From: an uncultured candidate division Zixibacteria bacterium
GTDB taxonomy: Bacteria; Zixibacteria; MSB-5A5; UBA10806
Length of the DNA: 64,000 nt
Assembly (NCBI GenBank): GCA_963801605.1
Contig: CAWDFP010000006.1
Coordinates: 704,001 to 768,000 of the forward strand
Direction: 5' to 3'
Shown here: positions 1-64,000 of the stretch, in pieces
Layout of the letters: each line of letters starts with the position of its first letter
Numbering within the stretch: position 1 is the first letter of the stretch
The notes under the pieces: generated by a model
Told to the model about the DNA's origin: nothing
Databases searched by the model: none
What the model saw: the letters and a program-made list of their open reading frames with translations, nothing else
Translations under genes and position numbers: made by a program

Positions 1-1267
1 AGCGCTTTGGCGGCCGGTATCGAGGCTGATCCTCGTTTTGGCCCGGTCTATACTCAGACTATCGCGCAAGCAGGCACGGATATTAGCAAACCATTAGGCG
101 AGGGGTTAGTCAAAGATAACGCTTTGGGGAATATGGTTTCCGATGCTATACGAAACATAACGGGCGCTCAAATCGCCATCCAGCCGCAGGGCTTCATCTC
201 GCAGACTATTTATGCCGGACCAGTTACGGGAGACGACATTTTCCAGGCTGTCCCTTATGGATTTGATCAGGTCTCCGGTCTTGGACTCAAACTTGTTACT
301 TTTGAAACTGATGGTCTTTCTCTTATTCGAGGGCTGGAATTCGCTGCTTACAATTTGCCATACTTAGAGGATTTCTTTTTACACGGCTCAAATATCACCT
401 ACGCCTATAACTCAACTCTTCCGCCAGGCGAGCGAGTTGATTATGCTTCAATCTTTATCAATGGCCAACCGCTGAATCCCGTAGGTTCTTATACGGTTGT
501 TGTTCCCGATGCCGTTATACCTTTCTTCTCGCAGATACCCGGATTTAATGTCAATAACCTTACCGAAACCGGCCTATTTCAATATACCGTTGTGAAGGAT
601 TTCATGATCGCCAACTCACCTGTCAGATATTATTCTGAGGGGCGAGTAATTGATCTGGCACTCTTCGCAGAACCGTTGACAGGGATAGATGCTCTTTCAA
701 ACGTAGTCACGCTTTTCAAACAGAACGGTTCCATCTCTCGCAACTTCGCCAATGACATGCTTATTAGAAGCCTTCAATTTATTCAGAGGGCAATTGAACG
801 GGGTCAGTTGCGCCCCGCCGCCCGCCTGCTCAATGTTTTTAAGCTCGAGGTCAGGCTTTACCAGAGATTTAGATTTATTACCAGGTTTTCTGCCGATAGG
901 CTCTGCTACCTGGCGGATAAACTGAAAGAATCGTTTGGCCCCGGGTTTGGAAAATTTGAGGATGATTCCGGGATTGCTTCTTTACCAGACGATTATGCGT
1001 TGTCCCAAAACTATCCCAATCCATTCAATCCTGAAACGCAAATTGATTATTTCCTTCCAACCGGCTCCAATGTAAAAATTGAGATCTTCGACATTCTCGG
1101 GCAAAGCGTGAAAACGCTCGTAGACAGTTATCAGGAGGCCGGCCCCCAAAGTGTCGTTTGGAATGGTCAGGATGACTTCGGGCGGAAGGTTTCAAGCGGA
1201 ATCTATTTCTACAAAATGCAAGCAGGAGATTTTGTAGATAACCAAGAAAATGAGCTTATTGAAATAG
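1..1267 (+). CDS. Secreted 5'-nucleotidase-family protein (5' partial): nucleotidase C-domain, helical FIMAH-like domain, FlgD/T9SS-type C-terminal domain
   Basis: Motifs DNALGNMVSDAIR and GPVTGDDIFQAVPYG are typical of the 5'-nucleotidase C-domain; LSQNYPNPFNP...SSGIYFYKM is the CTD. An extra A near 1240 shifts the end; the corrected end is DTKKMSLLK-TAG at 1267. Confidence 0.8.
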
Positions 1268-1294
1268 CCAATGGTATTTCTATTCAATGATATC

Positions 1295-1326
1295 AAGAGG
1301 CGCCGTCGAGGAGTCGGCGCCTCTTT
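1295..1326. terminator. Intrinsic terminator between convergent genes
   Basis: AAGAGGCGCCG...CGGCGCCTCTT 11-bp stem. Confidence 0.75.
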
Positions 1327-1367
1327 CATGTCAGAGTTTCTTATTCATCCTTTAAAATATGGAGTAT

Positions 1368-2613
1368 TTAGATTTTTCTCCCCAGGGCTTTTTCCAGAGC
1401 ATCCTTGTGAATCAGGAAGGTGAGCATCTTAAGACGGATATAATCGTCCCGGTAGAATACGTAACCCTCGTACTTCCCCTGCGCCAGCCTTCGCGATGAG
1501 TCTTTTACAAGGTACCAGTCATGCCCTCCTATCTTCGTATATCCAATTACGTGAACACCGTGATCGTCAGTGGTGGTTTCGTTATAGAAACGAAGTTCGC
1601 GCGAATCTTGATTAATTTTATCCTGCGGAATATCAAAATCAGGTATTATAGCTATATCCTCCTCGCCTATATATCCGGGCTCGGAGACGTCGCCGCCCAG
1701 CGCTAATGTATAGCCCGAATTGATAGCGCTTTTTATTGCCTTGTACCAATCGTCAAGGGGAAGGTTATAATAAGTGCTGTCGTGACGCCAATTATCCCAA
1801 ACCTTAAATTCGCCTCTGGCATAAAACGGAGAGGCGAGAGTTGACATGCAAGGCACGTAATTATCAAGATCGATCTTCATGACATCGCTGACAAACTCTA
1901 ATGGTGTTATAGTCTTTCCCTCAAAAGCAAAGTTCTTAGGCGGCGCCCCCATATATTTATCGAGGATCAGTTTAACCGCGCCGATTACCTCTTCCTCGTT
2001 CCAATAGTTGTTGGTGCTGACATAATTTAGATAGTTTTCGATTTCTCCGGCCATCTTATTGTGATCATACCGCTTGCCGTTAGTGCTTCCCGAATAGACA
2101 TCCTCAGGCACCGCACCATATTCTCTTCATAATAAGCAGGACAGCCTCGCCTTCAGAACCCTCCCCGTTCCAGGAGTCGGCGCGTTTGGCCACATAGTTT
2201 TTGGCTTTCTCGATATATTCATGATAAACGGTATACATTTCGGACAACTTTACTTTGCGGCCGGTTTGACGAGCTACCTCGGTTTCCAAAAACGACGTGG
2301 TTGAAAAACACCAGCAGGTCCCGGTGCGATACTGGCCAAGCGGCGGAAAATGAAATTCTGTTTTGAAATCTTCAAGGGATGATGGCCTGACTACCTTACT
2401 GATGTCAAAGCGGATAACATCATATTCATCTTTTGTTTCCTGCTTATCACGGATAGCAGCCGTTACGCTATCATCTATTGCCCGGGTCGAATCGGCGGCT
2501 TTGACGATCTCCTCAATAATTCCCGACCGCTTCTCCGGAACATATTTTACATGTTGAGCCCAAAGCGGGGTTGAGCTTAAGAAACAGATAAATCCCAGTA
2601 AAATTGTTTTCAT
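1368..2613 (-). CDS. C1 family cysteine aminopeptidase (PepC/bleomycin hydrolase-like), frameshift near 2123
   Basis: QYRTGTCWCFS catalytic Cys motif in the 2104-2613 ORF; DDHGVH and YLVKDS in the 1368-2111 ORF; signal peptide; removing one A joins them as MKEYGAVPEDVY. Confidence 0.85.
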
Positions 2614-3058
2614 CTTACACCTGCCATAAATAATCCAATTAAAGGTTGTTCACAGTCCATCTTATTGATTAGGCTAAGAGATTTATTTTGATTTGGCAAG
2701 TAATTTTGGCGAAATCGATTTATTAAATAAATTGTTTTCAAATGGATTTGCCGGCAACTCCAATAATGAACAACTGAAGCGGAAGATGCATACAAACATA
2801 AGCTTATAACCTTCAATAGCTTTTGGCCATTCACACAAAAACCGAATTTATCTGCTCAAATTTTTAACAGATACAGATTTTTTGCTCCCGGATCATAAAA
2901 GTTAAGCTGTTAGACTATAGCACGTTAAGTAACGAAAGATTCCTCCTTTCCGGGCATGTTTTTTGTCCTTCAGCAGATAGGCAGAGCAGAATATCGGGGA
3001 GATACTACGGTTACGTACCGCATGTAAATATGAAGGCAAAGCATTGGAGGGGTTTATC

Positions 3059-4417
3059 ATGACAGTACTCAGGACTCGCATTATTCGCGTCTCGATGTTT
3101 ATCATAAACGCGTTGTTGCTTACAAGTTCACTTTCATGGGGGAGTAACAATTCGAGCAGTGAGGCAGGCAATGCTAAGGCTCAAACAGAAAGATTGACTT
3201 TTAACGCGCCATCGAGAAGCGGCATCGAAGTTTCGCCTCTTTCCGATGATTATGGGACTGTTGATATTTCCTGGACGGCGCCCGGGGACGACAGCACTTT
3301 CGGCACTGCCGATCATTACGTAATAAAATATTACGAAAGCGCCATTAATGAGTCAAATTGGGATTCCGCTATGATAGTTGCCAACCCGCCGACGCCGCTT
3401 CCGTCAGGAACAAATCAAAGCTTCGTTGTGAATAGCCTCTATCCGGGACAATTTTATTATCTGGCAATGAAAACCTACGATGACGCCGGAAATGTCTCCG
3501 TACTTTCGAATTTAGCAATGAAATATGCGTCGGGCATTGCTCGTCCTGCTCTTTTGGGCGCGGAGATAGATTCGGTTAATTCATCTGCCACCCTTTCGGC
3601 AAGGATAGTTAACTCTCACCTGGCAGTCTATTATGAGTTCGCCCTCGATACCACAATCGAATTTTCCCATCCCGTTGTCGATGTTGCTCTCATTGCAGAT
3701 ACCACGGCCAGGGTTAGTTTTGGCGGTCTCCAACCTGTGATCGCCTATTTTTGGAGATGCCGGGCGATGGCTCAGGATCATTCCGACTCAAGTCTCTGGT
3801 CAGGCCCAGCATCATTCGTACTTAATGATATTATCGCTCCGATTGTCACTATTACCAGCCCCAATAATGGCGATACGCTGCGGGCTGATACTGCCGTAGT
3901 TTCCTGGTATGCAAACCACAATGGCCCCATAGCCGCCTATTATGTCGGTTATTCTACCGATTCGGGCGCCAACTGGCAGCAAATATCACAGGGAATCGAT
4001 ACCTGTGGTTCAATCGTCTGGCAACTACCGCCATCCGGCGATCAATTCCTGGTGGGCGTACTATATCTGGATATAGCTCAAAATCCCGGCGGTGATACCG
4101 TTACCGTTTACAGGGCGCCAACATCAATTGGCAATGAATCCAATATGATTCCTGTAGATTTCGAGCTTCAACAGTCATATCCCAATCCCTTTAATGCCGT
4201 GGCTACAATTGGATATTCTCTTCCTACGGCATCGCAAGTTACCCTTGAAATTTATGACCTTTTGGGAAATAAAGTTATTACGCTTCATGATGGGTACGAT
4301 GCTGCAGGATACCATCAATATCTCTGGCAGGCAGGACAATTGGCATCGGGAACATACCTTTACAGGCTAAAGGCCGGCGCCTTTGAGATGGTTAAATTTA
4401 CAACCTTAATCAAGTAA
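3059..4417 (+). CDS. Secreted FN3/Ig-domain protein with FlgD/T9SS-type CTD
   Basis: SWTAPGDD...YYLAMKTYDDAGNVS FN3-like module; QSYPNPFN...LASGTYLYRL CTD; hydrophobic N-terminus; start uncertain (3044/3059/3095). Confidence 0.75.
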   Translation: MTVLRTRIIRVSMFIINALLLTSSLSWGSNNSSSEAGNAKAQTERLTFNAPSRSGIEVSPLSDDYGTVDISWTAPGDDSTFGTADHYVIKYYESAINESNWDSAMIVANPPTPLPSGTNQSFVVNSLYPGQFYYLAMKTYDDAGNVSVLSNLAMKYASGIARPALLGAEIDSVNSSATLSARIVNSHLAVYYEFALDTTIEFSHPVVDVALIADTTARVSFGGLQPVIAYFWRCRAMAQDHSDSSLWSGPASFVLNDIIAPIVTITSPNNGDTLRADTAVVSWYANHNGPIAAYYVGYSTDSGANWQQISQGIDTCGSIVWQLPPSGDQFLVGVLYLDIAQNPGGDTVTVYRAPTSIGNESNMIPVDFELQQSYPNPFNAVATIGYSLPTASQVTLEIYDLLGNKVITLHDGYDAAGYHQYLWQAGQLASGTYLYRLKAGAFEMVKFTTLIK

Positions 4418-4437
4418 GCGCCTCTAATGTTGCCATT

Positions 4438-4464
4438 GGGAGCCACCCTCAGGCTCCCTTTTTT
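4438..4464 (+). terminator. Rho-independent terminator
   Basis: GGGAGCC-7nt-GGCTCCC followed by T6. Confidence 0.8.
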
Positions 4465-4617
4465 ATTGGCAAATCATTTGTCCAATCCGCATCTTTTTGA
4501 CCAGAAAGTTAATATCGAATTCTATGGCCATTGCCTTTAGAAAACTAAAGTGATATTCATATTGTAAGTGCAGCCTATATTTTAAAAAGGATAAAATGAG
4601 GATAAATCCTTGAGTTT

Positions 4618-5586
4618 TTATTTTTCTGATTTTTTATCCGAGTTTCTGTCATTCCCGAAGATATGTGAAAGCAGATTTCCCTGCTCATGGCGGCACTTTT
4701 CCATGGAGATATTGCAATCCGTCTCAAACGGCTCCACATGGATAGTGACATGGGCATTTGGTATCGCTTTTATAATCTCTTCCTCAATATGATCGCATAC
4801 CTTATGGGCGTCGGCCAAACTTATATCATGGCTTTGTACCAGGTGTAGATCGATTTCCCTTACCTTGCCAACCTTCCGGGATCTTAAGTCGTGAAATCCT
4901 ATAAATGATCCGCTGTGGTCAACCAAAACCTTCTCTATGGCCGAAAGTTCTGATTCGGACAGTCCCTCGTCCATGAGATCATGAAGGGAACGCTTGACTA
5001 TATCATAAGCGGCGTGCCCTATTACCAGCGCCACCATCAACGCAATAATCGGGTCGAGAATATAAAGCCCCGTAATTTTGATAAGCAGAAGGCCCACAAA
5101 GACGCCCGCCGATGTCAGTACGTCGGTGGATAGATGCAGGGCATCAGCCTCTAATGCCAGCGATTCCGATTTCCTGGATACCTTGAACAACTGGCGCGAA
5201 ACGATTGTATTAAGAAGCGCCGATACTCCCATAATAATGAGGCCGAGATCGAGCTTGCCGACTTCGCCTCCCCTGATGATCTTTTCAATTGCTTGATATA
5301 CAATGATAAAAATCGCGAGAAAGATAATTAGCCCCTCGAAAAAGCCCGAGAGGCTTTCTGCTTTGCCATGTCCGAACGGATGCCGTTTATCGGGCGGCTT
5401 GCTCGCTTCCCGCACCGCTATGAAAGCTACAATCGCCGCCATTAAATCTATCCCGGAATGCACCGCTTCACTGATAACGCTTACCGAGTTTATCAGAATA
5501 CCAATAACCAGCTTGCCCGACACCAGAATGGTGTTGGATGCGATAGACATGCCAGCGGCGAATTTTTTACTGCGGTCGAGGTTCAA
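4618..5586 (-). CDS. fieF: Cation diffusion facilitator (FieF-like)
   Basis: SEAVHSGID, PPDKRHPFGHGKAE, ADALHLSTD, C-terminal dimerisation domain ending IHVEP. Confidence 0.9.
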   Translation of the reverse strand: MNLDRSKKFAAGMSIASNTILVSGKLVIGILINSVSVISEAVHSGIDLMAAIVAFIAVREASKPPDKRHPFGHGKAESLSGFFEGLIIFLAIFIIVYQAIEKIIRGGEVGKLDLGLIIMGVSALLNTIVSRQLFKVSRKSESLALEADALHLSTDVLTSAGVFVGLLLIKITGLYILDPIIALMVALVIGHAAYDIVKRSLHDLMDEGLSESELSAIEKVLVDHSGSFIGFHDLRSRKVGKVREIDLHLVQSHDISLADAHKVCDHIEEEIIKAIPNAHVTIHVEPFETDCNISMEKCRHEQGNLLSHIFGNDRNSDKKSEK

Positions 5587-5771
5587 AGGATTCCCAAAAA
5601 TTAAAAACGATCCATCAAGCCGAATCGTTTCAATGGCTTAATTGCCGATTAACTTAAATAATATATAGTGAATCCATTAAATGCAAGGATTTTTGTCTTG
5701 CTTTATTGTTCTCGGTAAATATCGATACTCCTCCATAATTTTTTTATGTGCGACTAATTTAGTTCATAAGC

Positions 5772-5800
5772 TTGACACCCGTTCAAATCTCCTCTATAAT
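5772..5800 (+). promoter_or_regulatory. sigma70 promoter, perfect consensus
   Basis: TTGACA-17 bp-TATAAT upstream of the M20 gene. Confidence 0.8.
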
Positions 5801-5841
5801 CTCCCGCGAAAAGTAACGAAGGTGTCTTGCCGGGAGAAAAA

Positions 5842-7035
5842 ATGAACGAACTAAAAACCGATATAGCCAAACTTTCCATAAGATTTGCTCCAGAGATGAT
5901 CAAGCTTCGACGCCAGCTTCATCAATATCCGGAAATCTCGCTGGAGGAACGTCAAACTCAAAAGATAATCGCGGGCAAACTTAAAGAAGCAGGTCTTAAA
6001 GTAAATTCCAAAATCTGGGGAACGGCAGTCGTAGGGCTGCTCAGCGGCAGCGGAAAAGGCAAAACGGTCGGCATCAGGTCGGATATGGATGCCCTGCCCG
6101 TCACCGAACAGACCGGATATTCATTTGCAAGCAAAAATCCCGGCAAAATGCACGCTTGCGGTCACGATGTTCACATGGCTACGGTCTGGGGAGCCGCCAG
6201 GATTCTTTCAAGTCTTAGGGATAAGCTTAACGGTTCGGTAAAATTCATTTATCAACCGTCGGAGGAAATTCATCCTGGCGGAGCCAAACCTCTGATCAAT
6301 GCGGGAGTTCTTAAAAAGCCGGACGTTTCTCTTATGTTTGGACTTCATGTCGATTCCACTATCCCCGCCGGCACAATTGGAGTAAAAGATGGCCCCATGA
6401 TGGCTCAGGCCGATGACTTCTCTGTTGAGATTATTGGACGCTCCGGGCATGGCGCCAGGCCGCATGAGACTATCGATGCAGTAATTGTGGCATCCAATCT
6501 GGTTATGGCTTTACAAAATATCTCCTCGCGCCAGGTAAACCCCTTAATTCCTGTGGTAGTTTCAATCGGGGCAATCCATGGAGGAACCGCCACTAATGTT
6601 ATTGCGGATAGGGTAACGTTAAAAGGTACAGCACGCTCCCTTACGCCCGAACTTACTAAGGTACTCCCCGATATGATCGAGAAAATTATCTGGGGTGTTT
6701 GCGAAACTTTCGGAGCCAGCTATATTTTGAGATACAACCGCGGTTATCCTGTCCTTTTCAATAATACTAAAGTTAACGATATTTATCGTCAATCGGCTCG
6801 GGAGCTCTTTGGCAAAAAAGCAGTGGTTGAAATTACATATCCTTCTATGGGCGGTGAGGATTTTGCGTATTTTGCCAAGGCCGTCCCCGGAGCAATGGTC
6901 CGACTTGGAGTAGGTAATAAAAAAATTGGGGCCGACAAACCCTGGCATCACCCGGCATTCAAGGCCGATGAGGCTGCCATACCGTTTGGGGCGGCCGTAA
7001 TATCGTACGCTGTCTTGAGCGCTTTACAGGAATAA
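5842..7035 (+). CDS. M20D family amidohydrolase
   Basis: RRQLHQYPE, RSDMDALP, MHACGHDVH, QPSEE, GGEDFAY. Confidence 0.92.
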   Translation: MNELKTDIAKLSIRFAPEMIKLRRQLHQYPEISLEERQTQKIIAGKLKEAGLKVNSKIWGTAVVGLLSGSGKGKTVGIRSDMDALPVTEQTGYSFASKNPGKMHACGHDVHMATVWGAARILSSLRDKLNGSVKFIYQPSEEIHPGGAKPLINAGVLKKPDVSLMFGLHVDSTIPAGTIGVKDGPMMAQADDFSVEIIGRSGHGARPHETIDAVIVASNLVMALQNISSRQVNPLIPVVVSIGAIHGGTATNVIADRVTLKGTARSLTPELTKVLPDMIEKIIWGVCETFGASYILRYNRGYPVLFNNTKVNDIYRQSARELFGKKAVVEITYPSMGGEDFAYFAKAVPGAMVRLGVGNKKIGADKPWHHPAFKADEAAIPFGAAVISYAVLSALQE

Positions 7036-7041
7036 TTACTT

Positions 7042-7737
7042 ATGCCGATTACCACGGTTTTATTGGATGGCGGTGGCGTCATCGTCGACGAGTCCGAGCT
7101 TGAGGATATTAGGGCTCGAATTATCTCCAATGTTCTCTCGAGTTTGATCCGGGGATATTCCACGTATAATTACTGGGCCGATATCGATCAGGCCGTGAAA
7201 TCATTCTGTCCCAATGTTTATAAATATGTATTTTGGAAATATACCGAGGGGAACCTGCCTCTTTTTGAAGAACTCTATCAGAAACATTTATTGAGCTGGA
7301 AAGAGGATCGTCCCTCACTTAAGCTCGCCGACGGTTTTGCTGTTGAGGCCGAGTCGATAAGTCGTCGCTTTAAGATCGGGATCGCCGGACAATATGGCAT
7401 TGAGATACTTGACCTTTTACGGGATAACTCCATTTTGGATTATTTTGCATTTCAGTTTACTCAAGATGATTTTTCGCTCACCAAGCCCGATCCCCGTTAT
7501 TTCGAACAGATTGCGCAAAAGGCAGGAGTTGCCCCCCAGGAATGTATCATGGTGGGAGATCGCATTGACAAAGACATAATTCCCGCCAGGCAAGTTGGTA
7601 TGAAAACGATTTTAGTAAGAACGGGGATTCATCGAAATCAACGCCCCAGAGTACCGTACGAAATACCCGATATCGAGCAGGAAGGCATTTGGGGTTTAGC
7701 AAAAACGGTAAAGGATATCGCCGATCAATTATCGTGA
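7042..7737 (+). CDS. HAD-superfamily hydrolase
   Basis: LLDGGGVI motif I variant, KPDP, MVGDRIDKDI. Confidence 0.85.
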   Translation: MPITTVLLDGGGVIVDESELEDIRARIISNVLSSLIRGYSTYNYWADIDQAVKSFCPNVYKYVFWKYTEGNLPLFEELYQKHLLSWKEDRPSLKLADGFAVEAESISRRFKIGIAGQYGIEILDLLRDNSILDYFAFQFTQDDFSLTKPDPRYFEQIAQKAGVAPQECIMVGDRIDKDIIPARQVGMKTILVRTGIHRNQRPRVPYEIPDIEQEGIWGLAKTVKDIADQLS

Positions 7738-7773
7738 AGACGATGGATTCGATCCATAAAAGGAAGGACTAGT

Positions 7774-8529
7774 ATGCCTTTGGTAGATTACCTGAAGCGT
7801 CTCAAAAATATCAGGCTGCTGCCACCAAAAGATAAGGAGTTTTATAAAATCTTCGATGAGATGGCCGCCAATGTGCTAAACGCCAGCGAACTTCTTATAA
7901 AGCTATTTGAGGCCAAACCGCATGAGCGGCCCGAAGTTGAAATCGGCATTGCCACCCGTGTAACCCGTTGTGATGTAATGGCAAGCTCTTTGGAAAATCT
8001 ACTAAGAGCGGCTCAACAGCCGCCTTTTGGACGAGCCGAAATCAGCGAGTTCTCCGATGGGGCAACCAGGATTGTCAAATATATCAATCATGCTGCCAAC
8101 CGCTATATGGTATACGATTTTCCATCGAGCGATAAAGAGATGCGCGAAATGGCTCCCCTGATAAGAGAAGCCTGTGCAGAAATCGTTCGCGCTGTCAATA
8201 GTCTCCATAAAAATCGTCAACTCGAACCATTCACCAGAGCGATAGACACCCTTGAAGGCAAAGCCGATGAGATTTATCATGGCGGATTGAGGCGCAGGTT
8301 CCGCGAAATTCGCGAAGATCACGCCCATCTTCATGTACAAATAAAACAAGTTTCGCCCGAAGCCACTTGCCTGGATCTTTTGCCGATAATTCAAGCCAAC
8401 GTCGAATATACTCGTCACGTAGCCGTATTTTTTGCCTTACGGCAGGTTTACGCAGAACTTGAACGAGCTATCGATGCCTGTACAGATCTTTCCGCAATCT
8501 TAAAGCGAATGGTTGCCACTAATGTTTGA
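7774..8529 (+). CDS. DUF47/PhoU-like phosphate transport regulator
   Basis: PKDKEFY start, LEGKADEIY, LERAIDACTD; overlaps the downstream Pit gene. Confidence 0.8.
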   Translation: MPLVDYLKRLKNIRLLPPKDKEFYKIFDEMAANVLNASELLIKLFEAKPHERPEVEIGIATRVTRCDVMASSLENLLRAAQQPPFGRAEISEFSDGATRIVKYINHAANRYMVYDFPSSDKEMREMAPLIREACAEIVRAVNSLHKNRQLEPFTRAIDTLEGKADEIYHGGLRRRFREIREDHAHLHVQIKQVSPEATCLDLLPIIQANVEYTRHVAVFFALRQVYAELERAIDACTDLSAILKRMVATNV

Positions 8530-9523
8530 ACAGCAGTTACTCCTGATACTCATTATCGGAGCGGCTCTGTTATATGACTTTGTCAACGGTTTCCACGATG
8601 CCGCTAATGCCATAGCCACTACGATTGCCACCCATGCCCTCTCGCCGCGCAATGCAATTCTCCTGGCCCGAACGCTCAATTTCGTGGGCGGACTCTTACA
8701 TACCGCCGTAGCATACACGGTGGGAAAGGGGATCGTCGACAGCCAGATAATAACGCTACCGATTATCCTGGGTGCGCTTATGGGCGCGGTGTTATGGGGC
8801 TATTTTACATGGTATTTCGGTTTGCCATCAAGCTCCACCTACGCCTTAATGGGCGGGCTAATAGGTGTTGCATTGTATGCTAATAATTTCAACACGTCCG
8901 TGTTAATCGAATCCGGTATTATTAAAAACCTGACCGTTATGGCAATTTCGCCTTTTATCGGAATAATTGCAGGGTTGATACTTATTGTCCTTTTTAGTTG
9001 GATTGCCTGGCCGTTTTCACATCGGGTTACCTCTGTTGTTTACAAGAGGCTTCAGGTTCTTTCGGCATCGCTCATGGCCATTTCCCATGGTATGAATGAT
9101 GCCCAACACACCATGGGAATTATTACAGTCGCGCTCCTTTCAGCCGGAGTAATACACGAGTTCCATGTGCCACTCTGGGTCCGATTTACGTCTGCCTTTA
9201 TGATGGGACTGGGCACTTCCGTTGGCGGCTGGAAAATTATAAAAACCATGGGCACGAAAATGACCAATCTTCATGAGCCTATCGATGGCTGCGCAGCCGA
9301 AACTGCCGCCGGTACAGTCATCATGACTGCCGCATATTCGGGTCTGCTCGTTTCTACGACCCAGGTTATTACGGGCGCCATTGCCGGCACGGCGCTGGCC
9401 AGGGGACCGGGTAAAGTTAATTGGCGAGTACTTGGAAATATACTCATGGCCTGGGTGTTGACCCTGCCCGGAGCGGCCATTTTTGGCATTATTACTTATT
9501 TGATAGTAGTGAAAATTTTCTAA
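8522..9523 (+). CDS. pit: PiT family inorganic phosphate transporter
   Basis: FVNGFHDAANAIAT and HGMNDAQ signature motifs; multi-TM. Confidence 0.92.
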   Translation: MFEQQLLLILIIGAALLYDFVNGFHDAANAIATTIATHALSPRNAILLARTLNFVGGLLHTAVAYTVGKGIVDSQIITLPIILGALMGAVLWGYFTWYFGLPSSSTYALMGGLIGVALYANNFNTSVLIESGIIKNLTVMAISPFIGIIAGLILIVLFSWIAWPFSHRVTSVVYKRLQVLSASLMAISHGMNDAQHTMGIITVALLSAGVIHEFHVPLWVRFTSAFMMGLGTSVGGWKIIKTMGTKMTNLHEPIDGCAAETAAGTVIMTAAYSGLLVSTTQVITGAIAGTALARGPGKVNWRVLGNILMAWVLTLPGAAIFGIITYLIVVKIF

Positions 9524-9552
9524 TTATATCGAAGATTATTTTATAAAAACAA

Positions 9553-9578
9553 AGGGCGATCTCATGAAAGATCGCCCT
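9553..9578. terminator. Terminator hairpin between pit and hutH
   Basis: AGGGCGATCT-6nt-AGATCGCCCT 10-bp stem. Confidence 0.7.
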
Positions 9579-9604
9579 GATAATAATCGAATATTGATTT
9601 GAAA

Positions 9605-11135
9605 TTAGCTCAGCCTTAATGGCAGTTCGCCAATTTCGGCCTCTACCGCGTCGAGAATAGTGCTAGTTGCGCACCAACTCGGCGATCTTATTGACATCGG
9701 GATAGAGCACCCGATCCTGTTTGAGGAATGTTACATGCTGACGGATAACATCATAAGCCACTTTCGTCCCGCGTCCGGGCTTTAGCGGTTTCCGGAAATC
9801 CATCGCCTGCGCCGCGGCGTACATTTCAATCGCCAATACCGCGCCTACGTTCTTCAATATCTCCTTGCACTTTCTGACCGCTATCGGCGACATCGCCACA
9901 TGGTCTTCTTGATCGGCCGAAACTGAGATCGAATCCACTGTCGATGGGTGCGAGAGCACTTTGTTTTCAGAGACCAAAGCTGCTGCTGTATACTGAGCTA
10001 CCATCAGGCCGGAATTGAGTCCCTGGCCATCAACTAAGAAATCCGGTAAACCGGAAAGCACGGGGTTGAGCAGACGGTTGCAATGACGTTCGGAAAGATC
10101 GGCTACCTCCGCCATCGCGATGCACAGGAAATCGATTGCCATTCCCAGGCATTGACCGTGGAAATTGCCGCCCGCTAAGTAAGCGTTATCATCCGGGAAG
10201 AAGAGCGGATTATCGGCTGTGGAGTTCATCTCGGTTTCGATTTGCTCGCGCACGTAGTACCAGCAATCCACCGATGGCCCCAGAACCTGCGGCGTACAGC
10301 GCATCGAGTATCCATCCTGCACCTTGCTTGATTTTTCGGCGATAATTTCCGAATCGGCCATCAGTTCGCGAAGATTGCGGGCTACTACATTCTGTCCTTT
10401 GAATGGTCGAACTGCGTGAATTCGCGCGTCGTAAGCAGTTGGTACGCCCTTAAGTGCATCGATCGTCATGGCTGATGCGATAAACGCATTCTTTAGAAGC
10501 CGTCTGGCGTCCTGTAAAAGCAGCCCTGAACCCGATGTCACCATTTGGGAGCCGTTGATTAGCCCCAGACCTTCTTTATATGTCGGCTTGACAGGTTCGA
10601 TACCGGCCTTGGCCATGGCATCACACCCGTCCATGAGTTGGCCTTTATAATATGCTTTACCCTCTCCCAGACACACTTCGGCAAGTTGCGCCAGCGGGGA
10701 AAGATCTCCCGATGTACCCACCGAGCCTTTTTCGTACACAAACGGCGTCACGCCGCGATTCAGCATCTTAACGAATACGTCGGCGGTGGAAAAACGGACA
10801 CCTGAGTTGCCGCGAGCCAGTACATTGGCGCGAAGAGCCATTGCGCCGCGGACGTCAGCCTCCGGGAATGGATCGCCGGTTCCAGCAGCGTGGCTGTAAA
10901 TAATGTTTCTCTGAAGCTGCTCGCCTTGTTCCGGGCTGACTCTAATCCGGGCAAACTCGCCGATTCCGGTTGTTACTCCGTAAATCGCTTTACCCGATTT
11001 AACCATCTCTTCGACAATATTCCAGCAACGCTCGATTTTGGTGCGAGCCTCGTCGGAATATGCCACTTCAGCCTTCTTGCGAGCTATAGACTCGAGCTTC
11101 TCTATTGTCATGTTTTGACCGTCGATAAAAATCAT
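9605..11135 (-). CDS. hutH: Histidine ammonia-lyase (MIO family)
   Basis: YGVTTGIG, IIYSHAAG (His-type SH pocket), GTSGDL MIO motif, QDGYSMRC, GGNFHG, QEDHV. An extra base near 9667 gives an early stop; the corrected frame ends at TAA 9605. Confidence 0.85.
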
Positions 11136-11514
11136 GTTATCTCCTTTGAAATCTCGCCAATTGTCGGCATCACAAAATCACCTTATCTTTGTCCTGGCGG
11201 AGCAACGATCCTGTCAATCATCCAATTTCCCGGATGTGCCCCGGTAAAATCACCAGCCACTAATATGCAATTTTATGGTCCCAATAGCAAGCGCAGTAAA
11301 CATGGGGACCCAGGCCATATTGAGGCCGCTACTCCGAAGCCTATATATATTTTACGTTTGAACAAAAGTCCCAGTTGCTATTTTTTGATACATCGATTAC
11401 ATCATTTTTGGGGTTAATGAAGCCCTAAAATTTAGATAATACTACTTATTTACTCCTCGAAACCCTGTCCCAATTTTCCGAGTTGAACTAATTGTATTAC
11501 AAGGATTTGAAGAA

Positions 11515-12885
11515 GTGAAGTATCTGGAAAGCATTTTAGAAAGTATCGGCAAAACGCCGCTTATTAAGCTTAATAAATTGGCGTCCCCTAACGGTCCCAC
11601 AATTTTGGTTAAGGCCGAATATTTAAATCCCGGGGGGTCGATCAAAGACCGCATGGCCCTCTATATAATCGAAAAAGCCGAGCGTGAGGGACTCCTTAAG
11701 CCCGGCGGAACGATTGTTGAAAACACTTCGGGCAATACTGGTATGGGTGTGGCCCTGGTCGCCGCGGTCAAAGGCTACAAGGCTATATTCACCATGCCCG
11801 ATAAGATGTCTACGGAGAAGGTTAATCTCTTAAAAGCTTTCGGGGCGCGGGTGGTAATTACCCCTACCGACGTACCACCCGATTCACCAAAAAGCTACTA
11901 TGAGACCGCCAAACGAATCGCCTCGGAAACGCCAAATTCATTTTATATCAACCAATACCATAATCCTGATAATATCGATGCGCACTACCATCTGACCGGT
12001 CCTGAAATCTATGACCAAACCGAAGGGAATATCACCCATCTGGTAGCCGGTATGGGTACTGGCGGCACTATCTCCGGCGTAGGACGATACCTTAAACAGA
12101 AGATTCCGAATATTAAAATAATTGGAGTTGATCCGATAGGCTCAGTGTTTTACGATTATTTCAAATCTCATAAACTGATCAAGCCCCATGTATACAAAGT
12201 CGAGGGTTTGGGAGAAGATATGCTAACCGGGGCGCTCGACTTTTCAGTTATCGATGATATGATTCAGGTGACCGATCAGGATTGCTTCCTAACCGCACGC
12301 GATTTAGCTCGCAATGAGGGAATTTTTGCCGGAGGTTCTTCCGGCGGCGCGTTATATGCCGCTTTTCAAGTTGCGAAAAAGGCTAATCCTGAAGATATCA
12401 TCGTCGTTATATTGCCTGACGCCGGCGGGCGATATCTTTCGAAAATGTACAATGATAGCTGGATGTCTGATAATGGCTTTTTCCCACTTGAGACGATGCC
12501 TGGTCATGTATCCGAACTTGTCGAAAATGGGCACATGGCGCCGGTTGTTATTGGAGCCGAAAAGCCGATCAAGGATGCCATCATACTAATGAAAGAATAC
12601 AATATCTCGCAGCTTCCGGTCAGAGATAATGGAGATGTCATTGGTATGGTCTATGAGATTGACCTATTGCGCGCGCTCGCTGCCAGAACCGGAAGCCTTG
12701 ACGACCCCGTGCGCCAGGTTGCCGAGCGTCAAATTTCAAAGGTTAGTCCCGATGAGCCAATCTCACATCTAGCCGAAATATTTACCGAACAGGGGGATGC
12801 GGTCCTGGTTATGCGCGATAATAATCTGATAGGCGTGCTTACGAAAATTGATCTTATAACATATTTAGCGCGGAGCAAATCGTGA
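11515..12885 (+). CDS. cbs: Cystathionine beta-synthase with C-terminal CBS pair
   Basis: NPGGSIKDR PLP lysine, TSGNTG, GTGGT, RYLSKMYND, two CBS domains. Confidence 0.9.
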   Translation: MKYLESILESIGKTPLIKLNKLASPNGPTILVKAEYLNPGGSIKDRMALYIIEKAEREGLLKPGGTIVENTSGNTGMGVALVAAVKGYKAIFTMPDKMSTEKVNLLKAFGARVVITPTDVPPDSPKSYYETAKRIASETPNSFYINQYHNPDNIDAHYHLTGPEIYDQTEGNITHLVAGMGTGGTISGVGRYLKQKIPNIKIIGVDPIGSVFYDYFKSHKLIKPHVYKVEGLGEDMLTGALDFSVIDDMIQVTDQDCFLTARDLARNEGIFAGGSSGGALYAAFQVAKKANPEDIIVVILPDAGGRYLSKMYNDSWMSDNGFFPLETMPGHVSELVENGHMAPVVIGAEKPIKDAIILMKEYNISQLPVRDNGDVIGMVYEIDLLRALAARTGSLDDPVRQVAERQISKVSPDEPISHLAEIFTEQGDAVLVMRDNNLIGVLTKIDLITYLARSKS

Positions 12886-14018
12886 AAGACGACAAATTAT
12901 ATCGTATCGGGACCCGGGCAGTTCATGGAGGCGTGGAACCCGACCAGTTAACCGGGGCTGTCATGACTCCCATCTATCAAACTGCGACATACGCCCAAAG
13001 CGAACCGGGAGTAACCAAAGGTTATGATTATTCCCGAACCAATAACCCTACCCGTGAGGCGCTGGAACATGCGCTGGCATCTCTTGAAAATGCTGATTAC
13101 GGAATTGCTTTTTCCAGCGGAATGGGGGCTGTTACTGCGGTTATGCAAATGCTGCAGTCAAGCGACCATGTGATTTGTTCCGATGATGTTTACGGCGGTA
13201 CGTTTCGGCTTTTCGATAAGATTTTCAAGCATTTTATGCTCGAGTTTAGTTTCGTAGATACCACCGACGTTAAAAATATCGAGCTTTCACTTACGCCCAT
13301 GACAAAACTGTTCTGGATTGAGACCCCCACCAATCCGACGCTCAAAATTACTGATATTGTCAAAGCGGTTGAATTAGCAAAGAAAGTTGGAGCTCTCGTT
13401 GTCGTTGATAACACTTTCATGTCGCCGTATTTTCAGAGCCCTCTTTTTCAGGGAGCCGATTTGGTACTTTATTCAACCACTAAGTATATTTCGGGACACT
13501 CAGATGTTATTGGCGGCGCGATTGTAACCAACAACGCCAATCTTGCCGAAAAATTACATTTTATTCAAAATGCCTCTGGCGCTATCCCCGGTCCCATGGA
13601 TTGTTTCTTGACCCTGCGGGGAATTAAAACCATTCATTTACGAATGGCACGCCATGAGGAAAACGCCCAAAAAATATACGAATATCTCATGACTCAACCC
13701 AGCGTGAAGAAGCTTTATTATCCTGGAAACCCAAATCATCATAATCACAGCATTCAATGTCGCCAGGCTTGCGGGTACGGAGCCATTATTTCAATTGAAC
13801 TGGGCGACCTGCAGAGCGCCAAAAAATTCATATCTGGCTTAAAGATATTTACGTTAGCCGAATCGCTGGGCGGAGTTGAATCTTTAATAGATCATCCTGC
13901 TATTATGACTCATGCTTCGCTAACGCCTGAAGCCCGGCAAGCCCTGGGAATCACCGATGGTTTCATCAGGCTCTCTATCGGAATAGAGGATGCTGAAGCG
14001 CCCGAATTGCGGAAATAG
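12882..14018 (+). CDS. Cystathionine gamma-lyase/synthase, C-terminus truncated near 13997
   Basis: YSRTNNPT, IETPTNP, STTKYISGHSD, AESLGGVESL, IRLSIGIED; lacks the usual final DLxxDLxxAL helix. Confidence 0.88.
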   Translation: MKDDKLYRIGTRAVHGGVEPDQLTGAVMTPIYQTATYAQSEPGVTKGYDYSRTNNPTREALEHALASLENADYGIAFSSGMGAVTAVMQMLQSSDHVICSDDVYGGTFRLFDKIFKHFMLEFSFVDTTDVKNIELSLTPMTKLFWIETPTNPTLKITDIVKAVELAKKVGALVVVDNTFMSPYFQSPLFQGADLVLYSTTKYISGHSDVIGGAIVTNNANLAEKLHFIQNASGAIPGPMDCFLTLRGIKTIHLRMARHEENAQKIYEYLMTQPSVKKLYYPGNPNHHNHSIQCRQACGYGAIISIELGDLQSAKKFISGLKIFTLAESLGGVESLIDHPAIMTHASLTPEARQALGITDGFIRLSIGIEDAEAPELRK

Positions 14019-15870
14019 CGATCGCCACAGGGGCAATCCCTGAACATGTAGCTATTGATTCGGCTGGTCCGGAATCCCAGATTATCGTCATCGATATAAG
14101 GAGTTGTTCCGCAATAATCGATAGCGATGTTCATTGTTTCATTTATGGTAAAGGCTTCCCATACCTGATCGTAACTGTCGTTTTCACAGTCATTGTTGGC
14201 ATTGATGTTGTTTCCGGTAAAGGTAAGCGTACTCCCTGCGGTCGAGTTCGGATGGAGTGACATCTTCGCAGTTGTCGTTGGGTGGCGGGGGAGGGGCCAG
14301 ATCAATATCCAACTGATAAAAACCGCAATCGCTGGGATGCACACCTTCAATAGTTAGATAATATGTTCCCGGATCCAAAGAGGCGCTGACCTCGGCGAGA
14401 TCATTGCAGGCGCCGTCGTTGGAGGCGATATCGTCGGAACAAATTGTGGTGCCGAGTCGCATTTTAGCGCCCATTCCCGACACCGAATGTTGCTCATTCC
14501 AATTGGCGCTGGTATTGCACATAGAGAATATCCATACGGAATCGGGATAAGGAATTGTGATTTCCCAAATTTGATCTTCGCTGGCTTGTGACGGACAATC
14601 ATTGCCGGCCCCGCAAGTTGTCTGGCTGGGATCGGCCCAGGTTCCGCGGGCAGCAGTGATTTGATAATCGGGAGTCGGTGTAACATATTCTTCGACGTTC
14701 ACAGTAAAAGCGAAATCTCTTGGTGTTTGTCCTACCCAACAAGGGAAGTAAATTGTAGTTGGACCGGCAATTTGGGCAGATAGAACTGCATATTGATAAG
14801 TGTAATAATTTTCCCAGTTGGGGTAGCAATAACCCCACTCAAGATTATCGAATTCGTGACGTTCAGTGCAGTCGCAATTTGGCATCCAGGCGTTCCCGAT
14901 ACGATCGATACCCAGCGAATCTACTAATGCGCAGGTCGGGGAGAAATCAATAGTTAACTGGTTCGAAACATAAGGCAATTCGATAGTATACCAAACGCCA
15001 TTCCAGTTATCATCGAGGAATCCCGGGCAATCGGCCGTCGCGTTGATGTCGGTGCCGGTGATGGTTTGCGGGTATGGGCCGGTGATAGCTTCGAGCTTCC
15101 GAACACTGATCATTGGGAGGAGTAGCCTCGCAAGGATCTTCGGCGCATGACAGATAGGGTGAGAAGGTACCGCCCAACAGATTACAGTCCTGTATGGAAT
15201 TGTCTACGCAGGTCGGGCTATGGGGATCACCGTAACAGCAGCGTCCCGTTTCAGGGGCATCGGATATTTTGACGTCATCGATAAAAGGAACACCCATTCC
15301 CCAACCCCAACCGCTATATGCCACGAAAACAATTTTGGCATCGTTTGACAATGAAATGAAAGGCACAATGTTTTGTTGCCATTGCATCAGGAAATGAGGA
15401 TTAAGTTCTGAGGCCGGTACCTGGTATAAGCGTGTCAGTGCATCGCCTTCTTTTAGATAAACTATAACGGAATCGGCGGCCCAATTGCTTGGATACCAAC
15501 TCCAAAATCTCAAGACAAAGAACTCGGAACGGCCCGATAAATCCATGCTTGGTGTCATTATCGAATCGACCACATCACCCGGAGTATCAAAAAGCGGAAA
15601 GTAAGCGCAATAGCTTCCGGTATGAGGGGAACCGGGACTCCAATCGGGATTCCAGTAAGTGCCATCGCCATACAGCCATGGATTTAGCCCAGGGCTGTCA
15701 GTCCAGCCAGCGGGTATCGCCCCGCCATTTTCAAATCCTTCTTCATACACCACATCCTGAATGGTGGGCGGATCCGGATTTGTAACCAGGTTTACGTTGT
15801 TGTTAGTTGCCCTTGCCAAACAGATGCAGCACAACATTAGAGCAATAGACAACGGTAGAATTTTTCGCAT
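13998..15870 (-). CDS. Secreted Cys-rich multidomain protein (MAM/cleaved-adhesin-like N-domain, PPND-C repeats); frameshifted and 3'-truncated
   Basis: Three consecutive minus ORFs (15010-15897, 14190-15113, 13910-14350) join into one: signal peptide, YEEGFENGGAIPAGW...FIDDVKI, GRCCYGD module, repeated PPNDxC and TGxxINAxxDC. Confidence 0.7.
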
Positions 15871-16147
15871 GTCTTTTCTCCTTAGCAGAACCAACAAAGA
15901 ATCATCATTTTGCTTTTCGAGTTGTTTTACAGCTTTAAAAGAAACTTACTACCCTGATTTCCGCAGAAGACTTTGTTAAGTGATTACAAAAAAAGATTAT
16001 AGTAACAATTTTGGCGCTTAAAATCTTCCTTTCGAGTTAAAATCTATTTCCCTGATATATTTGCTCTTTTGTTTCAAAGAGAATGCTGGACGAGTTTTCA
16101 TGATATTATTACCCAAATACCCAAAGGTTTACATGATTATCTATTGC

Positions 16148-17071
16148 CTACGGCTTTTCTTTCTTTTTACTGAAATCAGAGAGCGGTATTTTGTGTTTGC
16201 CAACGATATAATAATCTCTGGATTTTTCCCAGAATGATTCAAATAGAAGCTTAAAGCTTTTGGCTAATGCCTGATGTTCAGCTACTAGACTGGTCACCGA
16301 TGGTTTTCCGATAATCGGGTCAACCAGGGCGAACAAAGCAGTTTTTTCGTCAAAAATGGCCAGTTTAATGGGAAGCTCCTCGATCACTCTGGCTTCCTCG
16401 CCTTGATTAATCAGGTCGCTCGCGGCTTCGAGCAGCGAATTCTGAGCCTGCCTTTCTGACGGAAGTTCGTAAATAGTTCTGGTCTTAACGCCCCTTTTTA
16501 AGGCATCAATCTGTGGATTTTTTTGTTCCTGTTGTTGTTCTCTGGTCGTAAATGAATACGGCGGTTTTGTAAAGACCAGGATTTCAAACTTGGTTTCATC
16601 GCAAAGCTGAATGACCTTGTGACGGACTTGCAGTGGGTCTCGGAGAATCTCGATATAGTCAAACGGGGCGCTGTCATATTGATTTCCCTTAAAAAGAGAA
16701 TCTAACTCATCGGTGACAAGCTCGATATCTTCCTGAACAGCTTTTTTTCGGTGCAAAATCTCTTTGCGCTTTTCCTCTAGGTTCTCCAATTCGGTTTCGA
16801 TAGAGGTATCAAGATTTTCCAGCGATTTCTCCTTGAGGAGCCAGGGGTCAGCGGCGGCATACTTTTTCATTTTGCCGGGGATCAAGACGCTCAACCCTTT
16901 GGATAGCAGCTTTTCTAAAGACTCGTAAGCATTGGGTTTGGGGATTCCCGCCAATTTAGCTACTTCGCCGACATTAAGCGACTTTCGTTCAAGCAGTGCC
17001 AAGTAGCATTTAGCCTCATATTCGGAAAATCCCAAACGCTTGATTTTTTCAAAAAGCCTGATGTTGTTCAT
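16148..17071 (-). CDS. TrmB family transcriptional regulator
   Basis: LGFSEYEAKCYLALL...GIPKPNAYESLEKL HTH; PLD-like C-domain (LPIKLAIFDEK...FESFWEKS); GGAG before ATG 17071. Confidence 0.88.
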   Translation of the reverse strand: MNNIRLFEKIKRLGFSEYEAKCYLALLERKSLNVGEVAKLAGIPKPNAYESLEKLLSKGLSVLIPGKMKKYAAADPWLLKEKSLENLDTSIETELENLEEKRKEILHRKKAVQEDIELVTDELDSLFKGNQYDSAPFDYIEILRDPLQVRHKVIQLCDETKFEILVFTKPPYSFTTREQQQEQKNPQIDALKRGVKTRTIYELPSERQAQNSLLEAASDLINQGEEARVIEELPIKLAIFDEKTALFALVDPIIGKPSVTSLVAEHQALAKSFKLLFESFWEKSRDYYIVGKHKIPLSDFSKKKEKP

Positions 17072-17527
17072 CTTAAATCTCCAGTAGTAGCTGTTGCATA
17101 TAAGAAAGCACCAACTACAATATATATCGGTTGCTTTTTTCGTCAAGTTAAAAATTTATGGATGCAGCTACTACGATGATTATATCGGAACCGCCTCCCC
17201 AAATTATGTTTAATTGGCTATCTTCTTGTATTTCAATTTATTACAATAGTTGGTCTATAAATGTTCTCTATTGGATGACAAATTATCACGGGAAACGCGT
17301 ACAAGTTTTTAATTAACCTTTTCGCCCACCACCGTTTTGATAACTTAAACAATTGCAAGGCCTTACGACGAAATCTTGTTGTCGTGCGATTTCAGCCTAT
17401 TCCTAATAAAAGATTATATGTGAAAATTTGATTTATTTAGAAAATTAGGTTCGAGGGTGGATTCGATAATTAAAGATTCTAAGATGGAATCCCTATAATA
17501 TTGATTTGGCGTTTACGATTTATAAGG

Positions 17528-17869
17528 TTAATACTTAAATCTTTTCGAAAGCAGATTTACCAAAATCTTCTGCAATTCTAAAAGATGATCTTCCAAAGCC
17601 TCCTGCTGAATGCTGTGGCTTTGAAGTTTATGATCATATTTGGATTTCCAGGATAGGACCTTGTCGATCTTTTTGGTGTTTTTCGGATTTAGTTTAATCC
17701 CCTCATTTTCGCTTTCAAGAATTTTGAAATAGGTACCAAACTGTTCACGATCCTGCTCCAGTTTCTTGGAACGCAAATCAACTATGGCCCTATGAGCTTC
17801 AAGAGTCTTTTCGAGATCATCTTTTAATCGATGTAACAGCTCCCGGGGATTATGATCTTTTGCTGCCAT
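17528..17869 (-). CDS. Hypothetical coiled-coil protein
   Basis: Charged helical ORF directly downstream of the glycosyltransferase on the same strand. Confidence 0.55.
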   Translation of the reverse strand: MAAKDHNPRELLHRLKDDLEKTLEAHRAIVDLRSKKLEQDREQFGTYFKILESENEGIKLNPKNTKKIDKVLSWKSKYDHKLQSHSIQQEALEDHLLELQKILVNLLSKRFKY

Positions 17870-17873
17870 TTCC

Positions 17874-19070
17874 CTATTTTCCTTCACGCTGCGAATTTAA
17901 TAGAATAGCGGCAATCTTTTCCGATGAATCCGGACGGGCAACAGCTCTGGCACGGGATTTCATCTGTTTTAGATGCTCGGGGTGATCCAGGATTCCGTTT
18001 ACCTTGTGGCATAAACCGGAAAGTTGGTCGACTCGAACCGCCACCCCTTGTTCCAGGAAATAGTCACAGTTGCGAACTTCCTGCCCCGGATATGGTCTGA
18101 ATATCACCATTGGCAGCCCGTTTGCCAGGCACTCCGATGTCGTCAAAGCTCCGGCCTTGGTGATCGCCAGATCCGAAACCGCCATAAGCTCATCCATAAA
18201 ATCGATATAACCGTAAAATTGATACTTGATATCATTCTCTACCAATCGTTCTTTGACGATCTCCGGAATAGGATAGTGCTTACCGGCCACCACGATTATT
18301 TGAATCGATCGTTGGCAGCCGCCCAGCCAATAGAGCATATCCTTGATATTCTGACTGCCAAACATGCCGCCTAATATGAGGATAGTACGCCGCTCCGGAT
18401 CGAGTTGAAATTTGCGTTTAAGCTCTGCTATGTCCTTAACTTGTCCAAACGACGGGTGAATCGGTATTCCAACCGATTCGATTTTTTCGGTGCCAAGAAA
18501 GAGCGAATAGGGCAAAAGCTCTGCCCTGAGCTGTTCCGTGGCGACGAAAACATAATCCTGCCCGGATGCGATCCAGACCGGATGAACACCATAATCTGTT
18601 ACGACCGTAGATATATTGCAGGTATTGTCATGCTTTAGCTTGTAATGTCCCGATGCCCAGCTTGAAAGAAAATGCGATGAAACCAAATAATCCGGTTTCT
18701 CATTTTTTAGAAATCTGAAGAGCGGGGCCAATATCGTAAACCAGAACGACCGTTCCCAAAAGCCGATTGGCTTAAATCCTGAAAGGTCCGAGCCGCTTTC
18801 ATAAATAAGGTACCAGAGCATCGGATATCTACTCGCTACTGTTATATAACCACTCGAATAGAGTTTCGATATCGGTTTGGGCATGTAATTCAGAATATCT
18901 ATCAATCGAATTTCAGCGTCCGGCCGCTGATTTTTCAGCGAGTGCAAAATAGCCATGCAGGCGCTGCGATGACCAGCCCCCGCAGAGGCGTAAAGCAAAA
19001 AGATTTTTGGCGGCTTGAGTTTTACGCCAGCCGCTATTTTTGATATGGCATTTGTTTGCTTTTCGACCAT
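17874..19070 (-). CDS. MGDG synthase/UgtP-like glycosyltransferase (GT28-like)
   Basis: ASAGAGHRSA, TVVTDY..HPVW, GIPIHPSF, ITKAGALTTSE, PGQEVRN. Confidence 0.88.
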   Translation of the reverse strand: MVEKQTNAISKIAAGVKLKPPKIFLLYASAGAGHRSACMAILHSLKNQRPDAEIRLIDILNYMPKPISKLYSSGYITVASRYPMLWYLIYESGSDLSGFKPIGFWERSFWFTILAPLFRFLKNEKPDYLVSSHFLSSWASGHYKLKHDNTCNISTVVTDYGVHPVWIASGQDYVFVATEQLRAELLPYSLFLGTEKIESVGIPIHPSFGQVKDIAELKRKFQLDPERRTILILGGMFGSQNIKDMLYWLGGCQRSIQIIVVAGKHYPIPEIVKERLVENDIKYQFYGYIDFMDELMAVSDLAITKAGALTTSECLANGLPMVIFRPYPGQEVRNCDYFLEQGVAVRVDQLSGLCHKVNGILDHPEHLKQMKSRARAVARPDSSEKIAAILLNSQREGK

Positions 19071-19087
19071 TTCAATTAAATTATACG

Positions 19088-19984
19088 TTAATAGGCGCCA
19101 TCACCTACTTTTTTCAATCCTTCCAAGACTCCAATAGGTTGTGTCCTTAAAATCAGCCTCATTTTATTAATTGTCAAGCCCGCTTTTAGAGGACGGGGAG
19201 CTTTTAAGCCAAGTTTATTAATCGAGGTTTTAATGACATGGCTGCTTTCATATCCCAATATCCCGGCGCCCTTAATGGCAAAATCGTAACGCGACAAATA
19301 ATCGCGTCCTCCAATATTTATAACGCCCCTGAAATTCATATCCATAAGCTCGATAATAGCATCCGCGAGATTTCCCGCCCAGGTGGAGTTGTTATATTGA
19401 TCGTCCGCCGCCTGAATATTACCAGTTTTGGCTTGCAGAAGCCAGTTAACCAGTTTTGAGGGACTTGATGGCAAATTTCCATAAATATGATTTGTGCGCA
19501 CGATCAAATGCTGGCAGGAGGAATTGATTATCGCTTTTTCAGCATCAGATTTGGTCAGGCCGTAATAATTTATTGGATTAGGAGTAGCGTCCTCGGAGTA
19601 AGGGCCGGATTTGCCATCGAATATATAGTCGGTAGAAAGATGAATAAAAAGACGATTATGCTCATTACAAAATCCGGCCATAGTTTCAACTGCTTCAGTA
19701 TTTATCCGATGAGCCTCTTCCCGTTCAATTTCGCACTGGTCGACATCGGCCATTGCCGCGCAGTTAATTATTGTATCAAAATCGGTTTTACCGAGGAAAG
19801 ACAGCAAATCCTGTTTTTCGGTGATATTAAGTTGTACCAGATTAATAGATTCTGGCGCACCAGTGGGGTTTCGGCTTATACCTATAATATTACGCTTGCT
19901 CTCTAGGCGCCTTGCCAGATGACTTCCAACCAGGCCGGTTATTCCCGTAATGATTACATTCGCCGCCATCATCAATTCTGACAA
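19088..19984 (-). CDS. dTDP-4-dehydrorhamnose reductase-like SDR
   Basis: ITGITGLVG, CAAMADVDQCE, STDYIFDG, PINYYGLTK. Confidence 0.88.
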   Translation of the reverse strand: MSELMMAANVIITGITGLVGSHLARRLESKRNIIGISRNPTGAPESINLVQLNITEKQDLLSFLGKTDFDTIINCAAMADVDQCEIEREEAHRINTEAVETMAGFCNEHNRLFIHLSTDYIFDGKSGPYSEDATPNPINYYGLTKSDAEKAIINSSCQHLIVRTNHIYGNLPSSPSKLVNWLLQAKTGNIQAADDQYNNSTWAGNLADAIIELMDMNFRGVINIGGRDYLSRYDFAIKGAGILGYESSHVIKTSINKLGLKAPRPLKAGLTINKMRLILRTQPIGVLEGLKKVGDGAY

Positions 19985-20054
19985 TGCTAAAAATAGTTTA
20001 GCAAAGGCCCGCTCAAGAATCGGCGGACCTCAGCCTTTTTTTTCGAAATGTCCT

Positions 20055-20687
20055 TTATGCTTTTTCTCCCGGCCATTCGGTCCAGGATTTCTCAGGCCTA
20101 TCATTGCGATCTGGTTGCTGAATACCGTCCAACAAATTTTTATCTATTAGGATGTATTTGTCGGCCGCTTGTCTCAGCAAATAGGAGCCGCCAAGATTAG
20201 CGACCTCGACATGCTTTCCTAAATCCTTGACTGTTTCGACCAATACCGTGAAATCCTCATCGCCGGAGATTAAAATGGCAGTATCATAGTTATCCTTAAA
20301 TGCATGCGAAAGCATATCGATCACGATAAATGTATCGACGCCTTTTTCGACATAGGTCGGCACCGAAACGTAGGTACCGTCAGGTAAGTTTTGTTTGACT
20401 AGCCTCTTTTCAAGCCGTCCGAATTTTTTGGTTAGATAGGGAACCGTATCTAGGGAGTCGAAAAACGATTGCTGCATGCGAAACTTATCCTCATCATCCT
20501 CGCGATTAAGAGGCGCATTATAGTAATAAACTCGAATAAGCTGCCGTCCCGCCACCAGGCGCTCCGTAAACTGTTGAAAATCGAGATTGGTTCTGCCGAT
20601 GACATGCTTCAAACTGTGATAAAGATTGTTGCCATCGATAAAAACCATGACTCTCTCTCTGTGACCATCTTTGGAAAATAAACTCAT
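20055..20687 (-). CDS. NYN domain (LabA/DUF88, PIN-like) protein
   Basis: VFIDGNNL, EKGVDT, LISGDEDF, GKHVEV. Confidence 0.9.
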   Translation of the reverse strand: MSLFSKDGHRERVMVFIDGNNLYHSLKHVIGRTNLDFQQFTERLVAGRQLIRVYYYNAPLNREDDEDKFRMQQSFFDSLDTVPYLTKKFGRLEKRLVKQNLPDGTYVSVPTYVEKGVDTFIVIDMLSHAFKDNYDTAILISGDEDFTVLVETVKDLGKHVEVANLGGSYLLRQAADKYILIDKNLLDGIQQPDRNDRPEKSWTEWPGEKA

Positions 20688-21171
20688 ATTTATACCTCTT
20701 ATTAATTCTCGCGGCCGTGCATTTTGACCGCTAAAGTCTTGACGATAGATTGCTTACTCATTTCATTTTTTGTAAAATTAATACCCTTCCTTTGTTTAAT
20801 AATTTGCCGCTAATGTATGCTTATTGGATTTAATGCATCCTTGTATAATGTGCAGAAAACATGTCAACCTTCTTAGCTCACTTTTGCGTTTATTTGGCGA
20901 CCGCGAAAACAATCGCCGAGCCTGCGCATAAAAGTTATAAATGCTTATTGTCTTTAGATTTGGAGAATCGATGCACATGCCGGATTGTCCGGCTATTATA
21001 ATAATTTTCATAAATACCACGTCTAAAATAAAGGCTTCTATAACGGGCGCCTGTTCAACCCGACCCTAATATTAGATGATATATTAAGAGACATTATCCC
21101 CATTGGCAAGCAAAATCGAAATCGCTTTTGCTGGAAATGTTACAAGATATTTGGCCTTTTTTTGATATTAT

Positions 21172-21220
21172 AAAAAAGCGTATCGAATTCCAAACTCGGT
21201 AATAGTGAAACTCGACACGC
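21172..21220 (-). terminator. Terminator after ferritin
   Basis: Minus strand GCGTGTCGAGTTTC...GAATTCGATACGC followed by T6. Confidence 0.65.
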
Positions 21221-21243
21221 CCCCACTACCTTCTTAATTTTAG

Positions 21244-21738
21244 TTAGCTTTTGGCTCGTTTGCCGGCATGACGATCGAGATACATTAAATTGCCCGGACG
21301 ATTATCGGTCATTTTGATCTGCTCCAGGATTTCGGTGGCGCTAGCTTCCTCCTCAACTTGCTCTTTGACAAACCAGTTGAGATGTTCTTGAGTGGCAAAA
21401 TCCTTTTCATCAACCGCCAGTTGATAAATTTTGTTAATTCGACCGGTTACAATTCTCTCATGGTCCAGGGTTTGTTGGTAAACGTTCTGCATAGTGCCAA
21501 AATCCACAGGAGGAGTATCCAGTCCCTTTAATGCCACCCTGCCGCCGCGATCAACCAGGTAATTATAGAATTTGTAAGCGTGTTCCTTTTCTTCCTCGGC
21601 TTGCTTTCTAAACCAGGCCGCAAACCCCTTAAAATTATTAGCTTCGCAAAATGACGCCATCGCCAGATACAAATAAAACGAGTCGAATTCGGCCTTAATT
21701 TGATCGTTGATTGCAGATTGGATTTTTTCGCTTATCAT
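21244..21738 (-). CDS. ftnA: Non-heme ferritin
   Basis: INDQIKAE..S.YLY, QAEEEKEHA, WFVKEQVEEE ferroxidase motifs. Confidence 0.93.
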   Translation of the reverse strand: MISEKIQSAINDQIKAEFDSFYLYLAMASFCEANNFKGFAAWFRKQAEEEKEHAYKFYNYLVDRGGRVALKGLDTPPVDFGTMQNVYQQTLDHERIVTGRINKIYQLAVDEKDFATQEHLNWFVKEQVEEEASATEILEQIKMTDNRPGNLMYLDRHAGKRAKS

Positions 21739-21864
21739 TAGTAACGCTCCTTTAATACAACAGTTAGTAATTTAGGGGGACTAGTGTCCCTTTTCACAAA
21801 CCCTGAATATTAACAACGATGAAATAGGAATTGTTTCTTGAAAAATGCGAACAGAATGCGATGA

Positions 21865-22926
21865 TTAAAATATATCTATTTCGCGCATTAAAGCGTCGAA
21901 AATTTCCGACTCAGTATATCTTCCAATCGTCTGGCCTTTGCGAGTAAGCGTTAGCATACCCTTACCGCCGATTATTGCCAAATCGGCTCCCGAGGCTTCG
22001 CCCGGGCCGTTCACATTACATCCCATGACCGCAACCTTGATATCTTTATTTATTCCCTCGAGCGCTTTTTCAACTTTTTCCGCCAGTTGATATATATCTG
22101 TCTCGGTCCTTGCGCAGGATGGACAACTTATCAGCTCTAAACCGCGCCGACGCAGCCCCAGCGATTTAAGAATATCCCAGGCGGCTTTAACTTCCTGTTC
22201 GATATCAGCGGATAGAGATACTCGAATAGTATCTCCGATACCTTCCAATAGGAGATGGCCCAAGGCAACCGAGCTTTTAATCGCCCCGGTAAACGCTGTG
22301 CCGGCTTCGGTTACCCCCAGATGAAGCGGGTAGTCGCATCTCAATGCTATCATCTGATAACACTCTATGGTTTCAAGGGCTGTGGAAGCTTTAATTGAAA
22401 TCACGATATCATTGAATTTATGACGCTCCAATAATTCAACATGACGTAAAGCAGATTCAACCATCGCCTGAGGCGTAGGGCCGCCAAATTTATCTATTAG
22501 TTCAGATTCTACCGAGCCGTGGTTAACACCGATCCGAATTGGAATCCCTTTCTCGGCGGCCTTCTCTACCACCGCCCGTACTTTATCATCGCCTCCGATA
22601 TTCCCCGGGTTAATCCGAAGCTTGTCGAATCCGGCATCGGCAGCCATCAGAGCGAATTGATAATTGAAATGTATATCCGCCACAAGCGGCACATCGGTTC
22701 CCCTTTTGATATCTGAGAGCGCCTCCGCTGCCCGGCGATCGGGTACCCCCAACCTTACTATTTCCGCGCCCAGTGACGCGGCCCGATTTATCTCATCAAT
22801 CGTCTTTTGAACATTATCGGTCGGCGTATTGATCATTGTTTGGACGGCGATTGGGTGATCGCCCCCAATAGTGACCTTTCCAATTTTAACAGGTCTGCTT
22901 TTTCGCCTAATTATCATTTTTTTCAT
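21865..22926 (-). CDS. ispG: HMBPP synthase
   Basis: PLVADIHF, RINPGNIG, HLGVTEAG, SCPSCAR, VMGCNVNGPGE. Confidence 0.96.
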   Translation of the reverse strand: MKKMIIRRKSRPVKIGKVTIGGDHPIAVQTMINTPTDNVQKTIDEINRAASLGAEIVRLGVPDRRAAEALSDIKRGTDVPLVADIHFNYQFALMAADAGFDKLRINPGNIGGDDKVRAVVEKAAEKGIPIRIGVNHGSVESELIDKFGGPTPQAMVESALRHVELLERHKFNDIVISIKASTALETIECYQMIALRCDYPLHLGVTEAGTAFTGAIKSSVALGHLLLEGIGDTIRVSLSADIEQEVKAAWDILKSLGLRRRGLELISCPSCARTETDIYQLAEKVEKALEGINKDIKVAVMGCNVNGPGEASGADLAIIGGKGMLTLTRKGQTIGRYTESEIFDALMREIDIF

Positions 22927-23797
22927 CGATTACTTTGACCGGAGCGCCACCATTAAGGACGGCAATTCTCTTAATTGCCTCCACAACATCCATAACGACC
23001 GAATCGGGTGTCGAGGCTCCGGCCGTAATGCCCAAATTATTAATATCCTTAAGCCATGAATCTTGAAGCTCATCGCTGTTGTCGATCAGGTAGGCCGGGG
23101 TGCCGGTCTGCTTGGCTATCTGCACCAGACGTTGGGAATTGGCTGACGTTTGCGAACCGACCACTATCATCAGGTCCATGCGTGGCGCGAGATCCAGTAT
23201 CGAGGCTTGTCTTTGACGGGTGGCGTCGCAGATGGTGTTCTTGACACGAACCTCTTTGTACTTCGATTCCACCAATTTGACAGCCTTTTCGAACCGTTCG
23301 ACCGATTGCGTACTTTGAGAAATAAAAGCTACGTTCCCCTCGATCTCCGGTAGGTCCTCAATTGAATCTATCTTGTTTAAAACGATGATCCTGTCCGGGG
23401 CGTGGCCTTTGACGCCTTTCATCTCGTCGTGATTTTCATCACCAAATACAATTACCGTATAGTTTCGCTTAATAAAGTAATCGGCGGCCTTGTGAAGCAC
23501 GGTAACCAGCGGGCAAGTGGAATCTATAACGTTAAGACCTCGTGACCGAGCATCCTCAATAACTTTCGGAGCCACTCCGTGTGCCGATATTATCAGCGTT
23601 CCACTGTTTACTTTTTCAAGCGAGTTAGTTCGGCAAATCCCTTTAGCCTCGAGATTTTTAACAACCGAATGGTTATGCACGATTTCGTTTAGTATGGTTA
23701 TATCGCCGTCGAGATTGGCACGAGCTTCCTCGGCCATGCCGATCGACCGTTCCACTCCCATGCAGAATCCGCGGGCTTTTGCAAGATAGATATTCAT
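22907..23797 (-). CDS. ispH: HMBPP reductase
   Basis: RGFCMGV, IVHN, DSTCPLV, TICDAT, SANS, TAGASTP. Confidence 0.96.
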   Translation of the reverse strand: MNIYLAKARGFCMGVERSIGMAEEARANLDGDITILNEIVHNHSVVKNLEAKGICRTNSLEKVNSGTLIISAHGVAPKVIEDARSRGLNVIDSTCPLVTVLHKAADYFIKRNYTVIVFGDENHDEMKGVKGHAPDRIIVLNKIDSIEDLPEIEGNVAFISQSTQSVERFEKAVKLVESKYKEVRVKNTICDATRQRQASILDLAPRMDLMIVVGSQTSANSQRLVQIAKQTGTPAYLIDNSDELQDSWLKDINNLGITAGASTPDSVVMDVVEAIKRIAVLNGGAPVKVIDEKNDN

Positions 23798-23834
23798 AAC
23801 GTTCCTCCTTCCTTTTACGGCGAAGAAGCCTCCG

Positions 23835-24398
23835 TTATTTCAGCTTAAGAAAATATTCATGCAAAACACCGCTGCCCGATAGCTCCGGATGAAAAGTTAA
23901 GGCCAGCTTATTACCGGATCGCACGCCTGTTACATCATTACCCAACCAGGCTATCGGCTCAACGTTGGGGCCATATTGGGAAATCTTGGGCGCCCTGATA
24001 AAGACCATCTCAAACGGCGAATCGAGAAATGATAATCTCCCTGGCGCTGTGAATGAATTTATCTGACGGCCATAGGCATTGCGTTTGATAGTCATATCAA
24101 CCATGCCCCAACCATCTGAATCGGGCGATAGAATCTTGCGTGCCATCATAATAGACCCCATGCAGGTTCCCATGACCGGTCCCGCAAACGTTTTCAGCGG
24201 CTCCCATAGGCCGTTTTGTCCTGCCACTTTCCGGATGGTTGTCGATTCTCCGCCGGGAATTATCAAATGGGTGACGTTTTGCAGGTCGGGAGTGTTCCGA
24301 ATTTCGCGAGTTTCGACGCTAAGGCTATTTAGTACCTCGAGATGGGCCTGGAAATCACCCTGGATAGCCAGGACCCCTACTACAATCGGGTTTCGCAT
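23835..24398 (-). CDS. pdxT: PLP synthase glutaminase subunit
   Basis: GVLAIQGDF, PGGESTT, GTCMG, RNAYGRQ, FHPEL. Confidence 0.95.
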   Translation of the reverse strand: MRNPIVVGVLAIQGDFQAHLEVLNSLSVETREIRNTPDLQNVTHLIIPGGESTTIRKVAGQNGLWEPLKTFAGPVMGTCMGSIMMARKILSPDSDGWGMVDMTIKRNAYGRQINSFTAPGRLSFLDSPFEMVFIRAPKISQYGPNVEPIAWLGNDVTGVRSGNKLALTFHPELSGSGVLHEYFLKLK

Positions 24399-24438
24399 AT
24401 TATCAAAATACCAAACATACTTTTTTATATTTACGCTT

Positions 24439-24464
24439 AAGGGGCGTATTGCGTTACGCCCCTT
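24439..24464. repeat. REP-like GC-rich palindrome
   Basis: AAGGGGCGTA-TTGCGT-TACGCCCCTT between pdxS and pdxT. Confidence 0.55.
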
Positions 24465-24528
24465 TCGAAAAATTCAACAACCTCTTTACTATACTGCTTT
24501 CCAGGTATGTTTTAACTCAGTACTGTTA

Positions 24529-25424
24529 TCACCGAGTCTGTAAAAGCTGATCATCGGGAATCAGCTTGATATCCAATCCCTTCATTGCAATTCCCAACGA
24601 TTTGGAAACCTCGGCCACGATCTTCGGCTCTTTGTAATGAGTGGTAGCGATGACCACCGCCTTGGCACGGCTGGCGGGATCGCTCGATTTGAATATCCCG
24701 GAGCCGACAAAAACCGACTCGGCCCCAAGCTGCATCATGAGAGCGGCGTCGGGGGGAGTAGCGATTCCACCGGCGGCGAAATTTGGCACTGGTAGTTTGC
24801 CGTGTTCCTTGAGATAGCAGACCAGATCGTATGGGGCGCCGAGATTCTTGGCCTCGGTCATGAGTTGTTCGTCATCGAGCACCGTGATGCGCCTGATAGC
24901 ATCCATTACCGAACGCATGTGACGGACGGCCTCAACGATATTGCCGGAGCCGGCCTCGCCTTTGGTGCGAATCATGGCTGCGCCTTCGCCGATTCTGCGC
25001 AGGGCCTCGCCCAGATTGCGGCATCCGCAAACAAAGGGGACAGTGAATTTGTGCTTGTCGATATGGTAGTGTTCGTCGGCGGGGGTGAGGACCTCCGATT
25101 CATCGATGAAATCGACCTCGAGCGCCTGCAGCACCTGGGCCTCGGCGAAATGCCCGATCCGACATTTGGCCATGACCGGAATCGAGACCGCTTCCTGTAT
25201 CTGTTCGATAATGGCGGGGTCGGCCATACGGGCTACGCCGCCTTCGGCTCTAATATCGGCCGGGACTTTTTCGAGCGCCATAACAGCGCAGGCGCCGGCG
25301 TCCTCGGCGATCTTAGCCTGATCGGCGGTTGTTACGTCCATGATGACTCCGCCTTTTAGCATCTCGGCTAAGCCGACTTTAACCTTGTATTCTTTATTCG
25401 CTGGGCGAATTTATCCCCTATCAT
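24529..25424 (-). CDS. pdxS: PLP synthase lyase subunit; N-terminal frameshift
   Basis: [41 protein letters not shown] and ATG at 25424 are out of frame by indels. Confidence 0.95.
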
Positions 25425-25482
25425 ATCAACCTCATTAAAATGCCCATAAGATTTGTAGAGTTTTCCAATCCATTATGGATTC

Positions 25483-25583
25483 AAGATATGTATTGCAAAG
25501 GATGGTGTCAATAGGGAACGGGGGACTAATATGTCCGTAGAGGTCGTTTTTGTCTTGACAAAGGGGGATGGCCTATCTATGAT
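25483..25583. promoter_or_regulatory. Divergent sigma70 promoters (pdxS and secreted-protein cassette)
   Basis: Minus TTGACA-17-TATCTT (25511-25483); plus TTGACA-17-TATGAT (25555-25583). Confidence 0.65.
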
Positions 25584-25614
25584 ATATCAAACCCTATATC
25601 CTGGAGGTTTCCCA

Positions 25615-27385
25615 ATGCCTCGCTTTTTAATGATTTTCAGCTTATTCTTCTCGATCTCATCTCTCTCCTTTGCCGATTACCACTACGCCTCCCACACCGG
25701 CATCCAATACCTACCCCTATACCAGCTGGGAGACGGCGGCAGATACATTGCAGGCGGCAGTGGATGCTGCCAGCCCCGGAGATACCATTTATATCGGTTC
25801 CGGTGAATTTGTGGGCCGCACGATTATGGTCAGCAGATGACAGCCTAATGGCCTTAATCGGGATAGGGGCAGATTCCACCTATCTTTACACCACTGATAC
25901 ATCAGAAGTTCTACAATCGGGTCCTAAGTGCTACATTAAAGGCATTCATTTTTCCAATCTGGCTGGCTTATTGACAAATATTGCGCCAATGTGATCAGGT
26001 TGGGATCTTAAGAGTTGAAGATTGTCTTTTCACTCGCGGAAGCGGTTTATTCTTATTGCTCCTCTAATGTTGTTGTCCATAATTGTATTTTCGATAATTT
26101 GAAACATCTATCCAGCCAATAAGAGGATGTAGCAGGAAATTTTCATTAGAGGTGTCCAACTGCTTGTTTCGCAATTTACGGGGCGAACCAGTACAGGTCT
26201 TTACTCAACATGGGGTTATTAAAAATAATATTGTACTAAACTCAGAATGGAACCGGCTTTGTATTTGCATGAAACCACCGGAGGCGTATGTCTCAGCTTA
26301 CAAATAATATAATCCAAAACTATTGTTGCGGTGGGTTTTTATGGGTTTTACCGACACCCTCAAGTAGTGTGATAATAATGCAGTTAACCGGTCTTATCAT
26401 CGGGATTATTACGGGCAGATCATTGCTGTTACTACATTTAATGCCATATTGAAAATAATTCTAATAACCAATTCAACCTCTGGATTGGGATTAACCGGGA
26501 ATTATACGCTTTCTGTTCATTACAGCGATTTCTGGGGCAATGCCGGCTCGAACTTTCAAGGATACATATGATAACGGCAGTTTTGATACCAGCTCGGGAT
26601 TTATACATGTTGACCCGATGTATAATAATCCCGATTCTGGGGATTTCAGACTACAAGCTTATTCTTCTCTGATTGACGCCGGAGATCCCGAAATCTTGGA
26701 TTATGACGGCAGTAGAAGCGATATCGGCGCCTTGGGAGGGCCTGGAGGATATTTCTACGAGTATCAGGACATGCCACCAAGAACTCCCGACAGCCTGCGA
26801 TCTATTATCTCAAGTGATAGCCTGATAATTAGCTGGCGACAAAATACCGAGGCAGATTTCTGGCGTTACATTGTTAATAGAGATACTCTCTCTAACTTTA
26901 CCCCCTGGGCAGGCAATATTGTCTCCGAGCCAGAGACAAGCCTGTTTGTCGATCAAAATTGGGATAGATTCCATAACTACTATTACAAGATTGCGGCTTA
27001 TGATCATCAAGGGAACCTAAGCCCTTATTCGCCGGAGCTTGAGGTCAGGAATGTAGGCGTTTGGGGAGAGCCGCTTAACATTCCATATACCACTTATATC
27101 GAGTCAAATTACCCTAATCCATTTAATGAGGCCACAACCATTACCTTTTTTGTGGCCGATATCGGTCCCAAACCGGCCCAGATTGAAATTGATATTTACG
27201 ATATTTTGGGCAGGAAAATCCTGACTCTATTAAATGAGAAGTATTTCCCGGGTAGATATTCAGTTCCCTGGAATGGGAGAGATGAGAGAGGAAACTCCTT
27301 AAGCAGCGGTGTCTATTTTGCCAGAATATCTCAGTGGGGAATAGATTTTATAAATGGTCCCAGGAAACTTGTGATTCTAAAGTGA
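25615..27385 (+). CDS. Secreted beta-helix (pectin-lyase-like)/FN3 protein with CTD; several frameshifts 25700-26540
   Basis: Signal peptide, then ADYHYASHTG...WETAADTLQAAVDAASPGDTIYIG; Asn-rich beta-helix fragments; DFRLQAYSSLIDAGDP...RSDIGALGGP; NYPNPFN CTD. Confidence 0.65.
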
Positions 27386-27400
27386 AAGCGGAGGGAGGTA

Positions 27401-29450
27401 GTGATGAGCAGGTTGTTTCTTATTGTTGTAGCCGTGTTGTTTCTGTTTTGTACCATTAATGCCGCTGAACTGCCGATGGTGATGTATACAACCAATGATA
27501 CTCTGGTATTGCCTGATACGGCGGAGCTTAGGGACGACTTGGGGATTAATTATATTTATGGAACAGTTGATTCTTTTGCAGTGGGTCCGCTAAAGGATGC
27601 CCGGTTTGGTCTGATAAAGTGGGGCGGTGAGGGTTGGAGCAATAATATAAATTATTACTCCGGCAAGAGCTATTTCCAGGTCGGAGCTACCGACGATACC
27701 TCATTCCCCAGGTTTCAAAGACAGAGAGGCACTCCTTCGGGAGGGCATTTGGTTTCGAATACCGCCGAAATGGCACTTGATTCTCTATGGTTTTTCCAGA
27801 ACGTAACGTCCGGCTTTAATAATGAAACTTATCCCAGATCATTTTTCGCTCAAATGAGGCTTGCTATTGACACCAATAGCGTGGCCATAGGCGATACCAT
27901 AGGCACATTATATGTCCACAGATTAGTCGATAGCATGATTGTTGATAGCACTTATTTGGGAGACAGCTTGATAGTCGATACCACGTACGCTGAAGCCTGG
28001 GATGAAAGGGCTGGCCATACCAATTTTGGCCGATGATTCTCTTCTGACGGGACGTTTCTTTGAAGTTCCAGCAAATCCTCCTTCATTTACACTTGGCGCT
28101 GAGGGTAATTTTGGGGGTTATCCAATTAAATACTCATTTTGGAACACCGGCATTACTACGGTCTATCTGGATTCCCTCAAATGCTATGATGAGGCAGGCA
28201 AAGAGTTTGTTCAAGATACTACTTTAATGAGATATTATCATAATCTTGTAACAGCCCCCACTTGGAACCAGATTGATTACTGGTGGCTGCGCGACGAGCC
28301 GAAATACGATTATTATCAGCCCTGGGCGAAAGTGCGCACTTTGGTAAATACCGCTGCTGGGACCGATAAATCGATAGGGGCCTTTTGGCCAACTACAATC
28401 CAAAATGGCTGGTCAACGGAAGAGATAGCTGCAACAGTGAGATCCTTTTTGGAAGCTACCCATCAGAACCGAATTATCATCAATGATTACCCCTTTATTG
28501 GGGGCCTTGACATCGGTACAAATTATCTTTGGTTTACCACTTATACCGGTTATGAGGAGCAAGACGAAAGCCAAAGTGCTTTTCGCGGTATCCAAAGGGA
28601 GATAGAAGATGTCTCCGCAAAAATATTGGGTGTTTTGGCAGAAGAGGTAAGAGATGGGGGTATTCTGAAAGAATTTTGGCAGTCTCCTCAATGGATGTAT
28701 TCGGGAGCAGCTTATACGGGAGGAGAGCCGCCCAATACCAAATATATCTACAGGCCGCTGACCAGATCTGAGTTAAGACTTCAGATAGGACTTGGTCTTT
28801 GTTATGGTGCCAAAGGATTCAATTTCTGGCGGTATGATTATGGATTATGTGATCCTGGTCGCTGCGATATCGGCAGTGACAACTCCTGCTGGCAGGGCGG
28901 GCTATACGATACGGTCGGAGGAATTCCGCAAAGAAATAGTTTGATGTGGGACGTGCTGGCCAATGAGATCAATCCTTACTTAAAGGCTATAGATACGGTC
29001 TATCTGGGATTGCATTGGAATCGGGCTTATGCCTGTAGCAGCGGGGTGCCGATTAATACTCCGGGTGGAACTATCATATCTTCCATTTCCGCATTCTCAA
29101 ATTCTCCAGATTCCAATCCCGACCTTGGGTGGTTTCATGTGGGTGAATTTGATTCCTCAGGCGAAAGATATGTGATGATAGTAAATAGGGCATGTTCGCA
29201 GGGCCAATATGATCCAACCGAAGCGCCCTCCATAACGGCCACAATCCAACTTGACGCCGACAATCTTGCCCTTAATAGCAATAGTCTTTATGTGATAGAT
29301 TTAGCCCATTCATTCCGGTATGCGGGTTTGGATACGGGTTGGGTCGGTATCCCTGAAACCACTTATACAACCGGAAGCTACCTTATCCCGTTCACCACCA
29401 CTCTAAAGGCCGGCGAAGGCAAACTATTTAAGATTGCCAAATCTTTTTAA
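27401..29450 (+). CDS. Secreted hypothetical protein with possible GH-A-like TIM barrel; frameshift near 28010
   Basis: Signal peptide; ORFs 27401-28036 and 28002-29450 overlap; WLRDEP and CYGAKGFNFWRY motifs. Confidence 0.6.
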
Positions 29451-29511
29451 TATGATATTGTTGAAGCGGCACGATAACGCCTTTATATCCAAATAACGCG
29501 GAGATACTCCG

Positions 29512-29650
29512 ATGAAAAGAATCAACCTGCTTATATTAACAACCCTTTTTATAATAATAAAACTCTCGTATGCCGATTACCACTACGCCTCCCATTCTGG
29601 CTCCAGTGTTTACCCGTAAACTGGCTGGGGGATGGCTGCGGGGCAACATT
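29512..29650 (+). pseudogene. 5' remnant of a paralogue of the 25615 gene
   Basis: GGAG SD, MKRINLLILTTLFIIIKLSYADYHYASHSGSSVYP, TAA at 29617, then TGWGMAA; similarity stops near 29650. Confidence 0.75.
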
Positions 29651-29729
29651 ATACCTCCACGCACAGCAATAGCCACACACCTCAAAACAATCTTATAAAG
29701 TTTTAGACCTACGGGAGAGCTTGAGGCGG

Positions 29730-30986
29730 TTAGCCGCTCATGCTTTCGAGGAATTTGGCGTTGGTCTTGGTCTTCATCATCCGCTCAAGGAGGAATTCCA
29801 TCGCCTCGACAGGGTTCATCTCGTTGAGGAACTTCCTCAATACCCACACGCGGTTGAGTTCCTCGGCAGTCATGAGCAACTCTTCCTTGCGGGTGCCGCT
29901 GCGGTTGATATCCATAGCAGGGAAGATACGCCGGTCTGACAAACGACGGTCGAGCACGATTTCCATATTGCCGGTGCCCTTGAACTCCTCGAAAATAACA
30001 TCATCCATGCGCGAACCGGTCTCTACCAATGCCGTGGCGATAATGGTAAGCGAGCCGCCCTCCTCGACATTTCTGGCCGCTCCAAAGAATCGTTTCGGTT
30101 TCTGAAGCGCATTAGAGTCAACGCCACCCGATAGAATCTTGCCGGAATGCGGCACCACCGCGTTATAAGCGCGCGCCAGACGAGTGATCGAGTCAAGCAA
30201 TATCACCACATGATTCTGATGCTCAACCAGGCGCTTGGCCTTGTCGATTACCATCTCGGCCACCGTGACGTGTCTGTCGGCAGGCTCATCGAATGTTGAG
30301 GAGACGACCTCGGCTTTGACCGAACGCTTCATGTCGGTGACTTCCTCCGGACGTTCGTCAATGAGGAGCACAATCAGTTTCATGTCGGGATGGTTGGTCG
30401 TGATTGCGTTCGCGATCTTCTGAAGAATGATAGTTTTTCCTGCTTTCGGCGGAGATGTAATCAAGCCTCTTTGGCCGCGGCCGATCGGAGTGAGCAAATC
30501 CATAATGCGAGTGGTGGTGTCTTTCGAATCGTGTTCGAGTTTGATCTTATCCTGAGGATAAAGCGGAGTCAGGTTATCGAACAGCACCTTGTGCTTGGCG
30601 ATTTCGGGATTCTCGAAATTAACCGCCTCGATCTTTAGAAGCGCAAAATAGCGTTCACTTTCTTTGGGCGGACGAACCTGTCCGGAAACGGTGTCGCCGC
30701 TGCGCAAGTCAAAGCGCTTTATCTGCGATGGGCTGACATAAATGTCATCGGGGCCGGGCAGATAGTTGTAGTCGGGGCTACGCAAAAAGCCATACCCCTC
30801 GGGCAGGATCTCAAGCACTCCCTCGGCGAAGATCAGGCCATCGGCCTCGGTCTTCCCCTCGAGGATCTTAAAGATCAGCTCCGATTTGCGAAGTCCCGAG
30901 ATACCGGGTATCTTGAGATCCTCGGCGAGCTCGGTCAGCTCCGCGATTGTTTTTGATTTTAATTCAACAATGTCCATTACATTCAC
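29730..30986 (-). CDS. rho: Transcription termination factor Rho
   Basis: [42 protein letters not shown]. Confidence 0.98.
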
Positions 30987-31070
30987 CTCTATGTTATCTT
31001 GCCATTATCACCAGTGAGCAGAGCCATATATTCGGCTCCGCCACCTCTGGCATGCAAAAATGATATGTTC

Positions 31071-31412
31071 TTATTCTACTACTTCGATTGGTGCGTCGCC
31101 CCAGAGCTTTTCCAGGGCGTAACGATCGCGGACCTCGGGGCGAAAGATATGAACCACGACGCTGACATAATCCAGAAGAACCCAGTTGAGCGCCTGATAT
31201 CCTTCCTTATGCCAGACTCGAACCCCTCGTTCTTTCAGCTTGTCCACGACGTTGTCAGCGATGGCTTTGACATGTATGTCGACCGTTCCTGAACAGATCA
31301 CGAAATAATCTGCGACATCGGAATGTTTTCTTAAGTCGATAATTTTGATGTCCAGACCGTTCTTGTCCAGAGCATATTTGCAAACCGCTCTGGCTATGTT
31401 CTTAGGGGTCAA
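31071..31412 (-). CDS. rsfS: Ribosome silencing factor
   Basis: ADYFVICSG, WVLLDY..VVVHIF, RYALEKLW. Confidence 0.93.
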   Translation of the reverse strand: MTPKNIARAVCKYALDKNGLDIKIIDLRKHSDVADYFVICSGTVDIHVKAIADNVVDKLKERGVRVWHKEGYQALNWVLLDYVSVVVHIFRPEVRDRYALEKLWGDAPIEVVE

Positions 31413-31413
31413 A

Positions 31414-31938
31414 TTAAAGCGATGCCTCCTTTGCTTTCTTTAGCTTGTCGATATACGAACCGTAATCTCTACCCGCGATCACGGTCACATCGATATTTAG
31501 TAAATTCTCCTCCAGCTTGAGGACGATGATATCACTTTCTGCAATCCCCAACCGTCGGGCTACGCCTCTGGCCTCATCGGATATTCCACCCTCGGATGAT
31601 TGCGAGCCGCGCCTGTCGACCACGGTGGTTTTATCGAACGGGGCCAGCTTGGTATCGCCTTTTTCGATGATGTCATAAACCTGCAGGCTATCGCCGGGCA
31701 TAAGCGCCTCGGCCAGCTTCTGCGCGGCGCCATTATCGCCACAACCGTTTAATACCTGCATCGTAACGCTGGTGGGAGGCTTGATACTTCGTTCCACTAC
31801 CGCCTTGGGGGTCCAGAAAAATGAGGCGATAAAAACGACGACAACGCAGGCGAGAAATATGATGGCCCATCCTGAAAAACTCCTAAATATCGAAGAGCTT
31901 TTATGGGGCCTTGATCTAAGGCTTTTGTTTCTTGTCAT
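31414..31938 (-). CDS. LytR C-terminal domain membrane protein
   Basis: Single TM; QVLNGCG..GAA and DVTVIAGRDY. Confidence 0.8.
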   Translation of the reverse strand: MTRNKSLRSRPHKSSSIFRSFSGWAIIFLACVVVVFIASFFWTPKAVVERSIKPPTSVTMQVLNGCGDNGAAQKLAEALMPGDSLQVYDIIEKGDTKLAPFDKTTVVDRRGSQSSEGGISDEARGVARRLGIAESDIIVLKLEENLLNIDVTVIAGRDYGSYIDKLKKAKEASL

Positions 31939-31986
31939 TTAAAAAGATTGGAAGGGGCTGGAGGGGAAACCCCGAAGGTTAGTTGT

Positions 31987-32436
31987 TTAGTGATGATCCT
32001 CCCATAAATATGGGTTGTAATAATTGTTATATCCATTATAAACAGGGACCTGACGAAAATCGAGCATTAGATGAAAAGCTGATGATGGTCTCCAGTCGAC
32101 CGAAACGCCGGGGACAAAAGCTCCGGATTTTGAAGCCGAGGAGTTACGAGAGAAAAGAGCCGATGGATTATGCACAAAGCCCAGATCAACTCTGACTTTC
32201 AAAGGATTCGATATGGTATATTCAAGGGAATTAAGATAGTAACCGATACTGCCGCTGGTGCCTCCGCCTGAATAATATCCAAAAGAATAACTTTGACTCA
32301 TCTTGAGTCGGGATGGATCAAATAGTGATGTTGAGCTCTTTGTGAGATAAGGCTCTTTCTGAATATCCGGAGCATTTTGCGCTAACGCTGTTATCGGGAT
32401 CAGCGCCAAAATCACCAATGTAATCGTCTTTTTCAT
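31987..32436 (-). CDS. Secreted hypothetical protein (small beta-barrel-like)
   Basis: Signal peptide MKKTITLVILALIPITALA; alternating beta strands. Confidence 0.7.
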   Translation of the reverse strand: MKKTITLVILALIPITALAQNAPDIQKEPYLTKSSTSLFDPSRLKMSQSYSFGYYSGGGTSGSIGYYLNSLEYTISNPLKVRVDLGFVHNPSALFSRNSSASKSGAFVPGVSVDWRPSSAFHLMLDFRQVPVYNGYNNYYNPYLWEDHH

Positions 32437-32451
32437 TTGTTCACCGCTTGA

Positions 32452-32480
32452 ATTATATTTTCAAGGCCCCCTCTTGTCAA
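32452..32480 (-). promoter_or_regulatory. sigma70 promoter, perfect consensus
   Basis: Minus strand TTGACA-17-TATAAT. Confidence 0.75.
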
Positions 32481-32492
32481 CCTATATTACAG

Positions 32493-33250
32493 CTAATCGG
32501 CCCTGCTTGTTCCATTTTTAATGATATTCTCCACCATCTCCAACTCACTTATGGAGTTGATGCCAAACCCCTCAAGCGGGTCCGTTGCCACGATGGCTCC
32601 TACCTTTTTCCCTTGCCCAACCAATATTGATACAGTGTCTGTTAGATAATATTCCTTCTGATCATTGTTATCGCTAAGTTTGTTCAATATCGGTTTTAGT
32701 GACCCCCAGTCGAAACAATAAGCTCCGGTATTAACTTCCTTGATAGCCCTAATCTCTTTATCGGCATCCCGATATTCCACTATTGCTTTGAGAAGCCCAT
32801 TTTCATTGCGTACTATTCGTCCATAGCTGCCAGGATCATCTAGAATTGCGGTCAAGACTACCGCGGCCGCGCCCAGTCGATGTCTATCGTCTACTAAGCG
32901 CTTGATGGTTGAAGGTTTAACCAGAGGCATATCGCCGCATAGAACCACCAGGTCGCCGCTAGAAACCTTCCAGCATCGATTCAGCCATCATAACAGCGTG
33001 GCCGGTCCCGAGTTGTTCCGCTTGAAGCGCGAACTCCACGCCGTAGCCGGAAAGCGCTTTCTTCCACCATTTCGGCCTGATGCCCGATAACCAGAATCTG
33101 ACGACCCAAACCGGCCTCGCGGGCGGCATCAATCACATATTCGACAATATATCGTCCATTTAGTTTATGCAAAACCTTGGGAAGATCGGATTTCATCCGT
33201 TTGCCCTTACCAGCAGCCAGGATTAAGGCGATTTTATCGATATCAATCAA
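32493..33250 (-). CDS. GlmU N-terminal-like sugar-phosphate nucleotidyltransferase (no acetyltransferase domain); frameshifts 32960-33060
   Basis: LILAAGKGKRMKSDLPKVLH, LGTGHAV, GDMPLV, SYGRIVR, EVNTGAY, EYYLTD. Confidence 0.85.
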
Positions 33251-33304
33251 TTGAGATTCCCCTCTCGAAATGGAATTGAAGATATAACGGAAAGCCCGAA
33301 AGGC

Positions 33305-33646
33305 TCAGATTGGCTTATTCTTGGAATCTACCTTGACGATTCGAGGCTGAATCTTGGCGGCCTCATCATAGGGCAGAATGCAATAGCTAAGGATAATGAC
33401 CAGATCGCCGGGCTGACCCAGTCTGGCGGCGGCGCCGTTCAGTGTGATTTCGCCGGGTTTGCCCTCGATGGCATAGGTTTCGAAGCGGGCGCCGTTATTA
33501 ATATTGACCACATGGACCAACTCATAGGGCAGGATATTGGCCGATTTCATGAGCTTTTTATCAATAGAGATAGAGCCCTCGTAATTGAGGTCAGCGCCGG
33601 TAATCGAGGCGCGATGAATCTTCGATTTTAATACAGTTACTTGCAT
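33305..33646 (-). CDS. panD: Aspartate 1-decarboxylase
   Basis: [30 protein letters not shown]. Confidence 0.96.
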
Positions 33647-33802
33647 AATTGAGCCGAAATCTAATCAAATTGATACGTATTTGACAAGGGAAAAGAGACC
33701 CAAAATAATCAACTGGCGCCAGGACCATTAAGGCTTTGATAGATTGACGGTTGGGAACCAAATTTGGGATAAATTTCAACCCAGGGAGGACTCAAACTTT
33801 AA

Positions 33803-34207
33803 TTATTGCTCTTCCTCTTGAGTTCCGCCGCTTGCTTCTTCCATGTCAACATCGTCTGCGAGACGGCTGCCGCTTTCGGCAAGCTCGGCAAGAAGCGCCC
33901 TGGCGCGCTCGGCATCCTGCCCGCCAACCTGGATCACCATCTTGTGCTCGTCGAAATAAATATTAGCTCGTCTGTTTGTGATATACACAATACCGGCCTC
34001 GTCGAGAATTTCTTTGGCGATAGCGATATCGGGGCCACTATCGGATTCAAATATTATTATCGAATCGCCCCGGTTCGCAGGTCCCAGGGGATCCGCGCTA
34101 CGCTTATCAGGAATTTCTGGTGGGAGGCTGTAGAGCAGGTCGGCTCCGCAATCGGGACAAATTGTTACTCCCGGATTATATTCATAGCGGCAATTGGGGC
34201 AAATCAT
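33803..34207 (-). CDS. Zn-ribbon + DUF2007 putative signal-transducing protein
   Basis: CPNC-x10-CPDCG; AKEILDEAGI; DAERARALL. Confidence 0.75.
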   Translation of the reverse strand: MICPNCRYEYNPGVTICPDCGADLLYSLPPEIPDKRSADPLGPANRGDSIIIFESDSGPDIAIAKEILDEAGIVYITNRRANIYFDEHKMVIQVGGQDAERARALLAELAESGSRLADDVDMEEASGGTQEEEQ

Positions 34208-34267
34208 ATTGATTGGGTGTCCATCGATTCGTTTCAGCTAAATCGCGAAAGTCCTAATCTTTTCGAA

Positions 34268-34624
34268 TTACCCTTCTTCTTCCGGCGGGATTTCTTCGAT
34301 CATTCCCGATGCCGGCCTACCGTCGGCCAAGGCCTCCAAAATTTCGCGCGCCTGAGCCTCATCGGATCGATCAACTTGAATTTCCACCGGTCCCACGGCC
34401 AGTTGTTCCATGGGAAACTCTCCTTTGGCAACAAAAGAAATCTCAGATTCCTCAAGCAGAGACTTGGCAAGAGCCACGGTGGATAAATCAAGAGTCGTAA
34501 GCACAGTCACAAATTCCGAGTTTTCAGGCGTTTCAGGCGGAAGCTCCTTTACAAGCTGAGCGCCGCAATCGGCACAAACAGTAATTCCTTCCTTGTATTC
34601 GGTTCTGCAATTGGGACAAAACAT
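34268..34624 (-). CDS. Zn-ribbon + DUF2007 putative signal-transducing protein (tandem paralogue)
   Basis: CPNC-x10-CADCG; AKSLLEESEI; IQVDRSDEAQAREIL. Confidence 0.8.
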   Translation of the reverse strand: MFCPNCRTEYKEGITVCADCGAQLVKELPPETPENSEFVTVLTTLDLSTVALAKSLLEESEISFVAKGEFPMEQLAVGPVEIQVDRSDEAQAREILEALADGRPASGMIEEIPPEEEG

Positions 34625-34647
34625 AAATAATCCTTCCTAAATTAATC

Positions 34648-35505
34648 CTACTTAAGTTCTTTAATTACCTTATATATCGCCGAGAAGTCAAGGGTTTCCA
34701 TTTTATCGGAAATTGCTCTGTCGTAAAGCTCTTTGGCCACAACCGATGAATAGAGCGGTCTTTTCTGAGATTTAGCAAGAGCATCAACATACCCTAAGTC
34801 CTTGGAGATCATTGCCACAGAAAAATGCGGGGAGAAATCCTCGGTTAAAAGCTTATCCTTCTTAGCGGTTAAAATCATCGAATTGCCTGCCCCGGCCGAG
34901 AGAATATCGATAATCGTCTTTTTATCTGCGCCGGTATCTTCGCCCAACACCAAAGCCTCTGCAATGGTAGCCATGAAAGATCCCAATACGAAATTGGTGA
35001 CAAGTTTCATTTTGGTGGCCAGGGCTGGTTTTTCAAGATAGAATACCTGCTTGCCAATTTTATGAAGCAGCGGGAGAGCGGTTTCGTACGTTTTATTGTC
35101 GCCGCTTACCAGAACGATCAGGTTTCCTTGCGATGCTGGTATAACGCTGCCCGATACCGGCGCCTCCAGATAAGAAGCCCCTTTCTCGCCAAGCTTTCTA
35201 TAAAATCCCAGGACCGAGTCAAAATGATTAGTGGTGATATCGATTATAACTTTTCCCTGGCAATCGCCCTGCAGGATACCCTGGTCGTTTTCCAGTACCG
35301 CTTTGACCGAATTGCTGTCGGCAAGACAAAGGAAACATATCTGAACTTTGGATATCAGTTCGGCCGGTGATTCTGCGATTTTCGCTTTGAGGCCGTTCAT
35401 TTTCTGGCTGCTACGGTTCCATACAATGAGTTCTTCGCCTTCAGCGACGAGGCGTCCCGCAATCGCCTTGCCAAGGTTCCCCAGTCCGATAAAGCCTATT
35501 GACAT
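34648..35505 (-). CDS. beta-hydroxyacid dehydrogenase family oxidoreductase
   Basis: IGFIGLGNLG, VWNRS, EAPVSGS, KMKLVTN, KDLGY. Confidence 0.9.
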   Translation of the reverse strand: MSIGFIGLGNLGKAIAGRLVAEGEELIVWNRSSQKMNGLKAKIAESPAELISKVQICFLCLADSNSVKAVLENDQGILQGDCQGKVIIDITTNHFDSVLGFYRKLGEKGASYLEAPVSGSVIPASQGNLIVLVSGDNKTYETALPLLHKIGKQVFYLEKPALATKMKLVTNFVLGSFMATIAEALVLGEDTGADKKTIIDILSAGAGNSMILTAKKDKLLTEDFSPHFSVAMISKDLGYVDALAKSQKRPLYSSVVAKELYDRAISDKMETLDFSAIYKVIKELK

Positions 35506-35678
35506 TATTTATATGCCCCTTTCGTTTATTCTAATTTCTCAATTTCTTAACAACGTTATAATACGTAGAACGTTGGAATTTAACAACAGAAACCAACATT
35601 TGAACGAAATCTCATCCTCTATTGTTCTCTATAATTCGACGAGATAGGAATATTGGACGAGATTTTTAAATTGATAAT

Positions 35679-35771
35679 AAAAGCCAGCGGAATCCATCCT
35701 CGGTTTCCGCCGGCCGACACCCCTGATTTCCTTGAAGGAGGTGTTAGGAGAAACAGCAGGAAACACGGCCC
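35679..35771 (-). ncRNA. Candidate structured small RNA or leader ending in an intrinsic terminator
   Basis: GC-rich island in an AT-rich spacer; minus strand GGCCG...CGGCC helix, ACACCUCCU/AGGGGUGU stem, terminator GCCGGCGGAA...UUCCGCUGGC-UUUU. Confidence 0.45.
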
Positions 35772-35889
35772 TGCAATATTTCCCGTCTAATTCCGTAAAC
35801 CACAAAACGGTCCAAATATTTCCCAGAAATTGCCACATAGACCGCTTTTTTATTGAGCAAATTGACAATATTTGGTATAATTAAAAGAT

Positions 35890-36952
35890 ATGAAATTGGT
35901 TTTAGAGAATATTCGTAAGGCATATTCCGGCAAAACGTTGGCCGTTGACGATGTCAGTTTGGAAGTGTCCGAAGGCCAGATGGCAGTCCTGCTTGGACCA
36001 TCCGGTTGTGGCAAAACAACTCTTTTGCGCCTTATATCCGGCCTTGAGGTCCCCGATAGCGGCAGGATTACTCTCGATAACCATGATATTACTGCATGGG
36101 AACCAAAGCGTCGCGATATCGCCATGGTCTTCCAAAATTATGCTTTATATCCTCACATGAGCGTCAAAGGGAATCTCGAATTTGGACTCAGGGCCCGTAA
36201 TGTTGCACAGGAAGAACGGGTAAAATCGGTCGAGTGGGCGGCTAATATGCTGGGCCTTTCCGAACTGCTTAATCGTCAACCAAAAGAGCTTTCCGGCGGG
36301 CAGCGTCAACGAGTGGCTTTGGGACGGGCGATTGTGCGGCGGCCCAAACTTTATCTTTTCGATGAACCTCTATCTAATCTCGATGCCGAATTGCGAATGC
36401 GAATGAGAGGGGAGATATTATCTTTACACCGTCGCGTGGGGGGAACCTCGATTTATGTAACACATGATCAGGTCGAGGCCATGAGTCTGGCAGATATAAT
36501 CTTCATTATGAGGCATGGTAAAATAGTCGCGACCGGATCGCCAAAAGAACTTTATCATAATCCCCCGGATCTTTTCACCGCTGGTTTCCTGGGATTTCCA
36601 GCTATGAATCTTATCGAGGGAAATATTAAGGATAACGTTTTTATTTCATCGATGGGGTTAAAGTTGCCCCTTGTGGCTGCGAAATCCAGGAAGCAAGGCG
36701 CGGTTGTTTTCGGCATTCGGCCCGAGGATGTAACAATAGCCGATAACGGAGATGTAACAGGGGAGATCATTTCAGTCGAAAACCTGGGTCGCCAGGAGCT
36801 ACTGCTTATTCAAACTGATTCAGGAGATAGATTAAAACTTGTGGCAAGCGGAAGTTATTCGATAAACGATAAAATGAAAATTTCTATCGACAGAGAATAA
36901 AGCGTATCTATTCGACAAAGAATCCGGCAAAAAGATACAAGATTCATTTTAG
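35890..36952 (+). CDS. MalK/UgpC-type sugar ABC ATPase; C-terminal frameshift
   Basis: GPSGCGKT, VFQNYALYPHM, LSGGQRQR, DEPLSNLD; corrected end AYLFDKESGKKIQDSF-TAG at 36952. Confidence 0.9.
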
Positions 36953-36961
36953 CGAATTTTC

Positions 36962-37351
36962 CTATTTTATAATTTTATAAATTGTCATAGGGGAGACAAG
37001 AGTCAGAAAGGGCACCATCACCCAGATTCGACCTTTGGCGAGATTGTAATCGGCCAATAGCTTGCTCCAGGGATTCCCAAAAAGATAATGTCCTGCCAGA
37101 AATTCAAACGCCAATGTCAAACTTGTCCAGAGAATCCCAACCAGCAAAAAGGACAATAGGGTGTGGCCCGTTAAATTCGCTTTGACGAAAAAATATGCGA
37201 TGAAAAGAAAGATAGCGCTGAGCAGGATAGTGCTGACAATATGAGCGATGCCCTCCGAAAGAAAGCGCAGCAGTACCAATTGCCGAAATGTTCCGTTCAG
37301 AATTGCCATTATCATGACAATAAACCAAACGCCAATTGCCTTAATTATCAT
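36962..37351 (-). CDS. Small 4-TM membrane protein
   Basis: Hydrophobic; AILNGTFRQ, LAFEFLAGHY, LLADYNL..GRIW. Confidence 0.75.
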   Translation of the reverse strand: MIIKAIGVWFIVMIMAILNGTFRQLVLLRFLSEGIAHIVSTILLSAIFLFIAYFFVKANLTGHTLLSFLLVGILWTSLTLAFEFLAGHYLFGNPWSKLLADYNLAKGRIWVMVPFLTLVSPMTIYKIIK

Positions 37352-37436
37352 AGGTATTAATGATCAGATTGCCCCAGTCGGGTAAGTCCCGTTAAAACGA
37401 ATTGGGCAGACCGTGCGACCTGCCCATTACCGCTAA

Positions 37437-37676
37437 TTAATCTTCTTCGTCCTGTACAGCGACGACGCGCTTGACCTCGGGTACTTGCTGCTTCATCACC
37501 CGCTCGATACCCATCTGAAGTGTCAAAGCTGACATGGGACATCCTTTGCAGGCTCCTACCAGTTTAACCTTAACGATTCCCTGATCTTCTATTACATCTA
37601 TAAGCTCAACGTCACCGCCATCGGCCTGCAACGAGCCCCGAAGCGAATCCAAGACTTGCACGACTTTCTCTCTCAA
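37437..37676 (-). CDS. NifU C-terminal (Nfu) Fe-S carrier
   Basis: LQADGGDVEL, GACKGCPMS. Confidence 0.9.
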   Translation of the reverse strand: MREKVVQVLDSLRGSLQADGGDVELIDVIEDQGIVKVKLVGACKGCPMSALTLQMGIERVMKQQVPEVKRVVAVQDEED

Positions 37677-37869
37677 CGCTAACTCCTTAAAAAACCTAAC
37701 CTTACTTCAACTGGCCTAACCCTTTTGAGGTTGTTGGCCAGGCCCAAATATAATCGGTTTGAATTCGTAATGCAAGATAATAGACCCGTATATTTGCCAC
37801 CATTCCGAAGACTCATTCTGATTATGAGGACATCAATTATTCTGTTCGACTTGGGAAAATTTATTTTTC

Positions 37870-39808
37870 CTATCCCTCAGATTTCAGAAATATCACTGAA
37901 AGCGATGGCAGCGTCAACGAAAGCGAAAACGGCCGGCCCTGCATCGGAGATTCGACCGCCTCGGCGCCACCGGCATTGTTTACTGCCGCGCCGCCAAAAC
38001 GCTCATCATCACTATTCAATATCTCTTTCCAGAAACCACCACGCGGCACACCCAGAGTAGTAATTGTCGCGTTGAACCGGAGTAAAATTGCAGACAATCA
38101 GGAAAATATCCGATGTCGTCTTTCCCTTTCTGATAAAACTAATGACGCTCGATTCCCAATCCTGGAAATCGATCCATTCAAATCCGGCGCGTTCGAAATC
38201 AAGTTCATAGAGAGCTTTTTCATTTTTATAAAGATAGTTGAGTTCCCGCACCCATTCCTGCATCCCTTTATGAGGAGCATATTGCAGCAGATGCCAGTCG
38301 AGACTGGCCTCATGGTACCACTCGTTCCACTGACCGAATTCGCCACCCATGAAAAGAAGCTTTTTACCGGGATGACCATACATATATCCCAGGAGCGCCC
38401 GAAGGTTGGAGAACTTTTGCCAGAAATCTCCCGGCATTTTACCGAGAAGAGAACCTTTGCCATAGACTACTTCATCGTGAGAAAGGGAGAGCACGAAATT
38501 CTCATAGAAGGCATACCAAATTGAAAAGGTGAGCTGTCCGTGATGAAATTTTCTATATAAAGGGTCTTTGCTGATATAATCGAGCGTATCGTGCATCCAA
38601 CCCATATTCCATTTGAGGCCAAACCCCAGGCCGCCGGCATAAGTCGGGCGGGTGACCATCGGATAAGCGGTTGATTCCTCGGCCAATGTAAGTGTATCGG
38701 GGTAGTTGCCGTAAATAACTTCATTAAGCCTTTTTAGCAGGGAGATGGCTTCGAGATTTTCCCGTCCGCCGAACTCGTTGGGTATCCATTCACCTTCATT
38801 GCGGGAATAATCTAAATAGAGAATAGAAGCCACGGCATCGACCCTGATGCCATCGATATGATATTTATCGAGCCAGAAAAGAGCGCTGGAGATCAGGAAA
38901 GAACGTACCTCGTTACGGCCGTAGTTGAAAATATAACTATTCCAGTCGGGATGGAATCCCTTGCGCATATCAGCATGTTCATAAAGATGAGTGCCATCGA
39001 AATAAACCAGGCCGTGCTGATCCGATGGGAAATGGGACGGGACCCAGTCCAGGATGACACCGATATTGCGTTGATGGAGTGCATCGATCAAATACATTAA
39101 GTCTTGCGGAGTGCCGAAACGACTTGTAGGCGCAAAGTATCCGGTGGTCTGATACCCCCATGAACCATAAAAAGGATGTTCGGTAATCGGTAGAAATTCC
39201 ACATGAGTAAAACCGATATCGTTGACGTATTCGCTCAAGGAGTCGCCCAGTTCACGGTAGGTCAACCAGCGATTCCCCTCCTCAGGATTTCGTTTCCAGG
39301 AGCCGGCGTGGACTTCATAAGCAGCGATCGGGCTCGATAAGGAATTATGCGCTCCGCGCGTCATAAGCCAATCGGAATCCTGCCATTTATAGCGAAGGTC
39401 CCAGACGACCGAAGCAGTTTTAGGTGGCGTCTCGCAGTGAAATGCAAAAGGGTCAGCCTTCTCAACGGTGTAACCATGATTTTTCGAGATGATATGATAT
39501 TTATATAAAGCCCCATTGGTAACGCCGGGAATAAATCCCTCCCAAATTCCCGAGGCATCCCATCTGACACCGAGCAGATGCGCTCCCGGATTCCATCCGT
39601 TAAAATCACCAACCACAGAAACCCGGGCGGCATTAGGCGCCCAAACCGCAAAAAACGTCCCTGTTACGCCGTCAACTTCCCCAAGATGGGATCCAAGTTT
39701 TTCATATAGCCGAAAGTGGTTACCTTCTTTGAAAAGATATATATCCTGGTCGGTCAAGAGGCTCTTAAGGATTACTGTTCCTACGGGGGGCATATCCGCT
39801 GTTTTCAT
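37870..39808 (-). CDS. glgB: 1,4-alpha-glucan branching enzyme; frameshift near 38058
   Basis: [41 protein letters not shown]-terminus in the 37870-38097 ORF. Confidence 0.95.
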
Positions 39809-40353
39809 TGTGGTCCTTTTACTGGTTTGCCGGTTAAGGTATCTGTGAACATCAGATACGCTAAGGATGGAATTTCGTTTCAGCTATCTTTTGACTATAT
39901 TATCGGTCACATCTTGATTTTGCCACCTAATCATTATATTGCCTCAAGTTATTAGCATCTTCCCAATATTAAAACAACCTCAAATTTTACACGCAACGAT
40001 TATAATTGCTTTGATCACCCGCGATGTTCCGAAAAATATGATCGAACATCGAATCATTTATTCAATTGGGGGAAATTATTTTCTCATGGAAATATAAGGC
40101 GTTTATAAGATGAGTATACCAAAACTCGGCGCGGATTCTATATAATGACCTTAAGTATAAGTCAGGTAAAATAATAATTAGGCAATAAAACACGTTTTTA
40201 ATGCGGGGATTTCATCATATTGCGCGCCCGCAATTTTATAAGTCTATGTTATATTATAAATTATATGGAAAACAGAGAAACGTTTTCAGTCTCTATAAAC
40301 GAATATTAATTAGGGGGTTATTGCGAATTTTTCCCAATTAGAACTTGAAATTA

Positions 40354-40426
40354 TTGCTATTTTTTTCACAATCCTATTGACTTTTTTCCCTTGCATCTTT
40401 ATTATGGCTTGTGAAAGGAGTCACAA
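40354..40426 (+). promoter_or_regulatory. Hydrogenase promoter with Rex/CRP-type operator(s)
   Basis: TTGACT-17-TATTAT (40377-40405); TTGTGAA-AGGA-GTCACAA (40409-40426); weaker TTGCTAT-TTTT-TTCACAA (40354-40371). Confidence 0.7.
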
Positions 40427-41607
40427 TGTCAGTTCAGCATGCTAAACCGGGCGACAGAATTACAATAAACCTAAACGACTTACAGGGCCTCATCGATACG
40501 CTAGCCAAAAGCGGATACCGGAATATTGGGCCTACTAAGCGTGACGAAGCTATTGTATATGACGATATTTCTCGGATATCCGACCTTCCTAAGGGTTGGA
40601 CCGATGAGCAGAATAACGCCACCTATCGCCTTTTAAAACGCCCCGATGAAGCGCTTTTCGGCTACAGTCTCGGCGTTCAGTCGTGGAAACGATTCTTACA
40701 TCAACCAACCAGGCAAATTTGGGCGGCGACTAAGGATCGTCAGGGGTTTAAGATCGAGGATAATGTTAAAGATTTTCCCAAGATGGCCTTCATTGGCGTT
40801 CGGCCATGCGAACTAAGCGCCATTGCCATACTTGATAAAGTCTTAATTGATGGACCTTACCGCGATCAATCCTACGCTTCGCTTCGCAAAAAAGTCTTCG
40901 TGGTGGCGGTAAATTGCTCTCATGCCTGCGGAACCTGTTTTTGTGTATCCATGAAAACCGGTCCCAAAGCTATATCAGGTTTCGATCTGGCCCTGACCGA
41001 ACTTATAGATAACGATACTCATCAGTTTTTGGTTGAGGTGGGAAGCGATAGCGGCGCCGAAGCCATTTCCACGCTTCGCGGACGCAATGCCACTCAGTCT
41101 GAAATCGATGCCGCCGAGGCAATCACATTACAGACTGCCAAACAGATGGGACGATCAATCGATACCGCCGATATAAAGGAGATATTATATCGCAACTACG
41201 ATAATCCTCAATGGGATGCGGTTGCCAAAAGATGTCTCACCTGCGGTAACTGTACTATGGTTTGCCCCACCTGTTTCTGCACCACAGTTGAGGATTCCAC
41301 CGATCTCTTGGGCAGCCGCGCAGAACGCACTCAGAAATGGGATTCATGCTATACGATAGAATATTCATATATTCATGGCGGCAGTATCAGAACCTCGACC
41401 AAATCGCGATACCGTCAATGGGCAACCCATAAAATCGCTGCCTGGCATGACCAGTTCGGAAGCTCTGGTTGTGTAGGCTGTGGGCGTTGTATAACCTGGT
41501 GCCCGGCCGCTATCGATATTACAGAGGAGGTCCGCGCAATTCGCGAAAGCGAACGGACTGCTATGGCGACAGTCAAAGTGAAGGAGGGCAGTAATGCAAA
41601 CAATTGA
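40426..41607 (+). CDS. hydB: Group 3b [NiFe]-hydrogenase beta (4Fe-4S) subunit
   Basis: [41 protein letters not shown]. Confidence 0.9.
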
Positions 41608-42049
41608 GCCGTTGCTGGCGGGACATCCCTTTTTCAGGGGCCTCGATCCCAAACATTTACAACTAATCGTTGGATGCTCATCCAATGTGGTATTTAATCC
41701 CGGCCAATTTCTATTTCGCGAGGGTGAAGAGGCCAACACTTTCTACATCCTAAGGAGTGGGCGGGTAAAAGTGGAAACTTTTTCGCCGCAACATGGCCCG
41801 ATTACAATCCAGACCGAGGGCGAAGGGGAAATCTTGGGCTGGTCATGGCTGGTACCGCCTTACCATTGGCGCTTTGATGCCGAGGCGGTGGAACAGACTC
41901 GCGCTATCGCCATCGATGGCAAATGCCTTCGAGAAAAATGTGAGACTGATCACAATTTGGGATATGAATTAATGAAGCGCTTTGCGCTGATAATCGCTGA
42001 ACGACTTGAGGCCACCAGGCTTCAACTATTGGATATTTATGGCAAATAG
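41594..42049 (+). CDS. Stand-alone cyclic-nucleotide-binding domain protein (no HTH)
   Basis: [22 protein letters not shown]; 151 aa; overlaps both neighbours. Confidence 0.88.
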
Positions 42050-42908
42050 AATAGAAAAACAAAATGTGGCGCAGGAGGACACTAGGGACCCCATGATGAC
42101 ATTTCCTTATTATGTCCAGAGGTTGCGTCATGAGACCTACGATACCTTCACCTTAGAGCTGAAGCCGGCCAGGGACCAGGAAATTGGCCCTTTTGCTGCC
42201 GGGCAGTTTAATATGCTCTATATTTTCGGACTTGGTGAGGTACCGATCTCAATTAGCGGGGACCCTGGCAACCCCGATCGTTTGATCCACACCACCAGGG
42301 CGGTTGGGCCGGTAACCAAAGCCATGAGAAAGCTTAGACGCGGCAATATGCTTGGCGTGCGCGGCCCCTTTGGCACCAATTGGCCGGTTGATAAGGCCGT
42401 TGGTAAGGATGTAATGATTGTCGCCGGCGGCATCGGCCTGGCTCCGCTTCGTCCCGCTCTTTATCACATCTTAAATCATCGGGATGATTACGGCAAGGTC
42501 TGTCTGCTTTATGGCGCCAGAACGCCTGAAGATCTCCTCTATACTCGCGAACTGGAAAAATGGCGCTCCCGCCTCGATCTCGAGGTTCTTATCACGGTCG
42601 ACCGCGCTGTCGGAGAGTGGAAAGGCAATGTGGGAGTGGTAACCACCCTAATTCCCAAATCTTCCGCCGATCCGAAAAATACGGTTGCCATGGTTTGCGG
42701 CCCGGAGATCATGATGCGATTTACATTACTGGAACTTCAAAAACGCGGCCTGGCCAGCAAGGACATATACATTTCCATGGAGCGCAATATGAAGTGCGGC
42801 CTGGGAGTTTGCGGACACTGTCAGCTTGGCGGGGTCTTTGTTTGCAAGGATGGGCCCGTGTTTCCTTATGACAACCTAAAAGATGTGATAGCAAAGCGAG
42901 AGATTTAA
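42039..42908 (+). CDS. hydG: Hydrogenase gamma (FAD/NAD(P), 2Fe-2S) subunit
   Basis: [36 protein letters not shown]...CKDGPV. Confidence 0.9.
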
Positions 42909-42909
42909 T

Positions 42910-43689
42910 ATGGCCCGTAAACCTAAACCAAAACTTGCCGTTTGGAAATTTTCCTCCTGCGATGGTTGCCAGCTAAGCCTTCTCGATTGCGAAGACGAGC
43001 TTCTGACGGTTGCAGGGGCGATAACGATAGCCAATTTCCCCGAGGCCTCGCGGGCAGTAGTCAAGGGGCCGTATGATGTCTCATTGGTAGAAGGCTCTAT
43101 CACCACTCCGCATGATGCCGAACGTATTCATAAAGTGCGTCGCGCCTCGAAATTTCTGGTGACCATTGGGGCTTGTGCTACCGCCGGAGGAATTCAGGCT
43201 CTTAAAAATTTCAAGGACGTTAAAGATTTTATTTCTATCGTTTATGCCAACCCGCAGTATATCGAAACCCTAAAGAAATCTACGGCCATCTCCGATCACG
43301 TTCCAGTCGATTTCGAACTGCGCGGTTGCCCCATTAATAAATACCAGCTCGTCGAGGTGTTGAGCGCCTATCTAAATGGACGAAAGCCTAATACGCCGCC
43401 TCATAGCGTATGTATGGAGTGCAAAAGAAAAGGCACTGTTTGCGTCATGGTGGCTCGTGGTATTCCCTGCCTGGGCCCGGTAACTCATGCCGGCTGTGGT
43501 GCAATATGCCCGTCATATAACCGTGGTTGCTTCGCGTGCTTTGGACCTAAAGAAACACCCAATACCGCCTCGATGGCTGAGCGTTTCCATGAGTTAGGAG
43601 TTTGGAAACCTGACGTGGTACGCGCTTTCCGCGGGTATAATGCTTATGCTGAACCATTCCGTAAAGAGAGTGAATCGCATGAAAAGTAG
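42910..43689 (+). CDS. hydD: Hydrogenase delta (small) subunit
   Basis: [36 protein letters not shown]. Confidence 0.9.
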
Positions 43690-44969
43690 GACGATTAAAG
43701 TAGATTACCTGGCCCGTGTCGAAGGCGAAGGGGCCTTGTTCGTAAAAATAAAAGACAACGCCGTTTCTGATGTCAGATTAGAAATCTTTGAGCCGCCGCG
43801 TTTCTTCGAGGCTTTCCTTCGCGGCAGAAAATTCAGCGAGGCTCCCGATATTACCTCCCGGATCTGTGGCATCTGCCCGGTTGCGTATCAGATGAGCTCC
43901 ATCAACGCTATGGAAACTGCATTTGGAGTACATGTCGATAGCCAAATCCGCGCCCTGCGCCGACTACTGTACTGCGGCGAGTGGATTGAAAGCCACGCCC
44001 TGCATATCTATATGCTTCATGCGCCGGATTTCCTGGGATATGAAGATGCTATCCAGATGGCAAAGGATCACCCACAGGCGGTTATTAAGGCCCTGGAGCT
44101 AAAAAAGCTCGGCAACGATATCATGATTACTCTTGGGCGGTCGGGAAATTCATCCCATGAATGCACGCGTTGGCGGCTTCTACCGCGTACCGCATAAGAG
44201 TGAATTAGCTCCATTTGTGGAACGTCTCAAACGCGCCATCGATCTTTCGGTTGAAACTGTGAAGCTTGTAGCTACTTTTCCCTTCCCCGATTTCGAACAG
44301 GATTATGAATTTGTGGCGCTGCGTCATCCCGATGAATATGCCATCACCGAAGGACGACTCGTTTCTAATAAGGGACTCGATATTCCCATTAGCGATTATG
44401 AGCGTCATTTTGCTGAAGAACACGTAGCCCACGCCAACGCTTTGCACTCGGTGCATATCGGTGTCGGCAACTATTTTGTTGGTCCTCTGGCTCGTTATGC
44501 TCTCAACTATGATAGGCTCACGCCGCTTGCCAAAGAGACAGCCAAAGCGGTTGGCCTTGGCAAGGAGTGCAAAAACCCCTTCAAGAGCATCATTGTCAGA
44601 AGCGTTGAGACAATCTATGCCTGTCAGGAAGCGCTGCGGTTAATTAACGAATATGAAGAGCCCGAGAAGCCGGCGGTCGAAGTCGAACCGCGGGCTGCGA
44701 TAGGTTACGGTTGTACAGAGGCCCCCAGGGGCATCCTCTACCACCGTTATCGTATCGATGAGCATGGCGATATTCTTGATGCCAAGATTGTGCCTCCCAC
44801 ATCCCAGAATCAGAAGACGATTGAGAAAGATCTCTGGCATTTTGTAAATAAGAACATCGATCTTCCCAAGGATAAGCTTACCTGGCAATGCGAGCAGGCC
44901 ATTCGCAACTACGATCCGTGTATCTCCTGCGCCACGCATTTTATTAAGCTTGAAATTTCGCGGGAGTAA
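43679..44969 (+). CDS. hydA: [NiFe]-hydrogenase alpha (large) subunit; frameshift near 44136
   Basis: ARVEGEG, L1 RICGICP, L2 DPCISCATH with C-terminal extension; one extra G in the LGGREIHP codons. Confidence 0.92.
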
Positions 44970-44972
44970 CGT

Positions 44973-45449
44973 ATGTTACCCGGCATGGAGTCCCGCGGCC
45001 TAAAAAAGCTCGTTATCGGCGTCGGTAACGAATTTCGCGGGGATGACGCTGCCGGACTGCTTGTCGCCAGAAAGCTCGTCAAGCTTCAGCCTTCGGGCGT
45101 TGAAATTATTGAATCAAATGGCGATAGCGCCGCCCTGCTTGAACTCTGGAGAGGATCGGACCTGGTCGTGGTGATCGATGCGGTCTTCTCCGGAGAATCA
45201 CCCGGCAAAATCTACCGTTTCGAGCCAATCTCAAATCCCATTCCTCAAAAACTATTTTCCAAAAGCTCAACTCATGACTTTGGTTTGGTGGAGGCAGTTG
45301 AATTATCGCGGGCCTTGGATAGTCTCCCCAAACAGCTAATCGTATATGGAATTGTTGGGGAATCGTTTGATCCGGGGGCAGGTCTTGGCGTGCCTGTAGC
45401 CTCTGCTATTGAGGAGGTTACTTCAAAGGTGCTTGAGGATATCTCTTAA
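44973..45449 (+). CDS. Hydrogenase maturation protease
   Basis: IGVGNEFRGDDAAG, VIDAV, SSTHDFG. Confidence 0.92.
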   Translation: MLPGMESRGLKKLVIGVGNEFRGDDAAGLLVARKLVKLQPSGVEIIESNGDSAALLELWRGSDLVVVIDAVFSGESPGKIYRFEPISNPIPQKLFSKSSTHDFGLVEAVELSRALDSLPKQLIVYGIVGESFDPGAGLGVPVASAIEEVTSKVLEDIS

Positions 45450-45566
45450 CGTAATAAAGTAGTGATTGAAAAGGGTGGCGGCCATGAATGTAAAATCGAA
45501 TATAAATGACACCTGTGCTCAAATGGCTGTTTTTTGGGGATTTCATAGTTAAGTGGGGACGGATTA

Positions 45567-47861
45567 ATGCCAGAGAGCAAGAACATATTAGGCGCAAGGA
45601 AGGAACGGCTTAGGATCGTTTTACATGGCGCCGTACAGGGGGTTGGATTTCGCCCCTTTGTTTATCGTCTGGCAACCGAAATGGACCTTGCAGGTTGGGT
45701 GAACAATTCGCCTCAAGGCGTTTTTATCGAGATTGAAGGGGAAAAACCTATCCTCGATAACTTTCTTATCCGCCTCGAAAACGAAAAACCGCCACGTTCA
45801 TTTATTCAGAGTTTGGAATCATCTTATTTGGATCTCGTTCATTATGATGGTTTCGAAGTTCGCCAGAGCGACCAAAGCGGCAAAAAAAACGCGCTGGTCA
45901 TGCCTGATATCGCAACGTGTCCCGATTGCCTTAAGGAAATATTCGATCCCGCGAACCGGCGTTATCTATACCCCTTTACCAATTGCACCAACTGCGGACC
46001 GCGCTTTACGATTATTGAAAATCTCCCTTATGATCGTCTCAATACCACTATGAGAAACTTTCCCATGTGCCCTAACTGCCGGAGAGAATATGACGATCCC
46101 AAAGATCGCCGTTTTCATGCTCAGCCGAACGCCTGCCCTGAGTGCGGACCTCATCTGGAACTATGGGACAGGGATGGGAAAAAGATCGATCTGCGTCACG
46201 AGGCTCTTTTACAAGGGGCCGCAGCTTTAAGGCAGGGGCAAATCCTGGCGCTTAAGGGCGTGGGCGGATTCCATCTTATGGTCGATGCCAGAGATGAGGA
46301 AGCGGTTAAGAGGCTTCGCTCGAAAAAAGCGCGTGAAGAAAAACCTCTGGCCTTGATGTACCCGAATATTGAGATGCTGAAACAACACTGCTATGTGTCG
46401 GAGGCTGAAGAGAGGCTCCTGTTATCGCCGGAGGCTCCTATTGTTCTTTTGAGGAAGAAAAACACCGGAGGACTGGCCGAGTCGGTCGCGCCCGGAAATC
46501 CCTACCTCGGTGTAATGCTGCCCTACTCACCGCTGCATCATATTCTACTTTCCGAACTTGGCTTTCCGGTCGTCGCTACCAGCGGTAATCGCAGCGAAGA
46601 ACCAATTTGTACCGATGAGAATCTGGCGCTTGAGCGGCTTTCCGACATTGCTGATGTCTTCTTAATTCACAACCGCCCGATCGCACGTCATATTGATGAT
46701 TCCATTGTGCGGCTGGCTGCTGGGCGAGAGCTCGTCATGCGGCGGGCGCGCGGTTTTGCTCCGTTACCCATTTATCTCAAAAATCAAGCCCCGCCAATTC
46801 TGGCTGTCGGGGCTCATTTGAAAAACACAGTGGCTTTGGCCATTGATAACCAGGTGGTCATAAGCCAGCATATCGGGGATTTGGAAACGTCACCAGCCCT
46901 TGAAGCTTTTGAAAAGGTGATTGACGACCTCACCAGGCTTTATGACATTAAACCTGATCTTATTAGTTGTGATCTTCATCCTGATTATCTTTCAACGAAG
47001 TATGCCCGAAAACGAGAAGGGGAAATTGTTTCGGTACAGCATCACTACGCCCATATACTGTCATGTATGGCTGAGTGTGAAATTGAAGCTCCGGCGTTGG
47101 GTGTTTCCTGGGATGGCACTGGTTTGGGGCCGGACAATACCATCTGGGGCGGCGAGTTCTTGAAAATAAATAATGCTTCATTTGAACGCGTTGCTCATCT
47201 TCGCCAATTTAAACTTCCGGGAGGCGAGAGGGCCGTTGTTGAACCGCGCCGCGCCGCCCTGGGAATTCTTCATGAGATTTATGGAAGTGATTTCGCCGAA
47301 GCGCTTGATCTGCCCACACTCCAGGCATTCGGTAAGGAGGAGCTTACTCTTATCACCAAAATGCTTGAGCAAAATCTTAACTCTCCGATAACATCAAGCG
47401 CCGGCCGCCTGTTTGACGCCGTAAGCTCCCTTATTGGAATAAGGCAAATCATGCGCTATGAAGGCCAGGCCGCTATGGAGCTTGAGTTTATAATCGGAGA
47501 TTACGTCACCGATGAAAGCTATCGATTTGAAGTAATGGAAAATAATGGAATCATGGTTGTGGATTGGGAGCCATTAGTCTGCAATATAATAGAGGATTGC
47601 AGGAAGGGGCTTGCATCCGGGCTAATTTCGACTAAATTCCACAATAGTATGGCTGAGATAATAGTCAAAATCGCCAGGCGCGAAGGGGAGAGGAAAGTGG
47701 TTCTCTCCGGTGGATGTTTCCAGAATAAATATCTTCTGGAGCGAAGCATTACCCGCCTGGAAAATGAGGGTTTTCGTCCTTACTGGCACCAGCGGATTCC
47801 CCCCAACGATGGTGGTATAGCGCTGGGGCAAATTATGGCGGCCATCAGACAGAAGGAGTAG
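45567..47861 (+). CDS. hypF: Carbamoyltransferase HypF
   Basis: GAVQGVGFRPFVY, Zn fingers, QHHYAH, PNDGGIALGQ. Confidence 0.97.
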   Translation: MPESKNILGARKERLRIVLHGAVQGVGFRPFVYRLATEMDLAGWVNNSPQGVFIEIEGEKPILDNFLIRLENEKPPRSFIQSLESSYLDLVHYDGFEVRQSDQSGKKNALVMPDIATCPDCLKEIFDPANRRYLYPFTNCTNCGPRFTIIENLPYDRLNTTMRNFPMCPNCRREYDDPKDRRFHAQPNACPECGPHLELWDRDGKKIDLRHEALLQGAAALRQGQILALKGVGGFHLMVDARDEEAVKRLRSKKAREEKPLALMYPNIEMLKQHCYVSEAEERLLLSPEAPIVLLRKKNTGGLAESVAPGNPYLGVMLPYSPLHHILLSELGFPVVATSGNRSEEPICTDENLALERLSDIADVFLIHNRPIARHIDDSIVRLAAGRELVMRRARGFAPLPIYLKNQAPPILAVGAHLKNTVALAIDNQVVISQHIGDLETSPALEAFEKVIDDLTRLYDIKPDLISCDLHPDYLSTKYARKREGEIVSVQHHYAHILSCMAECEIEAPALGVSWDGTGLGPDNTIWGGEFLKINNASFERVAHLRQFKLPGGERAVVEPRRAALGILHEIYGSDFAEALDLPTLQAFGKEELTLITKMLEQNLNSPITSSAGRLFDAVSSLIGIRQIMRYEGQAAMELEFIIGDYVTDESYRFEVMENNGIMVVDWEPLVCNIIEDCRKGLASGLISTKFHNSMAEIIVKIARREGERKVVLSGGCFQNKYLLERSITRLENEGFRPYWHQRIPPNDGGIALGQIMAAIRQKE

Positions 47862-47865
47862 TATC

Positions 47866-48114
47866 ATGTGTTTGGCAATACCGGGGAAAATTACTGAGAT
47901 AATCGATAACGATCCTATTATGCGAACCGGAAAAGTGAGTTTCGGTGGAATCGTTAAAGAAATTAATCTCGCTTACGTGCCTGAAGCTGGAATCGGCGAT
48001 TACGTCATAGTGCATGCCGGTTTTGCCATCAGTAAACTTGACGAGAAAGAGGCAAATGAAGTTTTGGCCTATCTCAAAGAGATTGGTGATCTGGAGGAGT
48101 TGATCGAGCCGTGA
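47866..48114 (+). CDS. hypC: HypC chaperone
   Basis: [19 protein letters not shown]. Confidence 0.97.
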
Positions 48115-49214
48115 AGTATCTGGATGAGTATCGCGATCAGGCAGCCTGCGAGAAATATGTGGAGGCTATCTCGCGTATCACCAAACGCGGCTGGACCATC
48201 ATGGAAATCTGCGGCGGCCAGACGCATAGTATTATCAAATATGGGATTGATCAACTTTTGCCGAAAGAGATTACTCTCGTTCACGGGCCTGGCTGCCCGG
48301 TTTGTGTAACACCGTTGGAGTTGATCGAAAAGGCCATTGAGATTGCATCCAGGCCAGAAGTCATCTTCTGTTCATTTGGCGATATGCTTCGTGTCCCCGG
48401 AAGTAATAGAGATTTGCTTGCTGTTAAGGCTTCCGGTGGCGATGTGAGAATTGTCTACTCTCCGCTTGATGCGCTAAAAATTGCCCGTGAGAACCCCGAA
48501 AAGGAAGTCGTATTTTTCGCAGTCGGCTTTGAAACCACAGCTCCTGCCAACGCAATGGCAGTTTTTCAGGCCAATCGCGAAGGCCTAAAGAATTTTTCAA
48601 TCCTCGTTTCTCATGTCCTGGTTCCTCCTGCAATGGAGGCGATACTTTCAGCAAAGGATAATCTCGTACAGGGCTTCCTGGCTGCCGGCCATGTCTGCGC
48701 CGTTATGGGTTACGCAGAGTATGAGCCGCTGGCGAAAAAATATAATGTCCCTATCGTCGTTACGGGCTTTGAGCCACTTGATATTTTTCAGGGGATATAT
48801 ATGACAGTCAAGCAGCTTGAGGAAGGTAGAACCGAGGTTGAAAATCAATACAGCCGGGTGGTGCGTCGCGAAGGAAACGTATCTGCTAAAAATTTGATTT
48901 CCGAGATATTCGAAATTGTGCCTCGCAAGTGGCGCGGCGTAGGCGAGATTCCGCATAGCGGCTTGGGGATTCGCGAACCGTATCGGGTATTTGATGCTGA
49001 ATTGCGCTTTGGCCTTTCCAATCACAAAGTTGATGAGCCTTCGGAATGTATTAGCGGAATCATTTTACGCGGCCTTAAAACCCCGTTCGAATGCCCGGTA
49101 TTTGGAACTCGCTGCACGCCGGAGCATCCCTTTGGGGCTACCATGGTTTCTTCCGAGGGAGCTTGCGCAGCTTACTACCGTTATCGTAGAGCGGAAAACG
49201 GGTTAAAATCATAA
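48111..49214 (+). CDS. hypD: HypD
   Basis: [32 protein letters not shown]. Confidence 0.97.
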
Positions 49215-49222
49215 AGGATATT

Positions 49223-50264
49223 ATGGAATTTCTCCAGTTGCCCGCTTCCAATTCAAAACTATCCCAATATTCTGTTGGCTCATGGCGGCGGCGGCAAACT
49301 CATGCATGATTTAATCGAGAAGATCTTCATGACATCCTTTTCCAACCCCACACTTGAAACCCGTCACGATAGCGCCGTCATAAATCTCGGAGAAATCAGA
49401 ATTGCCTTTACCACTGATTCCTATGTGGTCCATCCTCTCTTTTTCCCCGGGGGTGATATCGGCGCTCTCGCGATCAATGGTACTGTAAACGATCTGGCCA
49501 TGTCCGGAGCGTGCCCCAAATTTCTTTCAACTGGTTTTATTATCGAGGAGGGCCTTCCCACCGAAACGCTGTGGAAAGTAACTCAATCTATGAAATTTGC
49601 CGCTGAGGCTGCCGGAGTTTCCCTTGTAACCGGCGATACTAAAGTAGTCGATCGGGGAAAAGGCGATGGGCTTTTCATTAATACCGCCGGGATTGGGATT
49701 ATAAATCATAATTTGAATATTGCGCCTTCGAGTATTGCCCCCGGTGACGTTATCATCTTAAACGGCGATATCGGCCGGCATGGAATCGCAATCATGGCAG
49801 TCCGTGAGGGATTGGCGTTTGAAAGCGAAATCGAAAGCGATTGTGCGCCATTAAATGGCACCATCTCCAAACTTATTGATTCCGGATTAGCTGTGCATTG
49901 TCTGCGCGATCTCACTCGCGGCGGTTTGGCCAGTGCCCTGGTTGAATTAGCGGAGGCTTCGCGCCAGCACATTAATATCGATGAAAATTTTATTCCGGTA
50001 CGTGAGGATGTTCAAGGCGCTTGCGAGATAATGGGATTCGATCCAATTTACGTTGCCAACGAGGGACGATTTATTGCGATAGTCCCCGAAGCCGAGGCGG
50101 GCCGGGCATTAGAAATCCTATCGGGCGACCCTCAGGGAATAGGTTCTGCTATTATCGGTCATGTTGGAGGCGGCAGGCCGGGTTTTGTCACTATGAAAAG
50201 TAAAATAGGAGTTAACCGCGTCGTCGATATGTTAAGCGGCGAACAACTTCCGCGAATCTGCTAA
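49223..50264 (+). CDS. hypE: HypE; N-terminal frameshift
   Basis: AHGGGG, TDSYVV, GDTKVV, C-terminal PRIC; ATG 49223 is in frame after removing one T. Confidence 0.96.
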
Positions 50265-50276
50265 ATGAGGCAACAG

Positions 50277-50795
50277 ATGAACCATCGATACTTGATTGTG
50301 AGCCTTTGCGTATTAACACTTTTCGGGGCCTGTTCAAAATCTGAAAAAAACAATGTAATAAGAGAATATCCGCTTAATAACCAGGATTATGTTATCGTTA
50401 GTGAAAATGTGTTTTTCGATAAAGATATCTCCAGCGATAATCATGGTTCTCTTCGGATTGAAGCTGAGAAGCCTACAATTATTCCAATTATAAAAGTTAC
50501 TGATCTTAAAATTGATAATACTCGCCTGATTTTTTCCGCTAAAATCAGGACTCAACAGATCATTGGGCAAGTATACCTGGAAATGATCTGTAATCTTCCC
50601 GAACAAAATTCTCTTTCTGCAACGGCGCAAGCAACTCTACTATCCGGCTCCAGCGATTGGAAGGAACAAGCGGCCTCCATTGATCTTCAAAAAAATCAAG
50701 TTCCTGATTCGCTGATTTTAAATCTTGTCATTAATGGGCGGGGCTTAGTTTGGATAGACGATATCAAGCTTTCCAGCGCTCCGTTAAATAAGTAA
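50277..50795 (+). CDS. Lipoprotein with CBM/galactose-binding-like fold
   Basis: Lipobox LFGAC; C-terminal GRGLVWIDDIKL. Confidence 0.65.
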   Translation: MNHRYLIVSLCVLTLFGACSKSEKNNVIREYPLNNQDYVIVSENVFFDKDISSDNHGSLRIEAEKPTIIPIIKVTDLKIDNTRLIFSAKIRTQQIIGQVYLEMICNLPEQNSLSATAQATLLSGSSDWKEQAASIDLQKNQVPDSLILNLVINGRGLVWIDDIKLSSAPLNK

Positions 50796-51046
50796 ACAAT
50801 CCTCCGATAAAATTTATGAGCTTTTAGCCGACCCCCGTTCTAATAACATTTGACGCGTAAGCCATTATTCTTCATCGGGTAACGGTAGACCATAAAATGC
50901 GCGTATCCCATTTTGGATGCACGATAGCGAACGTCTTTGCTTTTAGTATGTAGCGTCCAAGCTATTTTTATCACGGGAGTTGCAAAGCAATAAGGCATTT
51001 TTACCCTAAAGTTAAAACGATTCAAAAAAATGACGATAATGCCAAT

Positions 51047-54000
51047 ATGTCAGATAATACCCTTTCAGTTCAGATTCCAACTCAAGCGCCCGCAAGCGAT
51101 AAAGTTCGGCCTGACGCTAGTTCGTTCCAGGCTCAACACATATCAATGTTTAAACTTGGATTCGAGCGATCTTCCGAAGCCATATTCTTCACCGATCTTG
51201 AGGGGATAATCCTTTACGTCAACCCCGCATTTCAGAAAATTTATGGTTATAGCCAACAAGAGGCTATAGGCAATACTCCTCGTATTCTTAAGTCTGGCCT
51301 TCTTTCTCAAGAGAGCTATGTAAATTTCTGGGAAAGGCTGCTAAATAGGGAAGTAGTCTCCGGAGAGTTAGTAAACAAGACCAAGGACGGGCGCTATATC
51401 GTAATTGATGCTTCGGCTAATCCTGTGCTCAATGACGATGGCAAGATAATTGGGTTCCTTGCGATTCAAAGGGATATTACTGAACGAAAACAAGCTTATG
51501 ATGCCTTACGCGAAAATGAAGAACGCTTTCGTACGATTTTTGAAATGGGGCCGTTTCCCATGGTTTTATCGAATAAATCATTCAAATTCATTCGAGCTAA
51601 TGCTGCATTTTGCAGAATGCTGGGATATTCAGAAGACGAACTAACCCAACTTACATTTCAGGATATTACTCATCCTGATTACGTAGCTCGGGATACCGAA
51701 GCGGTTCTAAAGGTTTGTTCGGGAGAACTACCGGTATTTAACGCCGAAAAAAGATATCTGCGAAAAGATGGCAGTATCGTTTGGGGTGCTGTTACCTTGA
51801 GCCGCATATGCAATACCGATGGTCGTCTTTTATACATATTGGCTATGATCGAAGATATTAATGAGCGAAAAATTGCAGAGCAGGCCCTGCGAGAAAATGC
51901 GGAAAGATTCAGAGGCGTCTTCCAAAATGCCACGATAGGCCTATATAGAACCACGCCTGACGGCAAAATTTTAATGGCAAATCCCACGCTAATCAGGATG
52001 CTTGGATATAATTCATTTGAGGAATTGACCGAACGGAATCTTGAAGAATTCGGCCATAGCCAACAACATCCTCGATCCATTTTCAAGAAGATGATGGAGC
52101 AGGTGGGCGTTGTTCATGGACTTGAATCTGTCTGGCAAAAAACCGATGGAAGCTTTGTTCAAGTATTGGAAAGCGCCAGCGCCTTAAAAGACGAAAACGG
52201 TAATATTGTCTTTTATGAGGGTACCGTAGAAGATATTACCGAGCGAAAGCTGGCCGAGGAGGCGTTGCGGGCCTCAGAGGAAAGATATAAGCTGTTAATT
52301 GAAAATGCCAACGATGCCATCTTTGTGGTTCAGGATCAACAAATAATCTTTGCAAACAGCAAAATCTCCGGGATCATTGGATATGATGAAAAAGGAAATT
52401 ATCAACAGGCCATTTTCCGATTTTATTCATCCTGATGATAAGAACATGGTGGTAAAACGCCATCTGGCGCGAATAGCAGGGGAACAAGCAGAAAGCACCT
52501 ATACTTTCCGAGTACTTCATAGGGATGGCAACACCAGGTGGCTGGAAATAAACGCGGTTAAAATTGATTGGCAGGGAAAACCGGCGACCCTGAATTTTGG
52601 ACGCGATATTACAGCGCGCGTCCAGGCCGAAAAGAATATCAAAGATAGCGAGCAGCGCCATCGAATATTATTCGAAAATATGATGGAGGGGCTTGCTTAC
52701 TGCCAAATGATTTATGATGATAAAGGCGATCCGGTAGATTGGATTTATCTCGATGTAAACACTGCTTTTGAGCATCTGACCGGAATAAAAGACGTGGTTG
52801 GCAAGAAAGTTACCGAGATATTCACAAATATAAAGGAAATAACTCCAGAGTTATTTGAAATTTATGGGCGAGTGGCATCATCGGGTCAGCCGGAGACATT
52901 CGAAATTAACTTCAAGCCCTTATCCGCGTGGCTTCACGTTTCGGCCTATAGCCCATCGAAAGGATATTTTGTAGCCGTATTCGAAAATATCACCGGACGC
53001 AAACAAGCAGAATCCCAAATACAAATCGAGAAAGCTTATTTTGAACAGCTGTTTGTAACTGCTCCCGAGGCAATCGTCGTCGGTAACGCCGATGGTAAAG
53101 TTATTCGTACCAATCCGGAGTTTACCCGGATGTTTGGTTACTTCCAGGAAGAGGCGATAGGGAATTTAATCGATGATTTATTAGCACCAGGAGAGACAGC
53201 GCAAGGAGGCCAATTCCCTTACCGTTAGGGCTGCTTTCGGCGAAACCATTATAAGCGAAGGAATCAGATATCGAAAGGACGGTCAGCCGGTCAACGTATC
53301 CATCCTGGGTACCCCGGTCAGGATCGGCGAAGATCAAATCGCAATTTATGCCATTTATCGGGATATCACGGAGCAGAAAAAAGCGGAAGAAGCTCTGCGG
53401 CATAGCGAGAGATTCCTGAAAGACTCGTTTGATGGGATACAGGACGGATTGTGCGTCATAGATCGGGAATTAAATATTCTTCTGGTAAATAAAACCGAGG
53501 AAACAAGATATTCTCATGCCTTACCCCTGGTGGGAAAGAAGTGTTTTCAGGCATATCATGGTAGAACTGTCCCCTGCGAAATATGTCCGACTATTCGCGC
53601 CATGGAGTTGGGGATACCTCAAATGGATCGTATTCCCCTTGATAGCCCGAGCGGAATTACGGCCTGGCTGGATGTTTACGCTTATCCCATGAAAGATGCC
53701 GATGGGAAGATAATCGGGGTAATTGAAAATGCCCGCGATGTGACCGAGAAGAAAGTTGCGGATGAGTTAATTCAGGCCCGTACATTGTTTTTGGCCAGGC
53801 TGCTTGGGTTAACCGATGCCAGTGAATTGGCTACTCTGGCGTTCGAACACATACGTCATTTTATGCCGATAGATGCCGGAGCCTTAACCATAGCCCATAA
53901 CAATAAAGCCGAATACGAACTTGTATTCTCCGCGGATACAGATGAAAACGGAAACCTTTCGGTTACAACTAATCGCGGCTATATTGCGATGGATTCCAAC

Positions 54001-55836
54001 ACTTCCACAGACCGCGTATTTCGAAACGGCCTAAAATTGATCATTCATCGAACCGAAGAAGAAGCCAGCCAAATTATTCCCTTCAACAAAAGTATGCCGG
54101 CTTATAATAATCGCGTTTCAAGATCGCTGGCCTATTTCCCGTTAATAGTGCACGGCAATACCCTGGGAGTCTTCAGTATATTAAGTTATCAACCTGATAT
54201 TTTTACCGAATCGCGGTTAAATCTTCTAGAAATAATAATGGCGGATTTGGCATTGGCGCTGACCGCAGTCAGGATGACTGAAGCCCTCAAGTCATCCGAG
54301 GAGAAATACAGAAATCTCATAGAAACCATGCCGAATGGTATGCTAATAATAGATATCGATTATAATATAAAATTCGCGAATCCCATTGCCTGTGAGATGT
54401 ATGGTTATTCACTATCCGAAATTCTCGATATGAACTTTAGTAAGCTTGTTTGCCAGGATTCGCTCGGTATATTTATGGAGCAAATGCAAAAGCGCCGTAA
54501 TGGCGAGGGCGGGGAATATGAAATACAAATTACGCGTGGAGATGGTGAAAAGCGCACAATTATGATTGTGGGAGCGCCGTTGCGCGATCAAAGCAATGCC
54601 TTTTGCGGAGCGATAGGAATCTGTAGCGATGTTACGGAGATAAGAAGATCAGAAATTGAAAGGCAAGAACTGCGTGAAAAGCTTGCTCGCGCCCAGCGTA
54701 TGGAGTCTCTGGGAGTATTGGCCGGCGGAGTGGCCCATGACCTCAATAATATCCTGGGGCCGCTGGTGGCTTATCCTGAACTGATAAGGATGAAGCTACC
54801 GACCGAAAGCCCAATTATAAATCAGATTACTAAAATTGAATCATCGGCTCAACGCGCCGCGGAAGTTGTCCAGGACCTTCTTTCCATGGCTCGTCGCGGG
54901 CGCTATGAAATGCGTCCTATCTGCTTGAATAAGGTTGTTGAGAGCTATATACAATCGCCGGACTTTTTCGATCTTAAAATGCGATTTCCCGGCGTTTCCT
55001 TAAATTTAGAGCTTTCAGATGACAGGCGTTTGGTATTCGGTTCCGAACTGCATCTCTATAAAGTTGTCATGAATTTAGTCCTCAATGCCATGGACGCTAT
55101 GCAAAATGGTGGCGCTCTCACAATAAAAACGGAATGTCGCCAGATTGACAAATTGATAGGCGGTTACGATAATATTGAAGCCGGCTATTATAATATTCTA
55201 ACCGTCAGCGACACCGGAGTGGGGATTGAAACTAAAGACTACAAACGCCTGTTTGAACCATTTTATACCAAGAAAGAGATGGGCAAAAGCGGTAGCGGCC
55301 TGGGATTGGCAATCGTTTACGGCGTGGTAAAAGATCATAACGGATATATCGATGTGCGCAGCCAGACCGACCACGGGAGCGATTTTATCGTTTATATCCC
55401 TGCCACGTCCGAAATCGCTGTGGAAGATACGCCAGAGCCCTCCTCAATCAAGGGTAACGAGCGTATTCTTATCGTGGATGATATCCCCGAGCAGCGCGAA
55501 TTAGCGGTAACGATTTTGGGAAGTCTGGGCTACAATGCCGAATGCGTTCCCGACGGCCATGCCGCCGTGGAATATCTTAAAACTGGAACCGTTGATGTCG
55601 TTGTACTTGATATGATTATGGAACCGGGGTTCGACGGACTCGATACTTATCGGGAAATTCTGAAAATTCATCCTGGCCAAAAGGCGATTATTACGAGCGG
55701 TTTTTCGGAAACTGATCGAGTCAAAGAAGCCGAAAAATTGGGTGTAGGCAAATATATTAGAAAGCCCTATACCATGCAAAAGCTTGGGAAAGCCATTAGA
55801 GAAACGCTGGATTGCCCGCTCGCCCTCAATACTTAG
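51047..55836 (+). CDS. Cytoplasmic hybrid histidine kinase: about 8 PAS, GAF, HisKA, HATPase, REC; frameshifts near 52390 and 53190-53230
   Basis: Repeated PAS ends (RDITERK); LAGGVAHDLNN H-box; NLVLNAMDA; GSGLGL; ILIVDD...LDMIM...KPY receiver. Confidence 0.88.
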
Positions 55837-55969
55837 TTTTGGGTATTATTACAAATGAAAGCCTAAGTATTTATGACCTGGAATTAATATTCACGCAGAG
55901 TATTACTGCTATTAATCCACTACCAAAAAATATAACGCATAGTAATCAACAGATCTTCAGGATAATGCT

Positions 55970-57157
55970 TTATCCTTTTTCGAGAACCAGAATAGGAGCT
56001 TCGGCTGGTACTCCCAATCTGAACGGAAGCCAATGCCCCATTCCGGCGGACGTATAAAGAGTGGTATTCCCGCGTCTATATGTGCCCCAGAAATATTTTT
56101 CGGGGAATATCGGTTCAAAAATGGATCTTCCGCCATAACCTACCTGGCCGCCGTGCGTATGGCCAGAGAGCACTAAATCGATACCCTTCAGAGTCGAGTA
56201 ATTAAACCCCTCCGGCCGATGACACATTAAAAGTTGAAAGGAATCGGGCGAGGCACTATTCATGGTACGTTCGATTGTATTTTGCAGAAATTGGCTATAA
56301 TCACGACGTAAATACCGGGGATCGTCAGCGCCACCAAGAATAATTTTGGTACCGGCGATACTAAGATTGATATGCTGATTTATTAAAATCGGAAAAGGAG
56401 CAGTTTTAAAGATCCGTAAAACTTCCATAATTCCGCGATAATACTCGTGATTCCCTACGCAGGCATAGGTGCCATAAATCGGGGCCAGACTATTGATGAT
56501 CTTTAGGGCATCCGGTAGAATGTCGAGATCATCTGAAATGTCGCCAGTCACCAGAACCAAATCCGGTCGGTGGGGTTCCAGTTTCTCTACGGCCTTTTCG
56601 AGATCGTCTAAGTGTACATAGTAGCCCAGATGAAGATCCGAAAGATGAGCGATCTTAAAACCCTCCAATGCCGGAGGCAGCGACGCAATCGGTATTTTTC
56701 TGATGGGGATTCCGATCGGTGCGTATGAATCGACCACCCCGGCCATGCCGGATGGTATCGCCGTTGCGGGAAAAACCGCCGCGGCGAGTTTTACAAATCG
56801 TCGTCGGCTTTTGGAGAAAGGCTGATCCGTTTTACGGCGTTTGGCATAGTCAATAATCCGAACAGCGGAATGCATTATCCCTGAAAGCGGCAGCGAGATC
56901 AAAAGAGAGATTTCCAGAACAAACAAGGCTGGTGTGATGGTTGCCCCGAGTTGAGTGAGCGACGGTAAGCTTTTCAAATGACCCCAGGCCCAAAATATCG
57001 TCGAGGCTACTGCTAAAAGCGGCACCACAATGGCAGGAATGCGAACCAGTTTTAGTTTCCACCAGGAGGGGTGTAATACCCAAAGAAGCAATATATTGAT
57101 AAGTCCTATGGCTGCAATAAAGGCTGAGGCGGCAACAACAAGATTTATTAAACCCAT
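55970..57157 (-). CDS. Membrane metallophosphoesterase (YkuE-like)
   Basis: HLSDLHLG, TGD, GNHEYY, LSGHTHGGQ; N-terminal TMs and internal SRRRFVK. Confidence 0.9.
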   Translation of the reverse strand: MGLINLVVAASAFIAAIGLINILLLWVLHPSWWKLKLVRIPAIVVPLLAVASTIFWAWGHLKSLPSLTQLGATITPALFVLEISLLISLPLSGIMHSAVRIIDYAKRRKTDQPFSKSRRRFVKLAAAVFPATAIPSGMAGVVDSYAPIGIPIRKIPIASLPPALEGFKIAHLSDLHLGYYVHLDDLEKAVEKLEPHRPDLVLVTGDISDDLDILPDALKIINSLAPIYGTYACVGNHEYYRGIMEVLRIFKTAPFPILINQHINLSIAGTKIILGGADDPRYLRRDYSQFLQNTIERTMNSASPDSFQLLMCHRPEGFNYSTLKGIDLVLSGHTHGGQVGYGGRSIFEPIFPEKYFWGTYRRGNTTLYTSAGMGHWLPFRLGVPAEAPILVLEKG

Positions 57158-57396
57158 TAAGCTAAACCTGAATGTTATTCATTATCAAACACGCCGACAA
57201 TCATCATAAAAATTCCAACGACTATGGCAGATAGTATGTTCCAGATGCCATTTTGTCGTAACCAGTATCAATTATATTCGTATCCATCTTAAAGGAAAGG
57301 TTTTTATTTGGAATTATCGAATTTTTTACATAAATTTCCCAAAATTGATGAAAAATATGATCAAGATTATCGTCAGAATAAGAAAAGGATTAAAAA

Positions 57397-58915
57397 ATGG
57401 CTGAAAAAAATGATAAACTTCTTGAAGGGTTATACAAAGACATTCGTGAAATCTCGATTCTCAGATCTTGCGAGGCCCTTTTAGATTGGGATGAGAGAAC
57501 TTATATGCCGCGCAACGGCTCGGAGCATCGCGGTAATCAAATGGCCCTCCTGTCCGGCATCGCTCACGAAAAATTCGTATCTCCCAGAATCGGGGATTTA
57601 CTCGATAATCTGCTTAGCAACGGATCGTTATCCAAAAAACGACAATCCTGATGCTGCTAACGTTCGCGAAATTAAGCGAGTCTACGATAAAGCGGTAAAA
57701 CTTCCCAAATCGCTCGTGGAGGAGTTGAGCCGCACCATCATTATGTCCCAGGGGGTATGGCAGGAGGCTAGAGCCAAATCGGATTTCGCAATGTTTAGGC
57801 CCTGGATGGAAAAGGTCGTTAATCTTAAACGGCAACAAGCCGAGGCTATCGGCTATAGCACCGTGCCATACGATGCCGCGCTTGACGATTTTGAACCCGG
57901 AGCGTCAACAGCAAAGATTACGGAGGTATTCGCCGGGCTTCGAGATGAATTGGTATCGCTGATCGCTCGAATTAAGGCCAGTGGCAAAAAACCCGACATT
58001 TCGATAATTACCCGTCAATATCCCGTTGATATTCAAGAAAAGGCTGGTCTCGAAGCAGCCAAAACCATAGGATTTGATTTCATGTCGGGCCGTCTCGATA
58101 TAACGACCCATCCATTCTGTACCGGTATAGGGCCATCAGATATCCGAATCACGACCCGTTATAATCCCAATCATTTTCCGCAAGCTTTCTTCGGTATTTT
58201 GCATGAGGCTGGACACGCTCTTTATGAGCAGGGACTTCCCAAAAATCAATATGGATTGCCTTGCGGGGAGGCAGCATCATTGGGAATCCATGAATCGCAA
58301 TCGCGTATGTGGGAAAACCTGGTCGGACGAAGCTATCCTTTCTGGAAATATTTTTATCCCAGGATTCAAAAAGCTTTTCCTGGCGCCTTAAACGGAACGT
58401 CGCTTGACCAATTTCATTTCGCGGTAAACGATGTTAGGCCGTCGTTTATCAGAGTTGAGGCTGACGAGGCGACATATAATCTTCATATTCTTCTGCGTTT
58501 TGAAATCGAAAGCGCCTTTTTCAACGGCGATCTTAAAATTGCTGATGTGCCTGCTGTTTGGAATGAAAAGTTTAAAAAGTATTTTGGGATCGTTCCAACA
58601 AATGACGCCGATGGGTGTTTGCAGGATGTCCACTGGGCGGCCGGGTTAATCGGTTATTTCCCAACATATACTTTGGGAAATCTTTATTCGGCGCAGTTTT
58701 TCGCGAAAGCAAAATCCGATCTTGTTAATCTCGATGACGCTTTTGGCAAAGGTGATTTTAGCAATTTATTGGGCTGGCTTAGGAAAAATATCCATGCTCA
58801 TGGGCAACGATATCGCGCGGAGGAACTCGTTGAACGAGTTACGGGCAAGCCACTTTTACATCAACCACTAATTGAGTATCTCAATGGAAAATATGGCCAG
58901 CTATATGGCCTTTAG
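57397..58915 (+). CDS. M32 carboxypeptidase; frameshift near 57637
   Basis: LLDWD...MP, HPFC, HEAGHALYEQG, HESQS, IRVEAD, QDVHW, GYFPTY. Confidence 0.93.
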
Positions 58916-58939
58916 AAACTATTGAGAAATCTTTGGGTG

Positions 58940-58970
58940 AAAGGCGACAAACCAGGCAGTCGCCTTTTTT
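58940..58970 (+). terminator. Terminator after the M32 gene
   Basis: AAAGGCGAC-10nt-GTCGCCTTTTTT. Confidence 0.8.
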
Positions 58971-58987
58971 ATTGGGGGCTGTTTCCC

Positions 58988-59211
58988 GGCCCGCGGGTTC
59001 CGCCTTTCGGTCCTTTAGACCGAAAGAAAGAAATCCGATCAGGGGCGCTAGGATGCGAAATCCGGGATTCCAGCGGCAAATAGCCCTCAAATAAATGCGT
59101 CAGTTCCAGTCAGATAAAATCGGAAGCTGAACTGACGCATCCTAAAGCGGAGCAGGCCCTCTGATCGGATTTCGTGCCCCGACTTTGTCGGGGCCGCGGA
59201 ACCCGCGGGCC
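58988..59211. repeat. Nested palindromic element (REPIN/MITE-like or structured ncRNA)
   Basis: Perfect 16-bp terminal IR GGCCCGCGGGTTCCGC plus internal 13-, 12-, 9- and 8-bp stems. Confidence 0.7.
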
Positions 59212-59254
59212 ATGAGTTTGATTGTAATAACCCGGAATACGAGTAACTTTAAGA

Positions 59255-60190
59255 CTATTGACGAACGAACGTCACTTGCACCGAACCATCAGCCGAAATC
59301 GGCCAGGTTTGGGGTTGCTGGTCGGGGACTCCCGAGACAGTGACAGTTCCCTCGTAATGCATGTCGAGTTTAGAGTTCAAAGGCAAACCCGTGGCCTCAT
59401 CGACTTCAATTGTACCATTCTGCTTGCCCTTTATATCGTAAGCCATGGTTAGAGATCCCATAGTGACCGTGCCCGTTGATGAATCAGAGCTGATAGTCGA
59501 GGCCACATCAATGACGGCCTTTCCGTCATTTCTGGATTTTAACGTATATTCGGAATTGATATGCATGGGAAGTCCGCCGGAGGCAATATCGAAATTTGAG
59601 TTCCAGCTATCGCCCGGTACGACAGGTTCAGAAGGGTAAAAAGATGTAATTTGCTCGAGTGATTGCTTCATGGCATCGGTGCCCCACTGTTTTCGAAGAT
59701 CAGCAATAACTTCTTCTTTTTGATCGGGATTGGGCATTGCCATCGCCTTGATCATCTTATCAAGCATGGCATCTACTCCTTTTATTTGAGCGACTTTGCC
59801 GTCGGTGGTCATGCGCACTGTCAAGACTGCCCCGGGCATCGATGCCAACCCTTTCATCGAGGGGTCAAGGTATTCGGGAGGATTATCGGAGTCGTATGAT
59901 GATGATTGCTCGTTGAATTTCTGAGTTACCTTTATGCGTTTGTAGGTCAGCTTGAGATTCATTTCGTTGGATTTCTCAAGACCGGTGACATCATATTTCC
60001 ACTCTTCAAGCATTTCCTGAGAAAGGCTTTGGTTTTGATTCTCAACCGATTGCACTCTGGTCTGGGTCATATCCATTGTGTAAATGTAGCTGGTTTGAGG
60101 TTGAAGATTAAGCCTCAAAACTAATTCGTCGTCGGCCTTGACACTGAACGGCCATAATAGAAGCATTATTATTGTAAGTTTAAGTTTCAT
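59255..60190 (-). CDS. Secreted protein, DUF6263-like
   Basis: Signal peptide; YDSDNP, PVVPGDSW, GTIEVDEATGLP; upstream TTGACA-17-TATATT (60289-60261). Confidence 0.65.
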   Translation of the reverse strand: MKLKLTIIMLLLWPFSVKADDELVLRLNLQPQTSYIYTMDMTQTRVQSVENQNQSLSQEMLEEWKYDVTGLEKSNEMNLKLTYKRIKVTQKFNEQSSSYDSDNPPEYLDPSMKGLASMPGAVLTVRMTTDGKVAQIKGVDAMLDKMIKAMAMPNPDQKEEVIADLRKQWGTDAMKQSLEQITSFYPSEPVVPGDSWNSNFDIASGGLPMHINSEYTLKSRNDGKAVIDVASTISSDSSTGTVTMGSLTMAYDIKGKQNGTIEVDEATGLPLNSKLDMHYEGTVTVSGVPDQQPQTWPISADGSVQVTFVRQ

Positions 60191-60319
60191 TTTTCCTCTC
60201 TATTAGAAAATCGCACCTTTTGGGCTCAGCTAATTTTTTGATAACTTAATATTCTATTTTAATATATTTGCCTTACAAACCACTGTCAATAGAACAAAGA
60301 TAGCTTATTAGCGTACGGT

Positions 60320-60445
60320 CGTGTGAAAACACCACGGGGCGTGGCGCCAATACGTGCAAAAACAACACGCAGCCGTATTCAATGTATCGCTAACTGCATA
60401 TATGTCAGCCTATTAGTTGTCGGGCATATTGGCATCTTCTTTGCT
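60320..60445 (+). promoter_or_regulatory. sigma54 -24/-12 promoter with two upstream palindromic activator sites
   Basis: TGGCAT-CTTCT-TTGCT (60430-60445); CGTG-N9-CACG at 60320-60336 and 60353-60369. Confidence 0.65.
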
Positions 60446-60472
60446 TTAATATATATCGAAGGAGAATATGAT

Positions 60473-62167
60473 ATGAAAAGAGAGATATTTTTTGGATTAC
60501 TTTGGGGATTAGCGTTAGGGCTTCTTGTTCTGCTTGTTTCAAGCGCCAAATCCGCTGAACCCGTTGGAAACGATGGTAGTACCATTGATATTTCCATTTC
60601 AGGCGATTCCGTTAAAGTGGAACTCGATAAAGACGGGATAGTCAGATCGGTCATCGTGTTGGGCGATTCTCTTAACAGGAACGATGCTGTCATCAAAGTC
60701 GATAATAATCTTCTGATAAAGGATGGCAAGATATTTATCGATAGTGTTGAATTGGGTGAACAGGATCTTCAAAGATTATCGGTTAGCGAGGAAACAGGAT
60801 GGGAATGGCAGCCGCGCGGTCATAGGCATGCTCAAATCAAGCGCAAAAGATTGGCCACCATTTATGCGGGCACGGGCGATTTGGTCCGGTTTGGCGATGT
60901 CTTAGTCGATAGCGCCACCAGTGTTAAGGGCGACGTTGCAAGTATTGGAGGTAATGTCACCATATACGGCGAAGTCAGCGGCGATATTGTCTCTGTTTTC
61001 GGTAACGTCTATCTCAGGAACGGCGCCATTATCCGCGGCGATGTTGCGGCGCCATTGGGTCATATTGAACGTGAGCCCAACGTTACTCTTCGCGGCGAAA
61101 TGGAAGTCCATAAAGAGGCAAAAAAGAATGAGTTGAGCATGGCACTGTCAGCCAGGTTTAATCGCGTCGAGGGTTTTACTTTGCTTCCGAGTATCAAATA
61201 CGAAGACATTAAAGGCAGATTGCCCAAGCTTTCAATTGGCACTGCCTATGCTTTTACTCTCAAACGTTGGGAGTATGATTTTGGTGTTTGGCATCGTTTT
61301 GGAAAAGAAATAATGCCATATTTTGATATCCACTTGTTTCAGTTAGCCGAATCATCTGATAAATGGATGTTGACTGAGACCGAAAATACAATCGCCGGTC
61401 TTTTTTCGAAAGAAGATTTCTGGGATTTTTATTGGGAAAGAGGATTTAGGGGCGAAGCAGGATTGTACATTACAGACGATTGGCAGGCCGGTGCAACCTA
61501 TGATGCCTCCCGTATCTCAAACCTCGAAAGAACCGCCCGCAAAGCGATATTTGGGGGCAAGAAAAAATTGCGCGAAAATTGGTCAACAATTCTTCCCGAT
61601 TCAAACGATATCCTGGCCATACCTGGCGATCTGAAGGAAGCCGGCCTGAAATTAGGATATGATACTCGTCACGACCAGGCCAAGCCTGCTAAAGCTGGAG
61701 CAACGGCGCTATTGGAATGGGAAAAGACAGTCGGCAATAGCGAGTTTGATTACCAGTTGACAACAATCGATGCTAAAACCTTTATGCCGATTGCTTCCAA
61801 TCAGTTGTTAATTTTGCGCGCCAAAGGCGGTTATTCAGATGATAAGCTCCCCCTATTTAGAAGATTCTTTTTGGGCGGTATCGGATCTCTACGCGGATAT
61901 GATTATAAGGAATTCCAGGGCAATCGATTTGCTTTTCTTAGCGCGGATTATGTCTGGAGATTTTTCAGCAGCGATTTTGGCGCCGGAGTGTTTCTTGATT
62001 CCGGCAAGGCTGCCTCCAGCGGCCGTGATTTTAGGTCCGGCCAGCTCAAAACCGATGTTGGAATCAGTTTCTTGATAGAGGATGCTTTCCGCATAGATTT
62101 GGCACAGAGGCTTGACGACCTCGATCGTCATCCAGTGGTTTCGGCTCGGCTTGATTTGCCTCTATAG
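60473..62167 (+). CDS. Omp85/BamA-TamA-like outer-membrane protein with bactofilin-like repeat N-domain
   Basis: Signal peptide; GDVASIGGNV/GDIVSVFGNV repeats; RFFLGGIGSLRGY barrel motif; SD GGAG before ATG 60473. Confidence 0.72.
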   Translation: MKREIFFGLLWGLALGLLVLLVSSAKSAEPVGNDGSTIDISISGDSVKVELDKDGIVRSVIVLGDSLNRNDAVIKVDNNLLIKDGKIFIDSVELGEQDLQRLSVSEETGWEWQPRGHRHAQIKRKRLATIYAGTGDLVRFGDVLVDSATSVKGDVASIGGNVTIYGEVSGDIVSVFGNVYLRNGAIIRGDVAAPLGHIEREPNVTLRGEMEVHKEAKKNELSMALSARFNRVEGFTLLPSIKYEDIKGRLPKLSIGTAYAFTLKRWEYDFGVWHRFGKEIMPYFDIHLFQLAESSDKWMLTETENTIAGLFSKEDFWDFYWERGFRGEAGLYITDDWQAGATYDASRISNLERTARKAIFGGKKKLRENWSTILPDSNDILAIPGDLKEAGLKLGYDTRHDQAKPAKAGATALLEWEKTVGNSEFDYQLTTIDAKTFMPIASNQLLILRAKGGYSDDKLPLFRRFFLGGIGSLRGYDYKEFQGNRFAFLSADYVWRFFSSDFGAGVFLDSGKAASSGRDFRSGQLKTDVGISFLIEDAFRIDLAQRLDDLDRHPVVSARLDLPL

Positions 62168-62218
62168 ATAATAGGGGAATTCCTTGCATTAGTGCCCGGG
62201 AGAGATTATAAATTCCGT

Positions 62219-62920
62219 GTGAATAATGAAATCGGAAGAATGATGGGGCAATCGGGTCGGCGGTATTTAATTTTCGGAGCGCTTTTTTTCACTTTTATAA
62301 TATCGTCAAAATCTAAAGCGGTCGAACCGGCCTTCAGCAATCTTAAATATGGTAATGGCGCAATTCAATGCGGCCTAAAACTTACCGATTCTCTTCCGAG
62401 CGAGCTTATCGGATATATTAACAAAGGCGTACCGATACTCTTCATCTACCGTTTGGAGCTTTGGCGCGAGAGATCCGGATGGTTCGATAAGCTTCTTGGC
62501 GCCGCCGAAACAAATTTCAAGGTTCGATTCGATTCCTGGGAGAAACGCTACTCCGTGGTACAAAGCACTGAGGATTTAATTATCGAAAACTCATTGGGAA
62601 GCGAACGTGAGACGATCGAACTTTTAAGCTCCATCGAACCTGATTCTTTTGAAGTTGATGACACCTCCGGCGTGTTCTATCTTGTCGGACGGCTTACTAT
62701 TAAAACCATGAGTTTCTCCAACTACAAGGAAGTGGAATCATGGCTTAAGGGAGGAATTTCATCGGCCAAAAAACCTGAGCTGGAGAATGCTCCCGACAAG
62801 CTCGGCGAGTTTGTTTTTAATATGGCCCTCAGAGTAACGGGATTAAAGGATATATCGAGGGAAGTCCGAAGCGAAAGCTTTACTATCGATCATTTACCTC
62901 GATTAGATGATCGTAAATAA
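62219..62920 (+). CDS. DUF4390-like secreted protein
   Basis: GVPILFIYRLELWRERSGWFD; start uncertain. Confidence 0.55.
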   Translation: MNNEIGRMMGQSGRRYLIFGALFFTFIISSKSKAVEPAFSNLKYGNGAIQCGLKLTDSLPSELIGYINKGVPILFIYRLELWRERSGWFDKLLGAAETNFKVRFDSWEKRYSVVQSTEDLIIENSLGSERETIELLSSIEPDSFEVDDTSGVFYLVGRLTIKTMSFSNYKEVESWLKGGISSAKKPELENAPDKLGEFVFNMALRVTGLKDISREVRSESFTIDHLPRLDDRK

Positions 62921-63026
62921 AATTTCCCAACTCTTATTTAATCGCATATTTATTCGTCAGACATTTTTGATAAAACAGCCGAAATAACTTTGCGGGCGAT
63001 ATCAGGCTTTATATATTTGAATCGAT

Positions 63027-63872
63027 ATGAAATTTTGGCCCATATTTATCCCGCAAATCGATTCTTTGCAGTTTCTGGCTGGTTTGGCGTTATCTATTGC
63101 CATAGCGCTCATATCTTACAAGTTTAAAGCGGTTTCGCGCTCTGGCGCCTGGGGCATGATAATTATCGGAACGATTATATTTGGATTAGGCGGCATTGCT
63201 TTCGCGATCCCCCTTTTATTTTTCTTTATCTCATCAAGCATCTTAAGCGCCATAAAAACTTACGAAAAGGAAAAAGCTTTAAACGCTGTCCATAAAACCG
63301 GACCGCGAGATATCTGGCAAGTTTTTGCCAATGGCGGAATAGGGGCTGTAGCTGTCATTATGTTTTTCATTACCGGAAAAACCATTTGGTTCTTTCCATA
63401 TCTGGCCAGTCTCTGCGAGGCCACATCCGACACCTGGGCTACCGAAATCGGGACACTATATCGGCGCTCTCCAATATCAATTATTACTTTTAAAAAAGTT
63501 AATCCCGGGCAGTCTGGCGGGATAACGCTGTTGGGCACTATAGGCGCTGTCGGAGGTTCCCTCATTTTGGTGCTTGTAGCCTGGTGGGGAAGAAGTTTTT
63601 TGCATGGGCTTTCTATGTTCGATTCCAATATCTGGATTATGGCGGCCAATACCGGCCTGGTTGGTTCAATATTGGATTCAATTTTAGGTGGCTCAATTCA
63701 AGCGCAGTATAAATGTCCTCATTGTGGCAGGCTTGTGGAACGGGAATTTCATTGCGGTTATGCTACAACCCTTATCCGAGGACTGGCTTTTATGAGCAAT
63801 GATTTGGTTAATTTTATCTGCACAGCATTTGCTGGCAGCTTTGCGGCCATTATCATTGTTTTCGGAATCTAA
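63027..63872 (+). CDS. DUF92 (TMEM19-like) membrane protein
   Basis: FFISSSILS, RDIWQVFANGG, SDTWATEIG, PGQSGGIT, DSILG. Confidence 0.9.
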   Translation: MKFWPIFIPQIDSLQFLAGLALSIAIALISYKFKAVSRSGAWGMIIIGTIIFGLGGIAFAIPLLFFFISSSILSAIKTYEKEKALNAVHKTGPRDIWQVFANGGIGAVAVIMFFITGKTIWFFPYLASLCEATSDTWATEIGTLYRRSPISIITFKKVNPGQSGGITLLGTIGAVGGSLILVLVAWWGRSFLHGLSMFDSNIWIMAANTGLVGSILDSILGGSIQAQYKCPHCGRLVEREFHCGYATTLIRGLAFMSNDLVNFICTAFAGSFAAIIIVFGI

Positions 63873-64000
63873 TGATTACGCTGTTTATACTAATTGTTCA
63901 GCTAAAAGAATTGAAACGCCAATAAAAAAAGCGCCAGGAGTAGTCCTTCCGTACTCAATCCCGGCGCAGTATTTATTTTCAAAATAAATCTACTTATCCG

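Follow-up and report, generated by a model that had tools for sequence, protein, structure and literature searches.

The window analysed here, a stretch of 64,000 nucleotides from the genome of an uncultured Zixibacteria bacterium, contains a nested palindrome (58988..59211) that can be drawn as a four-way junction, and this locus raises the question of whether such a structure is a repeat on the move, a folded RNA or a feature that the chromosome holds in place. The six stems and pairings given for it in the preliminary description are all present and perfectly complementary when checked against the sequence, and together they define a doublet, to which no strand is assigned, in which two REP-derived arms stand head to head on either side of a variable middle. 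The outer stem pairs over 16 bp (58988-59003/59196-59211). Its left strand (58988..59003, + strand) comprises a site-specific GC extension (58988-58994) and a near-invariant core, GGGTTCCGC (58995-59003), with no GTAG tag, and its right strand (59196..59211, +) the GCGGAACCC core plus extension. Each REP-derived unit has its own inner hairpin, the left one being hairpin A (59004..59026, +; 9 bp), which covaries, and the right one hairpin B (59176..59194, +; 8 bp). A 13-bp central stem (59030-59042/59161-59173) then joins a left strand (59030..59042, +) reading GAAATCCGAT, the counterpart of the tail GAAACCCGAC of the R4 REP discussed below, to its right strand (59161..59173, +). The strandless variable middle (59043..59160) is unique to each copy and enriched in remnants of other REPs; in the window's copy it holds an inner stem of 12 bp (59095-59106/59129-59140) and a competing pair of 9 bp (59049-59057/59136-59144).

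Folding of the region 58980-59220 yields a z-score of -10.84 as RNA against 200 dinucleotide shuffles and of -10.90 as DNA, with none of the 200 shuffles folding equally well. As previously described, the element is rich in GC (57.6% versus 46.2% for the window), overlaps no ORF of at least 80 aa, and occupies the gap of a convergent pair formed by an M32 carboxypeptidase gene (PF02074; 57491..58915, +) and a gene for a DUF6263 protein (59255..60190, -), the stop codon of which lies 44 nt from the element. The terminator that had been assigned to the M32 gene is visible in the sequence as a hairpin with a T run 3' of that gene (58940..58971, +), outside the element, although a terminator scanner gave no call. 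The N-terminus of the M32 peptidase is encoded in a separate, overlapping ORF (57397-57651 versus 57491-58915), which suggests a frameshift near 57650. Elsewhere in the window, a coding region resembling a PAS-rich sensor kinase (51047-55836) is divided into three ORFs (51047-52435, 52350-53228 and 53449-55836), a split that likewise suggests frameshifts or assembly errors.

The element belongs to a repeat family of narrow distribution. Iterated profile searches recover 23 complete copies in this genome (G000, 87% complete), all of them with both arms (23/23 doublets), and one further, decayed copy at C7:66253. At least 23 copies are found in a sister species of the same genus (G001, 69% complete), and one or two sites in each of two other relatives. 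The order is the same in each copy (GGGTTCCGC, hairpin A, GAAATCCGAT, middle, ATCGGATTTC, hairpin B, GCGGAACCC), and the middle ranges from 10 to 120 nt. All 23 copies in G000 are intergenic, being bounded by ORFs of at least 100 aa or by a tRNA, with eight between convergent, nine between tandem and six between divergent genes on a crude ORF call; the GC skew of C6 shows no clear switch from which a replichore bias of the copies could be read. A strict arm pattern finds 37 matches in G000 and 31 in G001, and at most two per genome in the other 283 genomes of the phylum. A covariance model run over 150 relatives contributed one extra doublet, in G002, and a looser pattern three more in G004, from the same family but another genus; two of the three fall within one duplicated 4.3-kb segment. 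Scanning GTDB-wide with one strict left-arm pattern returned nine loci, all on Candidatus Zixiibacteriota records, and the strict left-arm pattern also gave 13 metagenome matches (ten real arms or elements and three due to chance) and 17 viral matches among those listed, none of them real. Among the listed 9 GTDB, 13 metagenome and 17 viral pattern matches, none is an autonomous copy whose arms enclose an ORF.

The stems of the family covary. In an alignment of 36 copies (21 of the 23 from G000, 13 from G001 and two metagenomic), 94.8% of cells are paired, two-sided changes occur at 23 of 43 pairs and all four helices show covariation, with 141 cells bearing two-sided changes against 43.8 in shuffles and none of 500 shuffles as high, counts that do not amount to a formal probability because the aligned copies are kin. 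In slid-register controls, pairing drops to 30-57%. Together with the strong fold, this covariation is compatible with a multi-copy structured RNA or an mRNA 3'-end element in which the four-way junction acts as RNA, as is the enrichment of copies between convergent genes (8/23 copies versus 216/1476 gaps, p 0.013) and the location of the window's copy 44 nt past the DUF6263 stop codon, where it is likely to be co-transcribed. The mismatches found in stems, however, are strand-symmetric (23 G·T and 22 A·C), which is what inverted repeats in DNA should show and a single folded RNA strand should not. An Rfam search over the window, moreover, returned nothing at the gathering threshold (three chance-level matches, E 5.9-8.7), six of the 23 copies lie between divergent ORFs on the same crude call, no promoter-like site was found at the window's copy, and the element is reversed at 6 of 13 sites shared between species. 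A structured RNA is hence decidedly unlikely, and the 6S-like rod entertained at first is opposed by the same strand symmetry, reversals at orthologous sites and want of an Rfam match.

A tagged REP of the same phylum provides a likely origin for the arms. In addition to the doublets, G000 carries approximately 20 singlets of a GTAG-tagged REP, designated R4, with the structure GTAG-GTCGGGTTCCG-hairpin-AGAAACCCGAC. Of 285 phylum genomes, 129 contain the R4 pattern, whereas the control had no matches. In several genomes R4 occurs as doublets with the units head to head, and it borders RAYT genes in G075, G008 and G013, the RAYT of G075 scoring 105 bits against an NF047646 cut-off of 80. Of the 19 fixed bases, 18 are identical between arm and R4, and their order is the same (CGGGTTCCG, 9/9; AGAAATCCGA versus AGAAACCCGA, 9/10). 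Forms intermediate between the two include the doublets of G002 and G004, in which the tag is already absent and the R4-type inner GAAACCC is retained, and a singlet of G142 that reads GTAG-GCCGGGTTCCGC. This series makes descent from R4 likely, in agreement with the REP/REPIN ancestry anticipated for a multi-copy palindrome. The element is thus a REPIN in anatomy and probably in ancestry, but it bears no tag, and is a variant of that class rather than a member. R4 itself might be among the GTAG families of Di Nocera (2013; PMC3733652), judging from the accessible part of that survey. Two other origins, a GIY-YIG/Ssn partner and derivation of GCGGGTTC from a tRNA T-arm, were abandoned once the far closer match to R4 appeared, and an integron attC site was rejected on the misfit of the element's GTT/AAC order and flanks to the attC consensus. 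A literature search that extended to sources other than subscription journals and bioRxiv supplements found nothing on REPs of Zixibacteria or on tagless, position-fixed doublets.

The missing tag bears directly on mobility. GTAG occupies the tag position at none of 82 element ends (41 copies parsed), as against 15 of 20 R4 copies, and no other fixed tetranucleotide, CGTC included, was found at the element ends. In the available sections of a study of RAYT specificity, substitutions in GTAG abolish both binding and cleavage by the E. coli RAYT, and one Group 3 RAYT tolerates changes to the tetranucleotide, so that tag loss need not mean immobility (PMC8266576). Neither G000 nor G001 yielded a RAYT with the element at its flanks, and the incompleteness of both assemblies (87% and 69%) means that a cognate transposase could be unassembled. 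Those RAYT-like ORFs that were recovered, three in G000 and two in G001, have either other REPs beside them or no REP at all: the Pfam-detected RAYT of G000 was rejected as a partner for having its own, different REP, and two further RAYT-like ORFs located there by tblastn were rejected as well, one being flanked by the R2 REP and the other having no REP. Ten RAYT loci of G002 yielded no arm match, and the RAYT of R4 was found in neither G000 nor G001. The R2-flanked ORF (G000:C6:211086-211734), whose REP has about 28 genome copies, was missed by the Pfam Y1_Tnp search, and a RAYT of G001 (L233, on G001:C206) is bordered by the R1 REP, which is likely the family nested in the window's copy.

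The element is also absent beside all nine small GIY-YIG loci examined. Small GIY-YIG genes show peculiarities of their own. One (L074, G000:C4:5869-6090) is an Ssn-like GIY-YIG gene between an inverted pair of CGTC-type repeats. Three others (L071, at G000:C6:1489287-1489496, L072 and L076) are small GIY-YIG genes directly 3' of a tRNA gene (Gly, Ala); on their own 3' side comes a pseudo-tRNA copy in which hairpins replace the anticodon arm and interrupt the T arm; tandem partial tRNA repeats lie upstream of L072. Nothing was found in the literature on tRNA-adjacent GIY-YIG genes with pseudo-tRNA copies.

The positions of the element are conserved between species. When the flanks of the 23 G001 copies were mapped onto G000 by tblastx, 10 copies had both flanks beside a G000 copy, five had one flank so placed (the G000 copy being the decayed one in one instance), and eight had neither flank near an intact G000 copy, two of these corresponding to syntenic empty sites and one to a remnant. 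The empty sites that the preliminary description had asked after hence exist, and empty and remnant sites together indicate that copies have been gained and lost. An overlap of 10 has a hypergeometric p of 1.5e-13 over 1476 gaps, or of 9e-7 if only 300 gaps are usable, a degree of conservation that rests mostly on one species pair. The tagged R4 singlets of G001 serve as a control, sharing none of 11 sites with G000 (Fisher p 0.014 versus the strict 10/23). Furthermore, at one site a flank is common to G000, G001 and, from a different genus, G004, and a metagenomic copy occupies another shared site. Empty orthologous sites are too diverged for mapping the insertion junctions, at which a MITE would show a target-site duplication, and no empty site is available for the window's copy, as the M32 and DUF6263 genes are non-adjacent in all four relatives having both. 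At G000:C6:1529576-1529779, a position orthologous to a G001 copy, only a remnant is seen, in which direct repeats of TCGGATTTCTCTATCAAT enclose an R1 REP.

The content of shared sites, in contrast with their position, is not conserved. Between species, arm interiors are no more alike at shared sites than in non-orthologous pairs (0.56 versus 0.58, p 0.91), and middles at shared sites are unrelated (0.47 versus 0.46). The outer extension, a few bases beyond the core, is locus-specific (0.63 versus 0.50, p 0.002). In the same set of arm comparisons, which included four mis-parsed B arms, arms were slightly more alike within than between species (difference 0.039, 0/5000 permutations). Within a genome no middle is common to two copies, the most similar pair reaching an identity of 0.61 in G000 and of 0.67 in G001, which argues against any recent duplication of whole elements. 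The intergenic DNA around the copies is largely unalignable between G000 and G001, from which it follows that the arms have outlasted neutral decay. A contig from run X1 over the window's copy (151 nt, depth 2) gives a faint indication of stem retention as well: the 14 listed substitutions all fall outside the paired arms and inner stem, a pattern that would also suit a folded RNA. A single deletion affects the inner end of the 13-bp stem, and two other differences could not be placed.

Shared inverted ends, fixed loci and the reversal of about half of the shared sites between species also recall invertible phase-variation cassettes, in which a site-specific recombinase would flip the DNA between the GGGTTCCGC inverted repeats. 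The size of the element resembles that of known invertible promoters. Against such cassettes, middles shrink to 10-15 nt and share no motif, eight of the 23 copies lie between convergent genes, and wherever independent assemblies of a locus were compared, they agree in orientation; this explanation is very improbable. A better candidate, though still a doubtful one, is a REPIN population that remains active, in which an unassembled or tag-tolerant RAYT would excise and rewrite elements, so that the same extragenic spaces were overwritten again and again, in one orientation or the other. There is precedent for overwriting by RAYTs in Pseudomonas chlororaphis, according to the accessible portion of the report (bioRxiv 10.1101/2024.10.14.618302), and the within-species similarity of arms, the reversals and the empty sites all fit. 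In G001, four arms that combine GGGTTCC->GGGTCCC with AAATCC->AAGTCC preserve the hairpin of the single unit, although four other GGGTCCC arms do not. R4 singlets, moreover, occupy unshared sites in G000 and G001 even though the R4 RAYT is seen in neither, so that little weight attaches to the failure to see a RAYT. On the other side stand the lack of GTAG or of any other fixed tetranucleotide, RAYT-like ORFs in both genomes that keep company with other REPs or none, the low identity of even the most similar middles, and the absence of an ORF-bearing copy among the listed pattern matches. Taken with the conservation of positions across species, these observations speak against the proposal that the element is moved today as a unit by a RAYT.

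The variable middle appears to record the later history of the element. Remnants of three other REP families were detected at 12 bits in 9 of 42 middles of at least 25 nt, compared with 21 of 2000 random intergenic pieces. These three families also occur free in the genome, and two flank RAYTs of their own in G000 or G001. The layered insertions that had been suggested for the palindrome are in keeping with this enrichment. In the window's copy, the segment 59048..59145, to which no strand is assigned, is likely to be a decayed nested REP doublet, in which CTAGGATGCG and TTAGGATGCG ends enclose a GCGTCAG...CTGACGC hairpin (59095-59140). Judged by eye, the inner stem of 12 bp matches that of free GCGTCAG...CTGACGC repeats such as G000:C6:1529634-1529669, with no score from the R1 profile, and the ends of the competing helix, CTAGGATGCG and TTAGGATGCG, resemble GTAG-tagged starts elsewhere in the genome. 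The competing helix is therefore probably the remnant of a second REP doublet nested in the middle, in which monomer and doublet folds would compete as in any REP pair. It is found in the window's copy alone, other copies being without it, which makes the regulatory switch at first proposed unlikely; the nested remnant is the better reading.

Set against these alternatives, the reading that we judge moderately probable is that of an immobilised REPIN variant, kept by the host at fixed intergenic sites, with an interior flipped or converted by recombination between arms and between copies. We infer the following course of spreading, recombination and selection. In an ancestor within the family, an R4 doublet would have lost its tag, leaving a RAYT unable to cut beside it. 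The tagless doublet would have reached a few dozen sites early and stayed there thereafter. Crossing-over or template switching between the inverted outer arms, of 12-20 bp, together with gene conversion between copies, would then have flipped and homogenised the whole stretch from one GGGTTCCGC core to the other, the outermost bases remaining with the locus. The neutral middle would meanwhile have gathered other, still mobile REPs. Lastly, the stems would be under selection, likely as a putative DNA hairpin or cruciform or as a protein-binding site, with possible side effects on mRNA 3' ends at loci like that of the window's copy.

A more elaborate form of this idea involves a RAYT homologue that lacks the HUH motif (PSILY, PSTLY and PSAMM in its place) and that is encoded at L250 (G000:C7:362094-362621), L251 and L252. 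Its identity across the three genus genomes is 57-66%, no REPs flank it in G000 or G001, and at E 1e-38 it is absent from the other 282 of the 285 phylum genomes. In sequence it looks like a domesticated, catalytically dead transposase. If the REPIN system were fully domesticated, some two dozen fixed sites on the chromosome would form four-way-junction DNA and function both as invertible cassettes open to exchange and as stations for protein binding. The protein serving them would be this HUH-less homologue, which is found only in three carriers of the element. That link is weakened by G004 (93% complete), which has the element and no HUH-less orthologue at E 1e-38, by the grouping of the HUH-less protein with a RAYT clade different from that of R4, and by the kinship of the three carriers, and full domestication is quite unlikely.

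The element bears on the open question of the role of REPs and REPINs in their hosts and of their persistence. The presence in the same genomes of a tagged, mobile REP and of a tagless, position-locked doublet provides a built-in control, in which singlet sites are unshared and doublet sites shared. If confirmed, the immobilised REPIN variant would represent the passage of a REP family from passenger to fixed chromosomal feature, and would supply about ten named loci for testing selection on structure, with direct tests limited by the uncultured host.

Several known systems resemble the element in part. The SRM/NTS repeats of Ssn GIY-YIG nucleases, as presented in the accessible text (PMC11893778), are likewise hairpin repeats in inverted pairs, and such a system is present in G000 at L074; the element differs from them in having no CGTC tag and in its absence from the small GIY-YIG loci noted above. 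The catalogue of Di Nocera (2013; PMC3733652), in its available sections, describes GTAG- and CGTC-tagged REP dimers and TIR repeats, with 24 GTAG families, and matches the element in its head-to-head heterodimers and variable spacers while providing a precedent for REPs inside other palindromes; the element, in contrast, bears neither tag. REPINs as they appear in the consulted parts of the literature are extragenic, hairpin-forming pairs of inverted REP units with conserved ends and a poorly conserved spacer (PMC3116915; bioRxiv 10.1101/2021.07.10.451892). The element has this layout, and its arm matches a RAYT-flanking REP of other Zixibacteria, in the manner of the REPINs and RAYTs of Bertels and Rainey (2011). 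It departs from the REPINs of those sources in the lack of GTAG, in having no cognate RAYT found in the carrier genomes, in sites shared across species, in about 23 copies rather than hundreds, and in heterodimeric arms that generate a four-way junction. A further parallel is offered by the P. chlororaphis REPINs analysed with REPORTH, for which the accessible portion of the report gives a mixed REPIN type at 13 of 20 fully conserved extragenic spaces and suggests RAYT overwriting (bioRxiv 10.1101/2024.10.14.618302). There, as here, the space stays occupied while its content changes; those REPINs lie within one species and track a resident RAYT, whereas the element occupies sites shared between species, in one case beyond the genus, is reversed at some of them and has no cognate RAYT in view.
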